61,227 bases of DNA. Origin: an uncultured Thermoplasmatales archaeon. GTDB taxonomy: Archaea; Thermoplasmatota; E2; UBA202; DSCA01. Position 1 is the stretch's first letter, and every line of letters starts with the position of its first letter. The translations under genes and the position numbers were made by a program. Location of the stretch: assembly GCA_964606745.1 (NCBI GenBank), contig CAZSHJ010000004.1, forward strand, positions 1 to 61,227. The letters are read 5' to 3'. The notes below the pieces were generated by a model that did no database searches, was not told the origin of the DNA, and worked only from the letters and a program-made list of their open reading frames with translations. Positions 1-61,227 of the stretch are shown here, piece after piece.

Positions 1-4
1 TACT

Positions 5-214
5 TCAGAAAGTGAATCGCTGCTCAAAATCGTTATTACGCAAGAGGTCTATTATGTCCAGTTTTTTCGCCACTTCCTTAAATGCTTCCCTACATTTTTT
101 CATAACTATCACATCTATGAATACATCGCGCCTGTACTTTGGCGTGAATTGCAAATGGTAGTTGCTCAGGCCAACCGAGTGCCTACTGTGAACTAATTCA
201 TTCATTTTTTTCAC
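5..214 (-). pseudogene. tnpA: IS200/IS605 Y1 transposase TnpA, 5' fragment
   Basis: HSRHSVGLSNYHLQFTPKYRRDVF matches the TnpA N-terminus; the ORF diverges after KLDII and stops before the HUH motif and catalytic Tyr. Confidence 0.75.
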
Positions 215-305
215 CTAATATTTTTATATAGCCCAAGCTAATTACAGCCATGTTCTGGTTGGGCTTGGGACAATATATCAGCCAGAATGCAATAAAAAGT
301 GTTGT

Positions 306-357
306 GGAGTAATTCATCTCTGGGCTAAAGCCCAGAGGGTTCTTACTCCGTCTTGAC
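306..357. mobile_element. IS200/IS605-type terminal hairpin
   Basis: CTCTGGGCT-AA-AGCCCAGAG (318-337) within outer GGAGTAA/TTACTCC arms (306-312/343-349), ending in TTGAC; lies next to the tnpA fragment. Confidence 0.7.
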
Positions 358-564
358 TAAATTCCAAAGGAAATGCAGGATGAAAAATAATTTAAGTATA
401 TCTATGCGGGATTATCAGCATTTCGGGCATTTGACGCTAAACAGGAGAAAAAATGAAAGCCAAATACTTAACTTTGCCATTTTACCTTTTTCACACTAAC
501 GAAACTGCCATGGCATAGTTCGCCATTTGCGGTTTTATGTCATTTTACCACCTCAAATTAAGGC

Positions 565-723
565 TTTAAAATAAATCCAGATGCGAAAATCTGGGGTTAC
601 ACCGCATGGAATGATACGTTATGGGCTGAGAAACTGAAGGATACCGGTGTAAAAAAGATTGTGAAACGCCTTGTGCCCTTCAAAGAATTCGCAGAAATGG
701 TGAAGGATTTTCTGGAAGGATAA
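565..723 (+). pseudogene. Orphan 3' fragment resembling the C-terminal half of a receiver (CheY-like) domain
   Basis: My translation: FKINPDAKIWGYTAWNDTLWAEKLKDTGVKKIVKRLVPFKEFAEMVKDFLEG*; an in-frame stop lies upstream and there is no start codon. Confidence 0.3.
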
Positions 724-846
724 CCTCTCTTACTGTCATATGCTTCAAACGTCATGATGCAGATTGTTTTACAAATGAAAAAACCGGTATGACAAGGCGG
801 TTCACTCCGAATAACTATTTAACTTTATTTTGAATTATCCATTGGA

Positions 847-1710
847 ATGAACAGTAAAAATGTGGGCGTTCTGGCCATACTGTGTGCCAGCATGATGTGG
901 GCGGTAGAACCTGTACTCGCAAAGATGGCATATCGGAGTTCCGACTTTCTTCACACCTCGGCGATAAGGGCTTTTGTTGTCACTGGTGTGGCACTTGCAT
1001 ATATAGTTATAAAAAGGGTGAATCCCCGAATAAAAAAACAGCAGCTCTCGGTGGTGGTTTATATAGGAGTGGTCGGAACGCTCTTTGCAGACCTCATATA
1101 TTTTTTTGCCATGACAAAAATTCCGGTGGTAAATGCAGTGTTGATAGGTCACATGCAACCCATATTCATCATACTCATAGGGTTTCTTCTGCTTAGAGGG
1201 GACAAACTGACAAGATTTGACTATGCCGGCATCATGCTTATGATGCTGTCCGGGTTGGTGGTAACAACCGGAACACTGGATAACTTTATGTCCCTCAAAT
1301 TCGGAAGTACCGAGGATTTGATGGTGCTGTCGGCAACGGTAGCATGGGCAACGGCAGCCATAGCGGTGAGGAAATATCTTGGGGGCACAAACTCCGGCGT
1401 TATCACGTTCTACAGGTTTTTGCTCGCTTCCGTGGTTTTTGCAATCTATCTGGGCCTGACCTCCGAAATCGCCATTGCAAATATATACCAGGTTCTGGTA
1501 GGGGTTGTCGTGAGTGTGGGGACAATTCTTTACTACGAGGGGCTTAAACTTATCAAGGCAGCACAGGTCTCGGCCCTTGAACTTTCGGCACCTTTCTTTG
1601 CAGCCATCCTTGCGTTCTTCATCCTGGAGGAGCTGCTTACACCGATGCAGATTGCAGGCATGCTCCTGCTTTTTTCAGGTGTGTACTATCTCTCCATGAA
1701 GGAGGAATGA
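847..1710 (+). CDS. DMT/EamA family transporter
   Basis: 287 aa, about 10 TM helices in two EamA-like halves (LIGHMQPIF, ELSAPFFAAILAFFILEE). Confidence 0.9.
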   Translation: MNSKNVGVLAILCASMMWAVEPVLAKMAYRSSDFLHTSAIRAFVVTGVALAYIVIKRVNPRIKKQQLSVVVYIGVVGTLFADLIYFFAMTKIPVVNAVLIGHMQPIFIILIGFLLLRGDKLTRFDYAGIMLMMLSGLVVTTGTLDNFMSLKFGSTEDLMVLSATVAWATAAIAVRKYLGGTNSGVITFYRFLLASVVFAIYLGLTSEIAIANIYQVLVGVVVSVGTILYYEGLKLIKAAQVSALELSAPFFAAILAFFILEELLTPMQIAGMLLLFSGVYYLSMKEE

Positions 1711-1733
1711 TAAATAAAAACATTTGCGGCATT

Positions 1734-3395
1734 CTACATTCCAGGGCATTCCCTTGCAATCTCTTCATCAATGTTTTTGTTGCCGTATGCCTTTTCAAAA
1801 TGTTTTCTGAAGTCATCTGCCACTTTCCCGGCACGCTCGTCATATTTTTCCTTGTCATCCCAGGTGTTCCTCGGCCATAGCAACTCGCTTGACACACCGG
1901 GGCATTCCTTTGGCACCATCACCTTGAAGAATTTATGCATTTCATATGCAACGCCTTCCAGTTTTCCACTCAACGCAGCATCCACCATCGCTCTTGTATA
2001 ATCAATGTCTATGCGTTTCCCCGTGCCGTAAGGTCCTCCTGTCCAGCCCGTGTTGATGAGGTAAACGTTTGTACCGTACTTTTCCATCCTTTCTCCCAGC
2101 ATGCCGGCATACACGTCAGGATTGCAGGGCATGAACGGTTCGCCGAAGAAACGTGAGAATACGGACACCGGCTCGTCTATTCCCGTTTCTGTGCCTGCGA
2201 GCTTGCTGGTGTAACCCATCAAAAACCAGAGCATTGCCTGTTTCCGGTTAAGTTTTGCCACAGGAGGAATAACTCCGTTTGCATCGGCGGTGAGAAATAG
2301 AATTGTTCTCGGATGTCCCGCCTTCGAAGATGATTTGATGTTGGTAAGATATATCAGGGGGTAGGATGCCCTTGAATTCTGCGTGAGTCTGCCGTCGAAG
2401 AAGTCCAACTCCCCGTTCGGATACATCATCGCATTTTCAATTATCGCCCCGTGCTCCCCCCAGTCGTCCTCATGCATGACCGCATTGTATATCTCCGGCT
2501 CCTTCTCTTTCCTTATGTCTATCATCTTGGCGTAGCATCCGTTCTCGAAGTTGGCAATGCCGTCATCTCCCCATCCGTGTTCATCATCTCCCAGCAAGGC
2601 CCGCCGCGGGTCGGCCGACAGCGTCGTCTTTCCGGTCCCTGACAGCCCGAGCAGGAGGGCAGAGCCACCTCCCCCGTCGTTTGCGGAGCAGTGAAGGGGG
2701 AGTATGCCCTTTTCGGGCAGCAGGCAGTTCATAACCGTGAACATAAGTTTTTTTACAGACCCCCCGTAAGCGGAACCGTAAACAAGCCCTATCTTATTAT
2801 CGAAATCCATCGCCACCAGCATGTTGGACGTTCTGCCATCCCGGAGTTTCCGCAGCCTTCCTTCATATCTTTTTCTATCCAGTTTGTCGTAAGGGAGGGT
2901 TATGAGAATGAATTCATCATGGAATACACTATTTTTTATATCACCCGGAGCAGGGCGGAACATGTTGTCGGTGAAAAGTGCGGTCAATGATTGGTCGGTA
3001 ACTGTCCTGACGAGCAGTGCCCATGCAGGGTTGGCCCCTATGCTTCTGTCCGTGACATATATGTATTTCTTGTTTTCCAGAGTCACGAGGGCATCGTGAA
3101 GAGCCATTTCGAATGTCTCGGGGTCGAGAGGTATGTTGTTCGGTGAGTCCCAGTCTATATTACCCTCGCTTTCGGGACGACGGACAATCATTGTATCCTT
3201 GGGGCTTCTCCCCGTGGACTCAGTAGGTGTCCAAGTTGCAAGCGCCCCGTTTCTGGATATGAAACATTCCTTGTTTGCAACGGCAGCCTCTATCATGTCT
3301 CTTCTTGAAATATTGTCCATGACGTTGCAGTGTTTATTAAAAATGCTATCCAGTTTTTTCCTGAATTCATCAATGCTGACTTTTCCTTCTGTCAT
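1734..3395 (-). CDS. pckA: Phosphoenolpyruvate carboxykinase (ATP)
   Basis: YGGSVKK, PLHCSAN, GLSGTGKTTLSADP, LLGDDEHGW, ENGCYAK, TQNSRASYP motifs; likely start MTEGKV (ATG at 3395) rather than 3551. Confidence 0.95.
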   Translation of the reverse strand: MTEGKVSIDEFRKKLDSIFNKHCNVMDNISRRDMIEAAVANKECFISRNGALATWTPTESTGRSPKDTMIVRRPESEGNIDWDSPNNIPLDPETFEMALHDALVTLENKKYIYVTDRSIGANPAWALLVRTVTDQSLTALFTDNMFRPAPGDIKNSVFHDEFILITLPYDKLDRKRYEGRLRKLRDGRTSNMLVAMDFDNKIGLVYGSAYGGSVKKLMFTVMNCLLPEKGILPLHCSANDGGGGSALLLGLSGTGKTTLSADPRRALLGDDEHGWGDDGIANFENGCYAKMIDIRKEKEPEIYNAVMHEDDWGEHGAIIENAMMYPNGELDFFDGRLTQNSRASYPLIYLTNIKSSSKAGHPRTILFLTADANGVIPPVAKLNRKQAMLWFLMGYTSKLAGTETGIDEPVSVFSRFFGEPFMPCNPDVYAGMLGERMEKYGTNVYLINTGWTGGPYGTGKRIDIDYTRAMVDAALSGKLEGVAYEMHKFFKVMVPKECPGVSSELLWPRNTWDDKEKYDERAGKVADDFRKHFEKAYGNKNIDEEIARECPGM

Positions 3396-3647
3396 GTGAA
3401 ACACAGTTGGCTGAAAGAGAAAGATGCGTATAAATGTTTGGGAAAAATAATAGTTAATATCCCCAGCTAAAGATTTGTGAGAAAGATTGATTGTTTTCAA
3501 TGTTGCAACATTAAAGCTCAAAAAAATCCTTTTTTGCCTCATATGCCTCAATGGCGATATTGTAAAATTTGATTAATGATTCATAACTTCTAAATTTGCA
3601 TCTATTTTTCATTTCCAGAAAAGGATGTTTTTCCCCGCATGTCCGCA

Positions 3648-3904
3648 TTATAATCTCCGATAGATATTCTTTCTGTGACCAATAAATATAATTTCTATCT
3701 TTTTGCCATCTTCATCTATGCTATACAAAATTCTATAATCACCGACTCTAAGCACCCACAAACTGATTCCCGTCAGTTGTTTTCCAAAATGCTTTGGTCT
3801 TTCCCTTAATTTCAAAATACTTTTCAGTATTGACTCTGAAAATGTTTTATCCAGTTTTCCCAAGTATTTACTGCTTTCTCGTCAAAAAGTACTCTATAAC
3901 TCAT
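3648..3904 (-). pseudogene. relE: RelE/ParE-family toxin split by a 1-bp frameshift
   Basis: C-terminal part has WVLRVGDYRILY and IGHRKNIY; the N-terminus MSYRVLFDEKAV starts at ATG 3904 (overlapping the antitoxin stop) one base out of frame, with the break at a T3 run at 3867-3869. Confidence 0.8.
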
Positions 3905-4088
3905 CTTTACCCAGGATATCTTTTGTAGCTTCCTCCAGTTCTATTCCTTTTCCATTGGATAGCCTCTCTCTCGCTTCTTTAATTTTTTCCAATAACTCCA
4001 GAGTTGAGAGTATTGCAATATTCTCCTTCAGATGCTCAACCTTCTCTCTCAATTCATGAAATTCCTTTCTTGTAATCGCTTCAGGCAT
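3894..4088 (-). CDS. Putative antitoxin of the RelE pair
   Basis: 64 aa acidic coiled protein directly upstream of the toxin, overlapping it by 11 nt; C-terminus resembles Phd/RelB antitoxins. Confidence 0.7.
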   Translation of the reverse strand: MPEAITRKEFHELREKVEHLKENIAILSTLELLEKIKEARERLSNGKGIELEEATKDILGKDEL

Positions 4089-4209
4089 GAATTTATATTT
4101 GGAAGTGAATAATAAAACTTTGCCTTTTTCTTTTTAACATTGAAACATTAATCAGGGATGTGATGAAGATTTACGGAAAGGATTGATTGAAGTTTGAATC
4201 TCGGTGAAA

Positions 4210-4980
4210 CTACCCAATTATCTTGTATTCTCCCTTACCGAGAAATTTCAGAATGCCTTTATCCCTAAGAATTTGCAACTGCTGTCTTATCTTCGGTTTA
4301 ACGTGTTTATTCTTCGGGTGCGTCTTTCTTAACTCATCTTCAAAGCTGTATATCTCATCTAATGTGAACTCTGCCTTTTCCAAATTTCTCACACATGAAA
4401 GCACATCGGTCAGCCAGCCCTTTGAAGAAACGGATATTTCTCTAAGGAAGGAGAAACGCTTCCATGATTTCCTAACAATTTCTTCAGGTACTATAAAGCC
4501 GTTGTTAACTATGCCTATTCTTGCATCGATAGGCAGTCTTCCCAAGAGAATATTGGAACCAATCCATCCTGCCCTTCTTGCATTGGGGCTCAAAGCCTTT
4601 CTTTTTTCGATTATCTCTGGTGAAACGAAATGTTTTGGAATGACAATGATATCCTCGACAGCCATACTGTTTCGGTCATAATGCATGAAAACAAAATTTG
4701 GGGCAGTCCCGTTCTTAATGGCATCAATCTTTGGCTTATAAGCAGAATCCATGACCCTGAAACCAAATGAATGACTCATGCTTTTCATCTGGTAGCGTTC
4801 GCCACAATCAGGGCAAACAAAATCAACAACCTTTTCATTTGGTGGGGTGCATTCCAGAAAGTTAGATGGACAGGCGGGGCAATACATATTATCCTCAAAC
4901 CATTTTTCAGTTATCACTCTGGCTTTTTGTGAAGGGCTTTTGTAATTCTCTGCAATTTCTGGTTTTAGCAGGAGTTCCAT
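4210..4980 (-). CDS. DpnI-like (Dam-replacing family) methylation-dependent restriction endonuclease
   Basis: SQKARVITE, YCPAC...DFVCPDCGERYQMKS zinc/PD-(D/E)XK region, RRAGWIGSNI, C-terminal wHTH HPKNKHVKPKIRQQLQILRDKG. Confidence 0.9.
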   Translation of the reverse strand: MELLLKPEIAENYKSPSQKARVITEKWFEDNMYCPACPSNFLECTPPNEKVVDFVCPDCGERYQMKSMSHSFGFRVMDSAYKPKIDAIKNGTAPNFVFMHYDRNSMAVEDIIVIPKHFVSPEIIEKRKALSPNARRAGWIGSNILLGRLPIDARIGIVNNGFIVPEEIVRKSWKRFSFLREISVSSKGWLTDVLSCVRNLEKAEFTLDEIYSFEDELRKTHPKNKHVKPKIRQQLQILRDKGILKFLGKGEYKIIG

Positions 4981-5143
4981 TATATGTGGAATGAAATGAA
5001 ATGATCTAAACTTTTCGTTTAAAAATATACTTACAACTTACTTACACACTGTTGTAACTATCTTTATTTCTTAAATCCATATATGATGGAAAGTGCCTCC
5101 ACTTTTATCAACTCCCCCCTCACAGCATACAAAATATCATAAA

Positions 5144-6067
5144 ATGTGTGAGGTCACTGAACAAGATTTCAAACGTTTTATTAGATTACATAACAAAATT
5201 ATATTTTCTAGTGGAGTTAAATCAAAACCTGTCATAATTAAAATCGGTCAGAAAAAGAAAATCAAAAAATTTCAGCCGGAAAATTTTGAACTGGAAGGAA
5301 CGAATGTATGGTCATATCCCAAAAGAGGAGATTGGGCAACTCATAAAGGGGATTACCGGGGGAACTGGCCTCCCCAGATGGTGAGAAATATATTGTTGCG
5401 ATATTCGAAGAAGGAAGATGTTGTGCTGGATCAGATGGTTGGTTCTGGAACAACTCTCGTAGAGTGCAAACTACTCGGAAGGAGCGGGATTGGCATTGAT
5501 ATAAACAAAAACTGCGTAATACTCACCCGTGACAGATTGAACTTTCGTTACACGGCACTTGATTATGATTCCGAGGAGACATCTCAGAAAACTTATGTCG
5601 GAGATGCGAGAAAATTGAATTTGATAAAAAAGAATTCGATTGATTTGATTGCAACCCACCCTCCTTATGCCAATATTATCCCTTACTCAAAAAAAAAACT
5701 TGAGGGCGATTTATCCAACGAATACAGCATTGATGGATTTATTGAGGATATGAAAAAAGTTGCCAAGGAATCATTCAGGGTTTTAAATCCAGATCATTAC
5801 TGTGCTATTCTGATTGGGGATACAAGGAGAAAGAAGCATCATGTACCTATTGCATTCAGGGTTATGCAGACATTTCTGGATGCCGGATTCATTCTGAAGG
5901 AGGATGTCATCAAGCATCAGTGGAGATGCAAATCCACCCCATTCTGGCTGAAGAGATCCATCGAGTATAATTTTCTTCTGCTAATGCATGAGCATCTTTT
6001 TGTGTTCAGAAAACCGAAAAATAAGGAGAAGGTAATGGATTTTGAAGATTCCGTCAAATGGTGGTAA
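5144..6067 (+). CDS. Amino (N4/N6) DNA methyltransferase, TRM11-like
   Basis: HKGDYRGNW, motif I LDQMVGSGTT, motif IV THPPY; start may be ATG 5144 or the ORF-track start 5093. Confidence 0.85.
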   Translation: MCEVTEQDFKRFIRLHNKIIFSSGVKSKPVIIKIGQKKKIKKFQPENFELEGTNVWSYPKRGDWATHKGDYRGNWPPQMVRNILLRYSKKEDVVLDQMVGSGTTLVECKLLGRSGIGIDINKNCVILTRDRLNFRYTALDYDSEETSQKTYVGDARKLNLIKKNSIDLIATHPPYANIIPYSKKKLEGDLSNEYSIDGFIEDMKKVAKESFRVLNPDHYCAILIGDTRRKKHHVPIAFRVMQTFLDAGFILKEDVIKHQWRCKSTPFWLKRSIEYNFLLLMHEHLFVFRKPKNKEKVMDFEDSVKWW

Positions 6068-6153
6068 ATTTTATCATAATAAATAGCATAATGAATATTG
6101 GCATATGTATTTCATCTTAGTTAACTTCAAATATCATTTACACATCTCATCTC

Positions 6154-6870
6154 ATGCCTGCCGTTGAGGTGCGCAATCTGGTAAGGGACTATGGAAAGGT
6201 AAGGGCGGTAAACGGCATTTCTTTCAGTGCCGATGAAGGAGAGATATTCGGGCTGATAGGACCCAACGGTGCAGGGAAAACAACCGTACTGCGAATAATC
6301 TCCACGCTTCTCCGGGTTACCGGTGGCGAGGTAAAAGTTTTCGGGCATGATGTGACTGAAGAAGCCGGCGAGGTCAGAAAGTTAATAAGTTACCTGCCGG
6401 AAGATGCAGGGGCATACAGGAATCTGACCGGGAGGGAATACCTTAGATTCATCGCAAGGTTTTTCGAGGTCGGAAAGAAGATGGATGAAATCATAGGCAG
6501 GGGAATAGAGATTGCCGACCTTGGAAAGAGGATAGATGACAAGGTTGAAGATTACAGCAAGGGCATGACACGCCGCCTCCTTGTGGCGAGAGCTCTCATG
6601 ATAGAGCCCGGACTTGCCATACTGGATGAGCCCACCTCCGGCCTGGATGTCATAAATGCCCAGGAGATAAGAAAAATAATCCAGAATACGGTCAGGCAGG
6701 GGACTACTGTTTTGCTGTCCTCTCACAACATGCTTGAAGTCGAGTTTCTCTGCGGCAGAATCGCACTGATGAATAACGGGGAAATAGTCGAGGAGGGAAG
6801 CCCCCCGGAACTAAGGGCGAGGTACGACGCGGCGAATATAGAGGAAGTTTTCACCGAGGTGGTAAGATGA
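6154..6870 (+). CDS. ABC transporter ATP-binding protein
   Basis: GPNGAGKTT, YSKGM signature, ILDEPT, SSH. Confidence 0.95.
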   Translation: MPAVEVRNLVRDYGKVRAVNGISFSADEGEIFGLIGPNGAGKTTVLRIISTLLRVTGGEVKVFGHDVTEEAGEVRKLISYLPEDAGAYRNLTGREYLRFIARFFEVGKKMDEIIGRGIEIADLGKRIDDKVEDYSKGMTRRLLVARALMIEPGLAILDEPTSGLDVINAQEIRKIIQNTVRQGTTVLLSSHNMLEVEFLCGRIALMNNGEIVEEGSPPELRARYDAANIEEVFTEVVR

Positions 6871-8126
6871 ATCACCTTCTGAATATAGTAAAGAAGGAGG
6901 TCAGGGAACTGCTTACGCCGGCAACGATTATCCCGATAGTCGTTATGACTCTTGTTTTCGGCGGCATGGGAAGCATGATCGGGGGGGCGGCAGCGGTGGC
7001 AAAAGAAAAGCCCGTCATCGGCATCATAAACGGGGATGAAGGAATCTTCTCGGATATCGTAGACGAAACAATCAGGAACCTGTCGGCGGTTGTCTATAAC
7101 GGCACATCCGGGGATGTGGACGAGGGAGTAGAAACCGTAAAGGAAAAAGGAGGAGTGGCCCTCATCATCGTGTCTTCCAATTTCAGCGATAGCATATTCC
7201 AAAACAAGTCGGGAGAGATAGAAATCTACTGGATAATGAGGGGAGCGGGAATCATGGATTCAATCTCATCGGGCGTTGTCGATGGAATTCTGCGGGAGGC
7301 GAACGGAAAAATCTCAATGAAGTTGATAGAGAAAGGTGATGTGAATGCAACCTTTGCATTGTCTCCCACCAGAAGGAACGAGACAACGATTTTCAAGGGA
7401 AAGGAAATGCAGGGCATATCCCCGGGCACGATAAGTGCCATGCTCTCCTCCCAGTCCACGATGGTTCCAATAATAATGATGATAATTATCATGATGGCGG
7501 GAGGTATGGTCATCTCCTCGATGGGGCTGGAAAAGGAAAACAAAACGCTTGAAACATTGCTCACCCTGCCCGTGAAGCGGAGTTCAATCGTTGCGGGCAA
7601 GATAGCAGGCAGTGCCATCGTTGGCCTGCTCATGGCAGTCATATACATGGTGGGTTTCAAATATTATCTTACGTCCTTCGAGGTTTCTGGAAACGTGAAT
7701 CTGGCTGACTACGGACTCACGCTGGACGCATGGGATTACCTGCTCATCGGAATATCCCTGTTTCTTGCTCTCACCGCTGCGCTGTCGCTCTGCATGGTTC
7801 TGGGCACATTCGCAAAGAACTACAAGAGTGCACAGACGCTGACCGTTCCTGTTTCCATTCTTGCAATCATCCCGATGTTCATGATTATGTTCAAGGATTT
7901 TTCCACCCTGCCCCTCGCCCTCAGAATCGTCCTGTTTGCAATCCCATTCTCCCATCCGATGATGGCAATGCGTTCCCTTATGTTCGGTGACTACCCGCTC
8001 GTCATTTCCGGAATTGCATATGTGACGATTTTTGCCCTTGTAATGATTGCAATAGCCGTACGGATTTTCAAGACCGACCGGCTGCTCACGGGCACCATAT
8101 CAAATCCCCTGAAGAAAAGGCGGTAA
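6867..8126 (+). CDS. ABC-2 type permease (NatB-like)
   Basis: IVKKEVRELL, GLEKENKTLETLLTLPV, multiple TMs; overlaps the ATPase by 4 nt. Confidence 0.9.
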   Translation: MNHLLNIVKKEVRELLTPATIIPIVVMTLVFGGMGSMIGGAAAVAKEKPVIGIINGDEGIFSDIVDETIRNLSAVVYNGTSGDVDEGVETVKEKGGVALIIVSSNFSDSIFQNKSGEIEIYWIMRGAGIMDSISSGVVDGILREANGKISMKLIEKGDVNATFALSPTRRNETTIFKGKEMQGISPGTISAMLSSQSTMVPIIMMIIIMMAGGMVISSMGLEKENKTLETLLTLPVKRSSIVAGKIAGSAIVGLLMAVIYMVGFKYYLTSFEVSGNVNLADYGLTLDAWDYLLIGISLFLALTAALSLCMVLGTFAKNYKSAQTLTVPVSILAIIPMFMIMFKDFSTLPLALRIVLFAIPFSHPMMAMRSLMFGDYPLVISGIAYVTIFALVMIAIAVRIFKTDRLLTGTISNPLKKRR

Positions 8127-8149
8127 CCTTTTATTTTCCCTCAATTTCA

Positions 8150-8812
8150 TTGACCGTGCAGAATGAATGGGATATTATTGCCAGGGGCTTCGATAAGACA
8201 CGTCAGAGGCCATGGAAAGAGTGCCTTGATTTTGTTGAAGATAGGAACGGAAATGCCATCGATATCGCATGCGGAAACGGCCGCCATCTTATTCCGCTGG
8301 ACAGGAATGTTAAGGCGATCGGCATTGATATGTCACCCGAAATGGTGAAAATTGCCCGTGAAAATGTGAGAGGAGTCAACAGAAAAAACATTTCATTTGC
8401 CGTTGGAAATGCAGTTTATCTCCCGTTTAAACCCGGCACATTTGACTTTGCTCTCTTCATGGCAGGGCTGCACAATATAAGAAGCAGGAGTAACAGAATA
8501 AGGGCATTGAAGGAAGTGGGACGTGTGCTTAAGAATGACGGGGAGGCATTGATTTCGGTATGGTCGAAATGGCAGGACAGATGGAGAAAACATTTTTTGA
8601 AGGATTTGCTGATGCCGTGGAAAAAATCAGGGGATATCCATGTTCCGTGGGAAAGGGACGGGAAAAAGGTGATGCGATTCTACCACCTCTACGGCATGAT
8701 GGAATTGAAGGCGGATGTAAGGAAGGCGGGACTGAAAATCGTTAACGCATGGAGCGTGAAGAAAGCATCAAGGAAGCATGCCGATAATCACTTCATTATC
8801 GTCAGAAAGTAA
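8150..8812 (+). CDS. Class I SAM-dependent methyltransferase (Trm9/ALKBH8-like)
   Basis: FDKTRQRPW, DIACGNGRH, GIDMS, FYHLY motifs. Confidence 0.8.
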   Translation: MTVQNEWDIIARGFDKTRQRPWKECLDFVEDRNGNAIDIACGNGRHLIPLDRNVKAIGIDMSPEMVKIARENVRGVNRKNISFAVGNAVYLPFKPGTFDFALFMAGLHNIRSRSNRIRALKEVGRVLKNDGEALISVWSKWQDRWRKHFLKDLLMPWKKSGDIHVPWERDGKKVMRFYHLYGMMELKADVRKAGLKIVNAWSVKKASRKHADNHFIIVRK

Positions 8813-9191
8813 GGTTGAAAAAGAAAATGAATACAATCACCATTCCCACGGCCATCAGAATTAAAGCCAGCTTTTTGTCGGATGAAATAACCATAGGGAT
8901 GGGCCCTATCAAAATCAAACCTCCCATATGTTTTTCCTTTATCATTTCCTCTTTCGATGGCGGTTGCCATTCGTTTCTATATGTTTCTTCTTCTGTCATG
9001 TGAAACTGCGAAATCATGAATATAGGAAAGGAAAGAAATATTAGGATCATGCCGATGAACATGAGTGCACCCTCTCCGTAAATGAACGGAAAAATTATGA
9101 AAATGCCCATCTTTCCTTCCCCCATGGCAACGCCCGCAATGATGCATGCAATGCCGAAAATAAATGTAATGGCAGGTACTCTACTTTCCAT
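8802..9191 (-). CDS. DUF131/TIGR00304-family membrane protein
   Basis: GGLILIGPIP motif and GIFIIFPFIYG repeat. Confidence 0.75.
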   Translation of the reverse strand: MESRVPAITFIFGIACIIAGVAMGEGKMGIFIIFPFIYGEGALMFIGMILIFLSFPIFMISQFHMTEEETYRNEWQPPSKEEMIKEKHMGGLILIGPIPMVISSDKKLALILMAVGMVIVFIFFFNLTF

Positions 9192-10053
9192 ACCTCCTCT
9201 GCCTCTGCTGGTATGATTTGATGACTTCCAGAAAATCCGTCTTTTTCAAAGCGGGCCAGTAAATATCCGAGAAATAAAGCTCGGAATATGCAATCTGCCA
9301 CAGCAGAAAATTTGATATTCTTTCTTCCCCGGAAGTTCGCAGTATCAGGTCGGGGTCGTGGGTATCCGATGTATAAAGATATGATGAAATTACCTCTTTT
9401 TTTATGTCCTCCAGCATCATCTCGCCATTTTTCACCGCCCTTGCTATCTTCTTCACCGCCTCGACGATTTCCTCCCTCCCGCCGTATCCTATGGCTATAT
9501 TGAAGTAATGCTTGGTATAACGCTCGGTTGCATCCGTCACCTCCCGGGCTGCCTTTGCAACCCTCTCCGGAAGTTTTTCTATATCTCCTATTACCCTTAC
9601 CCTGACTTCATTTTCGTGGGTTCGCCTGTCGCCCGCCATTTTCTTCAAATCTTTTTCAAACATATCCATCAGGTGGTTCACTTCCTCATCGGGTCTGTTG
9701 AAATTGTCTGTTGAAAAGGCAAATACGGTAAGCCCCTCCACTCCCACTTCATGGCACCATCTTACCACGTCCTCCAGCTTGTCGCCGCCCATCCTATGGC
9801 CCTCATCCGGGTCCAGGCCTTGATAAAGTGCATATCTCCTGTTGCCATCCATTATGATTGCAAGATGGCGCGGGACAGGATGACGTTTGATTTCCTCCAT
9901 CATTTTCTTTGCCTTTATCCGTTCCATCTCCGAGTTCACGAGCCGGAATAGTTTGTTCTGCCTAATCTGGCGTATTATATTCCGGGCGAATTGAGTCTCT
10001 ATTGCCCTGTCGCCGAGTTCGGTGACTTTTTCCTTCACGTAACTCCTTTTCAT
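9181..10053 (-). CDS. uppS: cis-prenyltransferase (polyprenyl diphosphate synthase)
   Basis: HLAIIMDGNRR, FAFSTDNFNR, RTSGEERISNFLLWQ. Confidence 0.95.
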   Translation of the reverse strand: MKRSYVKEKVTELGDRAIETQFARNIIRQIRQNKLFRLVNSEMERIKAKKMMEEIKRHPVPRHLAIIMDGNRRYALYQGLDPDEGHRMGGDKLEDVVRWCHEVGVEGLTVFAFSTDNFNRPDEEVNHLMDMFEKDLKKMAGDRRTHENEVRVRVIGDIEKLPERVAKAAREVTDATERYTKHYFNIAIGYGGREEIVEAVKKIARAVKNGEMMLEDIKKEVISSYLYTSDTHDPDLILRTSGEERISNFLLWQIAYSELYFSDIYWPALKKTDFLEVIKSYQQRQRRYGK

Positions 10054-10122
10054 TGCACACTCCGATAAAAGATTGCGTTTAAATAGTTGCTGTTAATTTA
10101 AATACAGGACATCTTTACCATT

Positions 10123-11058
10123 ATGAAAGTTGTCGTCGCCCTCGGCGGAAATGCATTGATAAAATCCGACCAGAAAGGCACAAGCGAGGAGCAATTCAAA
10201 ACAACCATGAAGTCTGTCAAGGACATCGTAAAAATGATAGAGAATGGTTGGGAGGTTGTCATAACACATGGAAACGGGCCGCAGGTGGGCTCGATTTTAC
10301 TTCAGCAGGATGTGGCAAAGAGCGCTGTCCCCCCGATGCCCCTTGATATCTGCGTCGCACAGTCTCAGGGACAGATAGGTTACATGATACAGCAGTGCAT
10401 GCTCAACTCCCTTGCTTCCAGCGGCATACAGAAGGGCGTGGCAGCGGTTATCACCCGGGTGCTTGTTGATGAAAATGACCCTGCGTTCGAGAATCCGACC
10501 AAGCCCGTCGGCCCGGTTTACAGATATGATGAGGCACTGCTGAGGCTGAAGGAAGGTTACATAATAAGTCAGCAGAAGGGGGGCTGGCGGATTGTCGTTC
10601 CGTCACCAAATCCCATATCCATAATAGAACGAGAGGCGATAAAAAAATTGATTGACAGCGGTATTATCGTAATTGCAGTGGGAGGCGGCGGCATCCCGGT
10701 CGTAAAGAAAGGCGACGGGGTTACGAAAATAGAGGGAAAGGAGGCCGTCATAGACAAGGATCTGGCATCCGAGCGTCTTGCAATGGAAATAAACGCAGAC
10801 ACCCTTCTCATTCTCACCGATGTTGATGCCGTCTACCTGAATTACGGCTCGGAAGACCAGAAAAAGTTAAAGGAAATCTCACTTCAGGAGATGGAGGAAT
10901 ATTATTATCAGGGCCAGTTTCCCCCGGGCTCAATGGGGCCGAAGATTCTGGCTGCAATAAGATTCCTTGAAAACGGAGGAAAAAAAGCGATAATATCCTC
11001 AATCGAACATGCATGGGATGCCCTGGAAGGGAAGGCGGGAACACAGATTGTGAAATAA
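10123..11058 (+). CDS. arcC: Carbamate kinase
   Basis: ALGGNAL, THGNGPQVG, NPTKPVG, EAVIDKD, GSMGPK. Confidence 0.95.
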   Translation: MKVVVALGGNALIKSDQKGTSEEQFKTTMKSVKDIVKMIENGWEVVITHGNGPQVGSILLQQDVAKSAVPPMPLDICVAQSQGQIGYMIQQCMLNSLASSGIQKGVAAVITRVLVDENDPAFENPTKPVGPVYRYDEALLRLKEGYIISQQKGGWRIVVPSPNPISIIEREAIKKLIDSGIIVIAVGGGGIPVVKKGDGVTKIEGKEAVIDKDLASERLAMEINADTLLILTDVDAVYLNYGSEDQKKLKEISLQEMEEYYYQGQFPPGSMGPKILAAIRFLENGGKKAIISSIEHAWDALEGKAGTQIVK

Positions 11059-11160
11059 GGGTTGAAAAAGCTCAAAAACAACTGATATATATTCATGTTG
11101 CAATGAAAGATTTGGAAAAGATTAAAAGTCCTTTAGACTTAATTAAAGGAGGTGATAAAT

Positions 11161-11595
11161 ATGTCAGCAGAAGAAAACAAAGCTATTGTTAGTCGCATAT
11201 TTGAGGAGATTCTCAATGAGAGAAATCTGGATGCAACAGACGAGCTTTTTGCCACCAACTATGTCTTTCATGGACCTGGAGGTCACAAATTGCATGGCCC
11301 AGAGGTTTTCAAACAACTCATTTCTCAGCCCCACGCTGCCTACCCGGACTTTCATGTCACGGCTGAAGACATGATCGCTGAAGGGGACAGAGTAGTGTGC
11401 CGTTTCACAAGCCATGGTACACACAAAGGTATGCTGGGAGGTATCGCTCCCACTAACAAGCAGATTGAAGTGACGGGAATTGCCATCTATCGTATTGTTG
11501 ATGGCAAAGTCGTAGAACACTAGGAGAATCTGGACATGCTGGGTACAATGCAGCAGCTCGGTGTGATACCACCGCCGGGAAAACCGAATAAGTGA
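11161..11595 (+). pseudogene. SnoaL-like ester cyclase gene with an in-frame amber codon
   Basis: GGAGGTGA RBS then ATG 11161; EENKAIV...YPDFHVT...GDRV...GTHKG; TAG at 11521-11523 replaces the conserved W of VEHW and the frame continues ENLDMLGTMQQLG to TGA 11593-11595. Confidence 0.8.
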
Positions 11596-11632
11596 TGCAT
11601 TTGGTTGAGCCTTACAAAAGAGATATACTATC

Positions 11633-11711
11633 TTCCAACACGGTGTATGCAGTTCGCCTTACGGGTTCACCAAACCACTACGCACCTTCCCACATCCGAA
11701 AAACGTTATCC
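11633..11711 (+). other. attC-like recombination site (putative)
   Basis: TTCCAAC ... GTTATCC outer boxes with imperfect inner arms CGGTGTATGCAG / CTTCCCACATCCG, just downstream of and co-oriented with the SnoaL gene. Confidence 0.35.
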
Positions 11712-11784
11712 GCAATCGTTAGCGAAAGCGAATTTGTTTTCACTACGTTGAACCAAAATTTACCTTCAACGCTTCCATGTATGT

Positions 11785-13077
11785 TCACAAAAATTTATGC
11801 AACTTTTCGACCTTGACCTCCTTCTGTTCCCCTGTTTCCATGTTCTTGATAGTTACCATCCCCCTTACCCATTCGTCAGGGCCCATGATAATCACTGATT
11901 TTGCCCCTATTCTGTTTGCATACTGGAGTGATTTCTGCGGGCTCCTCCCCATCAAATCCATATCGAGCAGTACTCCTCTGCCCCTCAGTTTTCTCGCAAG
12001 GGAGACGGCCTCTTTCCTCATTTTATCACCTATGGGATGAAGATAGACCGGTTTCTTTGATGGTGGAAAGTTGTAACCCTCCTTCTCAAGTGCGAGAACA
12101 ATCCGGTCAAACCCGAGGGCAAACCCGGCGGTGGGCGTATTGTCACCGCCGAGAAGGGGTAAAAGACTGTATTCCCCGCCTCCGCAAATTTGTTTCTCTG
12201 CCCCGAGGGAAGGTGCATCTATCTCAAATACAATGCCTTTATAATAATCGAGTCCTCGGGCGATTTCCATCGCGGTTTCAATAGTATTAACGCCAAATTC
12301 TTTCAATAAACTTATGACTTCTTCATAACGTTTTAGTTCTTGGTCCAACCCCGATTCTTCACTATATTTTTTTACATCTTGTATGTTACTACTTTGTAAA
12401 AAGTCCATAAATTCGGTTGTTTTTTCTTTTGTGACACCCGAAGCAATGAACTCGTTTTTAACGCCATCATAATCTTTTTTATCTATCAGTCTAAATATCT
12501 CATCTTTTTTATCTTTATTTTCCGATTTCGCAGAACCTGCTGGGGGGAACAGAGATAGAATCCCGTCTACCTGTCGGTTAAGCAGATCAAGATGACCAAT
12601 CCTGAGATTGATATCTTTTAGCCCCGTTTCTTTTAGGACATGATATGCCAAGGCGATGAGCTCTGCTATGGCCTCAGGTCTGTCGGTCCCTATCAATTCG
12701 CATCCCATCTGCCAGAATTCCCTGTAGCGGCCCTTCTGAGGACGGTCATATCTGAAACAATTCCCGAAGTAGTATATCTTCAGGGGCTTCGGACTCATCC
12801 GCAGTTTTTCCATGTAGAATCTCATGGCGGGTGCGGTCAATTCCGGACGCAGGGCAAGCTTTCTTTTCGATTTATCTTCAAATGCATAGGTCTCCTCGAT
12901 GATTTCCTTTCCCGATTTCATGGTAAAAAGATTCATATTCTCTATCGTGGGTGTTGCAATCTCCCTGTATCCATATCTCTCAAATACGGCACGCATCTCC
13001 CTATCGGTGGCCATCCTCTTCCTCATTTCATCAGGAGTGAAATCTCTTGTGCCTCTGGGTTTGCCTATTGCGACCAT
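11785..13077 (-). CDS. hisS: Histidine--tRNA ligase
   Basis: PRGTRDF, LRPELTAP, FRYDRPQKGRYREFWQ, ARGLDYY, GFALGFDR. Confidence 0.97.
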   Translation of the reverse strand: MVAIGKPRGTRDFTPDEMRKRMATDREMRAVFERYGYREIATPTIENMNLFTMKSGKEIIEETYAFEDKSKRKLALRPELTAPAMRFYMEKLRMSPKPLKIYYFGNCFRYDRPQKGRYREFWQMGCELIGTDRPEAIAELIALAYHVLKETGLKDINLRIGHLDLLNRQVDGILSLFPPAGSAKSENKDKKDEIFRLIDKKDYDGVKNEFIASGVTKEKTTEFMDFLQSSNIQDVKKYSEESGLDQELKRYEEVISLLKEFGVNTIETAMEIARGLDYYKGIVFEIDAPSLGAEKQICGGGEYSLLPLLGGDNTPTAGFALGFDRIVLALEKEGYNFPPSKKPVYLHPIGDKMRKEAVSLARKLRGRGVLLDMDLMGRSPQKSLQYANRIGAKSVIIMGPDEWVRGMVTIKNMETGEQKEVKVEKLHKFL

Positions 13078-13150
13078 GTCCCTTTAGCGGAAATACATTT
13101 ATTATTGTTACTATCCCAACTTTTTTATTTAAGTTCCAAATACACCCTCT

Positions 13151-13312
13151 ATGAACTTGAAGCAGTGGGCATATATTTTCATCGGGCTGATTCTCCCTTG
13201 GGTATTGATTATTGCTGGTGCGGTCGCCCACATATATAATGTATGGCTCTATGTCGGCTCGGTAACGTGGTTCCTGACAGCCGTTTCCATTATGCTGGCA
13301 CTTTGGGACTAG
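13151..13312 (+). CDS. Small 53-aa two-TM membrane protein (not in ORF track)
   Basis: MNLKQWAYIFIGLILPWVLIIAGAVAHIYNVWLYVGSVTWFLTAVSIMLALWD*; fills the hisS-sepF gap. Confidence 0.6.
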   Translation: MNLKQWAYIFIGLILPWVLIIAGAVAHIYNVWLYVGSVTWFLTAVSIMLALWD

Positions 13313-13380
13313 CCGGCAATTTGTTAATATCTCTCTAGAAAAGTTTTATAAAGAAAATCTGCTTAATATAGCCAGATAAA

Positions 13381-13740
13381 ATGGCAGTTATAGGAGGAAT
13401 ATTCGGTAAAAGTCACAGGAGGGATAGCGAGTACATAGATCTTGCTGAGGAAGTCGGCGGCAAGGAGGAAACAGAGCCGATGATGTATGTAAAAGTCGCA
13501 GAATTGCAGAACTACGAGGATTTGAAAGACTTCACAGATTATGTTTACAATGGAGATATCCTGATACTTGATACGGCTCAGATATCATCGGATGATCTGG
13601 AACTCGAGAGGATTACAAACGAACTCAAGAGAGTTATAAATGATATCGGGGGAGATATTGCCGGACTTGGCAGGAATTTGCTGATAGTCACACCCGCCGG
13701 TATAAAGGTGAACAGGAGAAAAATCAGGGGTTCCTTCTAA
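13381..13740 (+). CDS. sepF: Cell division protein SepF
   Basis: YVYNGDILILD, ITNELKRVINDIGGDIAG, LIVTP motifs. Confidence 0.85.
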   Translation: MAVIGGIFGKSHRRDSEYIDLAEEVGGKEETEPMMYVKVAELQNYEDLKDFTDYVYNGDILILDTAQISSDDLELERITNELKRVINDIGGDIAGLGRNLLIVTPAGIKVNRRKIRGSF

Positions 13741-14732
13741 CCCTTTATAAATCGTTCAATCTCCAAAGAATCCAGCCATTCTTCCCTGCATCCGCATCTC
13801 AGCCCCTTAAAGGCATCTTTCTTACGGTATATTGTAAATTGTTCTATTGCATTCATGAATGAGTTATCGCATTTTCCACAATTGTGTGCCCCCCTCCGCC
13901 TCCCGCCGGCGACCACATCGCATTTTATCTGTCCGTCAAACATATCTGAGGTTCTTTCGAGAATCTCGGCAACGCTCCACAGCCACGGCGGGCGGTAAAC
14001 ACCCCTTTTCCACAGGTATTCGACAAGCGTATTTGCGTGTATCGCCACGGGATTGAATGAAACGGTGTCTGATATGCCTGCAATTTTTTTGACCGAAAGC
14101 AGAGCGTCTTTTATCGATTCTTCCTCTGCCAGAAATGCGGGCTTTATAAGTATGTATGTTTTTAACTGCATATTCCGGTCGACCACAGCCTTCGCCGCAT
14201 CCATCCATTCCGAAAAGGTAAATCCTTTATTTATGGAATACTTCCGCACCCTGTCATTTGCCGATTCAAGTCCTATTGCCACCTCCAGTGTTTTATTTCC
14301 GGGAATGCCTCCGAGTAAATCCAGATTTTTTATGAATTCAGGCCTCGATTCTATCAGTATTCTATCTGCTTTCTCGAAGAATTTCTTCAGTATTTTTATT
14401 TGCAGGTTGAGGGGCACTTCCTTACCATCAAGGAAACTACCTGAGGTGAATATCTTTATTATCCTTTCCCCGTTATACTTTTGAACGGCAATTTCAAGCT
14501 GTTCCTCCATCTCTTTCTCTGTTATATCCTGAATGCTGTCATTGAAGTATCCGCACATTGTGCATCCGGAATGCCGTGCCCAGAAGCATCCCCTTGTTTT
14601 CAGTATGAACACAAATGCCCTCACTACTTCATTGCCAAGAGTATCATTCTCCGACCATATCCGCGGCTCGATATCCCTTTTGGAACGCTTCTTTTTTTTC
14701 AGTTCCCTGCAGAATTTCTGCAGTTCGTCCAT
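13737..14732 (-). CDS. Archaeosine biosynthesis radical SAM protein RaSEA (TIGR01210-like)
   Basis: LKTRGCFWARHSGCTMCGY, FTSGSFLD, IESRPEF, GAHNCGKC. Confidence 0.85.
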   Translation of the reverse strand: MDELQKFCRELKKKKRSKRDIEPRIWSENDTLGNEVVRAFVFILKTRGCFWARHSGCTMCGYFNDSIQDITEKEMEEQLEIAVQKYNGERIIKIFTSGSFLDGKEVPLNLQIKILKKFFEKADRILIESRPEFIKNLDLLGGIPGNKTLEVAIGLESANDRVRKYSINKGFTFSEWMDAAKAVVDRNMQLKTYILIKPAFLAEEESIKDALLSVKKIAGISDTVSFNPVAIHANTLVEYLWKRGVYRPPWLWSVAEILERTSDMFDGQIKCDVVAGGRRRGAHNCGKCDNSFMNAIEQFTIYRKKDAFKGLRCGCREEWLDSLEIERFIKG

Positions 14733-14766
14733 GAGATGTTATAGCCCATGCTTTATTATCTTTTTG

Positions 14767-15972
14767 TTAGAGGATGGATTTAACAACTGAAAGGGTCATG
14801 CAATGCCACCCACAAAGTATTTGTTCGATCCATTGAATTATTTTTTCTAATAAAAATCCTGGACCGTATTGATATATTTTTGGCATGCTTACTTCTAGTG
14901 TTCCCCAATCACTTTCAGCATTATGAACATCTTTGGCTTTGGCTTTGATCGTATATGTTCCTTTTTCAGCCCATGCATGCTTTACATCTATGCCCTCGCC
15001 AGAATTAAACGGTCCAAGCCAATTACTGCTGGTGCCGTCTCCCCAGTCGATGAAGTAATATACATCATTACCGTCAGGATCTGATGTCACAAATGTGTAC
15101 TCATATTCCGTGCCCACTTTTCCGGATGGTGGGCCTGTTATGGTGGGTGAACCCGGGGAATTATCGATGTTCAATAGGTATTTTATTGTCTCCCGAATTG
15201 TGATATTCGTCGCTTCAATCGCATCTTTGAGCGGAATATTTGATTTTACATGTATAAATCCTGCTGCCCGGCACGGATACGGATTATCTGTAACATTATA
15301 GAGAGTTTGATACCACATTCCGAGATACGCCATATATTCGCACAGATACCTTCCTGGATTACCATCCCAGTCAACCCATGCCCTTATAGACGTTTCATCG
15401 TTTACGGCATCCTCAATCTCTTGAGCAGGAAGCGTGGAATGACGCACATAATTCACCGGCACGCTATCATCCGGCGGGCATGGCGTTGGTTGGTACGGCG
15501 GTTTTTCATCATCAATCCAGTTATCGAGGTTGCGTGCATTGTATTCAATTTCCCACGGTCCCCTTCCTGCACCGAAACTTATGATCGCAACTGGATGAAT
15601 TTGGGCGGTAATATTCCAGAAATCCTCCCACGTGTCCTGGTAATCAACCTCGAATGTGCCGTTATATGTTCCAAGTGTCGGGAAGAAAGAATAGATGTTG
15701 TACCCCATCCCTCCCCAGTTCTCGCCTTTCCAGCCATCCGGATTCAGGTAGGTGCTATTGCTGAACTGCGCAATCATCTGGCCGGTTGGGTTCCAGTAGC
15801 CGGTCAACATTATATTGCGAAGACTGCTGGATGATGATTGTACATTAAAATTACTGGAATCTGGTCCGGCACCGCTTACAATTGGCATAACACCTGTTCC
15901 GATAAATAAAATTATCAGCCCTGCAGCTAAACCTTTTCCCCATATAACCTTTCCCATATTTTTCACCTTCAT
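14767..15972 (-). CDS. Secreted pyroglutamyl-peptidase-I-like (C15) protein with C-terminal PKD domain
   Basis: Signal peptide; IMLTGYW, IEYNARN, GRYLCEY, GFIHV; SDPDGNDVYYFIDWGDG PKD repeat. Confidence 0.75.
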   Translation of the reverse strand: MKVKNMGKVIWGKGLAAGLIILFIGTGVMPIVSGAGPDSSNFNVQSSSSSLRNIMLTGYWNPTGQMIAQFSNSTYLNPDGWKGENWGGMGYNIYSFFPTLGTYNGTFEVDYQDTWEDFWNITAQIHPVAIISFGAGRGPWEIEYNARNLDNWIDDEKPPYQPTPCPPDDSVPVNYVRHSTLPAQEIEDAVNDETSIRAWVDWDGNPGRYLCEYMAYLGMWYQTLYNVTDNPYPCRAAGFIHVKSNIPLKDAIEATNITIRETIKYLLNIDNSPGSPTITGPPSGKVGTEYEYTFVTSDPDGNDVYYFIDWGDGTSSNWLGPFNSGEGIDVKHAWAEKGTYTIKAKAKDVHNAESDWGTLEVSMPKIYQYGPGFLLEKIIQWIEQILCGWHCMTLSVVKSIL

Positions 15973-16283
15973 TATTATATTGGCTGGCAGGTTATAAAAC
16001 TACTTATGGCACGATATTCCTACAAAATTGTAACGTGGTAGTTTTTACTGCTGAATCGTAAGTTTTTCTGATAGATAAAAATTCATGGTTACCTTACCAG
16101 AAAAAATGAGGCGTTACAAAATTTCAGGAATACCCTCTTATCCCAAGATGGATTCACCAATCTGCAAGGAAAGTTTTCTCACAAATAGAGTGAAAATATT
16201 TATCTCTTAATTGTATCTCTTATTTATTCAACACAGCATCTTAACCGCAAATATTTATATAGATACAATAAATAACTTTGTTC

Positions 16284-16787
16284 ATGGGAAAAGAAAAAGC
16301 AAGAGGGGCTGCTGTTATCACCTTCATCTCTCTGATATACTTCATGTGGCTGATGGTGGTTGTTTTGAAGGAAAAGGGTTATATTCTCTCTGGCACGAAT
16401 CTTTTTCTCTCGCTGGTAGAATGGGCAATAGTGGGCACCATTATTTATGCCGTTTTTCTTATAATAGAAATTTTTTATTATTTATCAATCCCCAGGGAGA
16501 AGAAAATGGCCGAAGGGATAAAACTTTTTTCTGCCGTGACAAAAAGGGTTGTATGCAGCAGCTGCAATATCGTTTTCACCATAACAGATACCGGCGTGAG
16601 GCCGCTCCGCTATACATGCCCCAACTGCGGCGGGGAGGGTGTCCTCAGGGGTAAGACCGCCGAGGGCGAAAGGAAGGAGATAAAGTGCGAAAAATGTGAG
16701 AATTCATTTGAAATATATGACACGGGAGAGCGACCTTTGAAATATGAATGCCCCAGTTGCCATTTTGAAGGAACCGTCCCTTCATAG
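16284..16787 (+). CDS. Membrane protein with duplicated zinc-ribbon module
   Basis: Two N-terminal TMs, then two copies of CxxC-x(16)-CPxC sharing DTGxRP. Confidence 0.7.
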   Translation: MGKEKARGAAVITFISLIYFMWLMVVVLKEKGYILSGTNLFLSLVEWAIVGTIIYAVFLIIEIFYYLSIPREKKMAEGIKLFSAVTKRVVCSSCNIVFTITDTGVRPLRYTCPNCGGEGVLRGKTAEGERKEIKCEKCENSFEIYDTGERPLKYECPSCHFEGTVPS

Positions 16788-16793
16788 ATAACC

Positions 16794-17051
16794 ATGTTCA
16801 AAGCGAGAGTGGAAATACGTCTTAAAAAAGGAATTTCCGATCCAGAGGGGAGAAATATTTTGAAGGCACTCCATCTTCTAGGTTTCGAGGGCGTAAGGAA
16901 TGTGAAAATGGTAAAGACGGTAGAATTGTTTATCGAAGCCAGTAGTAAGGAAAATGCAAGGGAGAGTACGAGAATGATGTGCCAGCGCCTCCTGGCAAAC
17001 CCGGTAATCCATGATTACGAAATAACAGTTGAAGGGGTAACAGATGATTGA
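16794..17051 (+). CDS. purS: Phosphoribosylformylglycinamidine synthase subunit PurS
   Basis: LKKGISDPEG, LLANPVI. Confidence 0.95.
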   Translation: MFKARVEIRLKKGISDPEGRNILKALHLLGFEGVRNVKMVKTVELFIEASSKENARESTRMMCQRLLANPVIHDYEITVEGVTDD

Positions 17052-19368
17052 GAGGTTCCTCATAGAGGGCGGGGAGGTACATATTGTAGACTTATTCAGT
17101 GCCGGTGATGGCGAACTAATAGAGATAAGCAGGGAAATGGGGCTTGCACTCAGTCTCGACGAAATGAAACTCGTAAAGGAGTATTTTAAAAAAAGGCAGC
17201 GAAATCCTACGGATCTTGAACTGCAGGCACTCGGTCAGGCATGGAGCGAGCATTGCTGTTACAAATCCTCCAAAGTTGTATTGAAGGAAAACGTGTACGG
17301 CATAGAGGAAAGCAAGATTGTGACGAGGGAGGACGCAGGCGTTATCGAATTTGACGACGAACATTACTATGTTGCGGCACTTGAATCTCATAATCATCCG
17401 TCTGCCATAGAACCGTATGGTGGGGCGGCCACGGGCATAGGCGGCATAGTAAGAGATGTGCTGTGCATGGGAGCTCAGCCAATAGCATTGATTGACCCCA
17501 TCTTTTTCGGCACGTTAGATTATGATTACGGGAAACTGCCAAAGGGCGTGAAACATCCCCGTTACCTGTTCAAACGGGTCGTAGAAGGAATAAGGGATTA
17601 CGGAAACAGAATAGGCATCCCTACGGTTGCCGGCCAGGTATACTTTCATGACGGATATGTGGGTAATTGTCTGGTAAATGTCGGCTGCATCGGCATAGTA
17701 AAGAAGAAAAACCTCATTCACAGCAGGGTAAAAAACCCGGGTGACATATACATCTATGCAGGCGGGAGGACAGGGAGGGACGGTATCCACGGTGTAACAT
17801 TCGCCTCAGAGGAACTCAGGGAGGAATCAGAGAAGGAGTCGATTTCCGCCGTTCAGCTCGGCGACCCGATTACAAAGGAGCCCCTAATCCATGCGTGCCT
17901 TGAATGCACCGAAGAGGGCATAGTCGAGGGAATGAAAGATATGGGCGGCGGCGGGCTGTCCTGCGTCTGCGGCGAGCTTGCATATGATGCGGGATATGGT
18001 GCGGAGATATATCTCGACAGAATTCCTTTGAAAGAGGGGGATATGACTCCCTGGGAGATATGGGTGTCGGAATCACAGGAAAGAATGATGCTTGCCGTCA
18101 AGGAGGAGAATGCCGACAGGGCACTGCAAATATTCGGGAATTGGGACGTGGAAGCCGTTGTCGTGGGCAGGGTGATAAAGGAGCCGTTTGTACGCATAAT
18201 TTACAATGAGAGGGTGGTAGGGGAACTGGATTTGAGATTTCAGGTTGCAGGACCGTTATATGAAAGGCCGTGGAAGAAACCGGTGAGCAGGGAAGGAAGT
18301 GACCCCGATTTTGATATGCCGGACATAGAAGACATGGTGCTCAAAATTCTTTCGTCCGTCAATGCCTCGTCCAGGGAATGGGTGGTCAGACAGTATGACT
18401 TCGAGGTGAGGGGCAGCACATCAATGAAGCCCCTTCAGGGAGAAATAGGGAGGGAGACTCATGGCGATGCTGCTGTTATAAAGCCGCTGCCCGATTCTTA
18501 CAAGGGACTCGCAATAACTTCGGATATAAATCCGTATTTCACGTCGATAGATCCGTATCTGGGTGCACGATCTGCCGTTGATGAGATGTGCAGGAATCTG
18601 GCAGCAGTTGGTGCTCGCCCTGATTCAATAGGGGACTGCCTGAATTTCGGCAATCCAGAAAAACCGGAAAGAATGGGGAATTTACACATTGCCACAAGGG
18701 GACTTGCAGAGATGGCTCGAGCACTTCACCTTCCGTTCATCTCGGGCAACGTAAGCCTTTACAACGAGGGTTCTGAAGGGACGATTCCTCCGACGCCTAC
18801 CGTCATGGGCATAGGAATTGTTGATGACATACGGAAATGTGTTACCTCGAATTTTAAAAAGGAAGGAAACGGCATATATCTCATAGGAGGAACAAAGAAG
18901 GAGATGGGAGGAAGCGAATATTACCAAGCGATGGGATTATCCGGGGGAAAGGTGCCAGGAAGCGATGTGGAGATGTTGAAAAAGAGCGTGGCCTCGGTAA
19001 TAAAAGCCATCAATTCCAGGCTTGTCTCGGCATGCCATGATATATCCACAGGTGGATTGGCATCGTGCCTGGCGGAGATGGCTATGGGCGGCAAAGGGGC
19101 GGAAATATGCCTATATTCAATGGAAGATATAAGACCGGACTTCAAACTCTTTTCAGAATCAAATACCCGATGGGTAATGGAAGTTAATAAGGGCGACGAT
19201 GAAGAATTCAAGGCGCTTTTCGAAGGAGTAAAAGTGACAAGAATCGGGGAAGTCAAAGGCAACAGATTGACCGTATATGACGGGGAAGAGATGGAGAAAC
19301 ATATTGACCTGCCGATAGCCACATTATATGATAAATGGAGCAGCAAACTGCAGAATACAATGGGATGA
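17044..19368 (+). CDS. purL: Phosphoribosylformylglycinamidine synthase subunit PurL
   Basis: WSEHCCYKSS, ESHNHPS, DMGGGG, SESQERM, ISGNVSLYN. Confidence 0.97.
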   Translation: MIERFLIEGGEVHIVDLFSAGDGELIEISREMGLALSLDEMKLVKEYFKKRQRNPTDLELQALGQAWSEHCCYKSSKVVLKENVYGIEESKIVTREDAGVIEFDDEHYYVAALESHNHPSAIEPYGGAATGIGGIVRDVLCMGAQPIALIDPIFFGTLDYDYGKLPKGVKHPRYLFKRVVEGIRDYGNRIGIPTVAGQVYFHDGYVGNCLVNVGCIGIVKKKNLIHSRVKNPGDIYIYAGGRTGRDGIHGVTFASEELREESEKESISAVQLGDPITKEPLIHACLECTEEGIVEGMKDMGGGGLSCVCGELAYDAGYGAEIYLDRIPLKEGDMTPWEIWVSESQERMMLAVKEENADRALQIFGNWDVEAVVVGRVIKEPFVRIIYNERVVGELDLRFQVAGPLYERPWKKPVSREGSDPDFDMPDIEDMVLKILSSVNASSREWVVRQYDFEVRGSTSMKPLQGEIGRETHGDAAVIKPLPDSYKGLAITSDINPYFTSIDPYLGARSAVDEMCRNLAAVGARPDSIGDCLNFGNPEKPERMGNLHIATRGLAEMARALHLPFISGNVSLYNEGSEGTIPPTPTVMGIGIVDDIRKCVTSNFKKEGNGIYLIGGTKKEMGGSEYYQAMGLSGGKVPGSDVEMLKKSVASVIKAINSRLVSACHDISTGGLASCLAEMAMGGKGAEICLYSMEDIRPDFKLFSESNTRWVMEVNKGDDEEFKALFEGVKVTRIGEVKGNRLTVYDGEEMEKHIDLPIATLYDKWSSKLQNTMG

Positions 19369-19520
19369 TATATCAGCCTATTTTGCATCATCTCATTTTA
19401 GACTTGGAACGAAGAAAGGAAATACTGTAGTTCATCTACTGTTTTTACAATACTCAATCTAAGTATACTAAATCCCTTCCTTCCGTCGGGCAAAAAATCC
19501 TTTAGCTAAAAGATACTTTC

Positions 19521-19712
19521 TCACTCTATTACTTCAACATTCACCGCTTTCGGACCTTTTTGTTCTTCCTTTATCTCGAATTTTACTTTCTGCCCTTCCT
19601 TCAGAGGTGTGTCCGACTTCACATCTGACTGATGGACAAAAATATCCTTTTCCATTCCTTCCGCTCCGATAAAGCCATAAGATAGCATCCATCTTTTAAC
19701 TATTCCTTCCAT
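19521..19712 (-). CDS. Cold-shock domain protein
   Basis: GIVKRW, YGFI, DIFVHQS, GPKAVNV. Confidence 0.9.
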   Translation of the reverse strand: MEGIVKRWMLSYGFIGAEGMEKDIFVHQSDVKSDTPLKEGQKVKFEIKEEQKGPKAVNVEVIE

Positions 19713-19812
19713 TTATACTCACCTGTTTCTCCTAAGATAACGTTACCCTAATATATTTAGTTTGTGTTTTTTCACCTGAAATATACTTATATAACAAATT
19801 CTTTACACACCC

Positions 19813-20604
19813 ATGCCTAAAATCAATCCTGATGAGATAACTAACGTCGTGGTAACGGGCAAGAGTGGTGCAGGCAAGCAGCCCAGAATAGATGTATTGG
19901 TAGAGAGATTTAATCTTGAGCAGCTTTCCACCGGCAACATATTTCGCTCCTATCTGGGGAAATTCAATGCACATGGTTATGATGGGAAACTGGACGGTTT
20001 CTGGAATGAAAAGGAACAGCAATTCATACCAGACGATGAGATTGCAGAGGAACTGGGAACAGATGATGATGACATAATGCTGGGCATGAAAGCCAAGTAT
20101 TTCGTTGATAAGGGGCTATTTGTTCCTGATTACATAACCAATGCGCTTTTTGATTCATATTTTGCAAAAAAGGGTTATCGCAAGCAGGTGCTGGACGGTT
20201 ATCCAAGGACAATGCAGCAATCAAAATTTCTTCTTGGGCTGATGGATAAGAAGAATTCCATAATAGATTTCGTCCTGCTGGTTGAAAACTCGGATGATAA
20301 AATAGTAGAGAGAACCATTAACAGGCGAATATGCCCGGAATGCGGTGCGGTGTACCACCTGAAATACAAGCCACCGGATAATGGCCACTGTAAAAAATGC
20401 GGTGCAAAGGTCATCCAGCGTTCGGACGATACGGAGGAAAAAATCCGTTCCCGGCTCGAGGAATTCAAAAAGAAGGCACTACCCGCCCTCGAATATCTGG
20501 AAATACATGGCATTCCGGTTGTTAGAGTTCCGGGACATCTCGAGGAATTTACACCGGAGAACGTCCGTAAAAGTGTCATGAATGAAGTAGAGAAGCTGTT
20601 TTAG
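19813..20604 (+). CDS. adk: Adenylate kinase (bacterial type, Zn-LID) with insertion
   Basis: GKSGAGK P-loop, LSTGNIFR, FVPD, LDGYPRT, RRICPECG...CKKCG, QRSDD. Confidence 0.85.
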   Translation: MPKINPDEITNVVVTGKSGAGKQPRIDVLVERFNLEQLSTGNIFRSYLGKFNAHGYDGKLDGFWNEKEQQFIPDDEIAEELGTDDDDIMLGMKAKYFVDKGLFVPDYITNALFDSYFAKKGYRKQVLDGYPRTMQQSKFLLGLMDKKNSIIDFVLLVENSDDKIVERTINRRICPECGAVYHLKYKPPDNGHCKKCGAKVIQRSDDTEEKIRSRLEEFKKKALPALEYLEIHGIPVVRVPGHLEEFTPENVRKSVMNEVEKLF

Positions 20605-20651
20605 GGATCTGCAAATCAAAAATATTTATATTGTCCCCCGATAAAGAAAGG

Positions 20652-21218
20652 ATGAAAAAAATTGTTCTTGCCATTACGGGTGCATCCGGGATTATATATG
20701 GAATAAGGACTTTTGAAGAGTTGAAAAAAGGGGGCTGCAGGGTTTATCTTATAGTATCCGAAAATGCAAAGAAAATAATGGAGCATGAAACTTCGTGCGA
20801 TGTGGAAGAATTGATTACCGGGGCGGACAAGTGTTTTGAGGAGAATGATGTTGAATCGGGGCTTGCCAGCGGTTCTTTCGGGTATGACGGTGCAGCGATT
20901 GTCCCATGCAGTTTGAAAACGATGGGGGCAATTGCCAGCGGATATGCAAATAACTTAATCACGAGAATGGCACTGTGCTCGATGAAGGAAGGAAGGAAAC
21001 TCATTCTCGTTCCGAGGGAAACGCCGCTTGACCTGATAAGCCTTGAGAATATGGTAAAGCTGAAAAAAAGCGGTGCGGTGATACTGCCCGCAATGCCTGC
21101 CTTCTACCACAATCCGCAGCAAATAGATGGCGTTGTAAACTACGTCGTTGGAAAAATACTCGATCAGCTCGGCGTTGAACATAATTTATTTAAAAGATGG
21201 GGTCAATCAATCGAATAG
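20652..21218 (+). CDS. ubiX: Flavin prenyltransferase UbiX
   Basis: ITGASG, ASGS, PCSLKT, PRETP, PAMPAFYH. Confidence 0.92.
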   Translation: MKKIVLAITGASGIIYGIRTFEELKKGGCRVYLIVSENAKKIMEHETSCDVEELITGADKCFEENDVESGLASGSFGYDGAAIVPCSLKTMGAIASGYANNLITRMALCSMKEGRKLILVPRETPLDLISLENMVKLKKSGAVILPAMPAFYHNPQQIDGVVNYVVGKILDQLGVEHNLFKRWGQSIE

Positions 21219-22235
21219 CCTTTCACTCATCCATTCCGGGGTGAATGTAATCTGGTCATCATATCCCTGTCCGTTTCCTATGAAGAGAAGTGGTTTTCCT
21301 ATTGTATATGCAATTGAGAGAGCTGCCCCGCCTTTGGCATCGGCGTCCACCTTGTTGAGTATAATCCCTTCTATTCCGACGACCTCGTCAAATCTCTTTG
21401 CCTGCTCGACGGCATCATTACCGGTCAATGCATCGCCCACGAAGATAATCATATCCGGCTTTGCAACCTTCTTTATTTTCTTCATCTCGTCCATAAGGTT
21501 TATGTTGGTCTGCATTCTCCCTGCAGTATCAAGCAAGACGATATCCCTGTATTTAGCTTTTGCATGCTCGATAGCGTCGTAGGCGACGGCGGCGGGGTCT
21601 GTCCCTGCGGCATGTTTTACCAGTTTCACCCCTATCCTATCTGCATGCAATCCAAGTTGCTCTATCGCACCGGGCCTGAACGTGTCACATGCACCCAAGA
21701 CGCAGCTAAAACCCTTCTTTTTCAGATTGTGGGCAAGTTTTGCAATTGTGGTTGTTTTTCCGGTGCCATTGACGCCAACAAACATCAGAACGACGGGCTT
21801 CTTGCTTTCCTTTATGAACATATCAAAATCCTTATTGCTGGATGATAAAATCTTCTCTATTGCCTTTTTCAGGGTTTCCTTTACCGCCTCGCCTGCATTC
21901 TTCCTCCCGATATACGGAAGCTGGCTTTTCACACTGTTTTTTATATCATCCACAACCGAGAGGGCGACATCCGCCTCGAGAAGACCTATTTCCAGGTTCC
22001 ACATCAATTCTTCAAGCTTCTTCTCGCTCATGGGCAACGATGCCTTCTTTGTCTCGCCAAGTTTTTTCTCCAGAGTCAGCGTTTTTCGCAGTTCATCCTC
22101 CACTTTTTTCCCTGTAACCTTATCTTTTTCCTTCTTTACAGGTTTTACAGACGATTCCTCTGCCCTTTCTCTTTTGATTTCTTCTTCTATTGCATCCTCA
22201 AAATTTTTAAACTTATTCTTCAGGAACTTGAACAT
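21207..22235 (-). CDS. ftsY: SRP receptor FtsY
   Basis: GVNGTGKTTTIAKL, DTFRPGA, DTAGR, KVDADAKGG. Confidence 0.97.
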   Translation of the reverse strand: MFKFLKNKFKNFEDAIEEEIKRERAEESSVKPVKKEKDKVTGKKVEDELRKTLTLEKKLGETKKASLPMSEKKLEELMWNLEIGLLEADVALSVVDDIKNSVKSQLPYIGRKNAGEAVKETLKKAIEKILSSSNKDFDMFIKESKKPVVLMFVGVNGTGKTTTIAKLAHNLKKKGFSCVLGACDTFRPGAIEQLGLHADRIGVKLVKHAAGTDPAAVAYDAIEHAKAKYRDIVLLDTAGRMQTNINLMDEMKKIKKVAKPDMIIFVGDALTGNDAVEQAKRFDEVVGIEGIILNKVDADAKGGAALSIAYTIGKPLLFIGNGQGYDDQITFTPEWMSERLFD

Positions 22236-22247
22236 CTTGACACTTCC

Positions 22248-22643
22248 TTATTGCATTTTCCCGGACAGTTCCTCTACCTTTGCTTTTATTTTCTGGGAGG
22301 TCTCTATAAGTTTATTTTCCTCCTTGAGGAGATCATCTATCTTCTTGTCCACAAATGCCATTGCCTTGCTAATCGATTTTTCCGTGACCACCCCGCCTCC
22401 GACCCCCACCAGAACATTTGACGTATCTCCGAGAGACGCATGGATAAAAACATTTCCTCCAAGGGGCACAAGTAACTCCTTTCCCTTACCTGTCTTGGAT
22501 ATCTCTTCAAGTGACGATTTTACCGTTCTGTATTCTCCCAGCAGTTCCTCCATAAACCTGACCTGCTGGTATATGAGGTCCATTCTTTCCTGGTATTCTT
22601 GCAGGAGAGAAACATTTTTCGTGTTGTCTTCTTTGGTTGCCAT
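22248..22643 (-). CDS. pfdA: Prefoldin alpha subunit
   Basis: LLVPLGGNVF, VLVGVGGG flanked by coiled coils. Confidence 0.92.
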   Translation of the reverse strand: MATKEDNTKNVSLLQEYQERMDLIYQQVRFMEELLGEYRTVKSSLEEISKTGKGKELLVPLGGNVFIHASLGDTSNVLVGVGGGVVTEKSISKAMAFVDKKIDDLLKEENKLIETSQKIKAKVEELSGKMQ

Positions 22644-22644
22644 G

Positions 22645-22884
22645 TTAATGCTCGATGAGATATTTCACCACGGGATTTTCCACTTCTTCAGATGTGATTT
22701 CATCCAATTCTTCTATCTTTACCATTCTTCTCTTTACCCTGTGGTTGCTGCCGATTATCGAAAAAACCTTCTCTTTTGCCTTAATTTTGCTGGTGCTTAT
22801 CACCTCTTTCTTGAATGGATGCCAGATATCCTTCATATAAAATTTTCCTACTATCCTGTATGCCTTTTTTCCCATTTCATTCAC
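22645..22884 (-). CDS. rpl18a: 50S ribosomal protein L18Ae/LX
   Basis: FKKEV, IGSNHRVKRRMVKI; conserved synteny. Confidence 0.92.
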   Translation of the reverse strand: MNEMGKKAYRIVGKFYMKDIWHPFKKEVISTSKIKAKEKVFSIIGSNHRVKRRMVKIEELDEITSEEVENPVVKYLIEH

Positions 22885-23548
22885 CTACCAGATTAAGCGC
22901 ATCTTCTATTCTTCCCATTTCAATACCTGTTGTTTTGCTACCTGCAATGGCACCTTTTGTATTTGCAATCATTCCTGCACCCACATATGGAACACCATGA
23001 TTTATCGTTCCTATGCTGGCATCCACCCCAAATAGTTCCTCGAGTTTATTCTTTTCCTCATCTTCCAGTTTCGGGTGGCACAGCACTCCTTTGTTTGTGG
23101 CTGCTGCGGCCATGCCAACAGTTTTTATGCCGGCTATAGTGCCCCGTTTCGTCTCCACATCCAGCACGTCCTTTATATCCTTTATTGTTTTATCCTCCAG
23201 CATTGGATGGACAAGTGCCCCATAATCATTCACCAGGATGTTATTGCCCACGGCATTAAATTTATCTCCCACCACAAGGAGGTTATCATCAAAATTTCTG
23301 GCGATAACATCAATTTCTTCCTCGCCGATAAAATCTGCTACAACGGCCCCATGGGAGTTGAGAGCCAATAAGGAGCCTATTATTGTACTTCCTCCAATGG
23401 TTATACTCAAAACTCTTACTTTAAGAATCTCCTTTATTTTATCCTTCTCTTTTTCCTGGAGGGAAGGGTCTACAAACGCGATATCATCATTTGCCCTGCA
23501 AAAGACACCCAGATATGAATTGCTGTTAAAATCCAGTCTTCCAAGCAT
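22877..23548 (-). CDS. eif6: Translation initiation factor 6
   Basis: GNNILVNDYGALVHP, GTIAG, GTINHG, GSKTTGIE. Confidence 0.95.
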   Translation of the reverse strand: MLGRLDFNSNSYLGVFCRANDDIAFVDPSLQEKEKDKIKEILKVRVLSITIGGSTIIGSLLALNSHGAVVADFIGEEEIDVIARNFDDNLLVVGDKFNAVGNNILVNDYGALVHPMLEDKTIKDIKDVLDVETKRGTIAGIKTVGMAAAATNKGVLCHPKLEDEEKNKLEELFGVDASIGTINHGVPYVGAGMIANTKGAIAGSKTTGIEMGRIEDALNLVGE

Positions 23549-23560
23549 GGTAACGGTATT

Positions 23561-24187
23561 CTATTTCTTCTCCTTGCCCTCTATTTCTTTTTTTGATTCT
23601 CGGGGTTGTTTTTTTCCGGCTTTTCCTTCCGGCTGTTCAGGTTGCAATTCCTCAACCGTTTCCTCTTTGATTTCCTCGGGAGATTGTTCCTCTGTCTCTT
23701 CCTCTGATTCAGGTTCTTCCGGTTGCTCTGTCTCTTCCTCTGATTCAGGTTCTTCCGGTTGCTCTGTCTCTTCCTCTGGTGATTCTTCCATCTGCTGGAG
23801 TTCCTCCTCTTCAGTCTCCGTTATTTCTTTTTCCGGTTCCACTACTGCTTTCTCTATGATTTCCTCTTTCTCACCAGGTTGCACCGCTTCTTCTTCGGCC
23901 TCCTCCTCTTCTTTCTTCTTTCTCTCCACGACTTCAGCTTCAGGTGTATACGCCCAGACAATACCGTCATCACCTTTCACTCCCTTGATCCTTACTCTTG
24001 TGGGGATGTTGCTCCTGCCCCTCGACCACATTTTTTCATTTAAGCTGGCATCTATCATTACCTCTTCGGATTTCATGTGTTTGGAAAGAAAATTTCTTAT
24101 TTCCTTAATCGCTCTTTTTGTTCTCTTTGGTCTCGGCAAGGACTTTATCTTGATCAGTGGGACAGTATAAATTCTCTCTTCTGGCAT
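23561..24187 (-). CDS. rpl31e: 50S ribosomal protein L31e with long acidic C-terminal extension
   Basis: ERIYTVPL, RTKRAIKEIRNF, LNEKMWSRG, then about 120 aa of Glu-rich tail. Confidence 0.92.
   Translation of the reverse strand: MPEERIYTVPLIKIKSLPRPKRTKRAIKEIRNFLSKHMKSEEVMIDASLNEKMWSRGRSNIPTRVRIKGVKGDDGIVWAYTPEAEVVERKKKEEEEAEEEAVQPGEKEEIIEKAVVEPEKEITETEEEELQQMEESPEEETEQPEEPESEEETEQPEEPESEEETEEQSPEEIKEETVEELQPEQPEGKAGKKQPRESKKEIEGKEKK
23690..23778. repeat. 36-bp tandem repeat (about 2.5 copies) in the rpl31e tail
   Basis: CTCTGTCTCTTCCTCTGATTCAGGTTCTTCCGGTTG twice plus a 17-bp partial copy; encodes EEETEQPEEPES. Confidence 0.9.
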
Positions 24188-24192
24188 TCAAA

Positions 24193-24348
24193 TCACCTCT
24201 TCAATTTACTCCTTCTCCAGTTCCTTCTTTTGGGATGCTGAAGAAATCTCCTGCTTGTTCTCATTGTTATCCAGGCAGGCACACGCCTATTGCTTTTAGT
24301 TTCTTTGTTCAACCTTTTCTTTTTGCCCAACGGTTTATTTCGTGACAT
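24193..24348 (-). CDS. rpl39e: 50S ribosomal protein L39e (not in ORF track)
   Basis: [51 protein letters not shown]. Confidence 0.95.
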
Positions 24349-24657
24349 CTAAATCCTCCTTATTTTTATTTCCCTTTTCTTTGGCGTCAAATTTTTTACT
24401 AATACCTGGAATTTCTTATCATCAAGTTGCCCTCTTATTCTCCCCATCTGGTACAGACCTATGATTTGATTTTCTATCATCTCTGCATTACGAGGGTTTG
24501 CCATCCTTATTCTTGCCAGCCTTTCTCTGGCATCTGCATCCAGTACCTGGCGGAGTAAAGCCCTTTTCTGGGCATGGATATATGCTTCTTCATTCTGCTC
24601 CTGTCCTTCCTGTTGTATTTGCTGAAGCATTTTCTTCTTGATATCATCTGCATCCAT
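24349..24657 (-). CDS. PDCD5-family dsDNA-binding protein
   Basis: LLRQVLDADARERLARI, ENQII, conserved synteny. Confidence 0.9.
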   Translation of the reverse strand: MDADDIKKKMLQQIQQEGQEQNEEAYIHAQKRALLRQVLDADARERLARIRMANPRNAEMIENQIIGLYQMGRIRGQLDDKKFQVLVKNLTPKKREIKIRRI

Positions 24658-24696
24658 ATTCAATATCACACTTTCTATTCTATTTAAATTTTTTTA

Positions 24697-25113
24697 TTAC
24701 TTTACCAATTCATGGGCCATATTATCAACGAAAGACCGACCTTTAGGGGTGACAACCCGTCCTTCCCCTTTGACTGTTGTTACCAGTCCTGCCTCTTCCA
24801 ACTGCTGAAAAGCTTTTCTAACTATGGAGCCGCTGCCTTTTCTACATTTATACGGCTTTACCCCTCTGTCTCTCTTGCCGCCGAATAAACTTCGCAATCG
24901 TTCGGTTCCAATGGGGCCACGCATGTAGACTTTTCTCAATACCGCTGCCGCCCTCATATACCACCAGTCGGGATTATCGGGCTGCCTTTCCTTATGTACT
25001 CCAGTCTTTACCCACTTTGCCCACTCCGGGGGCGTGATTTTGTACTCGCTTTTGAGTTTTCCCGATAACTTTTTTATTATCGCTTCTGCTGGAACATCAT
25101 ATGCTGTGGTCAT
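24697..25113 (-). CDS. rps19e: 30S ribosomal protein S19e
   Basis: [33 protein letters not shown]. Confidence 0.97.
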
Positions 25114-25139
25114 ATTCTCAACGCCCAATACGAAAGTAA

Positions 25140-25148
25140 TATAAAAAA
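25140..25148 (-). promoter_or_regulatory. Probable TATA box of the rps19e operon
   Basis: TTTTTTATA on the minus strand 27-35 bp upstream of the rps19e ATG, just outside the transposon target site. Confidence 0.5.
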
Positions 25149-25371
25149 GTAATGGGATGAACAGTAGTTCCGAAAGTGCCTAATTCCGCCAATCATTTTT
25201 GTCTGTAAACAACAATATAATGTGATTTTAGTTGATTTTTTCATTAAAACCACCTTATTAAATAATCATTTCACTTCAAAAATTGTGTGATTAGTTTAAA
25301 ATTACTAAAAACCCACCTTCTCCAGATTGGAGAACTGGATTAAAAATCAATTTTTATCATTGAGTAACATG

Positions 25372-27015
25372 CTATCCCTCCCCTGTCTTGTAGAATATTG
25401 TAGCAAATAACTTTGATGTTATGACATGTTCGCTATATTTCTCTCCGTATAGCATAAGGCAAATCATAATATCAATTAAAATCCAGAGATTATACATAAG
25501 AACTGAAAACATGAAGTAAAAGAATCTAACGAAATAGTTCTTTGATGTGGTCTTTGAGCGGAATGAATACTTCTTAACCCTGTAGCTTGTCTCTATACCC
25601 CATCGCTTTCCGTATTGCCTGAAAACTTTATCTGCCAAGTCGACATCATTTTCATTCCAATCCTCGTTGCTTGCAAACGAATATTTTCTCCCATCATTTT
25701 CAACAATGATAACATTAATCGGTACATTTGCTATCATGAAATCTTTTATTACACACGGTGCAGATGTTATTTTTAGCAAGTGTATAATGGTTGAATATGC
25801 TGTGCAAGGCATTAAAAAATTCAGTTGGTTCTTGTTGAAGACCCTGATGCATTTTCCGCTGAAGAACCCTCTGTCGGCATATACCTTTCGTATCTTTATT
25901 CTCTGCTTTGCATATGCCAACAGTTTTGATAAAATATCCTCTTTTTTATCGAATGGTCCAACTGGCAATGCCAGCAAAGTAAATCTTCTACCAGCCTCAA
26001 CGATGTTTATGGTGGCAAATCTATAACCTCTATTTGTCCCTCTTTCTGGCTTTCTCCCCACCACCATAGGTGTATTTTTATCGCCATAAAACAGCCAATC
26101 AGTAAAATCAATGGCAACATCGAATTTTCTGTATTTATTGAATAGGTTTTCTTTCCTCGCCATATCCCAAAGTTTCTCAAATATTACGTTGAACATTCTC
26201 TGCAATTCTGCGATATCCCCATATTTTTCCAAATGATAAAGCAGCGTATCTGCATTTGGAACATATTTTCTCAACTCTTTCATGGTCGTTGATCCGTTCT
26301 CTGCAAAATCCTGGGTTAACGCCATATAGATTAGCAAGTCGATAAAATTATTTTTTGTGTAAATGCAATTCCCATTTTGTTTTATGTCGAGAAATGGTGA
26401 AATTTTCTTTTTAATAAGTTTGGCCAGCTCCTTTGTCTTCTTATCCCTTTTACGATAAATAGTACCTTTAGAAATCTCCTTTGTTGGTTTTTCTATGTTG
26501 ATTTCAATATCCAAATCAATACTGAACTTATCAGCCACTTCAACTATTTTCTTTGCTGTAAAATCAATAATCGCCCTTGTTTTGTCGTCAAGGATGTTAT
26601 TTATGAAATGACTAAATGTTCTTCTGTCAGGAATCTTGGTAAGTCCCAACTTTCTTGCTTCTATTTTATAATCCTCTAGATATGATACCAACTGGGTAAA
26701 AAATTTGAGTTGCTTTATTTTCATGAGAAGGATGGCTTGCAAAAGAGCATCATAAGAATATTTAATTTTTCGGTAATCTTGTTTGAAAATGTTCAGATTG
26801 AGACATTGCAGGATATCCAAAACCTTTATCTCATTTCCATCAACTAATCTGAAAACATCATATACTTCAGATTTGATTTTATTCTCTAGTCTTTTGTCTA
26901 AAATTGGCAGGGCGTTACGCTTATTAAGGCTTTTTTGTTCATCTCGCTTGGAGATGTGTATGTGCTTGGCGGCCATATTTATCTCCCAAAGAGATGCTGG
27001 CTGTATGGTCAGCAT
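25372..27015 (-). CDS. ISH3-family (IS4 superfamily) DDE transposase with extra N-terminal domain
   Basis: VAIDFTD, VYADRGF, YGKRWGIETSYR, PNADTLLYHL; N-terminal KYSYDALLQAIL...IPDRRTFSHF resembles DUF772/InsH-N; start may be ATG 26976. Confidence 0.85.
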   Translation of the reverse strand: MLTIQPASLWEINMAAKHIHISKRDEQKSLNKRNALPILDKRLENKIKSEVYDVFRLVDGNEIKVLDILQCLNLNIFKQDYRKIKYSYDALLQAILLMKIKQLKFFTQLVSYLEDYKIEARKLGLTKIPDRRTFSHFINNILDDKTRAIIDFTAKKIVEVADKFSIDLDIEINIEKPTKEISKGTIYRKRDKKTKELAKLIKKKISPFLDIKQNGNCIYTKNNFIDLLIYMALTQDFAENGSTTMKELRKYVPNADTLLYHLEKYGDIAELQRMFNVIFEKLWDMARKENLFNKYRKFDVAIDFTDWLFYGDKNTPMVVGRKPERGTNRGYRFATINIVEAGRRFTLLALPVGPFDKKEDILSKLLAYAKQRIKIRKVYADRGFFSGKCIRVFNKNQLNFLMPCTAYSTIIHLLKITSAPCVIKDFMIANVPINVIIVENDGRKYSFASNEDWNENDVDLADKVFRQYGKRWGIETSYRVKKYSFRSKTTSKNYFVRFFYFMFSVLMYNLWILIDIMICLMLYGEKYSEHVITSKLFATIFYKTGEG

Positions 27016-27016
27016 C

Positions 27017-27100
27017 TTTTGGTATCAATATTTTTTGATATCAAAATATAATACCGTAATTGTTTATATATTTTTTGGTATCAATATTACTTAGTATCAA
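27017..27100. promoter_or_regulatory. Phased operator/centromere-like repeat array between divergent genes
   Basis: RRTATCAA-type motif at 27021, 27037, 27077, 27093 (spacing 16/40/16); 16-bp direct repeat TTTTGGTATCAATATT at 27017 and 27073; palindrome TTTTGATATCAAAA at 27033-27046. Confidence 0.65.
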
Positions 27101-27144
27101 ATAGTAGAAAGTATTAAATAATCCAGTTGGTATTATAAAATCAC

Positions 27145-27471
27145 ATGGATGGCTTAGCCGAGAAAGTCCTGTCTCTTTCAATCCGCAGGAAGGTACTAGA
27201 GGAACTAATAAAAAAAGGCAAGGCGACTGCTTATAAGATAGCTAAAGAATTGGACATTCCTGATGCAGCAGTCGGCAAACATCTCGGGATTTTACATGAA
27301 GTAGGACTTGTACAATCACCTGAAATTGATGTTTCAAGCGGGAGACTCAAAAAGATATATATGCCATCCAATAGAGCTGCAAAAATTTTAAAGGAATTTT
27401 GGAAGAAAGAAATTATGGCAGCACCAAAAATTATCCAGAATATGTGTAAAGAGGTGAAAGAAAATGGTTGA
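27145..27471 (+). CDS. ArsR/PadR-like winged-helix DNA-binding protein
   Basis: RRKVLEEL, AYKIAKEL, VGKHLGILHEVGLV, GRLKKIY. Confidence 0.8.
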   Translation: MDGLAEKVLSLSIRRKVLEELIKKGKATAYKIAKELDIPDAAVGKHLGILHEVGLVQSPEIDVSSGRLKKIYMPSNRAAKILKEFWKKEIMAAPKIIQNMCKEVKENG

Positions 27472-28372
27472 AAAAATATTAGAGATAGATATAGATGAGT
27501 TGGGTGTAGATGAATGCAACATTAGGGGAAGTAAATGGGAATACGATGAGGAGCTTATAAAATCAATTGAAGAAAACGGTATCATCGAACCCCTATTGGT
27601 TCGACCAGCTGACCCTTCTACTGGTTTGAAGTATGGAATTATATGTGGGAGTAGACGTTATAACGCAGCAATTGAAGTGGGTTTAACAAAAGTACCATGT
27701 ATTGTAAAAAAGGTTGATGATGCAACGGCTATCGGTCTCTCTATTATGGAAAACAAACACAGGAAAGATATTCCTGGTTGGGTATACGCAGAAAAAATAA
27801 GACAGATGAACAAGTTAATAAATCATGGAACGCCAACTACAAAAAAAGTAAAAATGATTATATCAAAAACTGGCTTTGCCAAAAGAACGGTATACGATTA
27901 TCTTGCATTGACAGAGGCACCTGAAGAAATAATAGAACTGATGAAAGAACCAGAAGAACGTTCAGAGGAAGTGAATGAGTATATAAAAGCTACTGCACCC
28001 GGTGCAGCAACATTTATAAAGGAGAAACCACTTTCCAAAGATAAGGCAGTTAAAATAGCAACAAATCTTAAGGATTTTTCTGATGAAAAAAAATTTGAAG
28101 TTGCTCGATTTATCGCACCGCTTAAAGAGGAAATAGCGATGGATTTAATCGAAAAAGTAAGATTGCACCCTGAAAAACCTTTAGAAGAAATCAAGAAAAT
28201 GGTTGAGGGTATACCAAAAAGTGCTACTTGGGTGGTACAATTTGAGTGGGAGCCTAAATTGGTTAAAGCATTGGATAATGCGTGCATGGAGAAGAATATC
28301 GATAGAAAGAATCTCGTTACTAAATACGTAAAAGACGGATTGAAACGGGATAGATTTTTAGAGGAGGATTAG
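27464..28372 (+). CDS. ParB/Spo0J-family protein 1 (CTPase-HTH plus putative C-terminal RHH)
   Basis: EELIKSIEENGIIEPLLVRP, ICGSRRYNAA, MENKHRKDI; C-terminal VVQFEW...LVKALDNAC...LVTKYV has a ribbon-helix-helix pattern. Confidence 0.85.
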   Translation: MVEKILEIDIDELGVDECNIRGSKWEYDEELIKSIEENGIIEPLLVRPADPSTGLKYGIICGSRRYNAAIEVGLTKVPCIVKKVDDATAIGLSIMENKHRKDIPGWVYAEKIRQMNKLINHGTPTTKKVKMIISKTGFAKRTVYDYLALTEAPEEIIELMKEPEERSEEVNEYIKATAPGAATFIKEKPLSKDKAVKIATNLKDFSDEKKFEVARFIAPLKEEIAMDLIEKVRLHPEKPLEEIKKMVEGIPKSATWVVQFEWEPKLVKALDNACMEKNIDRKNLVTKYVKDGLKRDRFLEED

Positions 28373-29119
28373 ATGAATGAAGAATTAGCTAAAATAATAA
28401 AAGAGGACAGAGTTGCATCATTGACTACAACCAGTTTGAATGAAATTCTCAAATTATTTCCAATGCAAGGTACACCCTTTAGCTGTTGCATAACGAGCAT
28501 AAAAGCTCATGCATCATCCTCCGAAAAATCAAGGCCACTAATCGATGACCAAGAATATGGGATTGCAGGATATATCGACAAAAGCTCGGATTCCTTTAAT
28601 TTGGATTACAATATACTATTTAATGAGGAAAATGGTGTGCCAGAAAACCCATTAGATGCAGGAGGAATTAATAGAGTACTGACATCGATGAGAAAGCTCG
28701 GTTTTGAAGATGCTGCTGTGGATAATTTTACAGTAATAGTTAGGGATAAAGAGATTGGAAGATTGGCAGGTATTGATGAAGAATTATTTCACTTAACTAT
28801 GGTCTCTGAGCCTGTAGATGGCGATATGGATAGAGCGAAAGTAAAGGAACATGAAGTAAACGAGAGATTATTTAAGTATCATGGATTCAAACATCGTATT
28901 ATGCATTGTAAGAAGTTAATTGACCGTAGGCAGGAACTTACAAAAAAGCAGAGCGAGCAAAAACCATTAATTCATTGGAGGGGTTCAACTATAACTTCTT
29001 TGAGATCACCAATAAAAATTGCTCAAAAAGTAAAAGAACATTTCGGGGAATATGGACTCATAAAGAAATATGGACAAGGAAGTGAGGATACTTTGGTGCT
29101 ATTAGATGTGTCTAGATAA
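28373..29119 (+). CDS. Hypothetical protein between the two ParBs
   Basis: 248 aa, abuts ParB1 stop; no Walker A motif recognised. Confidence 0.75.
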   Translation: MNEELAKIIKEDRVASLTTTSLNEILKLFPMQGTPFSCCITSIKAHASSSEKSRPLIDDQEYGIAGYIDKSSDSFNLDYNILFNEENGVPENPLDAGGINRVLTSMRKLGFEDAAVDNFTVIVRDKEIGRLAGIDEELFHLTMVSEPVDGDMDRAKVKEHEVNERLFKYHGFKHRIMHCKKLIDRRQELTKKQSEQKPLIHWRGSTITSLRSPIKIAQKVKEHFGEYGLIKKYGQGSEDTLVLLDVSR

Positions 29120-29130
29120 ACCCATAAAAA

Positions 29131-30303
29131 ATGACTAGAGAGATAGTATCTATCAACATAGACAAATTGGATGTTGATAAATGCAATATAAGACAGGGCA
29201 TATGGGATGCTGATACAGAGTTAATAAACTCAATAAAGCAACAGGGAATAATCGAGCCATTGATTGTTAGACCTCTTTTAGGGGACAGCGGTGAGATAGC
29301 TTATGGTATAGTTTGTGGAAGTCGTAGGTATAATGCTGCAATAGAAGCAGATCTAAAGGAGGTTCCTTGTATAATTAAAGAATCAGACGACAGACAAGCC
29401 AGAGACTTATCAATGACTGAAAATCGACAGAGAAAAGATACCCCCGTATGGATGGATATTGAGTGGATCGGACTCAACTACAAAGATTATCTAAGTGAAG
29501 GTTTTATCCCTAATGAAGCAATTGATAAGTTAGAAAGTACGGGTTTTTCTCCTCAGACTAGGGAAAGATATGTAAGAATTTTTCAACTACCCATCGAAAT
29601 AAAGGGGTTGTTGAGGGAACTGTCGGACAGAACTATATATCAGAAAGAGTATATTATGCGAGTTACATCAAAAAATATTAACAATACACTTAGTTTAGGA
29701 AATGCCGATCATCTTGTCAGAATTATGGACAAATATGATGTTGAGAAGTTAATGGAAATAGCTATTTTTTTTATTAATATAAAAGAAGAAATTGCTGATA
29801 AAATAACAAATGAGTTAGCCTTGCACCCGGAAAAATCTGTAAATGAAATTTATAGAAAAATATCAAAAAAAGAGTATAGTGTAAATGAGAAAATTATTAA
29901 ATTTGATTGGGAAGTTTGGAAAGCAATAGAAGACATATGTATGGACAAGCAAATGCATGTTGACAAATTTCTAACAAATACTATAAGAAGGAGATTGGTC
30001 AGAGAGGGCTATCTAAAATCTGAAAAAGTTATCGTAGACGATATTACCGAACGCTCAGATAAGGAAAATAAAATTGATGTTAGAGCTACCAAAAGTAGAC
30101 TCCAAAAATTTGGATATAAATTTGTTAAACAAGAGGGAGATATCACTACTTTGAGATGCCCAACAAAAGATGGGTATGGATGTTTTTTCAGAGCGTATAA
30201 TAGTGGGAGAATATCTATAATCACAATAGAAAATCCTTCATCATATGAAAATCCGAGGAAAAGACTAATGGAAGAAAAGAACAGATTAAAAACAAAAAAA
30301 TGA
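29131..30303 (+). CDS. ParB/Spo0J-family protein 2 (paralog with extra C-terminal domain)
   Basis: ELINSIKQQGIIEPLIVRP, VCGSRRYNAA, TENRQRKDT; shares LHPEK and the RHH-like segment with ParB1, then about 90 extra aa. Confidence 0.85.
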   Translation: MTREIVSINIDKLDVDKCNIRQGIWDADTELINSIKQQGIIEPLIVRPLLGDSGEIAYGIVCGSRRYNAAIEADLKEVPCIIKESDDRQARDLSMTENRQRKDTPVWMDIEWIGLNYKDYLSEGFIPNEAIDKLESTGFSPQTRERYVRIFQLPIEIKGLLRELSDRTIYQKEYIMRVTSKNINNTLSLGNADHLVRIMDKYDVEKLMEIAIFFINIKEEIADKITNELALHPEKSVNEIYRKISKKEYSVNEKIIKFDWEVWKAIEDICMDKQMHVDKFLTNTIRRRLVREGYLKSEKVIVDDITERSDKENKIDVRATKSRLQKFGYKFVKQEGDITTLRCPTKDGYGCFFRAYNSGRISIITIENPSSYENPRKRLMEEKNRLKTKK

Positions 30304-30367
30304 GTTTAGATATATATTTACAAAAACATTAAAAAGGCAATAAAATTACAGTACAAAGAGTAAAAAT

Positions 30368-30601
30368 ATGATGGATGATAAAATGATAGAAATCAAAGAT
30401 GGTAAATTTTACATATTGGATAGCGAGAATGGTAAATGGATTTTTGTAACAGAAGACGAAGCAATAAAAAAATTGAAGGATACTGCAAAAAAGAGTGACC
30501 CAGAAAAGACGAGGGTTATTGAAGTTGATATCAGTGACGATGAATGGTCAATAAAACAAGTTCCATGGTCGAAAATAGCGATGAAACTAATCGGGGAGTG
30601 A
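30368..30601 (+). CDS. Small hypothetical protein
   Basis: 77 aa, KFYILD...WSIKQVPWSKIA; co-oriented with the module. Confidence 0.7.
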   Translation: MMDDKMIEIKDGKFYILDSENGKWIFVTEDEAIKKLKDTAKKSDPEKTRVIEVDISDDEWSIKQVPWSKIAMKLIGE

Positions 30602-30606
30602 TAAAA

Positions 30607-30840
30607 ATGGAAAGAGAACAAATAAACAAATTGAGTGATTATCTAAAACAAATGGATGAGATACTTGAAAAAATTTTGCACGCACAATTTAGGATACAAA
30701 ATAAAAAATGGCTTCAAGCAATAACAAAAATTGAAGATGGATTTCAACAAACAGTAGGTTATATCGCAGATGTTAAAGGTATTGAAATAAAATCTAAAAT
30801 TATGACAAATGAAGATATTAACAAAATATTGGAGGGATAA
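30607..30840 (+). CDS. Small helical hypothetical protein
   Basis: ATG 30607 after GGGGAGTGA; 77 aa amphipathic helices. Confidence 0.6.
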   Translation: MEREQINKLSDYLKQMDEILEKILHAQFRIQNKKWLQAITKIEDGFQQTVGYIADVKGIEIKSKIMTNEDINKILEG

Positions 30841-31139
30841 AAACGGTAGATACAGATTAGGCTTCATCATATAAAAGCCTAATTATTTTTGGTAATTGTT
30901 TACCTTTCTGAAGCAAAGATTCGAAAAATAGAGAAATACGCTCCCCCCCCCCATATTCAAACTAATAGAATGGATTTTAGGACTTTCTTGAGGAAATCAG
31001 CAATAAAAAGCCTCCATTCAAAAATTCTGTGTCCAGAATTATTATATTTGGAAGTTATGCATAGGCCATAGCATATATTTTTAGGAATATCACGTATGGG
31101 TTAAGTTTATATACAACCGTTCTGCATATTTTTTATTTA

Positions 31140-31721
31140 ATGACAGATTTTCTTATAACAGAAGTCATTCAAAATATTAGAAAAGAAGTGAAGGAAGGCA
31201 AAACTAAATTGCAAATATCAAAGGAGTTAGGAATAAATTATGGTATGGTGAGAAAATACGCTAAGGATACCAAACGAAGGAGGGTCTACACTGCACAGGA
31301 TATTCAGCATATAAGGGACTTGGTTAAAAAGACCGATAACAAAGCCGAAGTGGCCAGACAAATGAATATATCCCATGATACTGTGCTAAAGTATACATTG
31401 GATATCAAGGTCCGAAACAAGACCTTCGGAGAGAAAACTTGGGATATATTGAGAGAGATTATGGAAAAAGGGTATGTCTACCTCAACAACGGAAAGACAA
31501 CCAAGGTTTACATGCTGAGGAAACATTTTCCATCTATACAGATGGCACGGGTAAAAGGGAGGTCTATTGCATTTCTTCCAGACAGGAAGGAGGAGGCTAT
31601 GAGAGCGATGCTGCAGAAATTCGATAAGAAGGTTTGGAGCTATCAGGAGCTAAAAAGTGTGACGAAGTTGTTTGATAGCGATTTAAATAGGAAAGAGAAA
31701 AAGAAATTCATTGAGAAATAA
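31140..31721 (+). CDS. Tandem helix-turn-helix protein
   Basis: Two HTH-like repeats (TKLQISKELGINYGMVRKY; NKAEVARQMNISHDTVLKY) followed by a wHTH-like region. Confidence 0.7.
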   Translation: MTDFLITEVIQNIRKEVKEGKTKLQISKELGINYGMVRKYAKDTKRRRVYTAQDIQHIRDLVKKTDNKAEVARQMNISHDTVLKYTLDIKVRNKTFGEKTWDILREIMEKGYVYLNNGKTTKVYMLRKHFPSIQMARVKGRSIAFLPDRKEEAMRAMLQKFDKKVWSYQELKSVTKLFDSDLNRKEKKKFIEK

Positions 31722-31814
31722 AATGAATTACATAAGATGACTTGAAGCATATAAAGAGGATGCAATGAAGGAGAGATTGAAATCCCTCGGCTTAATTCAG
31801 CTAAAAGCTTAATA

Positions 31815-32015
31815 TTAGTTTAGGAGGATTAGACCCACTAGTTGTAACAAGATTCCAGCCGATATTAATATGCCGGCAATCCAATAAAAAACCCCCCTGA
31901 ATGTGTTTAATCTTCTTATTGTAGGAAACTTATCCTTAACGCAACTCCACAACAGAATTACTGCAGACCCAATAGAAAAAACTGTTACACCTACAGGAAA
32001 TATGAGGTCATTCAT
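31815..32015 (-). CDS. Small two-TM membrane protein
   Basis: 66 aa with two hydrophobic segments; overlaps the upstream gene by 8 nt. Confidence 0.55.
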   Translation of the reverse strand: MNDLIFPVGVTVFSIGSAVILLWSCVKDKFPTIRRLNTFRGVFYWIAGILISAGILLQLVGLILLN

Positions 32016-32868
32016 TATCTTCTCTCCCTAAAACATCACGATACATAATCGTATCTATAATAGTATTTTTAATGGTGTTATAAAATTTTTCTTTTTCTAT
32101 ATTATCAATCCATATCTCTCTTAGCTGATATTCATTAAGTAGAATTTGTGCTTTTTCATTTATCCCAACTTCCAAGAGCTGGGATAACCTAAGCTGATAA
32201 GTTTTTAGTAAGGCCTTTGCATTATTGATACTCTCATACCCCGCCAGTGTATGAGGGTTTAGCCAGAAAGTTCCTTGGGCCACCCAATCTATAAGGGCGC
32301 CCATTATAGCATCATCTTCCTTCTTATCGCTATTTGAATACTCTTGCATAGGCCATATCTCCCGCATAATAGAAATGTTTTGGCAATCAGGAAATTTGGA
32401 CCCCATGAGAGTTTCTAATTTATTTAGCAATCCAAAGTTCCACAATGGCTTGTACATCATTGTATAGAAAAGATTCTTTTCCTTGTTAGTGAGATTTGGG
32501 GGTACATCCACGCTCCACTTCAACACACCTGAAGCTTTAAGCTCGATTTTGCCGTACCTAATAATATCATACAACTGGGCAACCCTGTTGGTATATGGTG
32601 TGGTTACCCCTCCATAATCACTAGTTGTATCCCATATAAAAGAAACCCGCCCTTTTGAGTAATGTTTTTTCTCTTTTGTACTCAAAACTTTATAAACTGC
32701 ATTTTCGTTTTTCCCGTTTTCTACAAAGCTATTCCATATATCGGTTAATTCCTGCGGGGACAACGGATGTGGTAGTACATATATATGTGATAAGTTTTCT
32801 TTTTTCATAAATTTCTCTGTATTAAACACTGATTTTAGGAGTGTATTTTTCCATCCATATGGGGGCAT
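32008..32868 (-). CDS. Hypothetical protein
   Basis: 286-aa ORF coupled to its neighbours; no motif recognised. Confidence 0.65.
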   Translation of the reverse strand: MPPYGWKNTLLKSVFNTEKFMKKENLSHIYVLPHPLSPQELTDIWNSFVENGKNENAVYKVLSTKEKKHYSKGRVSFIWDTTSDYGGVTTPYTNRVAQLYDIIRYGKIELKASGVLKWSVDVPPNLTNKEKNLFYTMMYKPLWNFGLLNKLETLMGSKFPDCQNISIMREIWPMQEYSNSDKKEDDAIMGALIDWVAQGTFWLNPHTLAGYESINNAKALLKTYQLRLSQLLEVGINEKAQILLNEYQLREIWIDNIEKEKFYNTIKNTIIDTIMYRDVLGREDNE

Positions 32869-33289
32869 ATTTATTTAATAAGTCTCGAGATGTGATTTGT
32901 AAATCAGATAAATCTCTAGCGACCTTTTTAATTGCATCCATTTTTGGTGAATCTAACTGCCGTTTAGTTATCTCGGCCAAGAGCATACCTTTATCGGTTA
33001 ATTCAATCCAATAGTGGGCTGTACGCATACCCTCCTCTTTCACCCTATACCGTTTTATTAATCCTACAAATTGTAGGGAAAGCATATCCTTTAATAATTT
33101 TCTATCGTTCACTCCCTCATAGCATAATTCACTAAACTCATATCCAACAATTTTTTCTGATGCTTGATTGTCTAGAGAATGCTCTGAGAGGGCGTATATG
33201 CCCAGCTTAAGCCGTTTCCACTGGTAGACTCTATTATCCCTAGCCTCAGACAAGATAACACAAATCATACCCCAATCCATTTCAGCCAT
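32822..33289 (-). CDS. Winged-helix protein, Panacea/SocA (DUF4065)- or YwgA-like
   Basis: YQWKRLKLGIY...YEF..LCYEG...LLKDMLSLQFVGLI...ELTDKG pattern. Confidence 0.5.
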   Translation of the reverse strand: MAEMDWGMICVILSEARDNRVYQWKRLKLGIYALSEHSLDNQASEKIVGYEFSELCYEGVNDRKLLKDMLSLQFVGLIKRYRVKEEGMRTAHYWIELTDKGMLLAEITKRQLDSPKMDAIKKVARDLSDLQITSRDLLNKYAPIWMEKYTPKISV

Positions 33290-33766
33290 TTTATCTACCC
33301 AATTCTAATCCAATCATTTCACGGCATATATCCTTCTATTCTTTTTAAAAGTTTCGTTATTACTGGTGAACTATAGTTAAATAAACATTGACTGATATAT
33401 CTATTATACTTTCTCATATGTCTACTTAGAAGCATCAAAACACGTAGATGACTGAAGTAAAGTTCTTTATGATACATATGTGTCGTTATATTGAATGGAA
33501 TGGGACTACAAAAACCTATCGGCACGGACTTCTTTAGCTATGAAATGTGCTGTGCCGCATAAATGGAATTTTCTTGGTTATTATTAAATTAAATGCTACT
33601 AACTAATATAGATATATATCATATATTCTTTCAATATTCGTTGGAAAAGGAGTTATTCAACACAGCAATGAAATGTAAATGATAAAAACGCCGGTCACCA
33701 CGTGAATATATTTGTGTGTACCTACAAAAAACAACAACATTTTTAATCACAAGCAAGTTTAGTATT

Positions 33767-34384
33767 ATGGCAAATGGTCATTCGCTCTTGCATAATCAAA
33801 TTATAAAGCAGTTATTTAGTAAGGAAATACGAGAGACAGTGGATTGCTGTCATATATTGTATAGACAAGGGTACGTATACGGTGGGCAGGGAAATGTTAG
33901 CCACAGGATTGAAGACGATAAATTTTTAATCACGCCATCAGGATATTCCCTGAGAGATATCACCCCTGACAATCTATGTTTAGTAAACTTTGATGGAAAT
34001 AATATTAGCGGGAATGCATTAACACCTTCCTCAGAATATTTAATGCATCTTGGGATTTACAAACAAAGAGGAGATGTCAATGCAATTATACACACTCACC
34101 CTTTAGAAGTAGTTTTATATTTTAACCATGAAGATAAACATTTATCTCTGCCTAATGGGGAGTATATAAAAAAAGATACTAAAAAAATATCCTATATTCC
34201 TCCCGGCTCAGATGAACTAGCAAAAGAAGTGGCTAACCAAAGTACAAAAACGGATTCCATAATACTCTGCAAACACGGTCTAGTTACGATGGGGGAAAAT
34301 ATAAGAAAAGCGGCTGACCTGACCGGAATCATTGTTTATTACAGTAAATATGAAGTAATGAATGAATTATGGAATAAGTTGTAG
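33767..34384 (+). CDS. Class II aldolase/adducin-family protein
   Basis: GNVSHR, ITPSG, PSSEYLMH, IIHTHP, CKHGLV. Confidence 0.88.
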   Translation: MANGHSLLHNQIIKQLFSKEIRETVDCCHILYRQGYVYGGQGNVSHRIEDDKFLITPSGYSLRDITPDNLCLVNFDGNNISGNALTPSSEYLMHLGIYKQRGDVNAIIHTHPLEVVLYFNHEDKHLSLPNGEYIKKDTKKISYIPPGSDELAKEVANQSTKTDSIILCKHGLVTMGENIRKAADLTGIIVYYSKYEVMNELWNKL

Positions 34385-34394
34385 GTTATTTTTT

Positions 34395-34424
34395 CATTCC
34401 TTGGCATTTTTTGACATTCGGAAC
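34395..34424. mobile_element. Internal degenerate copy of the transposon right end
   Basis: CATTCCTTGGCATTTTTTGACATTCGGAAC versus CATTCCTTGGCGTTTTTTAGCATTCGGAAC at 38186-38215; terminal TACTG is missing. Confidence 0.8.
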
Positions 34425-34469
34425 ATTAGGAATAACTGGTGATGCACTTAACTTTATAGATATATTAGC

Positions 34470-35753
34470 CTATGATTCTTTACTGCCTAGGGCAATGACG
34501 CCATCCCAGTATGAACCGAACAGGATGCGGTTGTCCTCGGGATTGTCGTTTTTGGTGAGGATGGTGAATTGGCCTCCCGCATAGTTCCAACCGTTCATGG
34601 GAAACTGCCACAGAATGGAGTTGTTCGCGGTGAGGTCGAGTGCGGTGATATATTGTCGGGGGAAGAGGCTTGCGGCGGAGATGAGCATAACGGGGTGGGA
34701 GAAATCGCAGATTGTCATGCAGGAGAGGGGTTTGTAGCCCAGTAAGACTCCGCTGGGGACAAGTTTATCAATCCTGATTTCCTCGATTTGCCGGATGGTG
34801 TGGTCTTCCTTGACGAAATGGATGAGTCGACTACCCCGGTAGTCCTCGTACCAAAACCCGAGGCGTGGGTCCTTGGAGAAGGAGAACATGGTGATGTATG
34901 GATATGGCAGAGAAATGGTGGTATAGTGTTCGCCCAAGTCGGTTACGGCATAGATGTGTGGTTTTTTTGAAAACCCCGACAGGTAGCCGTCAAAGTAAAC
35001 GGTGTTGTCGATTAACAGGGGACTGGCCTGACTATGACCGGTAAAAGGAAAATACCATGCCTCGGCTAACGTCTCGTCAGCCTGCCGATTCACGTCGACC
35101 GCGTAGAGTCGCCCCTCGAGGTTTTTCCTTAATTTCCCTTTAGCAGGCCTGAACTCGGTGGAGATATAGATCCGGTGGCCATGCGCACATGCCGAATTAA
35201 TGGTGGAAAAATACCCTGCCTCATGTTCCCCGAGTTCACGGCTGCCTAAAAATGTGCCATCTTGTGCATCAAAAGCATAAACGGGGCCAGTGGTGGGAAG
35301 GACAATGGTCTTATTTTCGACAAGGGTGGGGCTAAATGGAATGATGATGGCCCCTTGTTTGTTGGGTATATCGGTTTGCCATACAATCTCAGTTTGATTG
35401 TTGTTAACATCAACCTCGACCATGAGGATGGTTTTGTTGTCACAGGCGATGACCCTATTGTCGATGCTCACCATGGGTGTCGAGGAGACAGCAATCTGGT
35501 TCAGAAGGGACTTTGAGTTCCACAGGCGATGACCATCATAATCATAAATAACCAGAGTATCCTTCCTGCCATGAAAGGTACATGCCGCAATGGTACCATT
35601 GCCAGCAATCCCATTGCCCTTCGCCCCCTTCTTTTCACCTTGTAAATCGTTTCTGTGCCATTTTATCTCAACGTCGCGTCTGGGCACCGGAAGATCGATG
35701 CTGTCGCTCATATGAGGATCACTGTGAACCATCGCACCTCCCCACTTCGGCAA
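34470..35753 (-). CDS. PQQ/BamB-like beta-propeller protein
   Basis: Repeated SSTP/SPTL/ASP blades, LYAVD, W-terminated blades; likely start ATG 35732; visibly GC-richer than neighbours. Confidence 0.7.
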   Translation of the reverse strand: MPKWGGAMVHSDPHMSDSIDLPVPRRDVEIKWHRNDLQGEKKGAKGNGIAGNGTIAACTFHGRKDTLVIYDYDGHRLWNSKSLLNQIAVSSTPMVSIDNRVIACDNKTILMVEVDVNNNQTEIVWQTDIPNKQGAIIIPFSPTLVENKTIVLPTTGPVYAFDAQDGTFLGSRELGEHEAGYFSTINSACAHGHRIYISTEFRPAKGKLRKNLEGRLYAVDVNRQADETLAEAWYFPFTGHSQASPLLIDNTVYFDGYLSGFSKKPHIYAVTDLGEHYTTISLPYPYITMFSFSKDPRLGFWYEDYRGSRLIHFVKEDHTIRQIEEIRIDKLVPSGVLLGYKPLSCMTICDFSHPVMLISAASLFPRQYITALDLTANNSILWQFPMNGWNYAGGQFTILTKNDNPEDNRILFGSYWDGVIALGSKES

Positions 35754-35803
35754 AACAAAAGATATTTTTTCACCCCCTATTTGACATTATTTGCATTTTG
35801 TCC

Positions 35804-36829
35804 TCACCTTTTTGGGGTGTTTTTATTCTCCCTCAACATCTTCAGAATGTTAAGTTCCCGCCGCCATATTACCCGTACCGCAAGGGCACACAGTGCAACA
35901 GTCAACACAATAGTGGCAATCAGACTTGCTATGCCTCCGATGGAATTTGATAAGCCAAGCTTTACCCTTGTCCCCCATGGTAGCTCCACGGAGCGTAGCG
36001 TCGTGGTATCGACTTTAACTTTTTGATCATTTATAAATGCAAAAAGTATTGCTTGGATGTAAAATGATGCTTTATTGTTTGCTTTTGGTATCTCACAGTC
36101 TATGGTGAAATTTTTCTCTTTGCCTGGTTTCAGTACTTCGTTATTTTTGGTTTTGCCGATTTCTTCACTTAGTGTCCCCATGCCTTCTATGCCAGGTATA
36201 CCAAGCGAGGACGGCTTTACCATATCTATTCTAATGCATATAGTCACTGAAATATCACCATAATTTTTAACTGTGACCTCTGTCTTGATGGTTTTTTCTT
36301 TGATGGCAGAAATTTTAAAATCAGTTATGCGGATTTTCATATCCTCAATAATTTCTTCTAAGGAAAAATCTGATATTTCTATCCCCTGAGGGGTTGATTT
36401 ATCAGAGACAAATAATCTGGGACCAATTTTAATGAACACGGTAGCAACGATACCATAACTCTTATACCATTCAACATCTGATTCACCTACTGTACATGAG
36501 ATAGTTAATTCCGTTTCTCCTTTTCTAATTCTTTCATACATACTACTGCTTCCAATTTCTTTTCTTACTAAGCCCGTTAGACTATCAACTAAATCAATTC
36601 GGACATATACATTTTTTAAAAACCAGCCATCATTTTTCAAGGTAACTGTCACATTGAAACTTTCATCTAAATTTATAGAAACCTCGGGATTCTCTGGTTT
36701 TACATCAAGGATTTTGACTTTTCCTTTGATAAAATCAAAGTTTGCACCGTCTGCAATCCCCATACTAGAAAACAGTACACACCCAACTACAAGCACGATT
36801 AATACCTCACGAACCATGAAAGTAATCAT
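35804..36829 (-). CDS. Membrane-anchored exported protein with two Ig-like repeats
   Basis: Signal peptide; two beta-rich repeats (VTVTLKN / TEVTVKN); C-terminal TM with basic tail. Confidence 0.7.
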   Translation of the reverse strand: MITFMVREVLIVLVVGCVLFSSMGIADGANFDFIKGKVKILDVKPENPEVSINLDESFNVTVTLKNDGWFLKNVYVRIDLVDSLTGLVRKEIGSSSMYERIRKGETELTISCTVGESDVEWYKSYGIVATVFIKIGPRLFVSDKSTPQGIEISDFSLEEIIEDMKIRITDFKISAIKEKTIKTEVTVKNYGDISVTICIRIDMVKPSSLGIPGIEGMGTLSEEIGKTKNNEVLKPGKEKNFTIDCEIPKANNKASFYIQAILFAFINDQKVKVDTTTLRSVELPWGTRVKLGLSNSIGGIASLIATIVLTVALCALAVRVIWRRELNILKMLRENKNTPKR

Positions 36830-36845
36830 TTTTAATTATTTATTG

Positions 36846-38003
36846 TTATCTGCCTTGGGGGGGGAATGTGTAGTGCCGAATGCGAAACGACGAACGACAT
36901 CGACAGGGCTGCCCCCGGGTCCAAGTAACAGTAAGATTTTGCGTATTGATAATCCAGGCAAAAGCAGAAATATTCGGATGTCTGCAGATGTCACCTTCGT
37001 CAGGAATCCGCTTCCAGTAGCCGCCCTTGTGATCTCGTATAAGGGATTGACAGGTTTCCTCAGACAAATCCCCATCATTACTATGGCAGGTTAACAACTC
37101 CTCCGCTCTATCGTATCTGCGAAATGAGGATGGGTATTCCTCTCTGTTTGCCACCGACCCAGTTTTTTCGGGGTCCAGCCAAACGTGATGATTCGTATGC
37201 CACAGTATCCCTCTTTGACCGCCATCCCTCACAGCAATATAACTATGTGTTTGCTCAATCATAAGAATGCCCCCCTCTATGTCGCACCAAGCAGATGTCT
37301 CAAAATCCCAATGGTAGGGCCACGTTTTTTTCGTAGAAGATGACCTTGTTATTTCCCTCCATAGCGTGCTCACCTCCTCAACGGTTGCACAGTGTATTAT
37401 GGTATAAAGATCCAGCAAATAGGTGGGTATCCCCTCATCAGACGAATCAATATGTTCCGGGTTCTTGGCAAGTACGGTGGCAGCACCAGCAAACCCCAGC
37501 CCTTTTTCATTGAGCAGAGGAACCTCAAAAATCACCGGGATACCAAGATACATATAATCATATGGGGGATTATGGTCTTGGCGGAACTCATGCAGCCGTG
37601 GTTTTCGCGTGAAGAAAAACCGGAAAATTGGCTTCAGCAAATCAAACATGTTCAGATCAAAATTTTGCGTCATATACGTGTGATTGTCCCCAGTTGCAGG
37701 TGCCGTCATTGCCGTTACCGTACAGGCTTTATCCATATACCTACCAAGCACTATCTGCATGGCCATCAGTTTCTGAAGCCCAATATGAGCGCCAATAGAA
37801 ACATTGAAAAGCTCTTGGAAAAAACTAGGGAGATTTTTTTTAAGCAACGCAATCTGTTTATCCACCTCTTCCATCACTTTCTTTTTCCCATATTTACGAA
37901 TGAAAATCCAAAGAATGAGATACAAAAAATGGTAGAACATCATATTTCTTCGGCCTAATAGCTTTGCATAACCTTCGCCAAAAAAATATCTATTTTTCAT
38001 CAT
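36846..38003 (-). CDS. C45 family (Ntn-hydrolase) peptidase/acyltransferase
   Basis: Catalytic ACT, QNFD, LNEKGL, HTNH. Confidence 0.8.
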   Translation of the reverse strand: MMKNRYFFGEGYAKLLGRRNMMFYHFLYLILWIFIRKYGKKKVMEEVDKQIALLKKNLPSFFQELFNVSIGAHIGLQKLMAMQIVLGRYMDKACTVTAMTAPATGDNHTYMTQNFDLNMFDLLKPIFRFFFTRKPRLHEFRQDHNPPYDYMYLGIPVIFEVPLLNEKGLGFAGAATVLAKNPEHIDSSDEGIPTYLLDLYTIIHCATVEEVSTLWREITRSSSTKKTWPYHWDFETSAWCDIEGGILMIEQTHSYIAVRDGGQRGILWHTNHHVWLDPEKTGSVANREEYPSSFRRYDRAEELLTCHSNDGDLSEETCQSLIRDHKGGYWKRIPDEGDICRHPNISAFAWIINTQNLTVTWTRGQPCRCRSSFRIRHYTFPPQGR

Positions 38004-38229
38004 TTATCAAAATATATTTATCATATAAAAAACCAATGAAAATAAATTTGGTACCTCCAATTTCATGAATGTTTTTGCCCATTTATAGCGATAAAAAGGT
38101 AGAGCAGGTATTCCTTGGCATTTTTGTTTGCTAAAACACTCTCTGTTCAAAAATTCTAAACTCAATTCATATCTGTTGGGATGGCCATTCCTTGGCGTTT
38201 TTTAGCATTCGGAACTACTGATGAATGAA

Positions 38230-38280
38230 CAGTAGTTCCGAAAGTAGCTAATTTCGCCAATCATTTTTGCCTGTAAAATA
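38230..38280. mobile_element. Terminal sequence of a second sister element
   Basis: CAGTAGTTCCGAAAGTAGCTAATTTCGCCAATCATTTTTGCCTGTAAA closely matches 25162-25210 and is preceded by ATGAA. Confidence 0.8.
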
Positions 38281-38397
38281 CTAAACCAATTTTTGTTTAT
38301 AAAACTCATACAGCAGATAATCATTGACAAAAACACATTGTATATGGTGGGTTTAAAAGAAAAAAGAAAGAGGATTAGATGTTGAACTTGGTCTCTC

Positions 38398-39738
38398 TTA
38401 AAATAGGACTAACACATCAACTTTTTCGCTTTCACTGGGATTACCGGCACCATCATAGGCCGTTACTCTTATTTCATGAAATCCAAATCTCTTCTCCAAG
38501 GTCCAAACATAAGGCGTTTCATTATCTATAAATTTTGAAATGTCATCAAGATAAAACTCAACCCTATCAATCCCAGAAACTTCCTCATCCTCTACTTCAA
38601 CATCCCAAGCATCTGCAGTTACATCAAGAGAACCAATAATCTTTGTTCTACCAAGATAAACCTCTCTAACTGGGTTATCAAATAAATATAGCCACCCATC
38701 AAGAGGCTTAGTTAGCTCCACCACTGGTTTTCCAGTATCATTACCCCTAATAACATCACTTTCTACACCATGAACGGCAGTTCCGATAAAATAATGGCCA
38801 TACCTTATTCTGCACCATCCTCTTTCTCCAGTAACCCCGTACGTATCCTCACCCCAACGGTTACCCCAACTGTTTTTAACAATCCAACATTGTTCACTAT
38901 CGTTATAGCCAACGATAACAGGCTGATGGTTTATATCCTCCACCGATTCACCTGGTTGATGTGGGTGTACCAAGATATCACCACGGTATCCAAACCAGTC
39001 ATCATACACAGCCACATCTGCCACGAGGGGGCCATTCTCTATCAATGCCTGTTTTATTGCATCAACACTCTGATTGACTGCTGTCCAATAATCACCAACG
39101 GGCAAGAGATAACTCTCCCAGTCCGGGCATTTATCATCGCAGGAACCATTCTCAGCTATATATGGAAAACATGATTCTGGAATTGCACCGCCAGTTTCAT
39201 GCATCCACTCGAATGATCTTTCGGCCCATCCTCCGCTACATCCATAGCCAGGACCACATGATACCAAATACTGTTCTGATAGGTCCATGTCCACATCAGA
39301 ATCATTAAATTCAATATTTATTGCTGCCTCAAGGGCGCCAATAGCACCAAATGCCCAACAGGAGCCACACTGCCCTTGATTCCGTATGGGGGTGGTCCAG
39401 TCCCCACCATTATAGTTTCTCCAATCAAAACTAGGGGGCAAATTCCCAGCAGGTTCTTTTAACTCTACCGTATTAGCATTAGAATAACCAAGGTAGATAT
39501 ATCCGAGGCCATAAGGACATTCTCCAGAATCATCACTCTGTGTCTCTCCCCTTAGCACAGAGGTTATGGTAAGACAAAAAAAGAGGAACGATAGCCCTAT
39601 AGCCAAACTTTTTTTCCATTTTTTGTTTTGCATTTTCTTCGCCTCCGAAATACAAAATGACTTACTGCTTATATAACCTTCGAAAACGTCCACAAGTGAT
39701 AACAACAATTTATAGAGATTCCCTGGCATTTCCATCAA
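38398..39738 (-). CDS. Secreted C1A (papain-family) cysteine peptidase with C-terminal Ig-like domain
   Basis: FDWRN, RNQGQCGSCWAF, LSEQYLVSC, NHQPVIVGY, KNSWG. Confidence 0.92.
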   Translation of the reverse strand: MMEMPGNLYKLLLSLVDVFEGYISSKSFCISEAKKMQNKKWKKSLAIGLSFLFFCLTITSVLRGETQSDDSGECPYGLGYIYLGYSNANTVELKEPAGNLPPSFDWRNYNGGDWTTPIRNQGQCGSCWAFGAIGALEAAINIEFNDSDVDMDLSEQYLVSCGPGYGCSGGWAERSFEWMHETGGAIPESCFPYIAENGSCDDKCPDWESYLLPVGDYWTAVNQSVDAIKQALIENGPLVADVAVYDDWFGYRGDILVHPHQPGESVEDINHQPVIVGYNDSEQCWIVKNSWGNRWGEDTYGVTGERGWCRIRYGHYFIGTAVHGVESDVIRGNDTGKPVVELTKPLDGWLYLFDNPVREVYLGRTKIIGSLDVTADAWDVEVEDEEVSGIDRVEFYLDDISKFIDNETPYVWTLEKRFGFHEIRVTAYDGAGNPSESEKVDVLVLF

Positions 39739-39882
39739 TCAAATTTGTGTTCTGTTAAAAAATTCAACAATAAACAAGACGGCTGCCGCAAGATTGTTTG
39801 ATGCAAATTTTAGCAGGGAGGAAAAACATAAGTTAGTTAAAGAAAAATAGAGAAGAAAAGGATAGTGGGAAAAAGAGAAAAA

Positions 39883-40089
39883 TTAACCGTTTTGATCGTC
39901 CTCGAAAATGAACAGTTCATCTATTGTTGTTTTTAATGCTTTTGCAACATCGTAAGCCAGTTTTAGAGAGGGATTGTATTTTCCTTTTTCGAGAAATAGA
40001 ATAGTTTCTCTGCGTACACCTACTCTTTTTGCAAGATCCTCTTGAGTTAGATCGTAACGGGCTCTGAGTTCCTTAATTCTTGTTTTCAT
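39883..40089 (-). CDS. XRE-family HTH transcriptional regulator
   Basis: [34 protein letters not shown]. Confidence 0.9.
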
Positions 40090-40091
40090 GC

Positions 40092-40496
40092 TTATTTCCC
40101 TTTCCAGGCTAAGTAAAGATAGGATACCATAAATGTTAATCCTCCACACAAGACAACAACGGCTGTGACATAGTGTCCTGGCATTTCATAGTCAAATAAA
40201 ATTCCTGATAGTAATGGAGCCCCAACTGCACTCCAAATTGAAGCAATAAATCCATAGGAACATGCTTTATAATTTGTTAGTTTCAACCTTTCATCTTGTG
40301 CAGGAAGTCCCTTTTTAACATTTTTTATTCTATCCCATAGTATATACATTGCTGAACCTATTAATATCAAGACTATTCCAATTGGGAATATTTCATCTAG
40401 TTCAATGTTTCCTGCATTTAGTACATAAAAGGATAGTGTCACTATTACAGCTGCTACTATTCCAAGGCCTAATAAAATTCCTTTTATATCTTTCAT
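40092..40496 (-). CDS. DUF2178-like membrane protein
   Basis: Four TMs, DERLK motif, typical partner of XRE regulators. Confidence 0.7.
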
Positions 40497-40500
40497 TTTT

Positions 40501-40761
40501 TCATACCTCCTTATATTTATTTAATTTTGTTTTTCTAACTATATCTATAACAGAAAGAAAGACACCTGCACCTATAAAACTATAGCCTATCAGAAGGTCA
40601 TTACCGCCGAAAATGATGGCAAGAATAACTAATGCCATCCCAAGCATAGCTAGTCTAGAATGTGGTTTTTCTTTCTTTTTCCTTACCAAGATTACAATAA
40701 GTGCAACAGCTATCAACACAACGATGGATATTGCAATGTAAACTTCTGGTGTACTACTCAT
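40501..40761 (-). CDS. Small three-TM membrane protein
   Basis: 86 aa hydrophobic, same operon. Confidence 0.7.
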   Translation of the reverse strand: MSSTPEVYIAISIVVLIAVALIVILVRKKKEKPHSRLAMLGMALVILAIIFGGNDLLIGYSFIGAGVFLSVIDIVRKTKLNKYKEV

Positions 40762-41216
40762 TTTTTACCTCCTTTTCTATATTAGTTAGTGATAGCTTTT
40801 CGTTAGTTTTCCCTAACTCAATATTTGTTATTTCAAACTTTTTATTTATTTTTTCTAACATAATGTTAGGTATATATAATACAAGTATTTATAGTTTTCT
40901 GCTCTTCATGTATTTAAGGAGAAAAATATAGTCGTATCGAAAGATATTACGGAGTTTCTGCCATTATATTTAACAAGACAGCAAGCACCGGATTTATTAA
41001 GAAAGAGAGAATATGAAACAATGCAGTTTTGTTCCTCAAGGGAGAAAGGAGAGGACTAGAGAATACGTTTTCTTTTTCTAAGCATTATTTTTTATAGATT
41101 TTCCTTGGCAAAACCAACATACAGGAATGAAGGAGATTGCTATGTAAAACGGATTTATGACATGAAGAACTCACTCCTTTTTTATTTAATTATTTAAAGT
41201 TGAACATTTCCCTTAT

Positions 41217-42197
41217 TTACAATGTCCTTATGACGAAGAATAGAATAGAGAGAATGGCTAACCCCATTATGCCGCTTGCCTGCCACTTTGGATAATTTAG
41301 CCTGCTTTTTATTCCATTCATTGTTTGCCTGATATCAGCGTTTGTTGAGGAAATCTTTATCAGATCCCGTAGGCCTCTAAAGGGAATAGAATACGTAAGG
41401 ATGAGAATGAGTACGGTAAAAGCCAAAAGTATCTCAATATTAAAGGAGTGATCCAGTATAGCCAATGGTGTTAAACTCGAAAAAAGCAAATAAAATCCAA
41501 TAATACTTATACACAGTCCGCCGGTTACCAACGCAAGGGCTATTTTTAGTGTCTTTGTTAATCCCCATCTTACGGCAGGCGTCTTTAAACCGGTTTCTTT
41601 GTCCTCCAAGTAATCTTGGGATTGATTTACCAAAGCTATGCCGTAATGTACTATTGTAAGAGCCAGAGTAATAAAAATTAGTGGTAGAGAAGGCATTCCT
41701 CCTATTACAACATAAAGTAGAAAAATAAAGGGGGCAAACATGGCTGAAAAAGCTAATGTGGCATGCAATATACCCCTGACTTTGAAGTGAAAAGGTTCAA
41801 CAGAATATCCTAAACCAAAAAAAGTGGCAAAAATAATCCAGATTAATATCCAATAGTTGTTGAGAAGATAACATATGTGAGCCGTGATTAAGATACCTGC
41901 CATGACTTGAAGAAAAATTAGCGTCTTCAGCATTTTCTTCCCAAGAACACCAACGGCTTGTGATACAAATGTTTTATATTTGCTGTCTACTTCAACATCT
42001 GCTAATGCGTTTATTAAAAATCCGCTCCAGAACAGAAGCATAAAAACTAAAAACGATTCTATAACATGTATGGCTAAAACATTAGAAAGCGATGCGGCTC
42101 CGAGAAGGAGGGGTATAGCCATACCTGGGGCTTCTCCGGGGATGTATTCCATCCTGCATGCATTTGCGTATGCTCTCAAGTATTTCCTGAGTTTCAT
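41217..42197 (-). CDS. UbiA-family prenyltransferase
   Basis: LINALADVEVD, NQSQDYLEDKETG Asp-rich motifs, multiple TMs. Confidence 0.8.
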   Translation of the reverse strand: MKLRKYLRAYANACRMEYIPGEAPGMAIPLLLGAASLSNVLAIHVIESFLVFMLLFWSGFLINALADVEVDSKYKTFVSQAVGVLGKKMLKTLIFLQVMAGILITAHICYLLNNYWILIWIIFATFFGLGYSVEPFHFKVRGILHATLAFSAMFAPFIFLLYVVIGGMPSLPLIFITLALTIVHYGIALVNQSQDYLEDKETGLKTPAVRWGLTKTLKIALALVTGGLCISIIGFYLLFSSLTPLAILDHSFNIEILLAFTVLILILTYSIPFRGLRDLIKISSTNADIRQTMNGIKSRLNYPKWQASGIMGLAILSILFFVIRTL

Positions 42198-42488
42198 CTT
42201 TTCCCCTTTTTATGTGGTAAATATCGGGCTTTTATAAGTTCTCTTTAAATCAGTATTTAATAAAGGTCATAAAAAATTTAATTAGCAATGACTTGATAAC
42301 AGATGTTCTTCGGCACTTTTAATGTGTCAAAACTGCCTTCGTTTAAAAATTTTAATTCTATTTTTTTTCTATCTGTAATACAGTATATCCCTCGGCGAAA
42401 AATGGCAATCGAATAACTGAATGAGGGTAAATTTTACTGGTTCACAGTGTATCGTCACTGTGTTATATGCTGCCAGACATACGAGATA

Positions 42489-43037
42489 TCACTCCCCATT
42501 TGTGGGCCCTTTCTCCTGTTTATTTTCTCCTCCATCCAGCCCAAATTTCTTTTCCTTTTTCCAGATGAAAATTGCTGCTGCTATAAGGACCACGCTTGTG
42601 ACAGCAAAAATAACAATAAAATAAAGCATCATCATGTCCCTGCTACCCGCACTTGAGTTTTCACCTGCCATAACTTTTAGCTGTTCAGGAGCTTTATCTT
42701 TCAGATAAAGATATGCGGAGACGATTGCCCCTATGATAAAAACAACAGCAGACGATAGAAGAAGGGTTATCCTTGCTTTTTCGGGATGCAAAATGCTTTT
42801 TCCCTTACGTGTCAAACTGTAATATATCCATTTGTGGTCAGATTCCTCCTTTCTTATCAGCCCTGCCTCGACCAGTCTGGACAGGTGTTTGTGAATAGCG
42901 GATTTGTTGTAGTCAAGGTTTTTAGCTATCTCCGATAGAGTTTTACGCCTTTCATCCAGTTCTTTCAACATTTCTATTCTCGTATCTGATGCCAGTGCAG
43001 CGAATACATCCCTGTCGATGATTATCTTGCTCGACAC
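42489..43037 (-). CDS. Membrane-anchored ArsR-type wHTH regulator
   Basis: FAALASDTRIEML, HKHLSRLVEAGLI, YYSLT, then two TMs. Confidence 0.85.
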   Translation of the reverse strand: MSSKIIIDRDVFAALASDTRIEMLKELDERRKTLSEIAKNLDYNKSAIHKHLSRLVEAGLIRKEESDHKWIYYSLTRKGKSILHPEKARITLLLSSAVVFIIGAIVSAYLYLKDKAPEQLKVMAGENSSAGSRDMMMLYFIVIFAVTSVVLIAAAIFIWKKEKKFGLDGGENKQEKGPTNGE

Positions 43038-43201
43038 AAATGTTTAAGAATCTGCATTTAAAAAACGTTTGGTTTTCGTTCACCATATGGAGACTGTTCC
43101 CAGATAAACCCCCTTCCCGGCAGTTGTACTGTGTACTTTGTGAAGCTATGAAAAGACGACAAGACTAAATAGCAAAATACATTTATTATCCAGGAGATAT
43201 T

Positions 43202-44929
43202 ATGTTTTTGAAGAGGCTGGTAAGATATGTGGTAGTGGGTATAACCATTCTATGCCTTAGTTTAAATGCAGGCTTGTCGAATGCCTCCGATGCTGATAAT
43301 GACGGCATTGACGACGGGGAAGAGCAGGCGCTTGCAGAAAAGTATGCCCCCATACTGTACTTCGAGGGAAAGGAGGAGGTTTATCCTGTTTCGATAGCCT
43401 ATGCTCTTTCAAGTTCCAATCTCAACCAGAGTAACGAAGGAGTGCCGACTCTGATATATGAAAATCCTACAGTAGGGCAACTCTCACACTACACGGATAC
43501 GGGCGGAAATTACTACCTCGACAACAGAAAGGGCACGATAGATGATGACCGCATAATAAAGGATTACAGGGAAAATATGGAAAACCTTGGTTACACTGTC
43601 TATTCACATGTTTTCAAACAGGGCAATGAAACAATAATCCAGTACTGGATGTTTTACGTATTCAACAAAGGCACGCTCAACACGCATGAAGGTGACTGGG
43701 AAATGGTTCAAATCATTCTAAACGGGGAAAATCAGCCGGCAGAAGCGATGTACAGCCAGCATGTCAGCGGGCAGAAGGCAAAGTGGAACCAGGTGGAAAA
43801 AAGCGGCGACCATCCAAAAGTATATGTGGCAAGGGGAAGCCATGCCAATTATTTCCGCTATTACCAAGGCAAGCTCGGGCTGGCAAGCGATTATGTTGGA
43901 AAAAACGGCAGGGTGCTGAAAATAGATGATTACAACATGGTCATTCTGGGGGAGAAGGGAGGAAATCATATTTCAGAGCAGGGATGGATTGATTTCGCAG
44001 GCAGATGGGGAGATTTCGGGAGTAACGAAAGCGAGATAAGGGGGGAGCGCGGACCCTGCGGCCCGGCTTATCGGGAAGATGGGAATATGTGGGCAGGAAT
44101 GATATGGGGCAATTCTCTTCCATCGCTGAATAAGAATGTGCTTGCCGCTGACTGGATATTTTATCACTTCAATATGCTGTATCTTGCTGTTCTGGCGGCA
44201 TCTCTTGCGTTTATATTGTTCGGCATTTATCGCAGGCGTAAAGGGCTGGAAAAACCTTTCTTCTATATACTAAAAATAGATGGCGTGAATGCAAAAAGCA
44301 TCGGCAACATTCTTGCCGTAGTCGGTATTGTGCTGGTAGTAACATCTCTTTTCTATCCATGGTATGGCGTATCAGTTGATGCGCAGACCGGCTCCTATAA
44401 AACACCAGGACTTACAGAAATAATCTCGATAGACGGCCTGAAGGGTATGCAGATAAACTTGCTTGATGAAAACAGCGGAGTGATACAGGCGGGCGCCGTG
44501 CCAATTGCCTTCTCTCTCCTCATCGGTGCGTCAATCTTGTTATTTATATTGGGGACAATAGGGCTTGACAGTAAAAAGGCGGGAAGGAAATACATGGTGC
44601 GGGGCATTAAATTCATCATCCCTGTAATACTCATCATCGTAACTGTCATGTCTTTTTCGTTGCTTGCATTTCAGCTGAATGAATCCGGTGCATCAGAGGG
44701 AGCAGAAGAGGATGCCGGGAAAATAATCAATACCATTTCCTCGCATCCGCTCGGCGGTGATAACACACTCTTGCTTCCAGAGTACGGAACTGTTTATGTC
44801 ACATGGGGAATGAAAAGCGGTGCGTTTCTGCTAATCGCTTCCGGAATCGCTCTCATTGTCTCGGGAGCGATACAAATGATGGCAGGCGACAAACGAATGA
44901 AGGAGATGCGGGCTGCCGAGGAAATATAA
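43202..44929 (+). CDS. Vps62-related exported domain fused to a multi-TM C-terminus
   Basis: Signal peptide; YAPILYF, IQYWMFY, HEGDWE, YVARGSHA. Confidence 0.65.
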   Translation: MFLKRLVRYVVVGITILCLSLNAGLSNASDADNDGIDDGEEQALAEKYAPILYFEGKEEVYPVSIAYALSSSNLNQSNEGVPTLIYENPTVGQLSHYTDTGGNYYLDNRKGTIDDDRIIKDYRENMENLGYTVYSHVFKQGNETIIQYWMFYVFNKGTLNTHEGDWEMVQIILNGENQPAEAMYSQHVSGQKAKWNQVEKSGDHPKVYVARGSHANYFRYYQGKLGLASDYVGKNGRVLKIDDYNMVILGEKGGNHISEQGWIDFAGRWGDFGSNESEIRGERGPCGPAYREDGNMWAGMIWGNSLPSLNKNVLAADWIFYHFNMLYLAVLAASLAFILFGIYRRRKGLEKPFFYILKIDGVNAKSIGNILAVVGIVLVVTSLFYPWYGVSVDAQTGSYKTPGLTEIISIDGLKGMQINLLDENSGVIQAGAVPIAFSLLIGASILLFILGTIGLDSKKAGRKYMVRGIKFIIPVILIIVTVMSFSLLAFQLNESGASEGAEEDAGKIINTISSHPLGGDNTLLLPEYGTVYVTWGMKSGAFLLIASGIALIVSGAIQMMAGDKRMKEMRAAEEI

Positions 44930-44961
44930 AAAATTAAATACATATCTTTTCCTTTACCGGC

Positions 44962-45375
44962 ATGGCAAGGATTATTGAGCCGGAGAAAATACTGGAGATG
45001 ACAAAAAATGCCGAGGTTATAGCAGTTGTGGGTATATCTCCTAAAAAAGAGAGAGCAAGCTACTACATATCGGAAAGGGTCAGGGAGAAGGGCTACAGGA
45101 TGTATTACATAAATCCCGTATATAGGGGACAGAAAATACTCTATGAAAAAGTGCTTTCGTCCTTGAAAGATGTACCGGAAAAAATCGATATTGTGAATGT
45201 ATTCAGAAATCCGAAATATGTGCCGCCTATAATCGAGGAATCCGTTGGTGTCGACGCCGGGGTCGTATGGCTTCAGCCGGGGGCGGAAAGCGAGGAAGTG
45301 ATATCCCGTTATGAAGATAAAATAGATATCATATACAATGCCTGCCTTGGCGTAACAGTCGGCTATCTTAAGTGA
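44962..45375 (+). CDS. CoA-binding domain protein
   Basis: IAVVGIS, YINP, IDIVNVFR, VWLQPG. Confidence 0.85.
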   Translation: MARIIEPEKILEMTKNAEVIAVVGISPKKERASYYISERVREKGYRMYYINPVYRGQKILYEKVLSSLKDVPEKIDIVNVFRNPKYVPPIIEESVGVDAGVVWLQPGAESEEVISRYEDKIDIIYNACLGVTVGYLK

Positions 45376-46430
45376 TTGCAGACAAAAATTTTATCTATCC
45401 GTATCAGATTAGTTACAGCGTGATTTTAAAAGATAAAAGAAAACTAGAAGTATCATACGTTCCCGAGGAAACCCCGTGCAGGGAGGAGGAGAGGAGTCGT
45501 CTTTCCCTTTTGCTCGAGAACAGGAGGGTCCTGATAAGCGGCGAGGTAGGAACGGGAAAGACACTCATGGCAAAACATACCGGCGGGGATGTGTATGTGA
45601 ACTGTTACACAAACCGTTCGGAGCATAAGGTGCTAGAGGAAGTACTACACCAGATTCGCCCCAATTTCAGCACTGCCGGGCTGACGGGCCAGCGCCTGTG
45701 GAAGGAAATAATCGGGGAACATCTTCTCATCCTTGATGAAGTCGATGGGATGGATATCAAAGATATAGCCCATTTTGTATACACGCTTTCAAGACAGGCA
45801 GAGCTCGGGGAGGGTATAAAATATGTGGCTGTCACTCGCTCGGCTCTCATGTTGGAGCAGCTTATTCGTGATTCTGCAGCATGGTCAACTTTTGCCGAGA
45901 AAGCAGTCGTGCAGCTTCGTCCTTACACTAAGAGCCAGATGATGGAGATACTTGCATATAGAGCAAGAGAGGCAATCATGCACGGAGGCTATGACGAGGA
46001 TATACTTTCGCTCGTTGCGGATATCGCCCTCATTTCTGCAGGTCACATGCGCTCGGGGGTAGACCTGCTCCGTAACTCGGCAATGATAGCTGATCGTAGG
46101 GGGCATGAGAAAATAATGCCTGAGGACGTGAGGACGGCAAACCAGGAGAACTGGTTTGAGGGCATTGGTGAAATTGATAAGGGGCAAATATCAGTCCTAC
46201 TTGCCGTTGCTGCTTCATGTGTTACCAGGGCATATACCAGCAAAGACGAAATCTTCGAGGAGTATAAATCAAAATGTGAGGAGTACGGCATGGAAGCAAA
46301 GGAAATGGAGAAAAACCTGAAGTTTCTTATAAATCAGGGGTTTGTCCATAAAAGTGAGAAGGGATACACAATACTTGATTGCCCTGCAGAGTTGTTGATA
46401 AAAGAAATAGAAAACCTTTTAAATAGATAG
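45372..46430 (+). CDS. Compact Orc1/Cdc6-like AAA+ ATPase
   Basis: Walker A GEVGTGKT, YVNC, Walker B LILDEVD, PYTKSQMMEIL, GHMRSGVDLL. Confidence 0.75.
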   Translation: MIADKNFIYPYQISYSVILKDKRKLEVSYVPEETPCREEERSRLSLLLENRRVLISGEVGTGKTLMAKHTGGDVYVNCYTNRSEHKVLEEVLHQIRPNFSTAGLTGQRLWKEIIGEHLLILDEVDGMDIKDIAHFVYTLSRQAELGEGIKYVAVTRSALMLEQLIRDSAAWSTFAEKAVVQLRPYTKSQMMEILAYRAREAIMHGGYDEDILSLVADIALISAGHMRSGVDLLRNSAMIADRRGHEKIMPEDVRTANQENWFEGIGEIDKGQISVLLAVAASCVTRAYTSKDEIFEEYKSKCEEYGMEAKEMEKNLKFLINQGFVHKSEKGYTILDCPAELLIKEIENLLNR

Positions 46431-46484
46431 AACAAACCCCCTCCCTTTGTTTATATACTTCCCGGATGTTTATTGTATGAGGAT

Positions 46485-46530
46485 AAAACCCCGCATAAAT
46501 AAAGCGCCCTGATGCGGGCATACGGGTTTT
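46485..46530. terminator. Stem-loop with T-tract between convergent genes
   Basis: CCCGCAT...ATGCGGG inverted repeat followed by a T-run. Confidence 0.4.
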
Positions 46531-46805
46531 TTTATTTTTTTATCACTCCGGGATTAGGTATAATGGTCATTGAAGAGCGGAAAAAGAACAGATAGTCATA
46601 ATGGAAAAACATTTTTTCCAACGGCCAAATGATGTATGGCATACACTACTACCTAAAAAAGATTTATAAACAAGAAATGCATTTAGAAATATGGGAATAG
46701 GGGAGCAAATTTTCTCTTCAATTTTTTCATTCCTACCTCCTTTCCCCTTTCCCATTTTATCAACAATATGTTAGCGGTTGCATCGCAATTCAGGTCATGC
46801 TTTAC

Positions 46806-47558
46806 TTAACTCTTTCTGAATGCCCAGCCTCCGAGCGTGATGAGGGCTGCAGAGAATACGGCAAGTACCGAAAAGTCGAGCCATATCGGAAATTCATGAA
46901 GGTTGATAGAAAAATATCTCATGGCGTCAACTCCATACGTCAACGGGTTCACCTTCACACCCCACTGCAGCCAGCCTGGAAGCGAGGAAACCGGGTAGAA
47001 TGCACCGCTAAGAAAAACCATTGGCTGAATCATGAAGTTCATGACCATCTGGAATCCTTCCATGCTGCTCATTTTGCTCGCCACTGCAAGCCCGAAGGAA
47101 ACGAACGCCATCGAAACGAGGAGCATTGTCAGGAGCATCCCTGCGACTGCCATGACCGGGGATGAACTGACTAGTTTCATTCCCATGATAAACCCCAGAA
47201 TGAGAATGATGATTCCCTGAAAAATCGATTGGGTCACCCCTCCGAGCATCTTTCCGATAAGAACACTTTCCCTTCTGACGGGGGCGACAAGCATCTCCTT
47301 AAGAAAACCGAACTCACGGTCGAAAACCGTTGTTATCCCGGAAATCGTGCCCGTAAAAACCATCGTCATTACCATTATCCCGGGCGTCAGAAAAGAAATG
47401 AAATCTACCGGCATGACAATTTTGAATGCACTGTTAAATGCATTTCCTATGATACCCAGCCACAGCAAGGGCATGACCATCGTTGTTACAAGGCGTACAC
47501 GGGAGCGTTTGATGCGTATCATCTCCCTCAGATAGATTGCATATATGTCCTGAATCAT
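46806..47558 (-). CDS. ABC-2 permease
   Basis: FDREFGFLKEMLVAPV, FLSGAFYP, NPLTYGVDAMR. Confidence 0.92.
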   Translation of the reverse strand: MIQDIYAIYLREMIRIKRSRVRLVTTMVMPLLWLGIIGNAFNSAFKIVMPVDFISFLTPGIMVMTMVFTGTISGITTVFDREFGFLKEMLVAPVRRESVLIGKMLGGVTQSIFQGIIILILGFIMGMKLVSSSPVMAVAGMLLTMLLVSMAFVSFGLAVASKMSSMEGFQMVMNFMIQPMVFLSGAFYPVSSLPGWLQWGVKVNPLTYGVDAMRYFSINLHEFPIWLDFSVLAVFSAALITLGGWAFRKS

Positions 47559-48550
47559 TTTCTTCCCCTTATCACCCTGACGCGCATCTTCATTCTTTCC
47601 TTTTCGTTTCCCTCCTCCTCCCTGTACGCCCTGCCCGTGTAATGCAGGAATACATCTTCCAGGGAAGGTTCCTTGTAGGTTATGCTCTTTACTTCTATAC
47701 TCTCCTTGTTAGAGATTGTAAATATCTTCGGGATGGTCTCCTCTGCCCTCTGGACATTTATTATCAATTCTCCGTCCGTGACCACCGGCTCGGCCGTTAC
47801 CCTGCATTTGCAATCCGTTATTGCCTTCTTCAGTCCTTCGGGATTATCGCATAAAATTTTTATCACATCGCCGCCGATGGAATCTTTTAGGGCGGATGGC
47901 TTTCCTTCAGCCACTATTTTTCCCCTGTCCATTATCATAACCCTGTCTGCCAGTGCATCCGCTTCCTCCATGTAATGAGTTGTGAGCAGGACAGTTACGC
48001 CTTCTCCGTTCAACTTTTTAATATACTCCCATATATGTCGTCTTGTCTGCGGGTCAAGTCCAAGCGTCGGCTCATCGAGGAATAGCACTTCTGGAGAATG
48101 CATGAGACCACGTGCGATTTCAAGCCTTCGTCTCATCCCTCCGGAGAAGGTTTTCACGATGCTATCTGCCCTTTCCGACAGGTCCACCATCTCAAGGGCT
48201 TCATCTATCTTTTTTCGCCTCTCCTCCCTATGCATGTGGTAGAGCCTTCCGTGTATGTCGAGGTTTTCCCTTGCCGTAAGCTGGTCGTCGAGGCTGGGGT
48301 CCTGGAATACAATACCGATGCTTTGTCTCACCTTGTCCGCTTCCTTCACGGCGTCATACCCGTTCACAAGTGTTTTTCCGTCGGTGGGCTTCAGCAGCGT
48401 TGCAAGCATACTTATCGTTGTTGTCTTGCCCGCCCCGTTGGGCCCCAGCAGAGCAAAAAGTTCCCCTTTGTTTATTTTAAGGTTTATGCCGTCCACCGCC
48501 GTAAAGCCATCAAACTTTTTCGTAAGCTCTGTTGTCTCAATCGCTACCAT
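47555..48550 (-). CDS. ABC transporter ATPase (DrrA-like)
   Basis: GPNGAGKTT, FSGGM, LDEPT, TTHYMEEA. Confidence 0.95.
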   Translation of the reverse strand: MVAIETTELTKKFDGFTAVDGINLKINKGELFALLGPNGAGKTTTISMLATLLKPTDGKTLVNGYDAVKEADKVRQSIGIVFQDPSLDDQLTARENLDIHGRLYHMHREERRKKIDEALEMVDLSERADSIVKTFSGGMRRRLEIARGLMHSPEVLFLDEPTLGLDPQTRRHIWEYIKKLNGEGVTVLLTTHYMEEADALADRVMIMDRGKIVAEGKPSALKDSIGGDVIKILCDNPEGLKKAITDCKCRVTAEPVVTDGELIINVQRAEETIPKIFTISNKESIEVKSITYKEPSLEDVFLHYTGRAYREEEGNEKERMKMRVRVIRGRK

Positions 48551-51086
48551 ACTTTCTCCTTGCCCACAGTACCAGGAATGACGGAAGGATGAATACGGAT
48601 GATATGAAAGCGAACAGTATCGTCAGTGCTGTTATCATCCCGAACTGCTGCAGCGGCGGCATGAGCGAAAAGGAAAGCAGGGCGAAGCCGGCAATGGTTG
48701 TGGCGGCAGCCCCGAACAGCGAGATGCCCGTTGAATTCACCGTTTTATGTGCAGCCTCGTCTATACTGCCGTTCTCAAGTTCCTCCACGAATCTGTGCGA
48801 GATATGGATGCCGTAGGTGATACCCAGACCAACCGTGAGGGACGTGATGGATATTGTCATAATGTTGAGTGACATCCCCATGAGATACATCGAACCCAGA
48901 ATCCATGCCACACAGAAAATGATTGGAATTGCAGTTATGATGCCCAGCGTGACGGACTTATCTCTGAAATAAAATATTGTGGTGAGGATGATGAATGAGG
49001 TCAGTATGGTCAGCATCAACGACATGGTCTGTCCTTCGTTAAGCGTTTTCTCTGTCATCACACCTACTATTTCATCTCCTGTCACGCTCACCTTGAACTG
49101 GTTAAAAGACAAAGCATCTTCCTTCAAATCGTCATAAAGTTTCATTACACTCTTCCTGCCTCCTCCGGTATTTGTCGACACCTGGATAAGCGAGGTATCA
49201 TAACTGCCGTCTTTGTGCAAAACCGAGGTGATAAGTTTTTCATTTGTATTATAAAGGTAATCGTAAAGTGTGGTTATGTTTTCCCTTGTTGTGCCTTCCT
49301 TTGGCATGCCCGAGTCATTGAAATATGTGAAGTAAAGGGAGGAAAAGGTTGTGTCGCCAGACATGAGCGCGTAACCGTGCATCATGGTCGCTATTGACTG
49401 AATTTCTGCCTTGCCGTAAATCTTCACCACGCTTTCATCATCGTATATATTTTTTATGGTTCCGTCCAATGCCCGGTAAAATGATGGACTGCATATGTCT
49501 CCCTTTACGAGCAGGTATGCATGCTGTGCCTCGCCACCCATGAATTCAAAGTTTTCCATCAGATAGTGCAAATCTTGGGTGACATCGAGTTCTTCGGGCA
49601 GGAATTCATCGGTATTGAAAGTCGTATTCAAACCAAGGGAAGCCGCCCCAGAAAGAGCGGTTATGGCAACGGCAATAAAGATAACAACAAGCGGATGGCG
49701 GCTGCCGGCGGTCGCGCCCGCCCCGATGATTTTATTCACTACTCTCTTTCCGTGATTTGTTACGGCACTTTCCTTCCTATTCTTTGGTATGCCTTTGCGG
49801 AGTTGCTGTGCCGCGGGAACGAATAAGAGCATGATGATAAAAGCGGCAAATATGCCGAAAGCACACAGAATGCCGAACTGTTGGAGAAGCTTTATCGGGG
49901 AAACAAGATTTGATAGAAACGCAGCCATGCTTGTAAGCGTTGCAACGAGAAGGGCAGCCCCAACCGTTTTTAGCGTCTTGTAAACCTTTTCTCCGTTCCC
50001 TGCAGTTCCTTCGCCTTCCTCACGGTATCGCATTGTCAGATGGATGCCGTAATCTATGCCAAGCCCCACGAGCAGTACCGGTATTGCCGTCGTCATCGGG
50101 TTGAACTCGAAATGGAACGCAGCCCCGAACCCGTACATCCATATTATGGAAAAAGCAAGGGCGATGATGCTTATGAGGGAATCAACGGCGCTTCTGAAGA
50201 CAATCAGGAGAACTATTATTATCATTATGACGGCAGCAGGCATGAGTATTTCCATGGACTTGTCGGATGCATCGATTATTTTATTCATTATCAGTTTTTC
50301 CCCTAGGGTATCTATTTTCACATGCTGTGCATCTACACTTTTGACTACTTTATCAATCGTCTCCTCGACCTCCAGCGGATTCTTTATTTCAGGGTTAAGA
50401 GAAACAATGATGACGCACCCGTCTGCCGTAAGATTCTGAGAGGAAATGTTGAAGTCTTTGGTTAATGTTCGCGATACCTCTTCTAGGGCTATCCGGGCCT
50501 CTGGGAACATGGAAAAACCCTGCAACTTCTTGATGGACTGTTCCACTGTCATGTTGCTGGGAAAATGAATAAAGGTAAGATTGAGAGTATAGTTTTCTAG
50601 ATGAATGTTGATATTTTCACCTAACAATGCCCTCTTCATCTGGGTTATATTGTATGGATAATTTTTTAACAGGGTGCCATCTCTACCTTGTAGCATTGCT
50701 TCTCCAACTATGCGTGTTGTGGCAAGAATGGTAGGCAAACTGATAATGTTTCCTTCTGAATATGACGGATCTTCAAGATTTGAGCGTATAGTTTCATTGG
50801 CAAGCAGCGCCTCTTCCACCCCAAAAACTTCTGCAAGGCTGTCCCTGTTCAGTATATTTCCACTATTCGACCTTACAAGAATTTGCACGGTATACTGCTC
50901 CGTATAGTTTGAAGTCACATCCCGGTATGCATTCACCACTTCCATATCGGGCATAAAAGATTGCTCGTTCATCTGCGTTGATATGCCGTTGCTGTACATT
51001 GAAAATATCATCACGGCGGTGATTGCCAACACTATTCCAATACTTATCTTCGGATGTTTTGAAATCCATTCATTCATTTCCTTCAT
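48537..51086 (-). CDS. MMPL/RND-family transporter
   Basis: Two TM bundles, GLGIDYGIH and GLGITYGIH. Confidence 0.9.
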   Translation of the reverse strand: MKEMNEWISKHPKISIGIVLAITAVMIFSMYSNGISTQMNEQSFMPDMEVVNAYRDVTSNYTEQYTVQILVRSNSGNILNRDSLAEVFGVEEALLANETIRSNLEDPSYSEGNIISLPTILATTRIVGEAMLQGRDGTLLKNYPYNITQMKRALLGENINIHLENYTLNLTFIHFPSNMTVEQSIKKLQGFSMFPEARIALEEVSRTLTKDFNISSQNLTADGCVIIVSLNPEIKNPLEVEETIDKVVKSVDAQHVKIDTLGEKLIMNKIIDASDKSMEILMPAAVIMIIIVLLIVFRSAVDSLISIIALAFSIIWMYGFGAAFHFEFNPMTTAIPVLLVGLGIDYGIHLTMRYREEGEGTAGNGEKVYKTLKTVGAALLVATLTSMAAFLSNLVSPIKLLQQFGILCAFGIFAAFIIMLLFVPAAQQLRKGIPKNRKESAVTNHGKRVVNKIIGAGATAGSRHPLVVIFIAVAITALSGAASLGLNTTFNTDEFLPEELDVTQDLHYLMENFEFMGGEAQHAYLLVKGDICSPSFYRALDGTIKNIYDDESVVKIYGKAEIQSIATMMHGYALMSGDTTFSSLYFTYFNDSGMPKEGTTRENITTLYDYLYNTNEKLITSVLHKDGSYDTSLIQVSTNTGGGRKSVMKLYDDLKEDALSFNQFKVSVTGDEIVGVMTEKTLNEGQTMSLMLTILTSFIILTTIFYFRDKSVTLGIITAIPIIFCVAWILGSMYLMGMSLNIMTISITSLTVGLGITYGIHISHRFVEELENGSIDEAAHKTVNSTGISLFGAAATTIAGFALLSFSLMPPLQQFGMITALTILFAFISSVFILPSFLVLWARRKYGSD

Positions 51087-51090
51087 TTTT

Positions 51091-51573
51091 TTACCTCTTT
51101 AATTCAACAAGTTTGCGATACGTCTGGTTAAGCACATCTCTTATTTTTCTGCTGTCCACACCCGTCCTGTCCAGTTCTATGGCTTTTGCCCTTATTTTAA
51201 ATATCATGGGAAATTTGCCGTGGTCTTTGAAATGTCCTTCTTTTTTCAATAAATTTTTCAGCTCGCTGTCGCCAAATGTTTCTGCAACACTTGAGGCATA
51301 GTAATTCAACTTTTGATATATATCCTTCCTCAGCTTCTCTCCCCCCTCAAGCACTTTTTTTCCTTTCTCTGTTATGCTGTAAGTTATCCCCCTGCCGTTC
51401 TTTTTCCCCTTGATTATTCCCTCCTTCTCCATCCTCTTCAGCAGTGGATAGATGGAACCGGTACTCGGTTTATAACCCAGTACCTCCTCGCATCTCTTCA
51501 TGATTTTGTAGCCCGTTGCTTTTTCCTCGGAAACAGCCCTCAGCATGAAATATTTAAGAAAAGGTGTTCTCAT
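51091..51573 (-). CDS. PadR-family regulator
   Basis: TGYKIM, PSTGSIYPLL, YSITEKG. Confidence 0.88.
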   Translation of the reverse strand: MRTPFLKYFMLRAVSEEKATGYKIMKRCEEVLGYKPSTGSIYPLLKRMEKEGIIKGKKNGRGITYSITEKGKKVLEGGEKLRKDIYQKLNYYASSVAETFGDSELKNLLKKEGHFKDHGKFPMIFKIRAKAIELDRTGVDSRKIRDVLNQTYRKLVELKR

Positions 51574-51626
51574 ATTACGAAATCGATATAGCGAAATCGA
51601 TATATAAAATTTTTGGTGATGATGAT

Positions 51627-52325
51627 CTACTTTGCTATCAGGGCGCGCATCCAGTCTGCCACATTTTCGGCATGGTCTGCAATATCATCTGTCCAGTCCG
51701 CTATCTTCAGAAGGTGGTATATATCCATAGGGGGTAATTCCTTCTCCATCTTGTAAATTTCCTTGGCAAGCTCGTATCTCCTCTGGTCAGCCTCCCACTC
51801 CTTCCTGTGCACATTGCGAATGTAACTCTTTACCTCTTCCCTGTCCTTCCTTACGAAACTGCTTTCCACCAAATCCTTTACCTTGCTAATCACCTTATCC
51901 ATCTCATTTACCGTATCAGCCACCAGATGTACATGCTCGATAAACAGTTCTTTGAGCTTTATGGGGATGTTTGTGTGTCGCATATCCATGAGTTGGGCAA
52001 GGTTCTCTGCATGGTCGAGTATGGCATCCTGCTCTCTCAACAGCCATACGAAGTACTTCTTGTCCACCGGCATTAGGATGGAACTCGGCAGGTGAGAACG
52101 TATATTTCCTTTTATTAGATCTGCCTCATGCTCCAGCTCCGATATCTTTTTTGCGGATTTATCAAAATCTTTGATATCTCCTCTGTAATATTTCACCAGC
52201 GCATCCTCCAGTATTGATGTGCACTCCTTGACCTTATCCATATGCTCGAGCAACCCGGTAAACGGGGACTTCTTGCGGTATATTCCTGAAACAGGAGACC
52301 TTGTATGTGCTGTCTTCCCTTTCAT
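51627..52325 (-). CDS. DUF47/TIGR00153 phosphate transport regulator
   Basis: LEHEADLIK, EWEAD, IADHAENVAD; coupled to pit. Confidence 0.88.
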   Translation of the reverse strand: MKGKTAHTRSPVSGIYRKKSPFTGLLEHMDKVKECTSILEDALVKYYRGDIKDFDKSAKKISELEHEADLIKGNIRSHLPSSILMPVDKKYFVWLLREQDAILDHAENLAQLMDMRHTNIPIKLKELFIEHVHLVADTVNEMDKVISKVKDLVESSFVRKDREEVKSYIRNVHRKEWEADQRRYELAKEIYKMEKELPPMDIYHLLKIADWTDDIADHAENVADWMRALIAK

Positions 52326-52326
52326 G

Positions 52327-53568
52327 TTAAAATACAATTGATAAACCTCTATAAATTAATATCGATAGGATAATGGCTGCGGGAAGCGTGAACGCCCACG
52401 AGTAGACTATTTTTTTAATTACACTCAAATCGACCGCCTCCAGCCCCTTTGCCAGCCCCACGCCTATGATTGCCCCTACGACCGTGTGCGAGGTTGAAAT
52501 CGGCAGCCCGAGCCTTGAGGCCACAAGTACAGTTGTTGCAGTCCCAAAATCAACTGAAAAACCCCTTGTGTTCGTGAGTGCCGTTATCTTTGAACCCAGC
52601 GTACGCATTACCTTGTATCCCCACGTCATTATACCGGCGGCTATTCCTATTCCTCCAAGTGCGAGAAGGTAGTATGAAAAATCACTGCCGGCAAGCGAGG
52701 TATTTTCCAAGGCGGTGGTTACAACTACGGAAAGAGGGGCGATTGCATTGGCGACATCATTTGCTCCGTGGGAAAGTGCAACATAACATGAAGTGATTAT
52801 TTGCAACTTTCTGAATAAAAACTCGACAGCGTCATAGCCCTCCCCGATAGCCATTCTTCCAACGATGAAAATGCCTGCCACAGCCGACACAACAAAAACA
52901 GCAATGGAACAAAATATAATCTGTTTTTCCCCCGTGAAAAGCATATCGCCAAGATGTGTCTTCGTAAAGAGGGAAATGAAGATGATAAAAAAAGTCAGTC
53001 CGATAAACAGAGGACCGAATTTCTTTGCAGATTCCTCGGGCTTGCCGGATGCAAATACAAAATGCACGATGGAGCGAAAGACCAGAAAGGCTATTACAGC
53101 CCCTGCGACAGGGGACAAAATCCATGATGATGCCACCTCACCGAGTTTTCCCCATATGATTGCATCCGTTCCTCCTGTTATGAAACCGAAGCCGGTTATG
53201 CCCCCTATGATGGCGTGTGTTGTCGATACCGGAAGTTCCTTCCATGTAGCAATGGTTACAAAAATGGCGGCTGCAAGTATGGATGCCAAAAAGCCAAGCA
53301 TGACTGTATGCGGATCACCTATCATATCTGTGTTCACAATACCTTTTTCCAGGGTATGCTTTACGTCGCTTCCAAGAAAAATGGCACCCAGAAAATTCAA
53401 TATGGCAGCGATGAGTACGGCCTGTCGGAGTGTTATGGCCTTCGCACCGACGGCAGTGGACATGGAGTTTGCAACGTCATTGGCACCTATATTCCATGCC
53501 ATGTACAGACCGGATATTATCGCTACTATGACTAGTAGGAAAGTCATCGGTTCCATGCCGAATATCAT
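52327..53568 (-). CDS. pit: PiT-family inorganic phosphate transporter
   Basis: GANDVANS, PVSTTH, HGANDVANA, PISTSH. Confidence 0.95.
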   Translation of the reverse strand: MIFGMEPMTFLLVIVAIISGLYMAWNIGANDVANSMSTAVGAKAITLRQAVLIAAILNFLGAIFLGSDVKHTLEKGIVNTDMIGDPHTVMLGFLASILAAAIFVTIATWKELPVSTTHAIIGGITGFGFITGGTDAIIWGKLGEVASSWILSPVAGAVIAFLVFRSIVHFVFASGKPEESAKKFGPLFIGLTFFIIFISLFTKTHLGDMLFTGEKQIIFCSIAVFVVSAVAGIFIVGRMAIGEGYDAVEFLFRKLQIITSCYVALSHGANDVANAIAPLSVVVTTALENTSLAGSDFSYYLLALGGIGIAAGIMTWGYKVMRTLGSKITALTNTRGFSVDFGTATTVLVASRLGLPISTSHTVVGAIIGVGLAKGLEAVDLSVIKKIVYSWAFTLPAAIILSILIYRGLSIVF

Positions 53569-53590
53569 TGAAAGTTAATGTCCTATGGAT

Positions 53591-54280
53591 TTAAAAATTA
53601 TCACCTTTGGCAGGTAATTCGATGGTCACTTTCCCGCCCTTTACATCCCCTGAGTTTTTCATCGGGGAAAGCATGCCCCTTATGGTGTTTTCTACCACTT
53701 CTCCGACGAATTTGTTAAGCGGCAGGTTTTCGCCGTCCACCGATATTCTCACCCCTCCTGCCCGAAGCACCCTGCAGTCATCAATTGTAGCATCACCTTC
53801 CATTATCGCCTCTGCCATCTCGCCGCATGTGGCATGGCCGCATTCACCGCAGTCGATACGGGGCAGTTTTTCGAGTATCCTTTCTTTCTCAATCTCACTA
53901 AAAATGTATTTGTATGCTTCCTCAACCGTAGGATTTTTCATGATTACATTTTCTCCTTCTCCCCCTCCGAGCCATATTTTTGGATAGCCTGACTTCTTGA
54001 AGCCCTCCAGCAGAACAACATCTACGTCGATCAGGGCAGCAATTTCTTCTGCATCCATCCTTTTATTGAAAAAAACGGCTGTTTCTTTCTCTGCGGTTAT
54101 TGCGGAGGCATAAGCCCCCGCCTCCGAGTGCCTTGATGTATCCTTTTCCCTCACATCTATTCCATCCATATGGGTATCTTTTATGGTCAGCACATCGTAC
54201 TTATCTTCAAGCAGGGACAGAAGCCCTTCAATAAATGTCGTCTTTCCGGCCCCTTGGTAGCCACTGATTGCAATAATCAT
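53591..54280 (-). CDS. mobB: Molybdopterin-guanine dinucleotide biosynthesis protein B with Fe-S domain
   Basis: GYQGAGKTT, KDTSRH, LLEGFK, DCGECGHATC. Confidence 0.88.
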   Translation of the reverse strand: MIIAISGYQGAGKTTFIEGLLSLLEDKYDVLTIKDTHMDGIDVREKDTSRHSEAGAYASAITAEKETAVFFNKRMDAEEIAALIDVDVVLLEGFKKSGYPKIWLGGGEGENVIMKNPTVEEAYKYIFSEIEKERILEKLPRIDCGECGHATCGEMAEAIMEGDATIDDCRVLRAGGVRISVDGENLPLNKFVGEVVENTIRGMLSPMKNSGDVKGGKVTIELPAKGDNF

Positions 54281-54398
54281 GATTTCGAATGTGAACGGAA
54301 TTATTAAATTGTTGGGGATTAATATTTTTTACTTTTTATTTTTACCCAAAATATCCCCAATTTCACCCACCAAATCAACGATAATATCGCTGATATAA

Positions 54399-54497
54399 TT
54401 TGGAGTAGATTTACAACACTACACATATCTTGATGAGAATGAGTTGAAGGAGATTTACAATAAAGTAATTCCCGATTATATGATAACCAAAGCATAA
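54399..54497 (+). pseudogene. Tyrosine-integrase 3' stub 1 (repeat Z1)
   Basis: My translation FGVDLQHYTYLDENELKEIYNKVIPDYMITKA* aligns with VDLRHYAYLDAGDLKKIYDKV at 60859-61014. Confidence 0.65.
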
Positions 54498-54519
54498 ATT
54501 TACATTATATCATATTCTT

Positions 54520-56046
54520 TTATGTAAATACTTGGACAGCATATTCTGTTATTGTTTGAGTTTTTTCTGTATCTGTTGTAAGAAGATTAAATCTCAGTAC
54601 TAAATCGTTATCGTCACCGTCGCATTCGATAATAGTGTTCAAATCTTGTGATGTTGCATCCCAAGTTAATCCTCCATCTGATGATACATCTACGGTTACT
54701 ATAGTATCGGTGGGTACATTAACTTCTGCAACTATAAAAATGGAGTTTATATCAGAATTGAATGCAAAACTGTTAGTCTGAATGATGCTATTTGAAAACT
54801 CGGCTTTATATGTTTCAATATTTGACGATTGTATAACAGGACTATAAGTGGTTACAAAAGCTATTGAACTTGAATAGATTGGCTTAAATTCTACTCCATT
54901 TGGTTCCATGCCTCGATCAATTGCGAAATAGCAAATATAAACCCAATGTTCTTGGATTGCGTCATAAACCCATAAGTATAAACGAGCATGTTGGGCCACA
55001 TCTCTGCACCCAATGTCTGCCGTAACTTTGCCAATCCAAGCTTCATCAAAATGATGCCTTCTAATTACTCGTACATCTGCACCCCATCCAACTCTTTCTT
55101 CCATTCCAGGTTCCGTTGAATGCGGTAGTACTGAATTAGAATTTTGACATATATATCTATCATAATCGTATGAGTGAATGTCAGCACTCCATTCAGCATT
55201 TGTTGCTCCACCTCCTTCGTTTGGCATACTATCTTTTACAGTAAATATTCCTTTGTAATTTGCATTCGTATTTCCAACATCTATTGTATTGAGTGCTCCG
55301 CTCTCCTGAGTCATGATGTCTACAGTTGCAGTGTCGTAATGATTGTGTATTTCTGTCAAGCCTATGCTCATAGTTTCTGATAGGTAGTAGCTGTTCCACA
55401 AAGTTTGGATTATGTTCTGTAAATGTGCCGTTAAATAATCCTCATCTACAGGTCCTGCTGGTCCCATCGGTCCAGTATCTCCTGTACTGCCTTTATCTCC
55501 CTGCAGACCTTGCTCTCCTTGAGGTCCAGTTTCTCCCTGCAGACCTTGCCCTCCTTGCGGTCCTTGAGGTCCAGTATAACCCCTTGGTCCTCGCAGTCCT
55601 GTTTCGCCTTGAGGTCCAGGTGGTCCTCGAGGTCCTTCGGGACCAATTAATCCTGTTGGGTTTCCCATCCAGTTTCCATTGCTATCGATTATGATATTTC
55701 CATTTATTGCAAGATTACCAAATATATCCAGTTTGGCATTTGGATTGTTTGTCCCAATGCCTACATTGCCTTCTGGTATTAAGAACAAATTTGGTGGATT
55801 GCTCCAGTAATCCCAGTCTTTGTTGAGTATTCTATAATTTGGCAATGATGTAGAATCTTCAGACTCACCCATTTTATTTACTTCTTCCTGCAAGTTTTGA
55901 AAGACATTGTTTTCTGTTTCACTTTCCGATATAATACTATCTCTTTCTACATCGTTTTTATCTCCGTTCATTGTTCCTGCTATTGGTAAAACAACAGAGA
56001 CAATGAGTACCATACAAACTACTATACCCAATTTTTTTGCCATCAT
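54520..56046 (-). CDS. Exported collagen-repeat protein with phage tail-fibre-like motifs
   Basis: Signal peptide; [16 protein letters not shown]; 23 G-X-Y triplets (55447-55653); C-terminal VSSDGGLTW beta domain. Confidence 0.8.
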
Positions 56047-56251
56047 GTTTTCTCCCCAATAAGCAATATAAAACCAAAGATAAATCTTTTGTATAGCACA
56101 ATTGACAACTCAACTATAGTTAACAAATAGTTTTCAAGATATTCCGAAATAGTTACGCCAAACAGATGCAACTTAACTATCTGTTCCTAAAGAATTTTTT
56201 TAAGGCTCATCGATTTTTGTTTTTCTTAACTTTTTAGCCATGTATTAAATT

Positions 56252-56382
56252 GGCAGAATGTATCAAATAATTTCAGTCTACAAGATATACTGCCCCGTGG
56301 AGTCTGGTTTCCCTCTTGAAGCAATGCCCTTGTGACAGGATGCTCATCCAGTTAATGATGTAACTTTTTATCTAACTTTATT
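56252..56382. repeat. Intergenic repeat X, copy 1
   Basis: Shares TATCAAATAATT, ACAAGATATA, GCCCCGTG, TTTCCCTCTTGAAGC and ATGTAACTTTTTATCTAACTTTATT with 58086-58217. Confidence 0.85.
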
Positions 56383-56389
56383 CTTGATT

Positions 56390-56496
56390 GTTACGAATCT
56401 AAGCAGGGGTTGGTATGATTACACCTTCTTGCCCATTTTTGGTGTTTTTCTTATCTGTTGGAATGGGTTATTTTGTAACATTATTGACATGGTTTT
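56390..56496. repeat. Intergenic repeat Y, copy 1
   Basis: 59-bp core 56406-56464 is 58/59 identical to 59900-59958. Confidence 0.9.
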
Positions 56497-56644
56497 CTGT
56501 CCTATAAGCAACTACATGGAATTTATGCATCAGTGCAGGAGAATTCGAGGTAAAGAAGAGAGCTTTAAAGGTGATATTTGATATAGTAGTGACAAAAATA
56601 AATAATTTAGGTCTTATGTTGTGCTGTATCTTATTGCCGAGTAT

Positions 56645-57013
56645 TTATTCAGCAACCTGTCTTACTTTATCACCTATTCTAACTGATGATTTTTCTTCTT
56701 CTTCTTTTTTTTCTTCTTCAGACACAATTAATCTATCCCTTATATTAGCCATACTTGTTAGAATGGGAAAGGTGGAATACGAAGGAGTTGTTGCTCTGCT
56801 CATTTTTTCTTGCACTTCTCTCACGACCACTCTTGCCTTTACTATCTCAATATTACCTAATACGTTCCCAGTATCAGGATCTTTAATAGAGCTGCCCTCA
56901 TCGTATATTATAAAAGTCATTCCTTCCTTAACTCCGTGCTCAAGTCCACGATTAATATAAACAGTATACTCGTCTAAAATTCTAGCAATCTTGCCCCTAA
57001 TTAATTCAGCCAT
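56645..57013 (-). CDS. FlgT-C-like beta-barrel protein
   Basis: VYINRGLEHGVKEGMTF, IKDPDTGNVLG, VVREVQEKMS. Confidence 0.65.
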   Translation of the reverse strand: MAELIRGKIARILDEYTVYINRGLEHGVKEGMTFIIYDEGSSIKDPDTGNVLGNIEIVKARVVVREVQEKMSRATTPSYSTFPILTSMANIRDRLIVSEEEKKEEEEKSSVRIGDKVRQVAE

Positions 57014-57052
57014 TTTATCATCCTTCGTAAACCAAGAAATAGGTCACATTTT

Positions 57053-58036
57053 TTAAATATTTCCCATCATCGATTTTGTAACAAATACGGTTTTTTCCAA
57101 ATCACGGATGTCTGTTCCTTTGAAGATAGTTGGTATATGAACATACAACCTATTGCTGAATGCAGCTAAAACGTTGTTATTAAGCAAAATGTTGTTTACC
57201 TTTTCTCCCCATATGTCCTTGGAATCATCATCACACATGTAATATGCTTGGGCAAGGTCATCACTTTTCTGGAGATGAAAAACTTTCAAAGTCCCGCAAT
57301 ATTGCTCAATGCCACTCTCAATATTGAATAATTTTAATATCATGCCATTCTTTAAATATTTGCAATTTTTAATTATGGCAATCGGATGCCCTTTATTAAT
57401 TATTCTAAATTCAATAACTTTCGCATCTTCTCCATCAATTTCTTTTTGATACTTTTTAGACCAAATAATAGCTTCATATACGCTTATCATTTCCATGATT
57501 AAATCAAGTTGATTTGGTAAGATTTTTTTCTTTATATACCCAATTCCTTCAATCCCAGTTAAACGAGATATTAAATTAATTGTAAGACCCCCCCAGTCAC
57601 AGTAGGGTATATCAATGTATCTTATAAATCCTAAATCTGAGGGAATATACCTCTTTCCATCAATTTTTTGTGATAAAACTAAAACAGGTTTTTGGAACCC
57701 ATAAGCCATACCCAATTCTAACATTACATTTTCTTTTATTACTGATGACCCACCATTTTTTATCGGAGTTATGTCAGCAATACATATCTGACAAGATTGG
57801 ATCTTCTTACATATATCGCAAAATAAGCCCTTTTCTGGTGATATTTGTCTATCCGCAGTAATTAATTCGAAATTATTCTTGCCATACCTTGTTTCGAGTC
57901 CTATCTCAACTGCCAACTCTCGTAGTTCTCTTTCTCCATCGAAGGGCTCAATTAGGAAATAATGATTGGGATTTATTTTGATAGGACTGTAAGGACATTG
58001 CCCAACAACTGGACAGACTTTTATTTCTTCGTACAT
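57053..58036 (-). CDS. Nucleoside-2-deoxyribosyltransferase-like (TIR-like fold) domain plus C-terminal beta-barrel
   Basis: FLIEPF, ICIADIT, NVMLELGMAYG, KPVLVL, IPSDL..IRYI. Confidence 0.7.
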   Translation of the reverse strand: MYEEIKVCPVVGQCPYSPIKINPNHYFLIEPFDGERELRELAVEIGLETRYGKNNFELITADRQISPEKGLFCDICKKIQSCQICIADITPIKNGGSSVIKENVMLELGMAYGFQKPVLVLSQKIDGKRYIPSDLGFIRYIDIPYCDWGGLTINLISRLTGIEGIGYIKKKILPNQLDLIMEMISVYEAIIWSKKYQKEIDGEDAKVIEFRIINKGHPIAIIKNCKYLKNGMILKLFNIESGIEQYCGTLKVFHLQKSDDLAQAYYMCDDDSKDIWGEKVNNILLNNNVLAAFSNRLYVHIPTIFKGTDIRDLEKTVFVTKSMMGNI

Positions 58037-58085
58037 TTTATGTTCAGTAAGTGAATGGATAACTATAACTTAATATTTTTTGATG

Positions 58086-58217
58086 GGCAGGTTATATCAA
58101 ATAATTCTAATTGACAAGATATAACGCCCCGTGTAGTTACTTTCCCTCTTGAAGCGAATGCTCTTTATGATGTGATGTCCGTTCAATGAATAATGTAACT
58201 TTTTATCTAACTTTATT
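58086..58217. repeat. Intergenic repeat X, copy 2
   Basis: Homologous to 56252-56382. Confidence 0.85.
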
Positions 58218-58273
58218 ACTTTACAAAATAGAGTTTTTAAAGATTTTCAAAGAGCATTATTTTATCAGATATT

Positions 58274-59701
58274 TTATCGGGTGTAGTGCATCAGCACTTC
58301 TGGTATTTCATGTATTACATCACTGGCTGTCATTCCATAACCTTTTTTTTCAAAGGCAAGATTCCCTGCAGTCCCATTCATAAATGCCCCCATTCTCGCC
58401 GCATTGTATGTGGGAACATCTTTTGATAGTAAAGAGCCGATGATACCCGATAATACATCACCCGTGCCGCCAACCGTCATGCCCTCATTGTGAATATGAT
58501 TTATTTTTAAGTTTTCCCCGTTACTTATTATATCCACTGCACCCTTCAGAAGTATCGTGCATCCTCTTCTTTTCGCCTCTTTTTTCACAATCTCTTTTCT
58601 CTCCTCGAGTTCGTCCGGCAAAGTTATACCGGTCAATTCCTTAAACTCGCCGGCGTGGGGAGTTATAACGATGTTGCCATTGCATTTCCTTTCACCAAAC
58701 GCCCGTATGGCATCTGCGTCTACAACCATTTTCTTATTCAGGGATATGCCCTCGTCAATTACATCTGCAGCAAATTCCTTTGTTTCCTCTCTGTTGCCAA
58801 GCCCCGGGCCAATCACAACTGCATCCACTCTTCCGAGAAATTCCCTTATCATCGGGCTATGCTCCGCCTGCAGAAAATCTCCGTCGAGAGGCATGACTAT
58901 CATGTCGGGCGAAAATGATGCAACCATCTTCCATACTCTCCGGGGAGTGAATACAAATGACAGATCAGCTCCGGTCTTCAATGCAGCCATAGCCGCCAGG
59001 GCAGGAGCACCCGTATACGATCCCCCGCCTATCGTAAGCACCGCACCGTTCTCCCCCTTGTGGGAATTCTCCTTTGGCACGGGATAATATATCATGTCTC
59101 CGGGGCCCACCGCCACCACCGCCGCCTCCGGTATACCTATGTTTGCCACAATTATTTTGCCGCTGTTTTCCTCGGTCATTCCGTCCTTTCTATCGTGGAA
59201 GGTTACGGTCGCATCGGGCTTTACGCTTATTTTACTCCCGAAGCCGGTCGGTATGTCCACGGAAACGACTCTGGAATGGCTTCCGTTTACAATTTTTACG
59301 ATTTCTCTGTACGGCTGCCGCAGTTCCCCGGATATGCCTATGCCGAGCATCGCATCCACAATCAGTTCGCTTTCATGCAATATTTTTTCAATCCCGCTCC
59401 CGTAGCGTTGGACAAAAATGCCCAGTTTTTTTACTTTCCTGAAATTCTTTCTGGCAAGCAACGACTTTGATTCCTTCAACATTACAACATTAACATTGCA
59501 CTTTCTCGAAAGGTAACGGGCGGCAACAAGCCCATCTCCTCCGTTGTTACCTGACCCGCATAAAACAGTACAGCATCTGCAATCGAATTTTTTGTTTATA
59601 AAATCAGCTACCGCCCTTCCTGCGTTTTCCATCAGCATCCCGGCAGGAACTCCATAAAAAGCCGAATTGGCATCAAGCACCTTGACTTCCGTCGGACGCA
59701 T
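58274..59701 (-). CDS. nnr: Bifunctional NAD(P)H-hydrate epimerase/dehydratase
   Basis: LMENAG, GSGNNGGDG, SHKGENG, TPHAGEF, GGTGDVLSG. Confidence 0.95.
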   Translation of the reverse strand: MRPTEVKVLDANSAFYGVPAGMLMENAGRAVADFINKKFDCRCCTVLCGSGNNGGDGLVAARYLSRKCNVNVVMLKESKSLLARKNFRKVKKLGIFVQRYGSGIEKILHESELIVDAMLGIGISGELRQPYREIVKIVNGSHSRVVSVDIPTGFGSKISVKPDATVTFHDRKDGMTEENSGKIIVANIGIPEAAVVAVGPGDMIYYPVPKENSHKGENGAVLTIGGGSYTGAPALAAMAALKTGADLSFVFTPRRVWKMVASFSPDMIVMPLDGDFLQAEHSPMIREFLGRVDAVVIGPGLGNREETKEFAADVIDEGISLNKKMVVDADAIRAFGERKCNGNIVITPHAGEFKELTGITLPDELEERKEIVKKEAKRRGCTILLKGAVDIISNGENLKINHIHNEGMTVGGTGDVLSGIIGSLLSKDVPTYNAARMGAFMNGTAGNLAFEKKGYGMTASDVIHEIPEVLMHYTR

Positions 59702-59823
59702 ACCAAAAAGTTAAACAGTGAGAATATATAACATTTGCATATTTATTTGATTTCTCCTAAAAATTAAGAGAACTGCAAGAGCGTGTTTTGGTAAAAAAAG
59801 AAAAATGCAAAAAGCAAGTGAGT

Positions 59824-59882
59824 TAATTTGGGGTAGATTTACAATAAAGTAATTCCTGATTATATGATAACCAAGGCATAAA
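59824..59882 (+). pseudogene. Tyrosine-integrase 3' stub 2 (repeat Z2) with a 44-bp internal deletion
   Basis: Matches 54396-54498 but lacks the segment between the two AGATTTACAA repeats (54407 and 54451). Confidence 0.7.
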
Positions 59883-59884
59883 GC

Positions 59885-59990
59885 GTTACGAAACTCAAGG
59901 GGGTTGGTATGATTACACCTTTTTGCCCATTTTTGGTGTTTTTCTTATCTGTTGGAATCGGCTAAATTGTAACACTAGTGACATGATTTT
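59885..59990. repeat. Intergenic repeat Y, copy 2
   Basis: Directly follows the Z2 stop codon; homologous to 56390-56496. Confidence 0.9.
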
Positions 59991-60091
59991 TAATGGTTTA
60001 ACAACTCAGGCTATTGCAGTATTATTATATAATGCAACCCTACAGATAAGACCATCTTGAATATCGTAATTTTAGAGAGTTTTACAAAAGT

Positions 60092-60328
60092 TCATTCATC
60101 GAGATATTCTTGTGTTAACCAGCCTTCTTTTTTCAAATCGTCAATAAATCCTTTCATATATTGTTTTGTATGTCCCCAGTAATGTGTCATGGTATCATAC
60201 AGTATTTCTTCCATTTCTGATACAAGTATTCTTTTACCCTCTCTCTTATAATCTATTTTTGTTTTATTAATAACCCTGATTAACGTATTACGTTTCATCA
60301 TTCTTGGCACTCTAGGCATGTTTATCAA
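60092..60328 (-). CDS. Small basic hypothetical protein
   Basis: 78-aa ORF, possibly wHTH-like (FIDDLKKEGWL). Confidence 0.5.
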   Translation of the reverse strand: MINMPRVPRMMKRNTLIRVINKTKIDYKREGKRILVSEMEEILYDTMTHYWGHTKQYMKGFIDDLKKEGWLTQEYLDE

Positions 60329-60408
60329 CCATAAATGCTTAGCGAAGTTAAATATTTTATTGATTAGAACCTGAATAAGTCCATTTCAATCAATCCAGCA
60401 ATTTTCCC

Positions 60409-60528
60409 CTAAAAAATATTGGGCGGAATATCCTTATTGAACAAAATCGAGAGCTTGCAGTCATCGCAGATGCCGTCAGGATTTGTTGTCTCGTTCACGC
60501 CGCAGATTATGCAGATGACTTTTGGCAT
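60409..60528 (-). CDS. 39-aa zinc-finger micro-protein (not in ORF track)
   Basis: MPKVICIICGVNETTNPDGICDDCKLSILFNKDIPPNIF*; CxxC-x11-CxxC. Confidence 0.6.
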   Translation of the reverse strand: MPKVICIICGVNETTNPDGICDDCKLSILFNKDIPPNIF

Positions 60529-60658
60529 GGTGTGACTTAAGCTGAATAGAGTTAAAAAAGGTTTTGGGAAGTAAGAAAAGGATATACAAAAAATTATTTT
60601 CGGTTTTTATCGAGCGAACCAGTAACACTTAAATATTGGAAACAAGATTAAATGAAGC

Positions 60659-60862
60659 ATGTCTGTTATAAAGAGTATAGAGCTCATAGGCAGCTCCCCG
60701 GACGGCTGGGAGGATGCTGTAAGGAATGCTATAGACGAGGCGAGAAAAACCATAAGAAACATAAGGAGGGTTACGGTAAGTGACCTCGAAGTGCTCGTGG
60801 AGGATGACCGGATAGTGTCGTACCAGTCAAAGGTAAAACTCTATTTCACCATAGAGGGATGA
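60659..60862 (+). CDS. Dodecin-family protein
   Basis: IELIGSSPDGWEDAVRNAI, KTIRNI, YQSKVKL. Confidence 0.92.
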   Translation: MSVIKSIELIGSSPDGWEDAVRNAIDEARKTIRNIRRVTVSDLEVLVEDDRIVSYQSKVKLYFTIEG

Positions 60863-61014
60863 AAGATATAGAAGGGGGAGATGCAGCCAAGGAGATTTTG
60901 ATGGGGCATTCATTGAAGGGCAGCGTTGATCTACGGCATTATGCTTATTTAGATGCGGGGGATTTGAAAAAGATTTACGATAAAGTTGGAGTAAAAATAG
61001 GCTTAGGGCGTTAA
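60859..61014 (+). pseudogene. Tyrosine-integrase 3' stub 3 (box II region)
   Basis: MKDIEGGDAAKEILMGHSLKGSVDLRHYAYLDAGDLKKIYDKVGVKIGLGR*; LMGH followed by a candidate catalytic Tyr (HYAY). Confidence 0.7.
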
Positions 61015-61038
61015 AGAAAACTGAACATATAAATTCAA

Positions 61039-61227
61039 ACTAATAGAGAGGGTATATACTTACAGATATAAATTAACTAACTAATAGAGAGGGTATATAC
61101 TTACAGATATAAATTAACTAACTAATAGAGAGGGTATATACTTACAGATTAGAATTAATAAGTAATAGATAAGGTATATACTTACAGATTAGAATTAATA
61201 AGTAATAGATAAGGTATATACTTACAG
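61039..61227. repeat. 40/41-bp minisatellite truncated by the window end
   Basis: Core GGTATATACTTACAG at 61051, 61092, 61133, 61173, 61213 (periods 41, 41, 40, 40); two unit variants. Confidence 0.95.

Follow-up and report, generated by a model that had tools for sequence, protein, structure and literature searches.

We lean towards a reading in which the window, that is, the whole 61-kb stretch that was analysed (61,227 nt), contains two ruined copies of the same type of Thermoplasmata integrative element, which flank the gene nnr and in which cargo was swapped at short sites of a family called Y. Three families of repeats organise this DNA (Table 1). Translation shows Z to be the end of a XerA-like tyrosine integrase gene, comprising its final 27-32 codons; Y has a length of about 95 nt and the arms GTTACGAAA (5') and TTTCGTAAC (3'); and X is a non-coding module of 135-300 nt, which lies next to a second Y-type site, Y', on the side facing the cargo. 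We confirmed that these repeats are not chance matches and that they occur in the order described in an earlier note on this DNA, which had seen in them the brackets of an array of interchangeable cargo. The sub-blocks of Z, Y and X each have exactly two matches in the 61-kb window, where shuffled sequences lead one to expect 0.00-0.02, and no extra copy of Y was found there. Z1 (54444-54498) and Z2 (59828-59882) are 91% identical, with a further match between 54391-54416 and 59819-59844; Y1 and Y2 share 91% identity across 91 nt, including the reported core with 58 of 59 positions identical; and X1 aligns with 58083-58217 of X2 at about 78-79% identity with small indels. A third copy of X lies on the same contig about 1.1 kb beyond the end of the window (L024 11318-11610), and X1 and X3 have in common a block of about 130 nt upstream of X, called W. 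Two further claims of the earlier note also held: Y follows the integrase stop in Z2 (in-frame stop at 59879-59881, with Y2 starting 4 nt later), and from 53.6 to 59.7 kb every large ORF is on the minus strand and has X on its 5' side. Of the motifs proposed for Y, GTTACGAA...TTGTAAC is present in both copies and is the conserved feature of the Y family, whereas the palindrome CACTAGTG is found in Y2 only.

Table 1. Features of the window, with positions counted from its first nucleotide.
Feature	Position	Strand	Basis or remark
Z1, last 32 codons and stop of a XerA-like/SSV-type tyrosine integrase (remnant)	54399..54497	+	translation; catalytic Tyr region (HYTY)
Inverted repeat ATTTACAT-N16-ATGTAAAT	54498..54529	.	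sequence; overlap with the collagen-like gene at its stop
Cargo A, 508-aa secreted collagen-repeat protein	54520..56046	-	Pfam Collagen, E = 4e-9
W1-X1 non-coding module	56119..56382	.	W 56119-56248, X 56249-56382
Y1, directly abuts X1	56388..56483	+	model R1, 85.7 bits, E = 3e-25
Cargo B gene pair	56645..58036	-	Pfam; GC 0.335
Cargo B, 122-aa FlgT_C-like protein	56645-57013	-	Pfam
Cargo B, 327-aa protein	57053-58036	-	sub-threshold NDT/TIR-like matches
X2	58078..58217	.	followed by half-site-like TTTACAAAA, 58220-58228
nnr, NAD(P)HX epimerase/dehydratase	58274..59701	-	Pfam; chromosomal gene
17-bp direct repeat ATATAACATTTGCATAT, left copy	59726..59742	+	bounds the ~8-kb insertion
Z2, integrase remnant, 5' boundary as in Z1	59819..59881	+	44-nt internal deletion
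Y2 (59882-59977) with extension to 60086	59882..60086	+	model R1, 88.9 bits
Z3, third integrase C-terminal remnant, more divergent	60883..61014	+	ORF 60859-61014
Tandem repeat, 40/41-nt units	61027..61227	+	7 full units and a partial first; continues beyond the window end

The earlier note had included nnr in the array. In two related MAGs (L014 and L015), however, nnr adjoins NAC divergently at an undisrupted site; it is a chromosomal gene outside the element. Because nnr is chromosomal, the window holds two decayed copies of the element on either side of it rather than one continuous array. The right-hand copy sits in an insertion of about 8 kb between nnr and NAC, in the nnr/NAC promoter; the right copy of the bounding 17-bp repeat is at L024 16846-16862, equivalent to window position 67704. 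The left-hand unit is without a Y after Z1 and without recognisable outer boundaries. Model R1, our search model for Y-type sites, has no match at 54498..54529, and the inverted repeat in this place may be a degenerate or deleted Y. Cargo A has a GC content of 0.39, against about 0.45 in the surrounding genome. PADLOC reported nothing on the cargo, and exact look-ups of the cargo proteins returned the same contig only, with no other contexts in this strain. At X2, at X3 and at the end of the Y2 extension (junction TTTAC/AAAAGT), TTTACAAAA(GT) is followed by unrelated DNA, which in the case of X2 leads to the nnr stop.

The integrase belongs to an undescribed family that combines XerA-like sequence with SSV-type behaviour and a tRNA-Arg(CCT) target. 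Its remnants in the window comprise the last 15-45 codons only (Z1 translates as FGVDLQHYTYLDENELKEIYNKVIPDYMITKA followed by the stop). A protein search with the 40-aa integrase tail returned fragments only; full-length relatives of 290-370 aa were retrieved by a HMMER library scan and a second protein search, and the intact gene of one metagenome contig, L032, encodes 373 aa. Z1 is 89-91% identical in nucleotides to the 3' ends of the full-length genes in L030-L033. Among PDB structures, the family profile is nearest to XerA (5HXY, 4A8E) and also matches XerC-like proteins, XerD and a few phage/Int-protein integrases; at E <= 0.01 the matches include no structure of an integron integrase. 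Pfam PF00589 is clear, and PF16795 scores 18-29 bits, below or near its cut-off of 27. Integration within the 5' part of int was seen directly in the relatives: L036 and L037 carry 82-aa int(N) ORFs that read into tRNA-Arg(CCT), the genes of L030, L031 and L033 are of the int(C) type, and both forms share an 86-nt core. An attP inside the int ORF and the int(N)/int(C) split are thus features of close relatives, not of the copies in the window, and no tRNA gene was found in the 61 kb or the following 7.7 kb. Because the integrase attaches inside its own gene (at tRNA-Arg), Y is not the chromosomal attachment site. Y as chromosomal attP was dropped once the int(N)/tRNA-Arg junctions turned up, and the same junctions ruled out that the short C-terminal fragments stem from an SSV-type split near the 3' end. 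Relatives of the family were not found among deposited phages, plasmids and IMG/VR: phage and plasmid collections gave remote XerC-like matches only, and IMG/VR gave nothing with patterns for X, Y and Z, with a gapped version of the Y pattern, or with the integrase alone or as a profile.

Y keeps its place beside the integrase outside the window. In four metagenome contigs from four different samples (L030, L031, L032 and L033), Y directly follows the stop of a full-length int gene, starting 3-4 nt after it, and Y2 with its extension is 83% identical over 262 nt to the corresponding DNA of L031 and L032. Model R1 found 11 Y-type sites in seven loci, all of which are oriented and placed alike with respect to int or the core gene, and none elsewhere in the 186 kb searched. 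The sites have 9-bp terminal inverted repeats, a short inner palindrome (GGTAT-N4-ATACC) and an invariant TGGTATG; a dif-like 11-6-11 core was not recognised by eye. When folded as single strands, seven of eight Y-type sites beat shuffled sequences (z -1.5 to -4.3), with paired arms and two inner hairpins, the exception being Y2 (z +0.6). Covariation is scarce because the outer arms are nearly invariant. An exact 20-mer from the Y core had no match in assembled genome contigs. Its 13 matching loci in metagenome contigs contain no true Y, about one chance match being expected at that database size: 11 belong to an unrelated RepO/HTH plasmid-like family with only the 20-mer in common, and two lie in unrelated contexts beside MFS and esterase genes. 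The 20-mer pattern misses other copies of Y, which differ from it at three positions.

How does the cargo behave in related elements? About five independent loci were examined, all of them metagenome contigs, which tend to break at Y. L032 reads int-Y-cargo-X-Y'-core genes, L033 reads int-Y-(DndB-like, restriction-modification, Vsr)-Y'-core, and L035 reads int remnant-Y-DUF5662-Y. In each of these three independent loci a second Y-type site closes the variable region, such that the cargo is flanked by a directly oriented pair of sites detected by model R1 (2496-2592/5961-6059 in L032, 1011-1105/5592-5679 in L033 and 2461-2555/3177-3271 in L035). Between L032 and L033, int and the left part of Y match at 93% identity, the cargo is unrelated, and homology resumes exactly at the left arm of Y'. 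Two strains, represented by L034 and L035, share 99.6% identity across 2472 nt, up to the last base of the left arm GTTACGAAA, and differ from there onward, a swap at strain level. There is no single fixed break point; the breaks are located at three different GTTAC-type motifs. The repeating unit put forward in the earlier note, int3'-Y-cargo-X, is intact in an independent contig (L032), where Y' closes it; X is missing from L033 and L035. Its description as a cassette system fits the differing cargo of L032 and L033, but not X, which looks regulatory, nor nnr, which lies outside.

Nothing marks X as a recombination site; it is probably a promoter/operator with a leader. X1 contains the inverted repeat GGCAG..TGTATC-N19-GATATAC..CTGCC. 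W1-X1 is 73% identical to W3X3 (L024 11318-11576) and 70% identical to L032 5718-5993, and in the alignment the X1/Y1 junction equals the X/Y' junction of L032. X as the upstream region of the integrase itself was rejected, as no X is found upstream of int in L030-L033.

How might cargo be exchanged? In L032 the element type is intact: int is followed by Y (about 95-200 nt), a variable cargo bay on the opposite strand, W-X, Y' and core genes. Two directly repeated Y-type sites would bound a replaceable module, and recombination at or next to the GTTAC-containing arms might add, remove or exchange its cargo. A tyrosine recombinase would be the likely enzyme, and the sites may work in a folded or cruciform state. 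For the first cargo gene, X would provide promoter/operator and leader; it has an inverted repeat and, on the minus strand, a TATA-like box. The integrases in the window are stumps, and its cargo is therefore fixed unless mobilised in trans.

Alternatively, though with distinctly lower probability, the locus may be an ordinary graveyard of integrated elements. Y would then be a terminator or 3' flank common to the convergent int and 190-aa genes, duplicated by illegitimate or homologous recombination that inserted foreign DNA; X would be a duplicated promoter region; and the repeats in the window would stem from local segmental duplication and decay. Indeed, Y could be simply a conserved terminator or 3' region: it lies between convergent genes, and its int strand has three T5 runs; in L032, the 3' end of a conserved 190-aa core gene extends into Y'. 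The three copies of X are confined to 6.2 kb of one contig, Z1 and Z2 are truncated at one common point, as a duplicated remnant would be, and in assembled contigs we saw no excision circle, empty site or alternative junction, nor any joint linking Y sites. Variable regions flanked by conserved backbone are moreover common in mobile elements, which we counted in favour of this explanation. However, it does not readily account for Y-type sites that lie between cargo blocks without a backbone gene beside them (Y1 of the window and Yb of L035), for the near-identical strains whose identity ends exactly at the Y arm, for the return of homology at the Y' arm in L032 and L033, for the recurrence of the int truncation point in a different genome and locus (L034/L035), or for an arm and hairpin layout that Y and Y' keep at only about 55-60% identity.

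The swapping of cargo at Y, which we prefer, can also be carried further. Tentatively, and with no greater probability than the graveyard, the element might be a true integron-independent platform for gene capture, in which structure-specific Y sites of about 95 nt would be recombined to bring in, remove and shuffle promoter-bearing cargo modules, and int-less delta-Z-Y units, of which the window has examples, would be non-autonomous derivatives that are moved in trans. Y would then be characterised by GTTAC-armed three-way folds located 3' of a XerA-like, SSV-type integrase.

It is improbable that Y, X or both are MITE-like non-autonomous transposons or genes for structured ncRNAs that are here by chance, even though Y is about 95 nt long with 9-bp terminal inverted repeats, Y-type sites reach fold z-scores of -4.3, and the minus-strand folds of X have z-scores of -1.5 to -2.2. 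The fixed orientation and position of all 11 Y-type sites argue against both, and no target-site duplication was present at the junctions read. The earlier note had considered independent MITEs or a mere local duplication; neither fits Y, whose copies in other metagenome loci accompany int or the core gene. Its suggestion of structured RNAs fares no better: the window and the 20-mer loci have no Rfam match at gathering or relaxed thresholds, and the folds of X are weak and not conserved, a stem predicted in X2 and X3 being broken in X1. A canonical integron (IntI, attI and attC cassettes) is effectively refuted and very improbable: an integrase gene does adjoin an array of site-flanked cargo, and integrons have been reported in archaeal MAGs (PMC9668308), but the nearest solved integrases are XerA, the sites read GTTACGAAA...TTTCGTAAC instead of the RYYYAAC...GTTRRRY of attC and lie at the 3' end of int rather than on its 5' side, and the cargo blocks are multi-gene, each with its own upstream module.

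Among known systems, SSV-type elements (SSV1, pTN3, TKV-like) resemble the relatives of the window element in carrying attP inside the int ORF and in splitting int into int(N) and int(C) upon integration into a tRNA gene, and the integrase family has weak PF16795 matches. They differ in that the family is nearest to XerA by sequence and that the window has 3' stumps only and no tRNA. To our knowledge, none has been described with a cargo bay flanked by Y and Y'. With integrons the element shares a tyrosine recombinase gene beside variable genes separated by imperfect, hairpin-forming palindromes of about 60-140 nt, strain-level variation in content with break points at the sites (L034/L035 and L032/L033), and a single-strand fold with paired arms. 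Integrons differ in integrase clade, site sequence and polarity, and the sites here lie 3' of int; the one or two blocks per locus are multi-gene, have their own module X and are transcribed opposite to int. The Xer-dependent dif modules of Acinetobacter plasmids (pdif) and IMEXs likewise have accessory modules bounded by repeated recombination sites and a recombinase of the Xer-like family, whose role here is putative; they are bacterial, and pdif sites are 28-bp 11-6-11 cores, whereas Y has a length of about 95 nt and its arms are separated by about 75 nt. CIMEs and ICE accretion at att sites are comparable in their int-less derivatives that keep element sites and in their tandem decayed copies; CIMEs, however, are bounded by chromosomal attL and attR, while here the repeated sites are internal and the chromosomal att is inside int. 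Phage morons are also self-contained accessory transcription units between backbone genes, but are not flanked by repeated structured sites.

A hitherto undescribed family of integrases, with a XerA-like sequence and SSV-type behaviour, emerges from our analysis. If Y sites recombine, elements with a tyrosine recombinase would have a second means of maintaining an exchangeable gene bay, one that does not depend on integron integrases. Such a bay would sit in Thermoplasmata, an abundant archaeal lineage of sediments, and in the loci seen it contains genes for surface proteins and for defence (DndB-like, a restriction-modification system and an NDT/TIR-like protein). Should Y be a shared terminator and nothing more, the region would be a routine island of decayed mobile elements. 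More Z-Y copies are present in the same metagenomes, at a depth equal to that of the genome. Every unit of the tandem repeat at the end of the window contains TTACAGAT, a motif that is also found in Y, in the Y extension and in Y'.

Our analysis shows that Y, a site of about 95 nt, belongs to the backbone of an integrase-bearing element whose variable cargo is flanked by Y-type sites. The repeats that the earlier note had proposed in the window are present where it placed them. By repeat search and blastn, the integrase 3'-end remnants Z1 and Z2 are 91% identical and have an extra short block in common, the X1 and X2 repeats are about 78% identical, and Y1 and Y2 are 88-91% identical across 91-107 nt, matching at 58/59 positions in their core. 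Each diagnostic sub-block has exactly two matches in the window, where shuffles predict 0.00-0.02. Gene and domain calls agree with the described content and minus-strand orientation (MobB, a collagen-repeat protein, a 122-aa FlgT_C-like protein, a 327-aa protein with NDT/TIR matches below threshold only, and nnr), and Rfam and ARAGORN gave no matches.

Positions of the repeats, sites and neighbouring features (L024 coordinate + 50858 = window coordinate)
Feature	Window	Other loci
Z1 / Z2	54444-54498 / 59828-59882	
Short block common to Z1/Z2 regions	54391-54416 / 59819-59844	
Z3	about 60883-61014	
X1 / X2	56249-56382 / 58083-58217	
Third X with W block		L024 11318-11610
17-bp direct repeat	59726-59742	L024 16846-16862
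Stretch matched by L031/L032	59826-60086	
Y' sites		L032 5961-6059; L033 5592-5679; L024 15298-15393 (reverse strand)
Inverted internal segment	56449-56462; 59943-59956	L032 2556-2575
40/41-nt tandem array	61027-61227	on to L024 10462
Seven full array units		L024 10180-10462
123-aa membrane protein		L024 10528-10899
450-aa protein		L024 13282-14634
Flipped core segment		L024 11611-15393
tRNA-Leu(CAG) and integrase fragment		L021 23-402; L023 247-643
58-aa ORF (-)	54319-54495	
33-nt piece upstream of MobB	54303-54335	
Intergenic repeat pairs	25157-25209 / 38225-38277; 34395-34424 / 38186-38215	

A salt-marsh metagenome contig of 68,995 nt contains the window; we call the end of this contig L024. 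In both closest genomes, Thermoplasmata MAGs whose nnr is 71-72% identical at the amino acid level, NAC and nnr are adjacent, divergent and 33 nt apart; here their distance is about 8 kb. The extra DNA lies between two exact copies of a 17-bp direct repeat, ATATAACATTTGCATAT, a sequence that belongs to the ancestral NAC/nnr intergenic promoter, and each gene keeps a copy of the TATA-like region. Because the two genes are adjacent in related MAGs and split here by a repeat-bounded insertion, nnr is a chromosomal gene, and its inclusion in a cassette array, as formerly suggested, does not hold. The inserted DNA runs from Z2-Y2 through a full 351-aa integrase gene at the NAC end; it also contains a third X with a W block (the block adjoining X) and encodes a 180-aa tyrosine recombinase, catalytic domain only, together with several unknown genes.

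To which integrase do the remnants belong? Z1 translates as FGVDLQHYTYLDENELKEIYNKVIPDYMITKA followed by a stop, Z2 is a remnant of the same type with a 44-nt deletion, and Z3 is a more distant copy. A HMMER scan of 1.8 billion representatives yielded 112 relatives, many of them 290-370-aa proteins matching at the C-terminus and about half short fragments; Pfam assigns Phage_integrase, with the archaeal SSV-type model weakly matched, and XerA provides the nearest solved structures. The C-terminus of cluster P0115, ...VDLQHYTYLDENDLKEIYDKVIPDCMITKA, is nearly identical to Z1. Because 82-aa P0115 members (L036, L037) are N-terminal fragments that run directly into a tRNA-Arg(CCT) gene, because an 86-nt core is common to these fragments and to the int(C)-type genes in the metagenome loci L030, L031 and L033, and because the 373-aa int gene of L032 is uninterrupted, the family follows the SSV-type mode, with the chromosomal att site within the 5' part of int. 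It thus resembles SSV-type integrases in behaviour but is XerA-like by sequence. Z1 and Z2 are truncated at an identical 5' point, GATTTACA, and the int remnant of L034/L035, at another locus in another genome, is cut there too. Since same-depth contigs of the source metagenomes hold at least two more Z-Y junction variants as well as longer int reading frames, the Z-Y family is multi-copy in the source population; a same-depth contig linking 60073 to 60449 (375 nt skipped) probably represents a paralogous locus, because only 28 nt lie on one side. IMG/VR and the phage and plasmid collections contained no relative. In other JGI metagenomes (L021, L023), tRNA-Leu(CAG) is followed within ~35 nt by a C-terminal fragment of 70-85 codons from the same integrase superfamily, with sample-specific DNA downstream.

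Y, AGCGTTACGAAA..GGGGTTGGTATGATTAT.., begins 3-4 nt past the int stop in L030, L031, L032 and L033, which come from four samples. Because L031 and L032 match the window beyond Y2 as well (83% identity), Y has a conserved extension of ~110 nt. A model of the site built from six sequences (R1; matches taken at E <= 2e-10) found, in 186 kb, both window copies, the Y copies that follow int in L031, L032 and L033, two sites in L035 and a second site, termed Y', in each of L032, L033 and L024, and none beyond these. All Y-type sites carry 9-bp inverted arms, GTTACGAAA...TTTCGTAAC, an invariant TGGTATG, a G-run, a C-run and an ACAGATA motif in a segment of 14-20 nt that is flipped between two site classes (CTTATCTGTTGG versus CCAACAGATTAA). 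Y' overlaps the final codons of a conserved ~190-aa gene on the opposite strand. In single-stranded DNA folding, seven of the eight sites score better than shuffles (z -1.5 to -4.3), the predicted fold having paired arms that enclose two inner hairpins; Y2, with its degenerate right arm, folds no better than shuffles. The L002-L013 family carries the Y 20-mer GGGGTTGGTATGATTACACC and was rejected as a relative: it is an unrelated, conserved plasmid/phage-like family (RepO-like protein, HTH, CTCCGTA iterons, a 2.9-kb tandem unit in L004) that apparently shares the 20-mer by chance. Directly after Z3 lies a tandem array of 40/41-nt period with seven full units of two sub-types and a partial first one. 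Every unit contains TTACAGAT, a motif that Y, its extension and Y' carry too, and the units may be multiplied protein-binding sites.

The cargo differs between loci. In L032, int is followed by Y, three minus-strand genes (encoding 193 aa, a 655-aa NosD/PKD protein and 100 aa), W-X, Y', a 186-aa core gene and further genes; L033 reads int, Y, a DndB-like gene, an NgoPII-type restriction enzyme, a methylase, Vsr, Y' and the core gene; L035 has a 31-codon int remnant, then two Y sites with a single DUF5662 gene between them. L033 and L032 share 93% identity through int into Y, are unrelated in the bay and regain homology exactly at the Y' left arm. Variation between strains, which the earlier note had proposed to check, is evident in L034 and L035, which are 99.6% identical over 2472 nt up to the last base of GTTACGAAA and continue into unrelated DNA with a different gene. 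De Bruijn contigs consist of k-mers present in reads, so this local junction is real even if the longer-range linkage were chimeric. The X1-Y1 junction of the window, TTTATTCTTGATT/GTTACGAA, corresponds to the X-Y' junction of L032, TTTATTGCTGACT/GTTACGAA, and TTTACAAAA(GT) followed by unrelated DNA stands after X2, X3 and the end of the Y2 extension.

The four X copies (X1, X2, X3, L032) are 70-79% identical and are non-coding, because indels between them break the frame. All four lie on the cargo side immediately beside a Y-type site or half-site, and three are directly 5' of a minus-strand gene. X contains an inverted repeat, GGCAG..TGTATC-N19-GATATAC..CTGCC, followed on the minus strand by a conserved TTATA-like box and, in X1, X3 and L032, by a W block, 100-170 nt long. 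The RNA folds predicted for X are modest (minus-strand z -1.5 to -2.2), the main stem being broken in X1. X is probably a promoter/operator with a leader; it is optional, because L033 and L035 lack it.

How might cargo turn over? We envision that it is exchanged through recombination at Y-type sites, which may work as folded DNA, that X would drive its expression, and that units without int might be fossils or be mobilised in trans. According to the main rival, Y is merely a common terminator or 3' flank, and cargo turns over through non-specific recombination. The homology break points fall at the Y arms, and a joint between Y sites occurs in no contig of the source metagenomes. The cassette interpretation stands in part: variable cargo flanked by Y-type sites, with breaks at their arms, is observed, exchange at Y is inferred, and nnr is not cargo. 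In its logic the cargo bay would work like a dif module or the array of an integron. It lacks the defining features of integrons, and no dif-like core was recognised by eye in Y; archaeal integrons known to date carry IntI and attC (PMC9668308).

The right-hand unit lines up with L032: its Z2-Y2-extension, small ORFs, dodecin, Z3, tandem repeat, 123-aa gene, W3-X3 and half-site are collinear with int-Y-cargo-W-X-Y' there. The core segment of this unit, from the recombinase to a 192-aa gene with Y' reversed, is flipped relative to L032, apparently from the Y' left arm onward. One end is at the left-arm position beside X3, the 180-aa tyrosine recombinase gene is ~100 nt from this junction, and the flip may be a site-specific inversion. 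Two proteins of this neighbouring element may be defence cargo: the 450-aa protein has a prokaryotic STING-domain match below threshold and a Walker-A-like motif by eye only, and the 123-aa membrane protein a SLATT_5 match below threshold. A second copy of the element, the left-hand unit (Z1, collagen gene, W1-X1, Y1), has lost the Y after Z1; beyond it, a block of 122-aa gene, 327-aa gene, X2 and half-site abuts the nnr 3' end. The 58-aa ORF antisense to Z1 is probably spurious and matches no family. Other contigs of five runs also carry the 33-nt piece upstream of MobB. Additional pairs of intergenic repeats (90-92% identity) adjoin low-GC stretches at 24-34 kb and 38-42 kb, which may be other foreign islands with common regulatory DNA.

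Follow-up and report, generated by a model that had tools for sequence, protein, structure and literature searches.

TIR-type NAD+-cleaving effectors are central to immunity in bacteria, plants and animals alike, and each new mode of control of these effectors (STING, CNBD, phage portal) is informative. Sensor-driven oligomerization activates TIR NADase effectors (PMC11224242; PMC9402430; bioRxiv 10.64898/2026.05.01.722283), among which those of the Cap12/PycTIR type have their NADase activity turned on by oligomerization (PMC9402430, PMC11224242). Swarozyc, a DUF4062 TIR-like NADase, restrains itself through its assembly state until a phage structural protein activates it (bioRxiv 10.64898/2026.05.01.722283), and Thoeris-type TIRs produce signals instead of depleting NAD+ (PMC11204291).

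The locus studied here lies within a 61,227-nt stretch of DNA from an uncultured Thermoplasmatales archaeon (hereafter, the window), in which an earlier note had proposed a two-gene antiviral or signaling system consisting of an NDT/TIR-like enzyme (A) and a small second protein (B) with a similar beta-barrel. Both open reading frames are found where that note placed them, on the minus strand, and, as proposed, no description of the pair is found in Pfam, NCBIfam, PADLOC or the literature searched. A literature search likewise returned no paper on PDC-S35, a PADLOC candidate, or on a pair made of a TIR-like protein and FlgT_C.

Domain architecture of A and B

Gene A (57,053-58,036, minus strand) encodes a 327-residue protein made up of a Cys4-TIR/NDT-like domain, a helical stalk, a FlgT_C-like barrel and a C-terminal alpha/beta tail. 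The TIR/NDT-fold domain (residues 1-160; 57,557-58,036, minus strand) was delineated from Foldseek, family-wide Pfam and PADLOC matches to TIR models, conservation and motif alignment. The AF2 model of A (pLDDT 85) displays a flavodoxin-like three-layer alpha/beta fold with a parallel sheet, and Foldseek matched it to TIR-STING (7un8/9lmq), NDT, BcmB and DNPH1 at E ~1e-5, the full range of matches, IL-1RAcPb TIR included, extending from E 1e-5 to 1e-3 with a TM-to-target of 0.5-0.7. Searching PDB sequences with phmmer yielded no match to A, and NCBIfam none to either A or B. Downstream of the domain are a long helix, predicted to form a stalk or coiled coil (residues 174-204; 57,425-57,517, minus strand; DSSP on the AF2 model, pLDDT 81-97), and a beta-barrel (residues 206-267; 57,236-57,421, minus strand) recognized from hhalign, model strands and conservation, in which E244, G248, H254, Q256 and Q263 are conserved across 41 sequences.

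A word-indexed single-protein homolog search under-reported both families, with three matches for A and one for B, and the two were recovered instead by exhaustive and profile searches. Full-length A has ~25 representatives among the 100 matches from an exhaustive search of 1.8 billion proteins; related A loci were collected with an alignment of a 9-sequence subset. The N-terminal cysteine pair of the earlier note (C8, C14) and its core (ADIT ... ENVMLELGMAYG ... KP) are both present, the pair being part of a set of four cysteines (C8, C14, C73 and C76) found in 39-40 of 41 members. The motifs of A comprise FLIEPFD, RE (39-40), D88, N103-x3-E107-L-G, K116-P117 and P132-S-D134. E107 (codon 57,716-57,718, minus strand) is invariant (41/41), as are N103, R39 and E40 in the same 41-sequence conservation analysis, and it aligns with the catalytic Glu of TIR NADases and with the NDT nucleophiles; its predicted role is catalytic.

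The best single Pfam match of the window's A protein is NDT (PF05014; E 3.8e-5), which it nonetheless falls short of on both counts that define membership: the score of 24.2 bits is below the 28.8 gathering score, and the DxGTxxE motif is missing, the NDT-type Asp six residues before the Glu (DxGT) being Arg, Lys or Asn in the A family. The match to the CAP12/PycTIR TIR family (PF10137; E 2e-3) scores 18.4 bits, under the 24.7 gathering score, and A is therefore a distant relative of this family rather than a member by the Pfam criterion. PF10137 is matched by 22 of 23 family members (E 0.1 or better; best 8e-7) and NDT by fewer (17/23). In addition, RxNVxxExG and (I/L)P(S/T)D are common to the A family, Cap12 (7un8) and PycTIR (8jsj), and E107 aligns with the Glu of NVxFEFG/NVxLEFG in Cap12 and PycTIR. 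PADLOC models for the CBASS 'Effector TIR' are matched by 17 of 23 A-family members, the PycTIR model by 6 and PDC-S35 models by 10 (best E 9.5e-8), the PDC-S35 matches probably running through the TIR-like domain; the window proteins themselves have no significant PADLOC match, and the window's A protein has no PDC-S35 match at E 0.1 or better. Placement of the enzyme domain in the TIR/NDT superfamily (clans STIR CL0173 and Nribosyltransf CL0498) is supported, and across the family the domain is, as judged from its sequence matches, nearer the CAP12/PycTIR TIR-like type than NDT. The NDT/TIR-like core of the earlier note, which the sub-threshold PF05014 and PF10137 matches, the Foldseek matches and the invariant Glu all bear out, may thus be narrowed to the CAP12/PycTIR side. 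The Cys4-TIR-like domain also occurs fused to TPR arrays in single-gene architectures, and in P0039 and P0052 relatives of the domain are joined to response-regulator receiver domains. No relatives of A were found in a scan of viral contigs, and PHROGs returned no match for A.

Gene B (56,645-57,013, minus strand) encodes a 122-residue, stand-alone FlgT_C-type beta-barrel, as assessed by Pfam, the AF2 model and Foldseek. In the model, the barrel spans residues 5-76 and is completed by a closing strand (112-120), with a disordered acidic linker (79-107) in between. B scores 30.0 bits against FlgT_C (PF16538), above the 27-bit gathering score, and Foldseek matched its model to FlgT (8z5n/3w1e; E 1e-5 to 9e-5) and to TsaP. 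A profile search delineated a B family of at least 312 clusters at 90% identity. Pairwise BLASTP of A against B gave nothing; their relationship is visible by profile-profile comparison only, in which the barrel of A aligned with the B profile at an hhalign probability of 95-96% (E 3e-9 to 2e-8). By this measure the two barrels are homologous, in agreement with the shared barrels proposed earlier. A flagellar or pilus role for B was considered and set aside: the host is an archaeon, the B sequence carries no signal peptide and the gene context is wrong, no motility genes being found in any A-B locus. Pfam and NCBIfam searches of B revealed no known antitoxin domain.

Conservation, mobility and genomic context

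In all loci with enough sequence (~25), A is followed by B, with a gap ranging from -25 to +60 nt. In the window, the two are separated by a 39-nt spacer (57,014-57,052, minus strand) that harbors a Shine-Dalgarno-like GAAGGATGA (57,018-57,026) ending 4 nt before the ATG of B, its GGA core (57,021-57,023) lying 7 nt from that codon. An A/T-rich box, AAAAATATTAAGTTATAG (58,063-58,080, minus strand), situated 27-44 nt upstream of the ATG of A, is a candidate archaeal BRE/TATA element that could serve as promoter for a leaderless or short-leader transcript, and a T-rich run, ATTATTTATTTTTG (56,593-56,605, minus strand), ~40 nt past the stop codon of B, is a candidate archaeal oligo-T terminator. 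A and B distances are correlated (r = 0.85; Mantel 0/2000), and no third gene is conserved in the ~25 loci. Two lineages carry a broken A with an intact B, one through a frameshift present in three independent assemblies (L039, L042, L043) and the other through an ISL3 insertion (L049); an intact A with a lost B was never seen among the A-B loci. A and B form a strictly conserved pair, in keeping with the two-gene system of the earlier note, and they co-evolve.

The pair is hosted by ANME-1, Methanothrix, Methanomicrobia, Cloacimonadota and Desulfobacteria and is also found in metagenomes, a patchy distribution that crosses the domains of archaea and bacteria. The source genome carries one copy, and the pair is absent from 40 of 40 relatives of that genome. 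The AT-richness remarked upon in the earlier note is real: the GC content of the pair (33.7%, compared with 42.1% for the genome) falls within the lowest 4.5% of 1.4-kb genome windows. The cassette is horizontally moving and accessory. The repeats described earlier as a Y-X cassette do bracket the pair. Repeat X2 (58,083-58,217), directly upstream of A, is a direct repeat of X1 (56,249-56,382), with 79% identity over 136 nt; X1 lies 263-396 nt downstream of B and upstream of a collagen-like gene, and a third X copy is located at C4:62326-62454. Repeat Y1 (56,406-56,496), downstream of B, is 91% identical to Y2 (59,900-59,990), and contigs C67 and C8 also carry a Z-Y unit. Scanning the 53.5-61.2 kb region with Rfam and for tRNAs revealed nothing that would account for the X, Y or Z repeats.

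An unexpected observation was the excess of such repeats around the cassette across the loci: diverged direct repeats of local sequence (54-558 nt) flank it in 10 of 19 loci, compared with ~0.5% of control segments. Among the flanking sequences are duplicated tails of restriction-modification (RM) genes, and in L046 the RM-tail repeats are present with no RM gene. A conserved defense hotspot at the MobB-Nnr slot was also entertained and discarded, relative G005 having hutU, hutH and a phzF-like gene there.

RM, toxin-antitoxin (TA), Schlafen or transposase genes neighbor the pair in ~13-15 of ~23 distinct loci, a raw count over loci that are phylogenetically non-independent. An Eco57I-like type IIG RM gene lies directly upstream of A in seven loci (L003, L004, L005, L006, L008, L031 and L048), overlapping the start of A by ~20 nt in L005 and L008, and an eighth locus (L002) has such a gene with one 337-residue protein gene between. 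The RM enzyme of L004 is ~29% identical to the other cassette-linked enzymes, indicating two unrelated RM lineages, and the RM-linked A copies represent essentially one clade plus L004. Other neighbors are Mrr, DpnII and Schlafen (L009), ParE (L010), Schlafen (L037), MqsA, DUF4258 and a HicB-like gene (L044), and DUF1156 and DUF499 (L052). In L040, L046 and L035/L036 the pair sits among housekeeping genes, and no defense genes adjoin it at the window locus or at its closest relative, L001. No nucleotide cyclase (CD-NTase, PycC) or known sensor is found among the neighbors in ~25 loci. Association of the pair with defense islands is partial, being seen in ~60% of loci but neither at the window locus nor at L001, with type IIG adjacency concentrated in one clade. 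Since repeats of RM tails accompany the cassette at a locus that has no RM gene (L046), RM adjacency may reflect the integration route and not function.

A proposed effector-regulator operon and its alternatives

We tentatively favor, with somewhat less than even confidence, a reading of A-B as a self-contained, horizontally mobile two-gene operon encoding a toxic effector and its regulator, most likely an abortive-infection or antiviral module. A would be the effector, its N-terminal domain being a predicted Cap12/PycTIR-like TIR-fold N-glycosidase that a probable Zn(Cys)4 site would stabilize and in which the invariant Glu107 would serve to cleave a nucleotide, NAD+ or one akin to it, the sequence not separating NAD+ from other N-glycosidic substrates. 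The long helix would join this domain to the FlgT_C-type barrel, a putative regulatory or oligomerization module. B, a stand-alone paralog of that barrel and presumably translated at a constant ratio to A from a shared transcript, would dock on the barrel of A, control the assembly state of the TIR-like domains and hold these in check until B is displaced or remodeled by some trigger, infection for instance. We infer the substrate, toxicity, A-B contact and antiviral role of this scheme from the fold and homologies, the invariant residues, the A-then-B linkage, the patchy distribution, the atypical GC content and the RM, TA and Schlafen neighbors, all of which are observed. The scheme also accords with the decay pattern, in which A is broken and B stays intact, and, by analogy, with the activation of TIR NADase effectors through sensor-driven oligomerization. 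Counting against the antiviral reading are the scores of the window's A protein below Pfam thresholds and its lack of a significant PADLOC match, the lack of defense neighbors at its own locus and at L001, the loci among housekeeping genes, the clustering of RM adjacency, and the RM-tail repeats that accompany the cassette in L046. The order of the genes counts against such a module as well, enzyme first and small partner second being atypical of classical type II TA pairs.

A plain addiction (toxin-antitoxin) cassette, with A as toxin and B as neutralizing partner, ensuring its own maintenance and spread and having no antiviral role, would accommodate the tight, often overlapping and co-evolving operon, the loss of A before B in decayed copies, the flanking direct repeats as the cassette's own mobility signature, and the many loci without defense neighbors. 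We regard it as unlikely, for B has neither DNA-binding nor protease-labile antitoxin hallmarks, the presumed toxin gene comes first, the enzyme domain of A is closest in sequence to bona fide antiphage effectors, and fusion of the Cys4-TIR-like domain to TPR sensor arrays is a single-gene architecture typical of immunity proteins. The pair might alternatively be an accessory of type IIG RM enzymes, either regulating the RM enzyme or standing guard over it, in the manner of PrrC and EcoprrI, so as to be unleashed once that enzyme is blocked; RM-less copies such as that of the window would then be orphans. The Eco57I-like genes upstream in seven loci and in L002, the overlaps in L005 and L008 and the involvement of two unrelated RM lineages speak for such a partnership; that an RM gene is missing from most loci, those of the window and its clade among them, that duplicated RM tails flank and travel with the cassette (L046), which points to an integration route, and that the RM-linked copies are essentially one clade plus L004 make it very unlikely.

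The absence of the pair from all 40 relatives, its cross-domain patchiness, the atypical GC content, the flanking repeats and the repeated pseudogenization sit poorly with a housekeeping or niche role in nucleotide metabolism, in which A would be an NDT/DNPH1/BcmB-type nucleoside or nucleotide N-glycosidase or transferase and B a small regulatory or assembly subunit. NDT is the best single Pfam match of the window's A protein, Foldseek places NDT, DNPH1 and BcmB structures level with TIR-STING, and some loci lie among metabolic genes; with Arg, Lys or Asn in place of the NDT-type Asp at -6 and family-wide matches favoring the TIR-like family, we nevertheless find this role quite unlikely. It is highly improbable, finally, that the TIR-like domain of A is a non-catalytic scaffold or the maker of a signal (a cADPR-type messenger) in a pathway whose real effector is encoded elsewhere. 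Fusions of its relatives to receiver domains (P0039, P0052) and the signal-producing Thoeris-type TIRs (PMC11204291) are in line with this possibility; no third gene is conserved in any of the ~25 loci, enzymatic and membrane domains are lacking in B, and the invariance of the catalytic-type Glu and nearby motifs argues against a mere scaffold.

The effector-regulator reading may be extended, in a speculative form that we hold to be quite improbable, to an integrase-less, self-contained mobile immunity cassette. Such a cassette would insert next to or into host genes with ~90-560 bp target duplications (e.g., of the conserved 3' tail of type IIG RM genes, or of the promoter and 5' end of ybaB), so that it would borrow host expression signals and home to RM genes, and its TIR-like NADase would be silenced in a hetero-oligomeric ring of alternating A and B barrels that a viral ring-forming protein opens. 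The rings formed by FlgT/TsaP and F1-ATPase crown barrels provide a model for this arrangement. Should the effector-regulator reading be correct, the pair would add a new control module for TIR effectors, a duplicated FlgT_C-type barrel acting in cis and in trans, and a new Cys4 subfamily of TIR-like domains, found also on TPR arrays and receiver domains. The system would reside mainly in hard-to-culture anaerobic archaea (ANME-1, Methanothrix and the source archaeon) and their bacterial neighbors, in which, to our knowledge, very few defense systems have been characterized; the Cloacimonadota and Desulfobacteria homologs make the pair testable in E. coli. How small defense cassettes move with no recombinase of their own is a separate puzzle posed by the long flanking target duplications, which also caution against reading a functional link into adjacency to an RM gene.

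Comparison with known systems

Membership of A-B in CBASS, Pycsar or Thoeris was rejected on account of the lack of a cyclase and of ThsA; CBASS and Pycsar effectors are defined by a cyclic-nucleotide sensor domain (STING, SAVED, CNBD) and an adjacent cyclase, neither of which A-B has. Thoeris (ThsB TIR plus ThsA) resembles A-B in comprising two genes and a TIR-type enzyme. ThsA, however, pairs its effector (SIR2, Macro or TM) with a SLOG sensor, whereas B is a 122-residue barrel devoid of an effector domain; in A-B the TIR-like protein would itself have to be the effector. PDC-S35 is listed in PADLOC as a single-gene candidate, unlike the A-B pair.

With nucleoside 2-deoxyribosyltransferase, DNPH1 and BcmB (PF05014 clan), A has in common the fold and the position of the Glu; it differs in missing the DxGT Asp, in possessing the Cys4 site, stalk and barrel, and in behaving as an accessory, mobile gene. 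B matches the FlgT C-terminal domain and TsaP (PF16538) by Pfam threshold and by fold, and the barrels of these proteins build rings through lateral contacts. In contrast to FlgT/TsaP, A and B are predicted to be cytoplasmic, with no signal peptide, their archaeal hosts have no bacterial flagellum or H-ring, and the barrel of B is split by a disordered linker.

Swarozyc likewise runs from a TIR/NDT-like domain that keeps a conserved Glu through a helical stalk to a C-terminal part, which in Swarozyc serves in sensing, and it is associated with defense islands. It is, however, a single gene, whereas A-family proteins end in another type of domain and come with a partner, and DUF4062 (PF13271) was not matched at E 0.1 or better by any of 23 A-family members. 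The nearest relatives of the enzyme domain by profile are CBASS Cap12 (TIR-STING) and Pycsar PycTIR (PF10137), which share with A the Glu and (I/L)P(S/T)D motifs and the fusion of the TIR-like domain to a separate regulatory domain. In A this regulatory domain is a FlgT_C-type barrel in place of STING or CNBD, the enzyme domain bears an additional N-terminal four-Cys elaboration, and a stand-alone barrel partner is obligatory.

Layout of the pair and domain composition of its products

The two ORFs that the earlier note had paired at 56645-58036 were both found on the minus strand, gene A (327 aa) at 57053-58036 and gene B (122 aa) at 56645-57013, separated by a 39-nt spacer containing a Shine-Dalgarno-like GAAGGATGA, with 7 nt between its GGA core and the ATG of B. 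An A/T-rich box is present 27-44 nt upstream of the ATG of A, where an obvious ribosome-binding site is absent, and a T-run is found downstream of B. Judging from the sequence, A is probably a leaderless first gene and B an SD-led second gene, the usual archaeal arrangement. The description of the region as AT-rich held: the GC content of the pair is 33.7%, compared to 42.1% for the genome, and lies within the lowest 4.5% of 1.4-kb genome windows. The pair is flanked by the gene for a NAD(P)HX epimerase/dehydratase (Nnr; 58274-59701). A minus-strand gene at 54520-56046 encodes a 508-aa collagen-repeat protein with a collagen triple-helix stretch (Pfam PF01391) and a signal-anchor-like N-terminus; MobB-like and PitA-like genes lie beyond it, and the flanking genes in the window are all ordinary. 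The collagen-repeat gene is low in GC, as is the pair, and the PHROG matches of its product were limited to collagen segments of phage tail fibres. At 61028-61227, a tandem repeat (40/41-nt unit, at least 5 copies, core GGTATATACTTACAG) extends past the window end and then into an N run.

Against Pfam, A yielded sub-threshold matches to the nucleoside 2'-deoxyribosyltransferase (NDT) family PF05014 (E 3.8e-5) and to the CAP12/PycTIR TIR family PF10137 (E 2e-3); it had no match in NCBIfam and none by phmmer among PDB sequences. Among 1.8 billion representatives, HMMER searched exhaustively returned 100 relatives, ~25 of them full-length (300-340 aa). In the AF2 model built from a 23-sequence alignment (pLDDT 85), an alpha/beta domain (residues 22-145) is followed by a long helix (174-204), a beta-barrel (206-267) and a small C-terminal alpha/beta tail. 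Only the first domain was matched by Foldseek in the PDB, by TIR-STING (7un8, 9lmq), NDTs, BcmB and DNPH1, all at E of about 1e-5, and by animal TIR domains at about 5e-4. Across the 23 family members, PF10137 was matched by 22 and PF05014 by 17, DUF4062 and FlgT_C by none; among PADLOC models, CBASS 'Effector TIR' models matched up to 17/23, the candidate PDC-S35 10/23 and PycTIR 6/23. The family profile retrieved Cap12 (7un8) and then PycTIR (8jsj) as top, non-significant hits among PDB sequences (E 0.08 and 0.33), in alignments that share the motifs RxNVxxExG and (I/L)P(S/T)D. F27, R39, E40, N103, E107 and G109 are invariant in 41/41 family sequences, E107 occupying the position of the TIR NADase catalytic Glu and of the NDT nucleophile; C8, C14, C73, C76, D33, D88, K116 and P117 are kept in 38-40 of the 41, and where the NDT motif DxGT has its Asp, the family has Arg, Lys or Asn. 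The N-terminal Cys pair remarked on previously (C8, C14) is thus accompanied by a second one, and the four Cys (CPxxGxC ... CDIC) would most simply form a putative structural Zn site. On the basis of the family matches, shared motifs, conserved residues and altered DxGT, we assign the enzyme domain of A to a Cys4 subfamily of its own within the TIR/NDT superfamily, closest to the Cap12/PycTIR type. Of the "NDT-like core" proposed in the earlier note, the superfamily assignment therefore stands, but the domain is nearer to Cap12/PycTIR than to NDTs.

Elsewhere, the Cys4 TIR-like domain is fused to a coiled coil and long TPR arrays (proteins P0026, P0038, P0041, P0043 and P0057) or is preceded by a response-regulator receiver domain (P0039 and P0052), with the motifs YCPxVGGxC, FFLAEPF, FCDIC and NPNVLLELG; these fusions are likely other sensor-effector architectures.

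B matches FlgT_C (PF16538) above the Pfam gathering score. Its AF2 model (pLDDT 76) consists of a barrel formed by residues 5-76 and a closing strand (112-120), broken by a disordered acidic linker (79-107), and was matched by Foldseek to FlgT (8z5n, 3w1e; E 1e-5 to 9e-5) and TsaP and, more weakly, to the N-terminal crown barrels of F1/V1-ATPase subunits. BLASTP found no link between A and B, but hhalign aligned the barrel profile of the A family with the B-family profile over B residues 16-79 (probability 95-96%, E 3e-9 to 2e-8), such that the "similar barrel pattern" noticed earlier in the two proteins reflects true homology. The B family comprises at least 312 clusters at 90% identity by profile search, annotated as hypothetical throughout. 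Stand-alone phage proteins of 95-130 aa carry the same FlgT_C-type barrel (PHROG phrog_27728; BFVD A0A160DEQ2 from Gordonia phage OneUp and A0A8S5TN59), with a TM-to-target of up to 0.81 relative to B; they may imitate B-type regulators or just serve a structural purpose.

Linkage, decay and genomic neighborhood of the pair

B directly followed A on the same strand in every locus with enough sequence, at a gap of -25 to +60 nt, among 9 species-representative genome loci (ANME-1/Methanophagales, Methanothrix/Methanotrichaceae, a Methanomicrobia MAG, two Cloacimonadota and one Desulfobacteria), 10 metagenome loci and 13 loci found via B homologues. Pairwise distances of A and B were correlated (r = 0.85; Mantel 0/2000), and the two genes behave as the unit that the earlier note had supposed. 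One lineage shows an identical frameshift in A, with B intact, in each of three independent assemblies [loci L039 (5977-7013), L042 and L043]; in L049 (1534-3902), A is N-terminally truncated behind an ISL3 transposase gene, again with B intact. Intact A without B was not found among the loci examined. The numbers are small, but a gene A whose product does harm in the absence of B would be expected to decay in this way, with B kept. A 102-aa A fragment lies beside a Schlafen/AlbA_2 gene in L037 (26-334).

The pair is single-copy in the host genome (1.79 Mb, 103 contigs), and no full-length homologue was present in 40 relatives, including 4 same-genus and 8 same-family genomes. The window A and a single metagenomic sequence, L001 (44% identity), group together apart from the clade of ANME and Cloacimonadota; a scan of viral contigs found no A relatives. 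MobB ... Nnr synteny is conserved in the same-family genome G005 (L027, G005:C4 6780-11103), where the slot is occupied by hutU (urocanate hydratase), hutH (histidine ammonia-lyase) and a phzF-like gene; the contents thus vary, and the interpretation of the slot as a dedicated defence hotspot was rejected.

In L003, L004, L005 (=L030), L006, L008, L031 and L048, the gene immediately upstream of A is an Eco57I-like type IIG restriction-modification (RM) gene, whose product combines HSDR_N nuclease, N6 methylase and TaqI_C domains; it overlaps the start of A in L005 and L008. In L002, which also carries a Fic gene, one 337-aa gene intervenes between the RM gene and A. Other neighbors are Mrr_cat and DpnII-type endonucleases upstream and a Schlafen/AlbA_2 gene downstream (L009), a ParE toxin (L010), MqsA-, DUF4258- and HicB-like genes (L044) and, in addition to the RM gene, a PIN/AF2212 pair (L048). 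L052 carries DUF1156 methylase-like and DUF499 ATPase-like genes, a pair reportedly assigned to defence by Makarova et al. 2011. The defence neighborhood that the earlier note had proposed to look for was thus encountered as RM, toxin-antitoxin and Schlafen genes beside many loci, but no defence genes were found near the pair in the window, L001, L007, L032/L035/L036, L040, L046 or L050; these tallies are raw locus counts without correction for phylogeny.

Direct repeats around the cassette

The sequence just upstream of A recurs just downstream of B in 10/19 loci, as direct repeats of 54-558 nt with 74-94% identity; such repeats were found around 2/400 random 1.4-kb host-genome segments and 1/190 other segments of pair-bearing loci. 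Where the pair is linked to an RM gene, the repeated sequence is the 3' tail of that gene (...IDxLVYxLYGLTEEEIxxVE), which upstream completes an intact gene and downstream persists as a remnant with stops (L005, L008, L002, L004 and L048); in L005, 89-nt repeats adjoin the cassette 0-2 nt from the start of A and the stop of B. L046 has RM-tail remnants on both sides, the RM gene itself being absent. In L040 (6770-8725), the cassette lies between a ybaB remnant, comprising the promoter region and first 108 nt of ybaB and ending 2 nt before the ATG of A, and an intact ybaB-recR operon, an apparent insertion with target duplication of ~200-300 nt. Given these flanking repeats, including the duplicated RM tails, RM adjacency may reflect the landing site of the cassette as much as its function.

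In the window, the direct repeat around the pair is X (58083-58217 and 56249-56382), with a third copy 4 kb on, beyond the window at C4:62326-62454. The "Y-X cassette" of the earlier note is real in that X and the intergenic repeat Y (56406-56496 and 59900-59990) occur at both sides of the pair. Together with the intergenic repeat Z (54444-54498 and 59828-59882), they make up three low-copy intergenic families bracketing the collagen-like gene, the pair and the Nnr gene. Contigs C67 and C8 of the host genome carry further copies of Y and Z, as a Z-Y unit of ~146 nt. Z1 encodes a tyrosine integrase C-terminal stub: at the protein level, 54405-54467 (+; VDLQHYTYLD...) shares 67% identity with a second stub ORF, 60859-61014 (+; GHS...RHYAYLD...). 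Two full-length ORFs just past the window (C4:62586-63128 and C4:66628-67683) look tyrosine integrase-like by eye, and stubs and ORFs together suggest repeated integration in the region. Campbell-type integration of a circle with a homology patch and a cis-mobilisable cassette with att-like repeats at its ends each fit the repeats in part.

A candidate effector and its barrel partner

FlgT_C-type barrels and F1-crown barrels, as also in the structures matched by B, build rings through lateral contacts. Since B has neither a catalytic nor a membrane domain, A would have to be the effector. How its TIR-like domains assemble would be determined by the stalk and barrel, and B, a paralogous barrel from the same transcript, would join this assembly and keep it inactive until a trigger arrives. 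TIR-STING (PMC9402430), PycTIR (PMC11224242) and the more distant Swarozyc deplete NAD+ after a fused sensor drives oligomerisation; in Swarozyc, the assembly state autoinhibits and a phage portal activates (bioRxiv 10.64898/2026.05.01.722283). Our proposal of a barrel regulator derives from these oligomerisation-driven relatives of A and from the ring-building barrels. The combined reading, that of a toxic effector with a barrel regulator used in antiviral defence, is put forward tentatively, at somewhat short of an even chance. The remainder is shared among a pure addiction module, a guard linked to RM systems, a metabolic N-glycosidase and a signalling role.

The earlier note had called the two-gene system undescribed, and a Cys4 TIR-like/FlgT_C-barrel protein with such a partner was indeed absent from Pfam, NCBIfam, PADLOC 2.0 and the searched literature. 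Cap12 and PycTIR share RxNVxxExG and (I/L)P(S/T)D with the A family; unlike CBASS and Pycsar effectors, the pair comes without a cyclase. A TIR-type effector module is of a known kind, and what appears new is a cyclase-free architecture in which a stalk links the Cys4 TIR-like domain to a FlgT_C barrel and a stand-alone barrel partner is obligatory.
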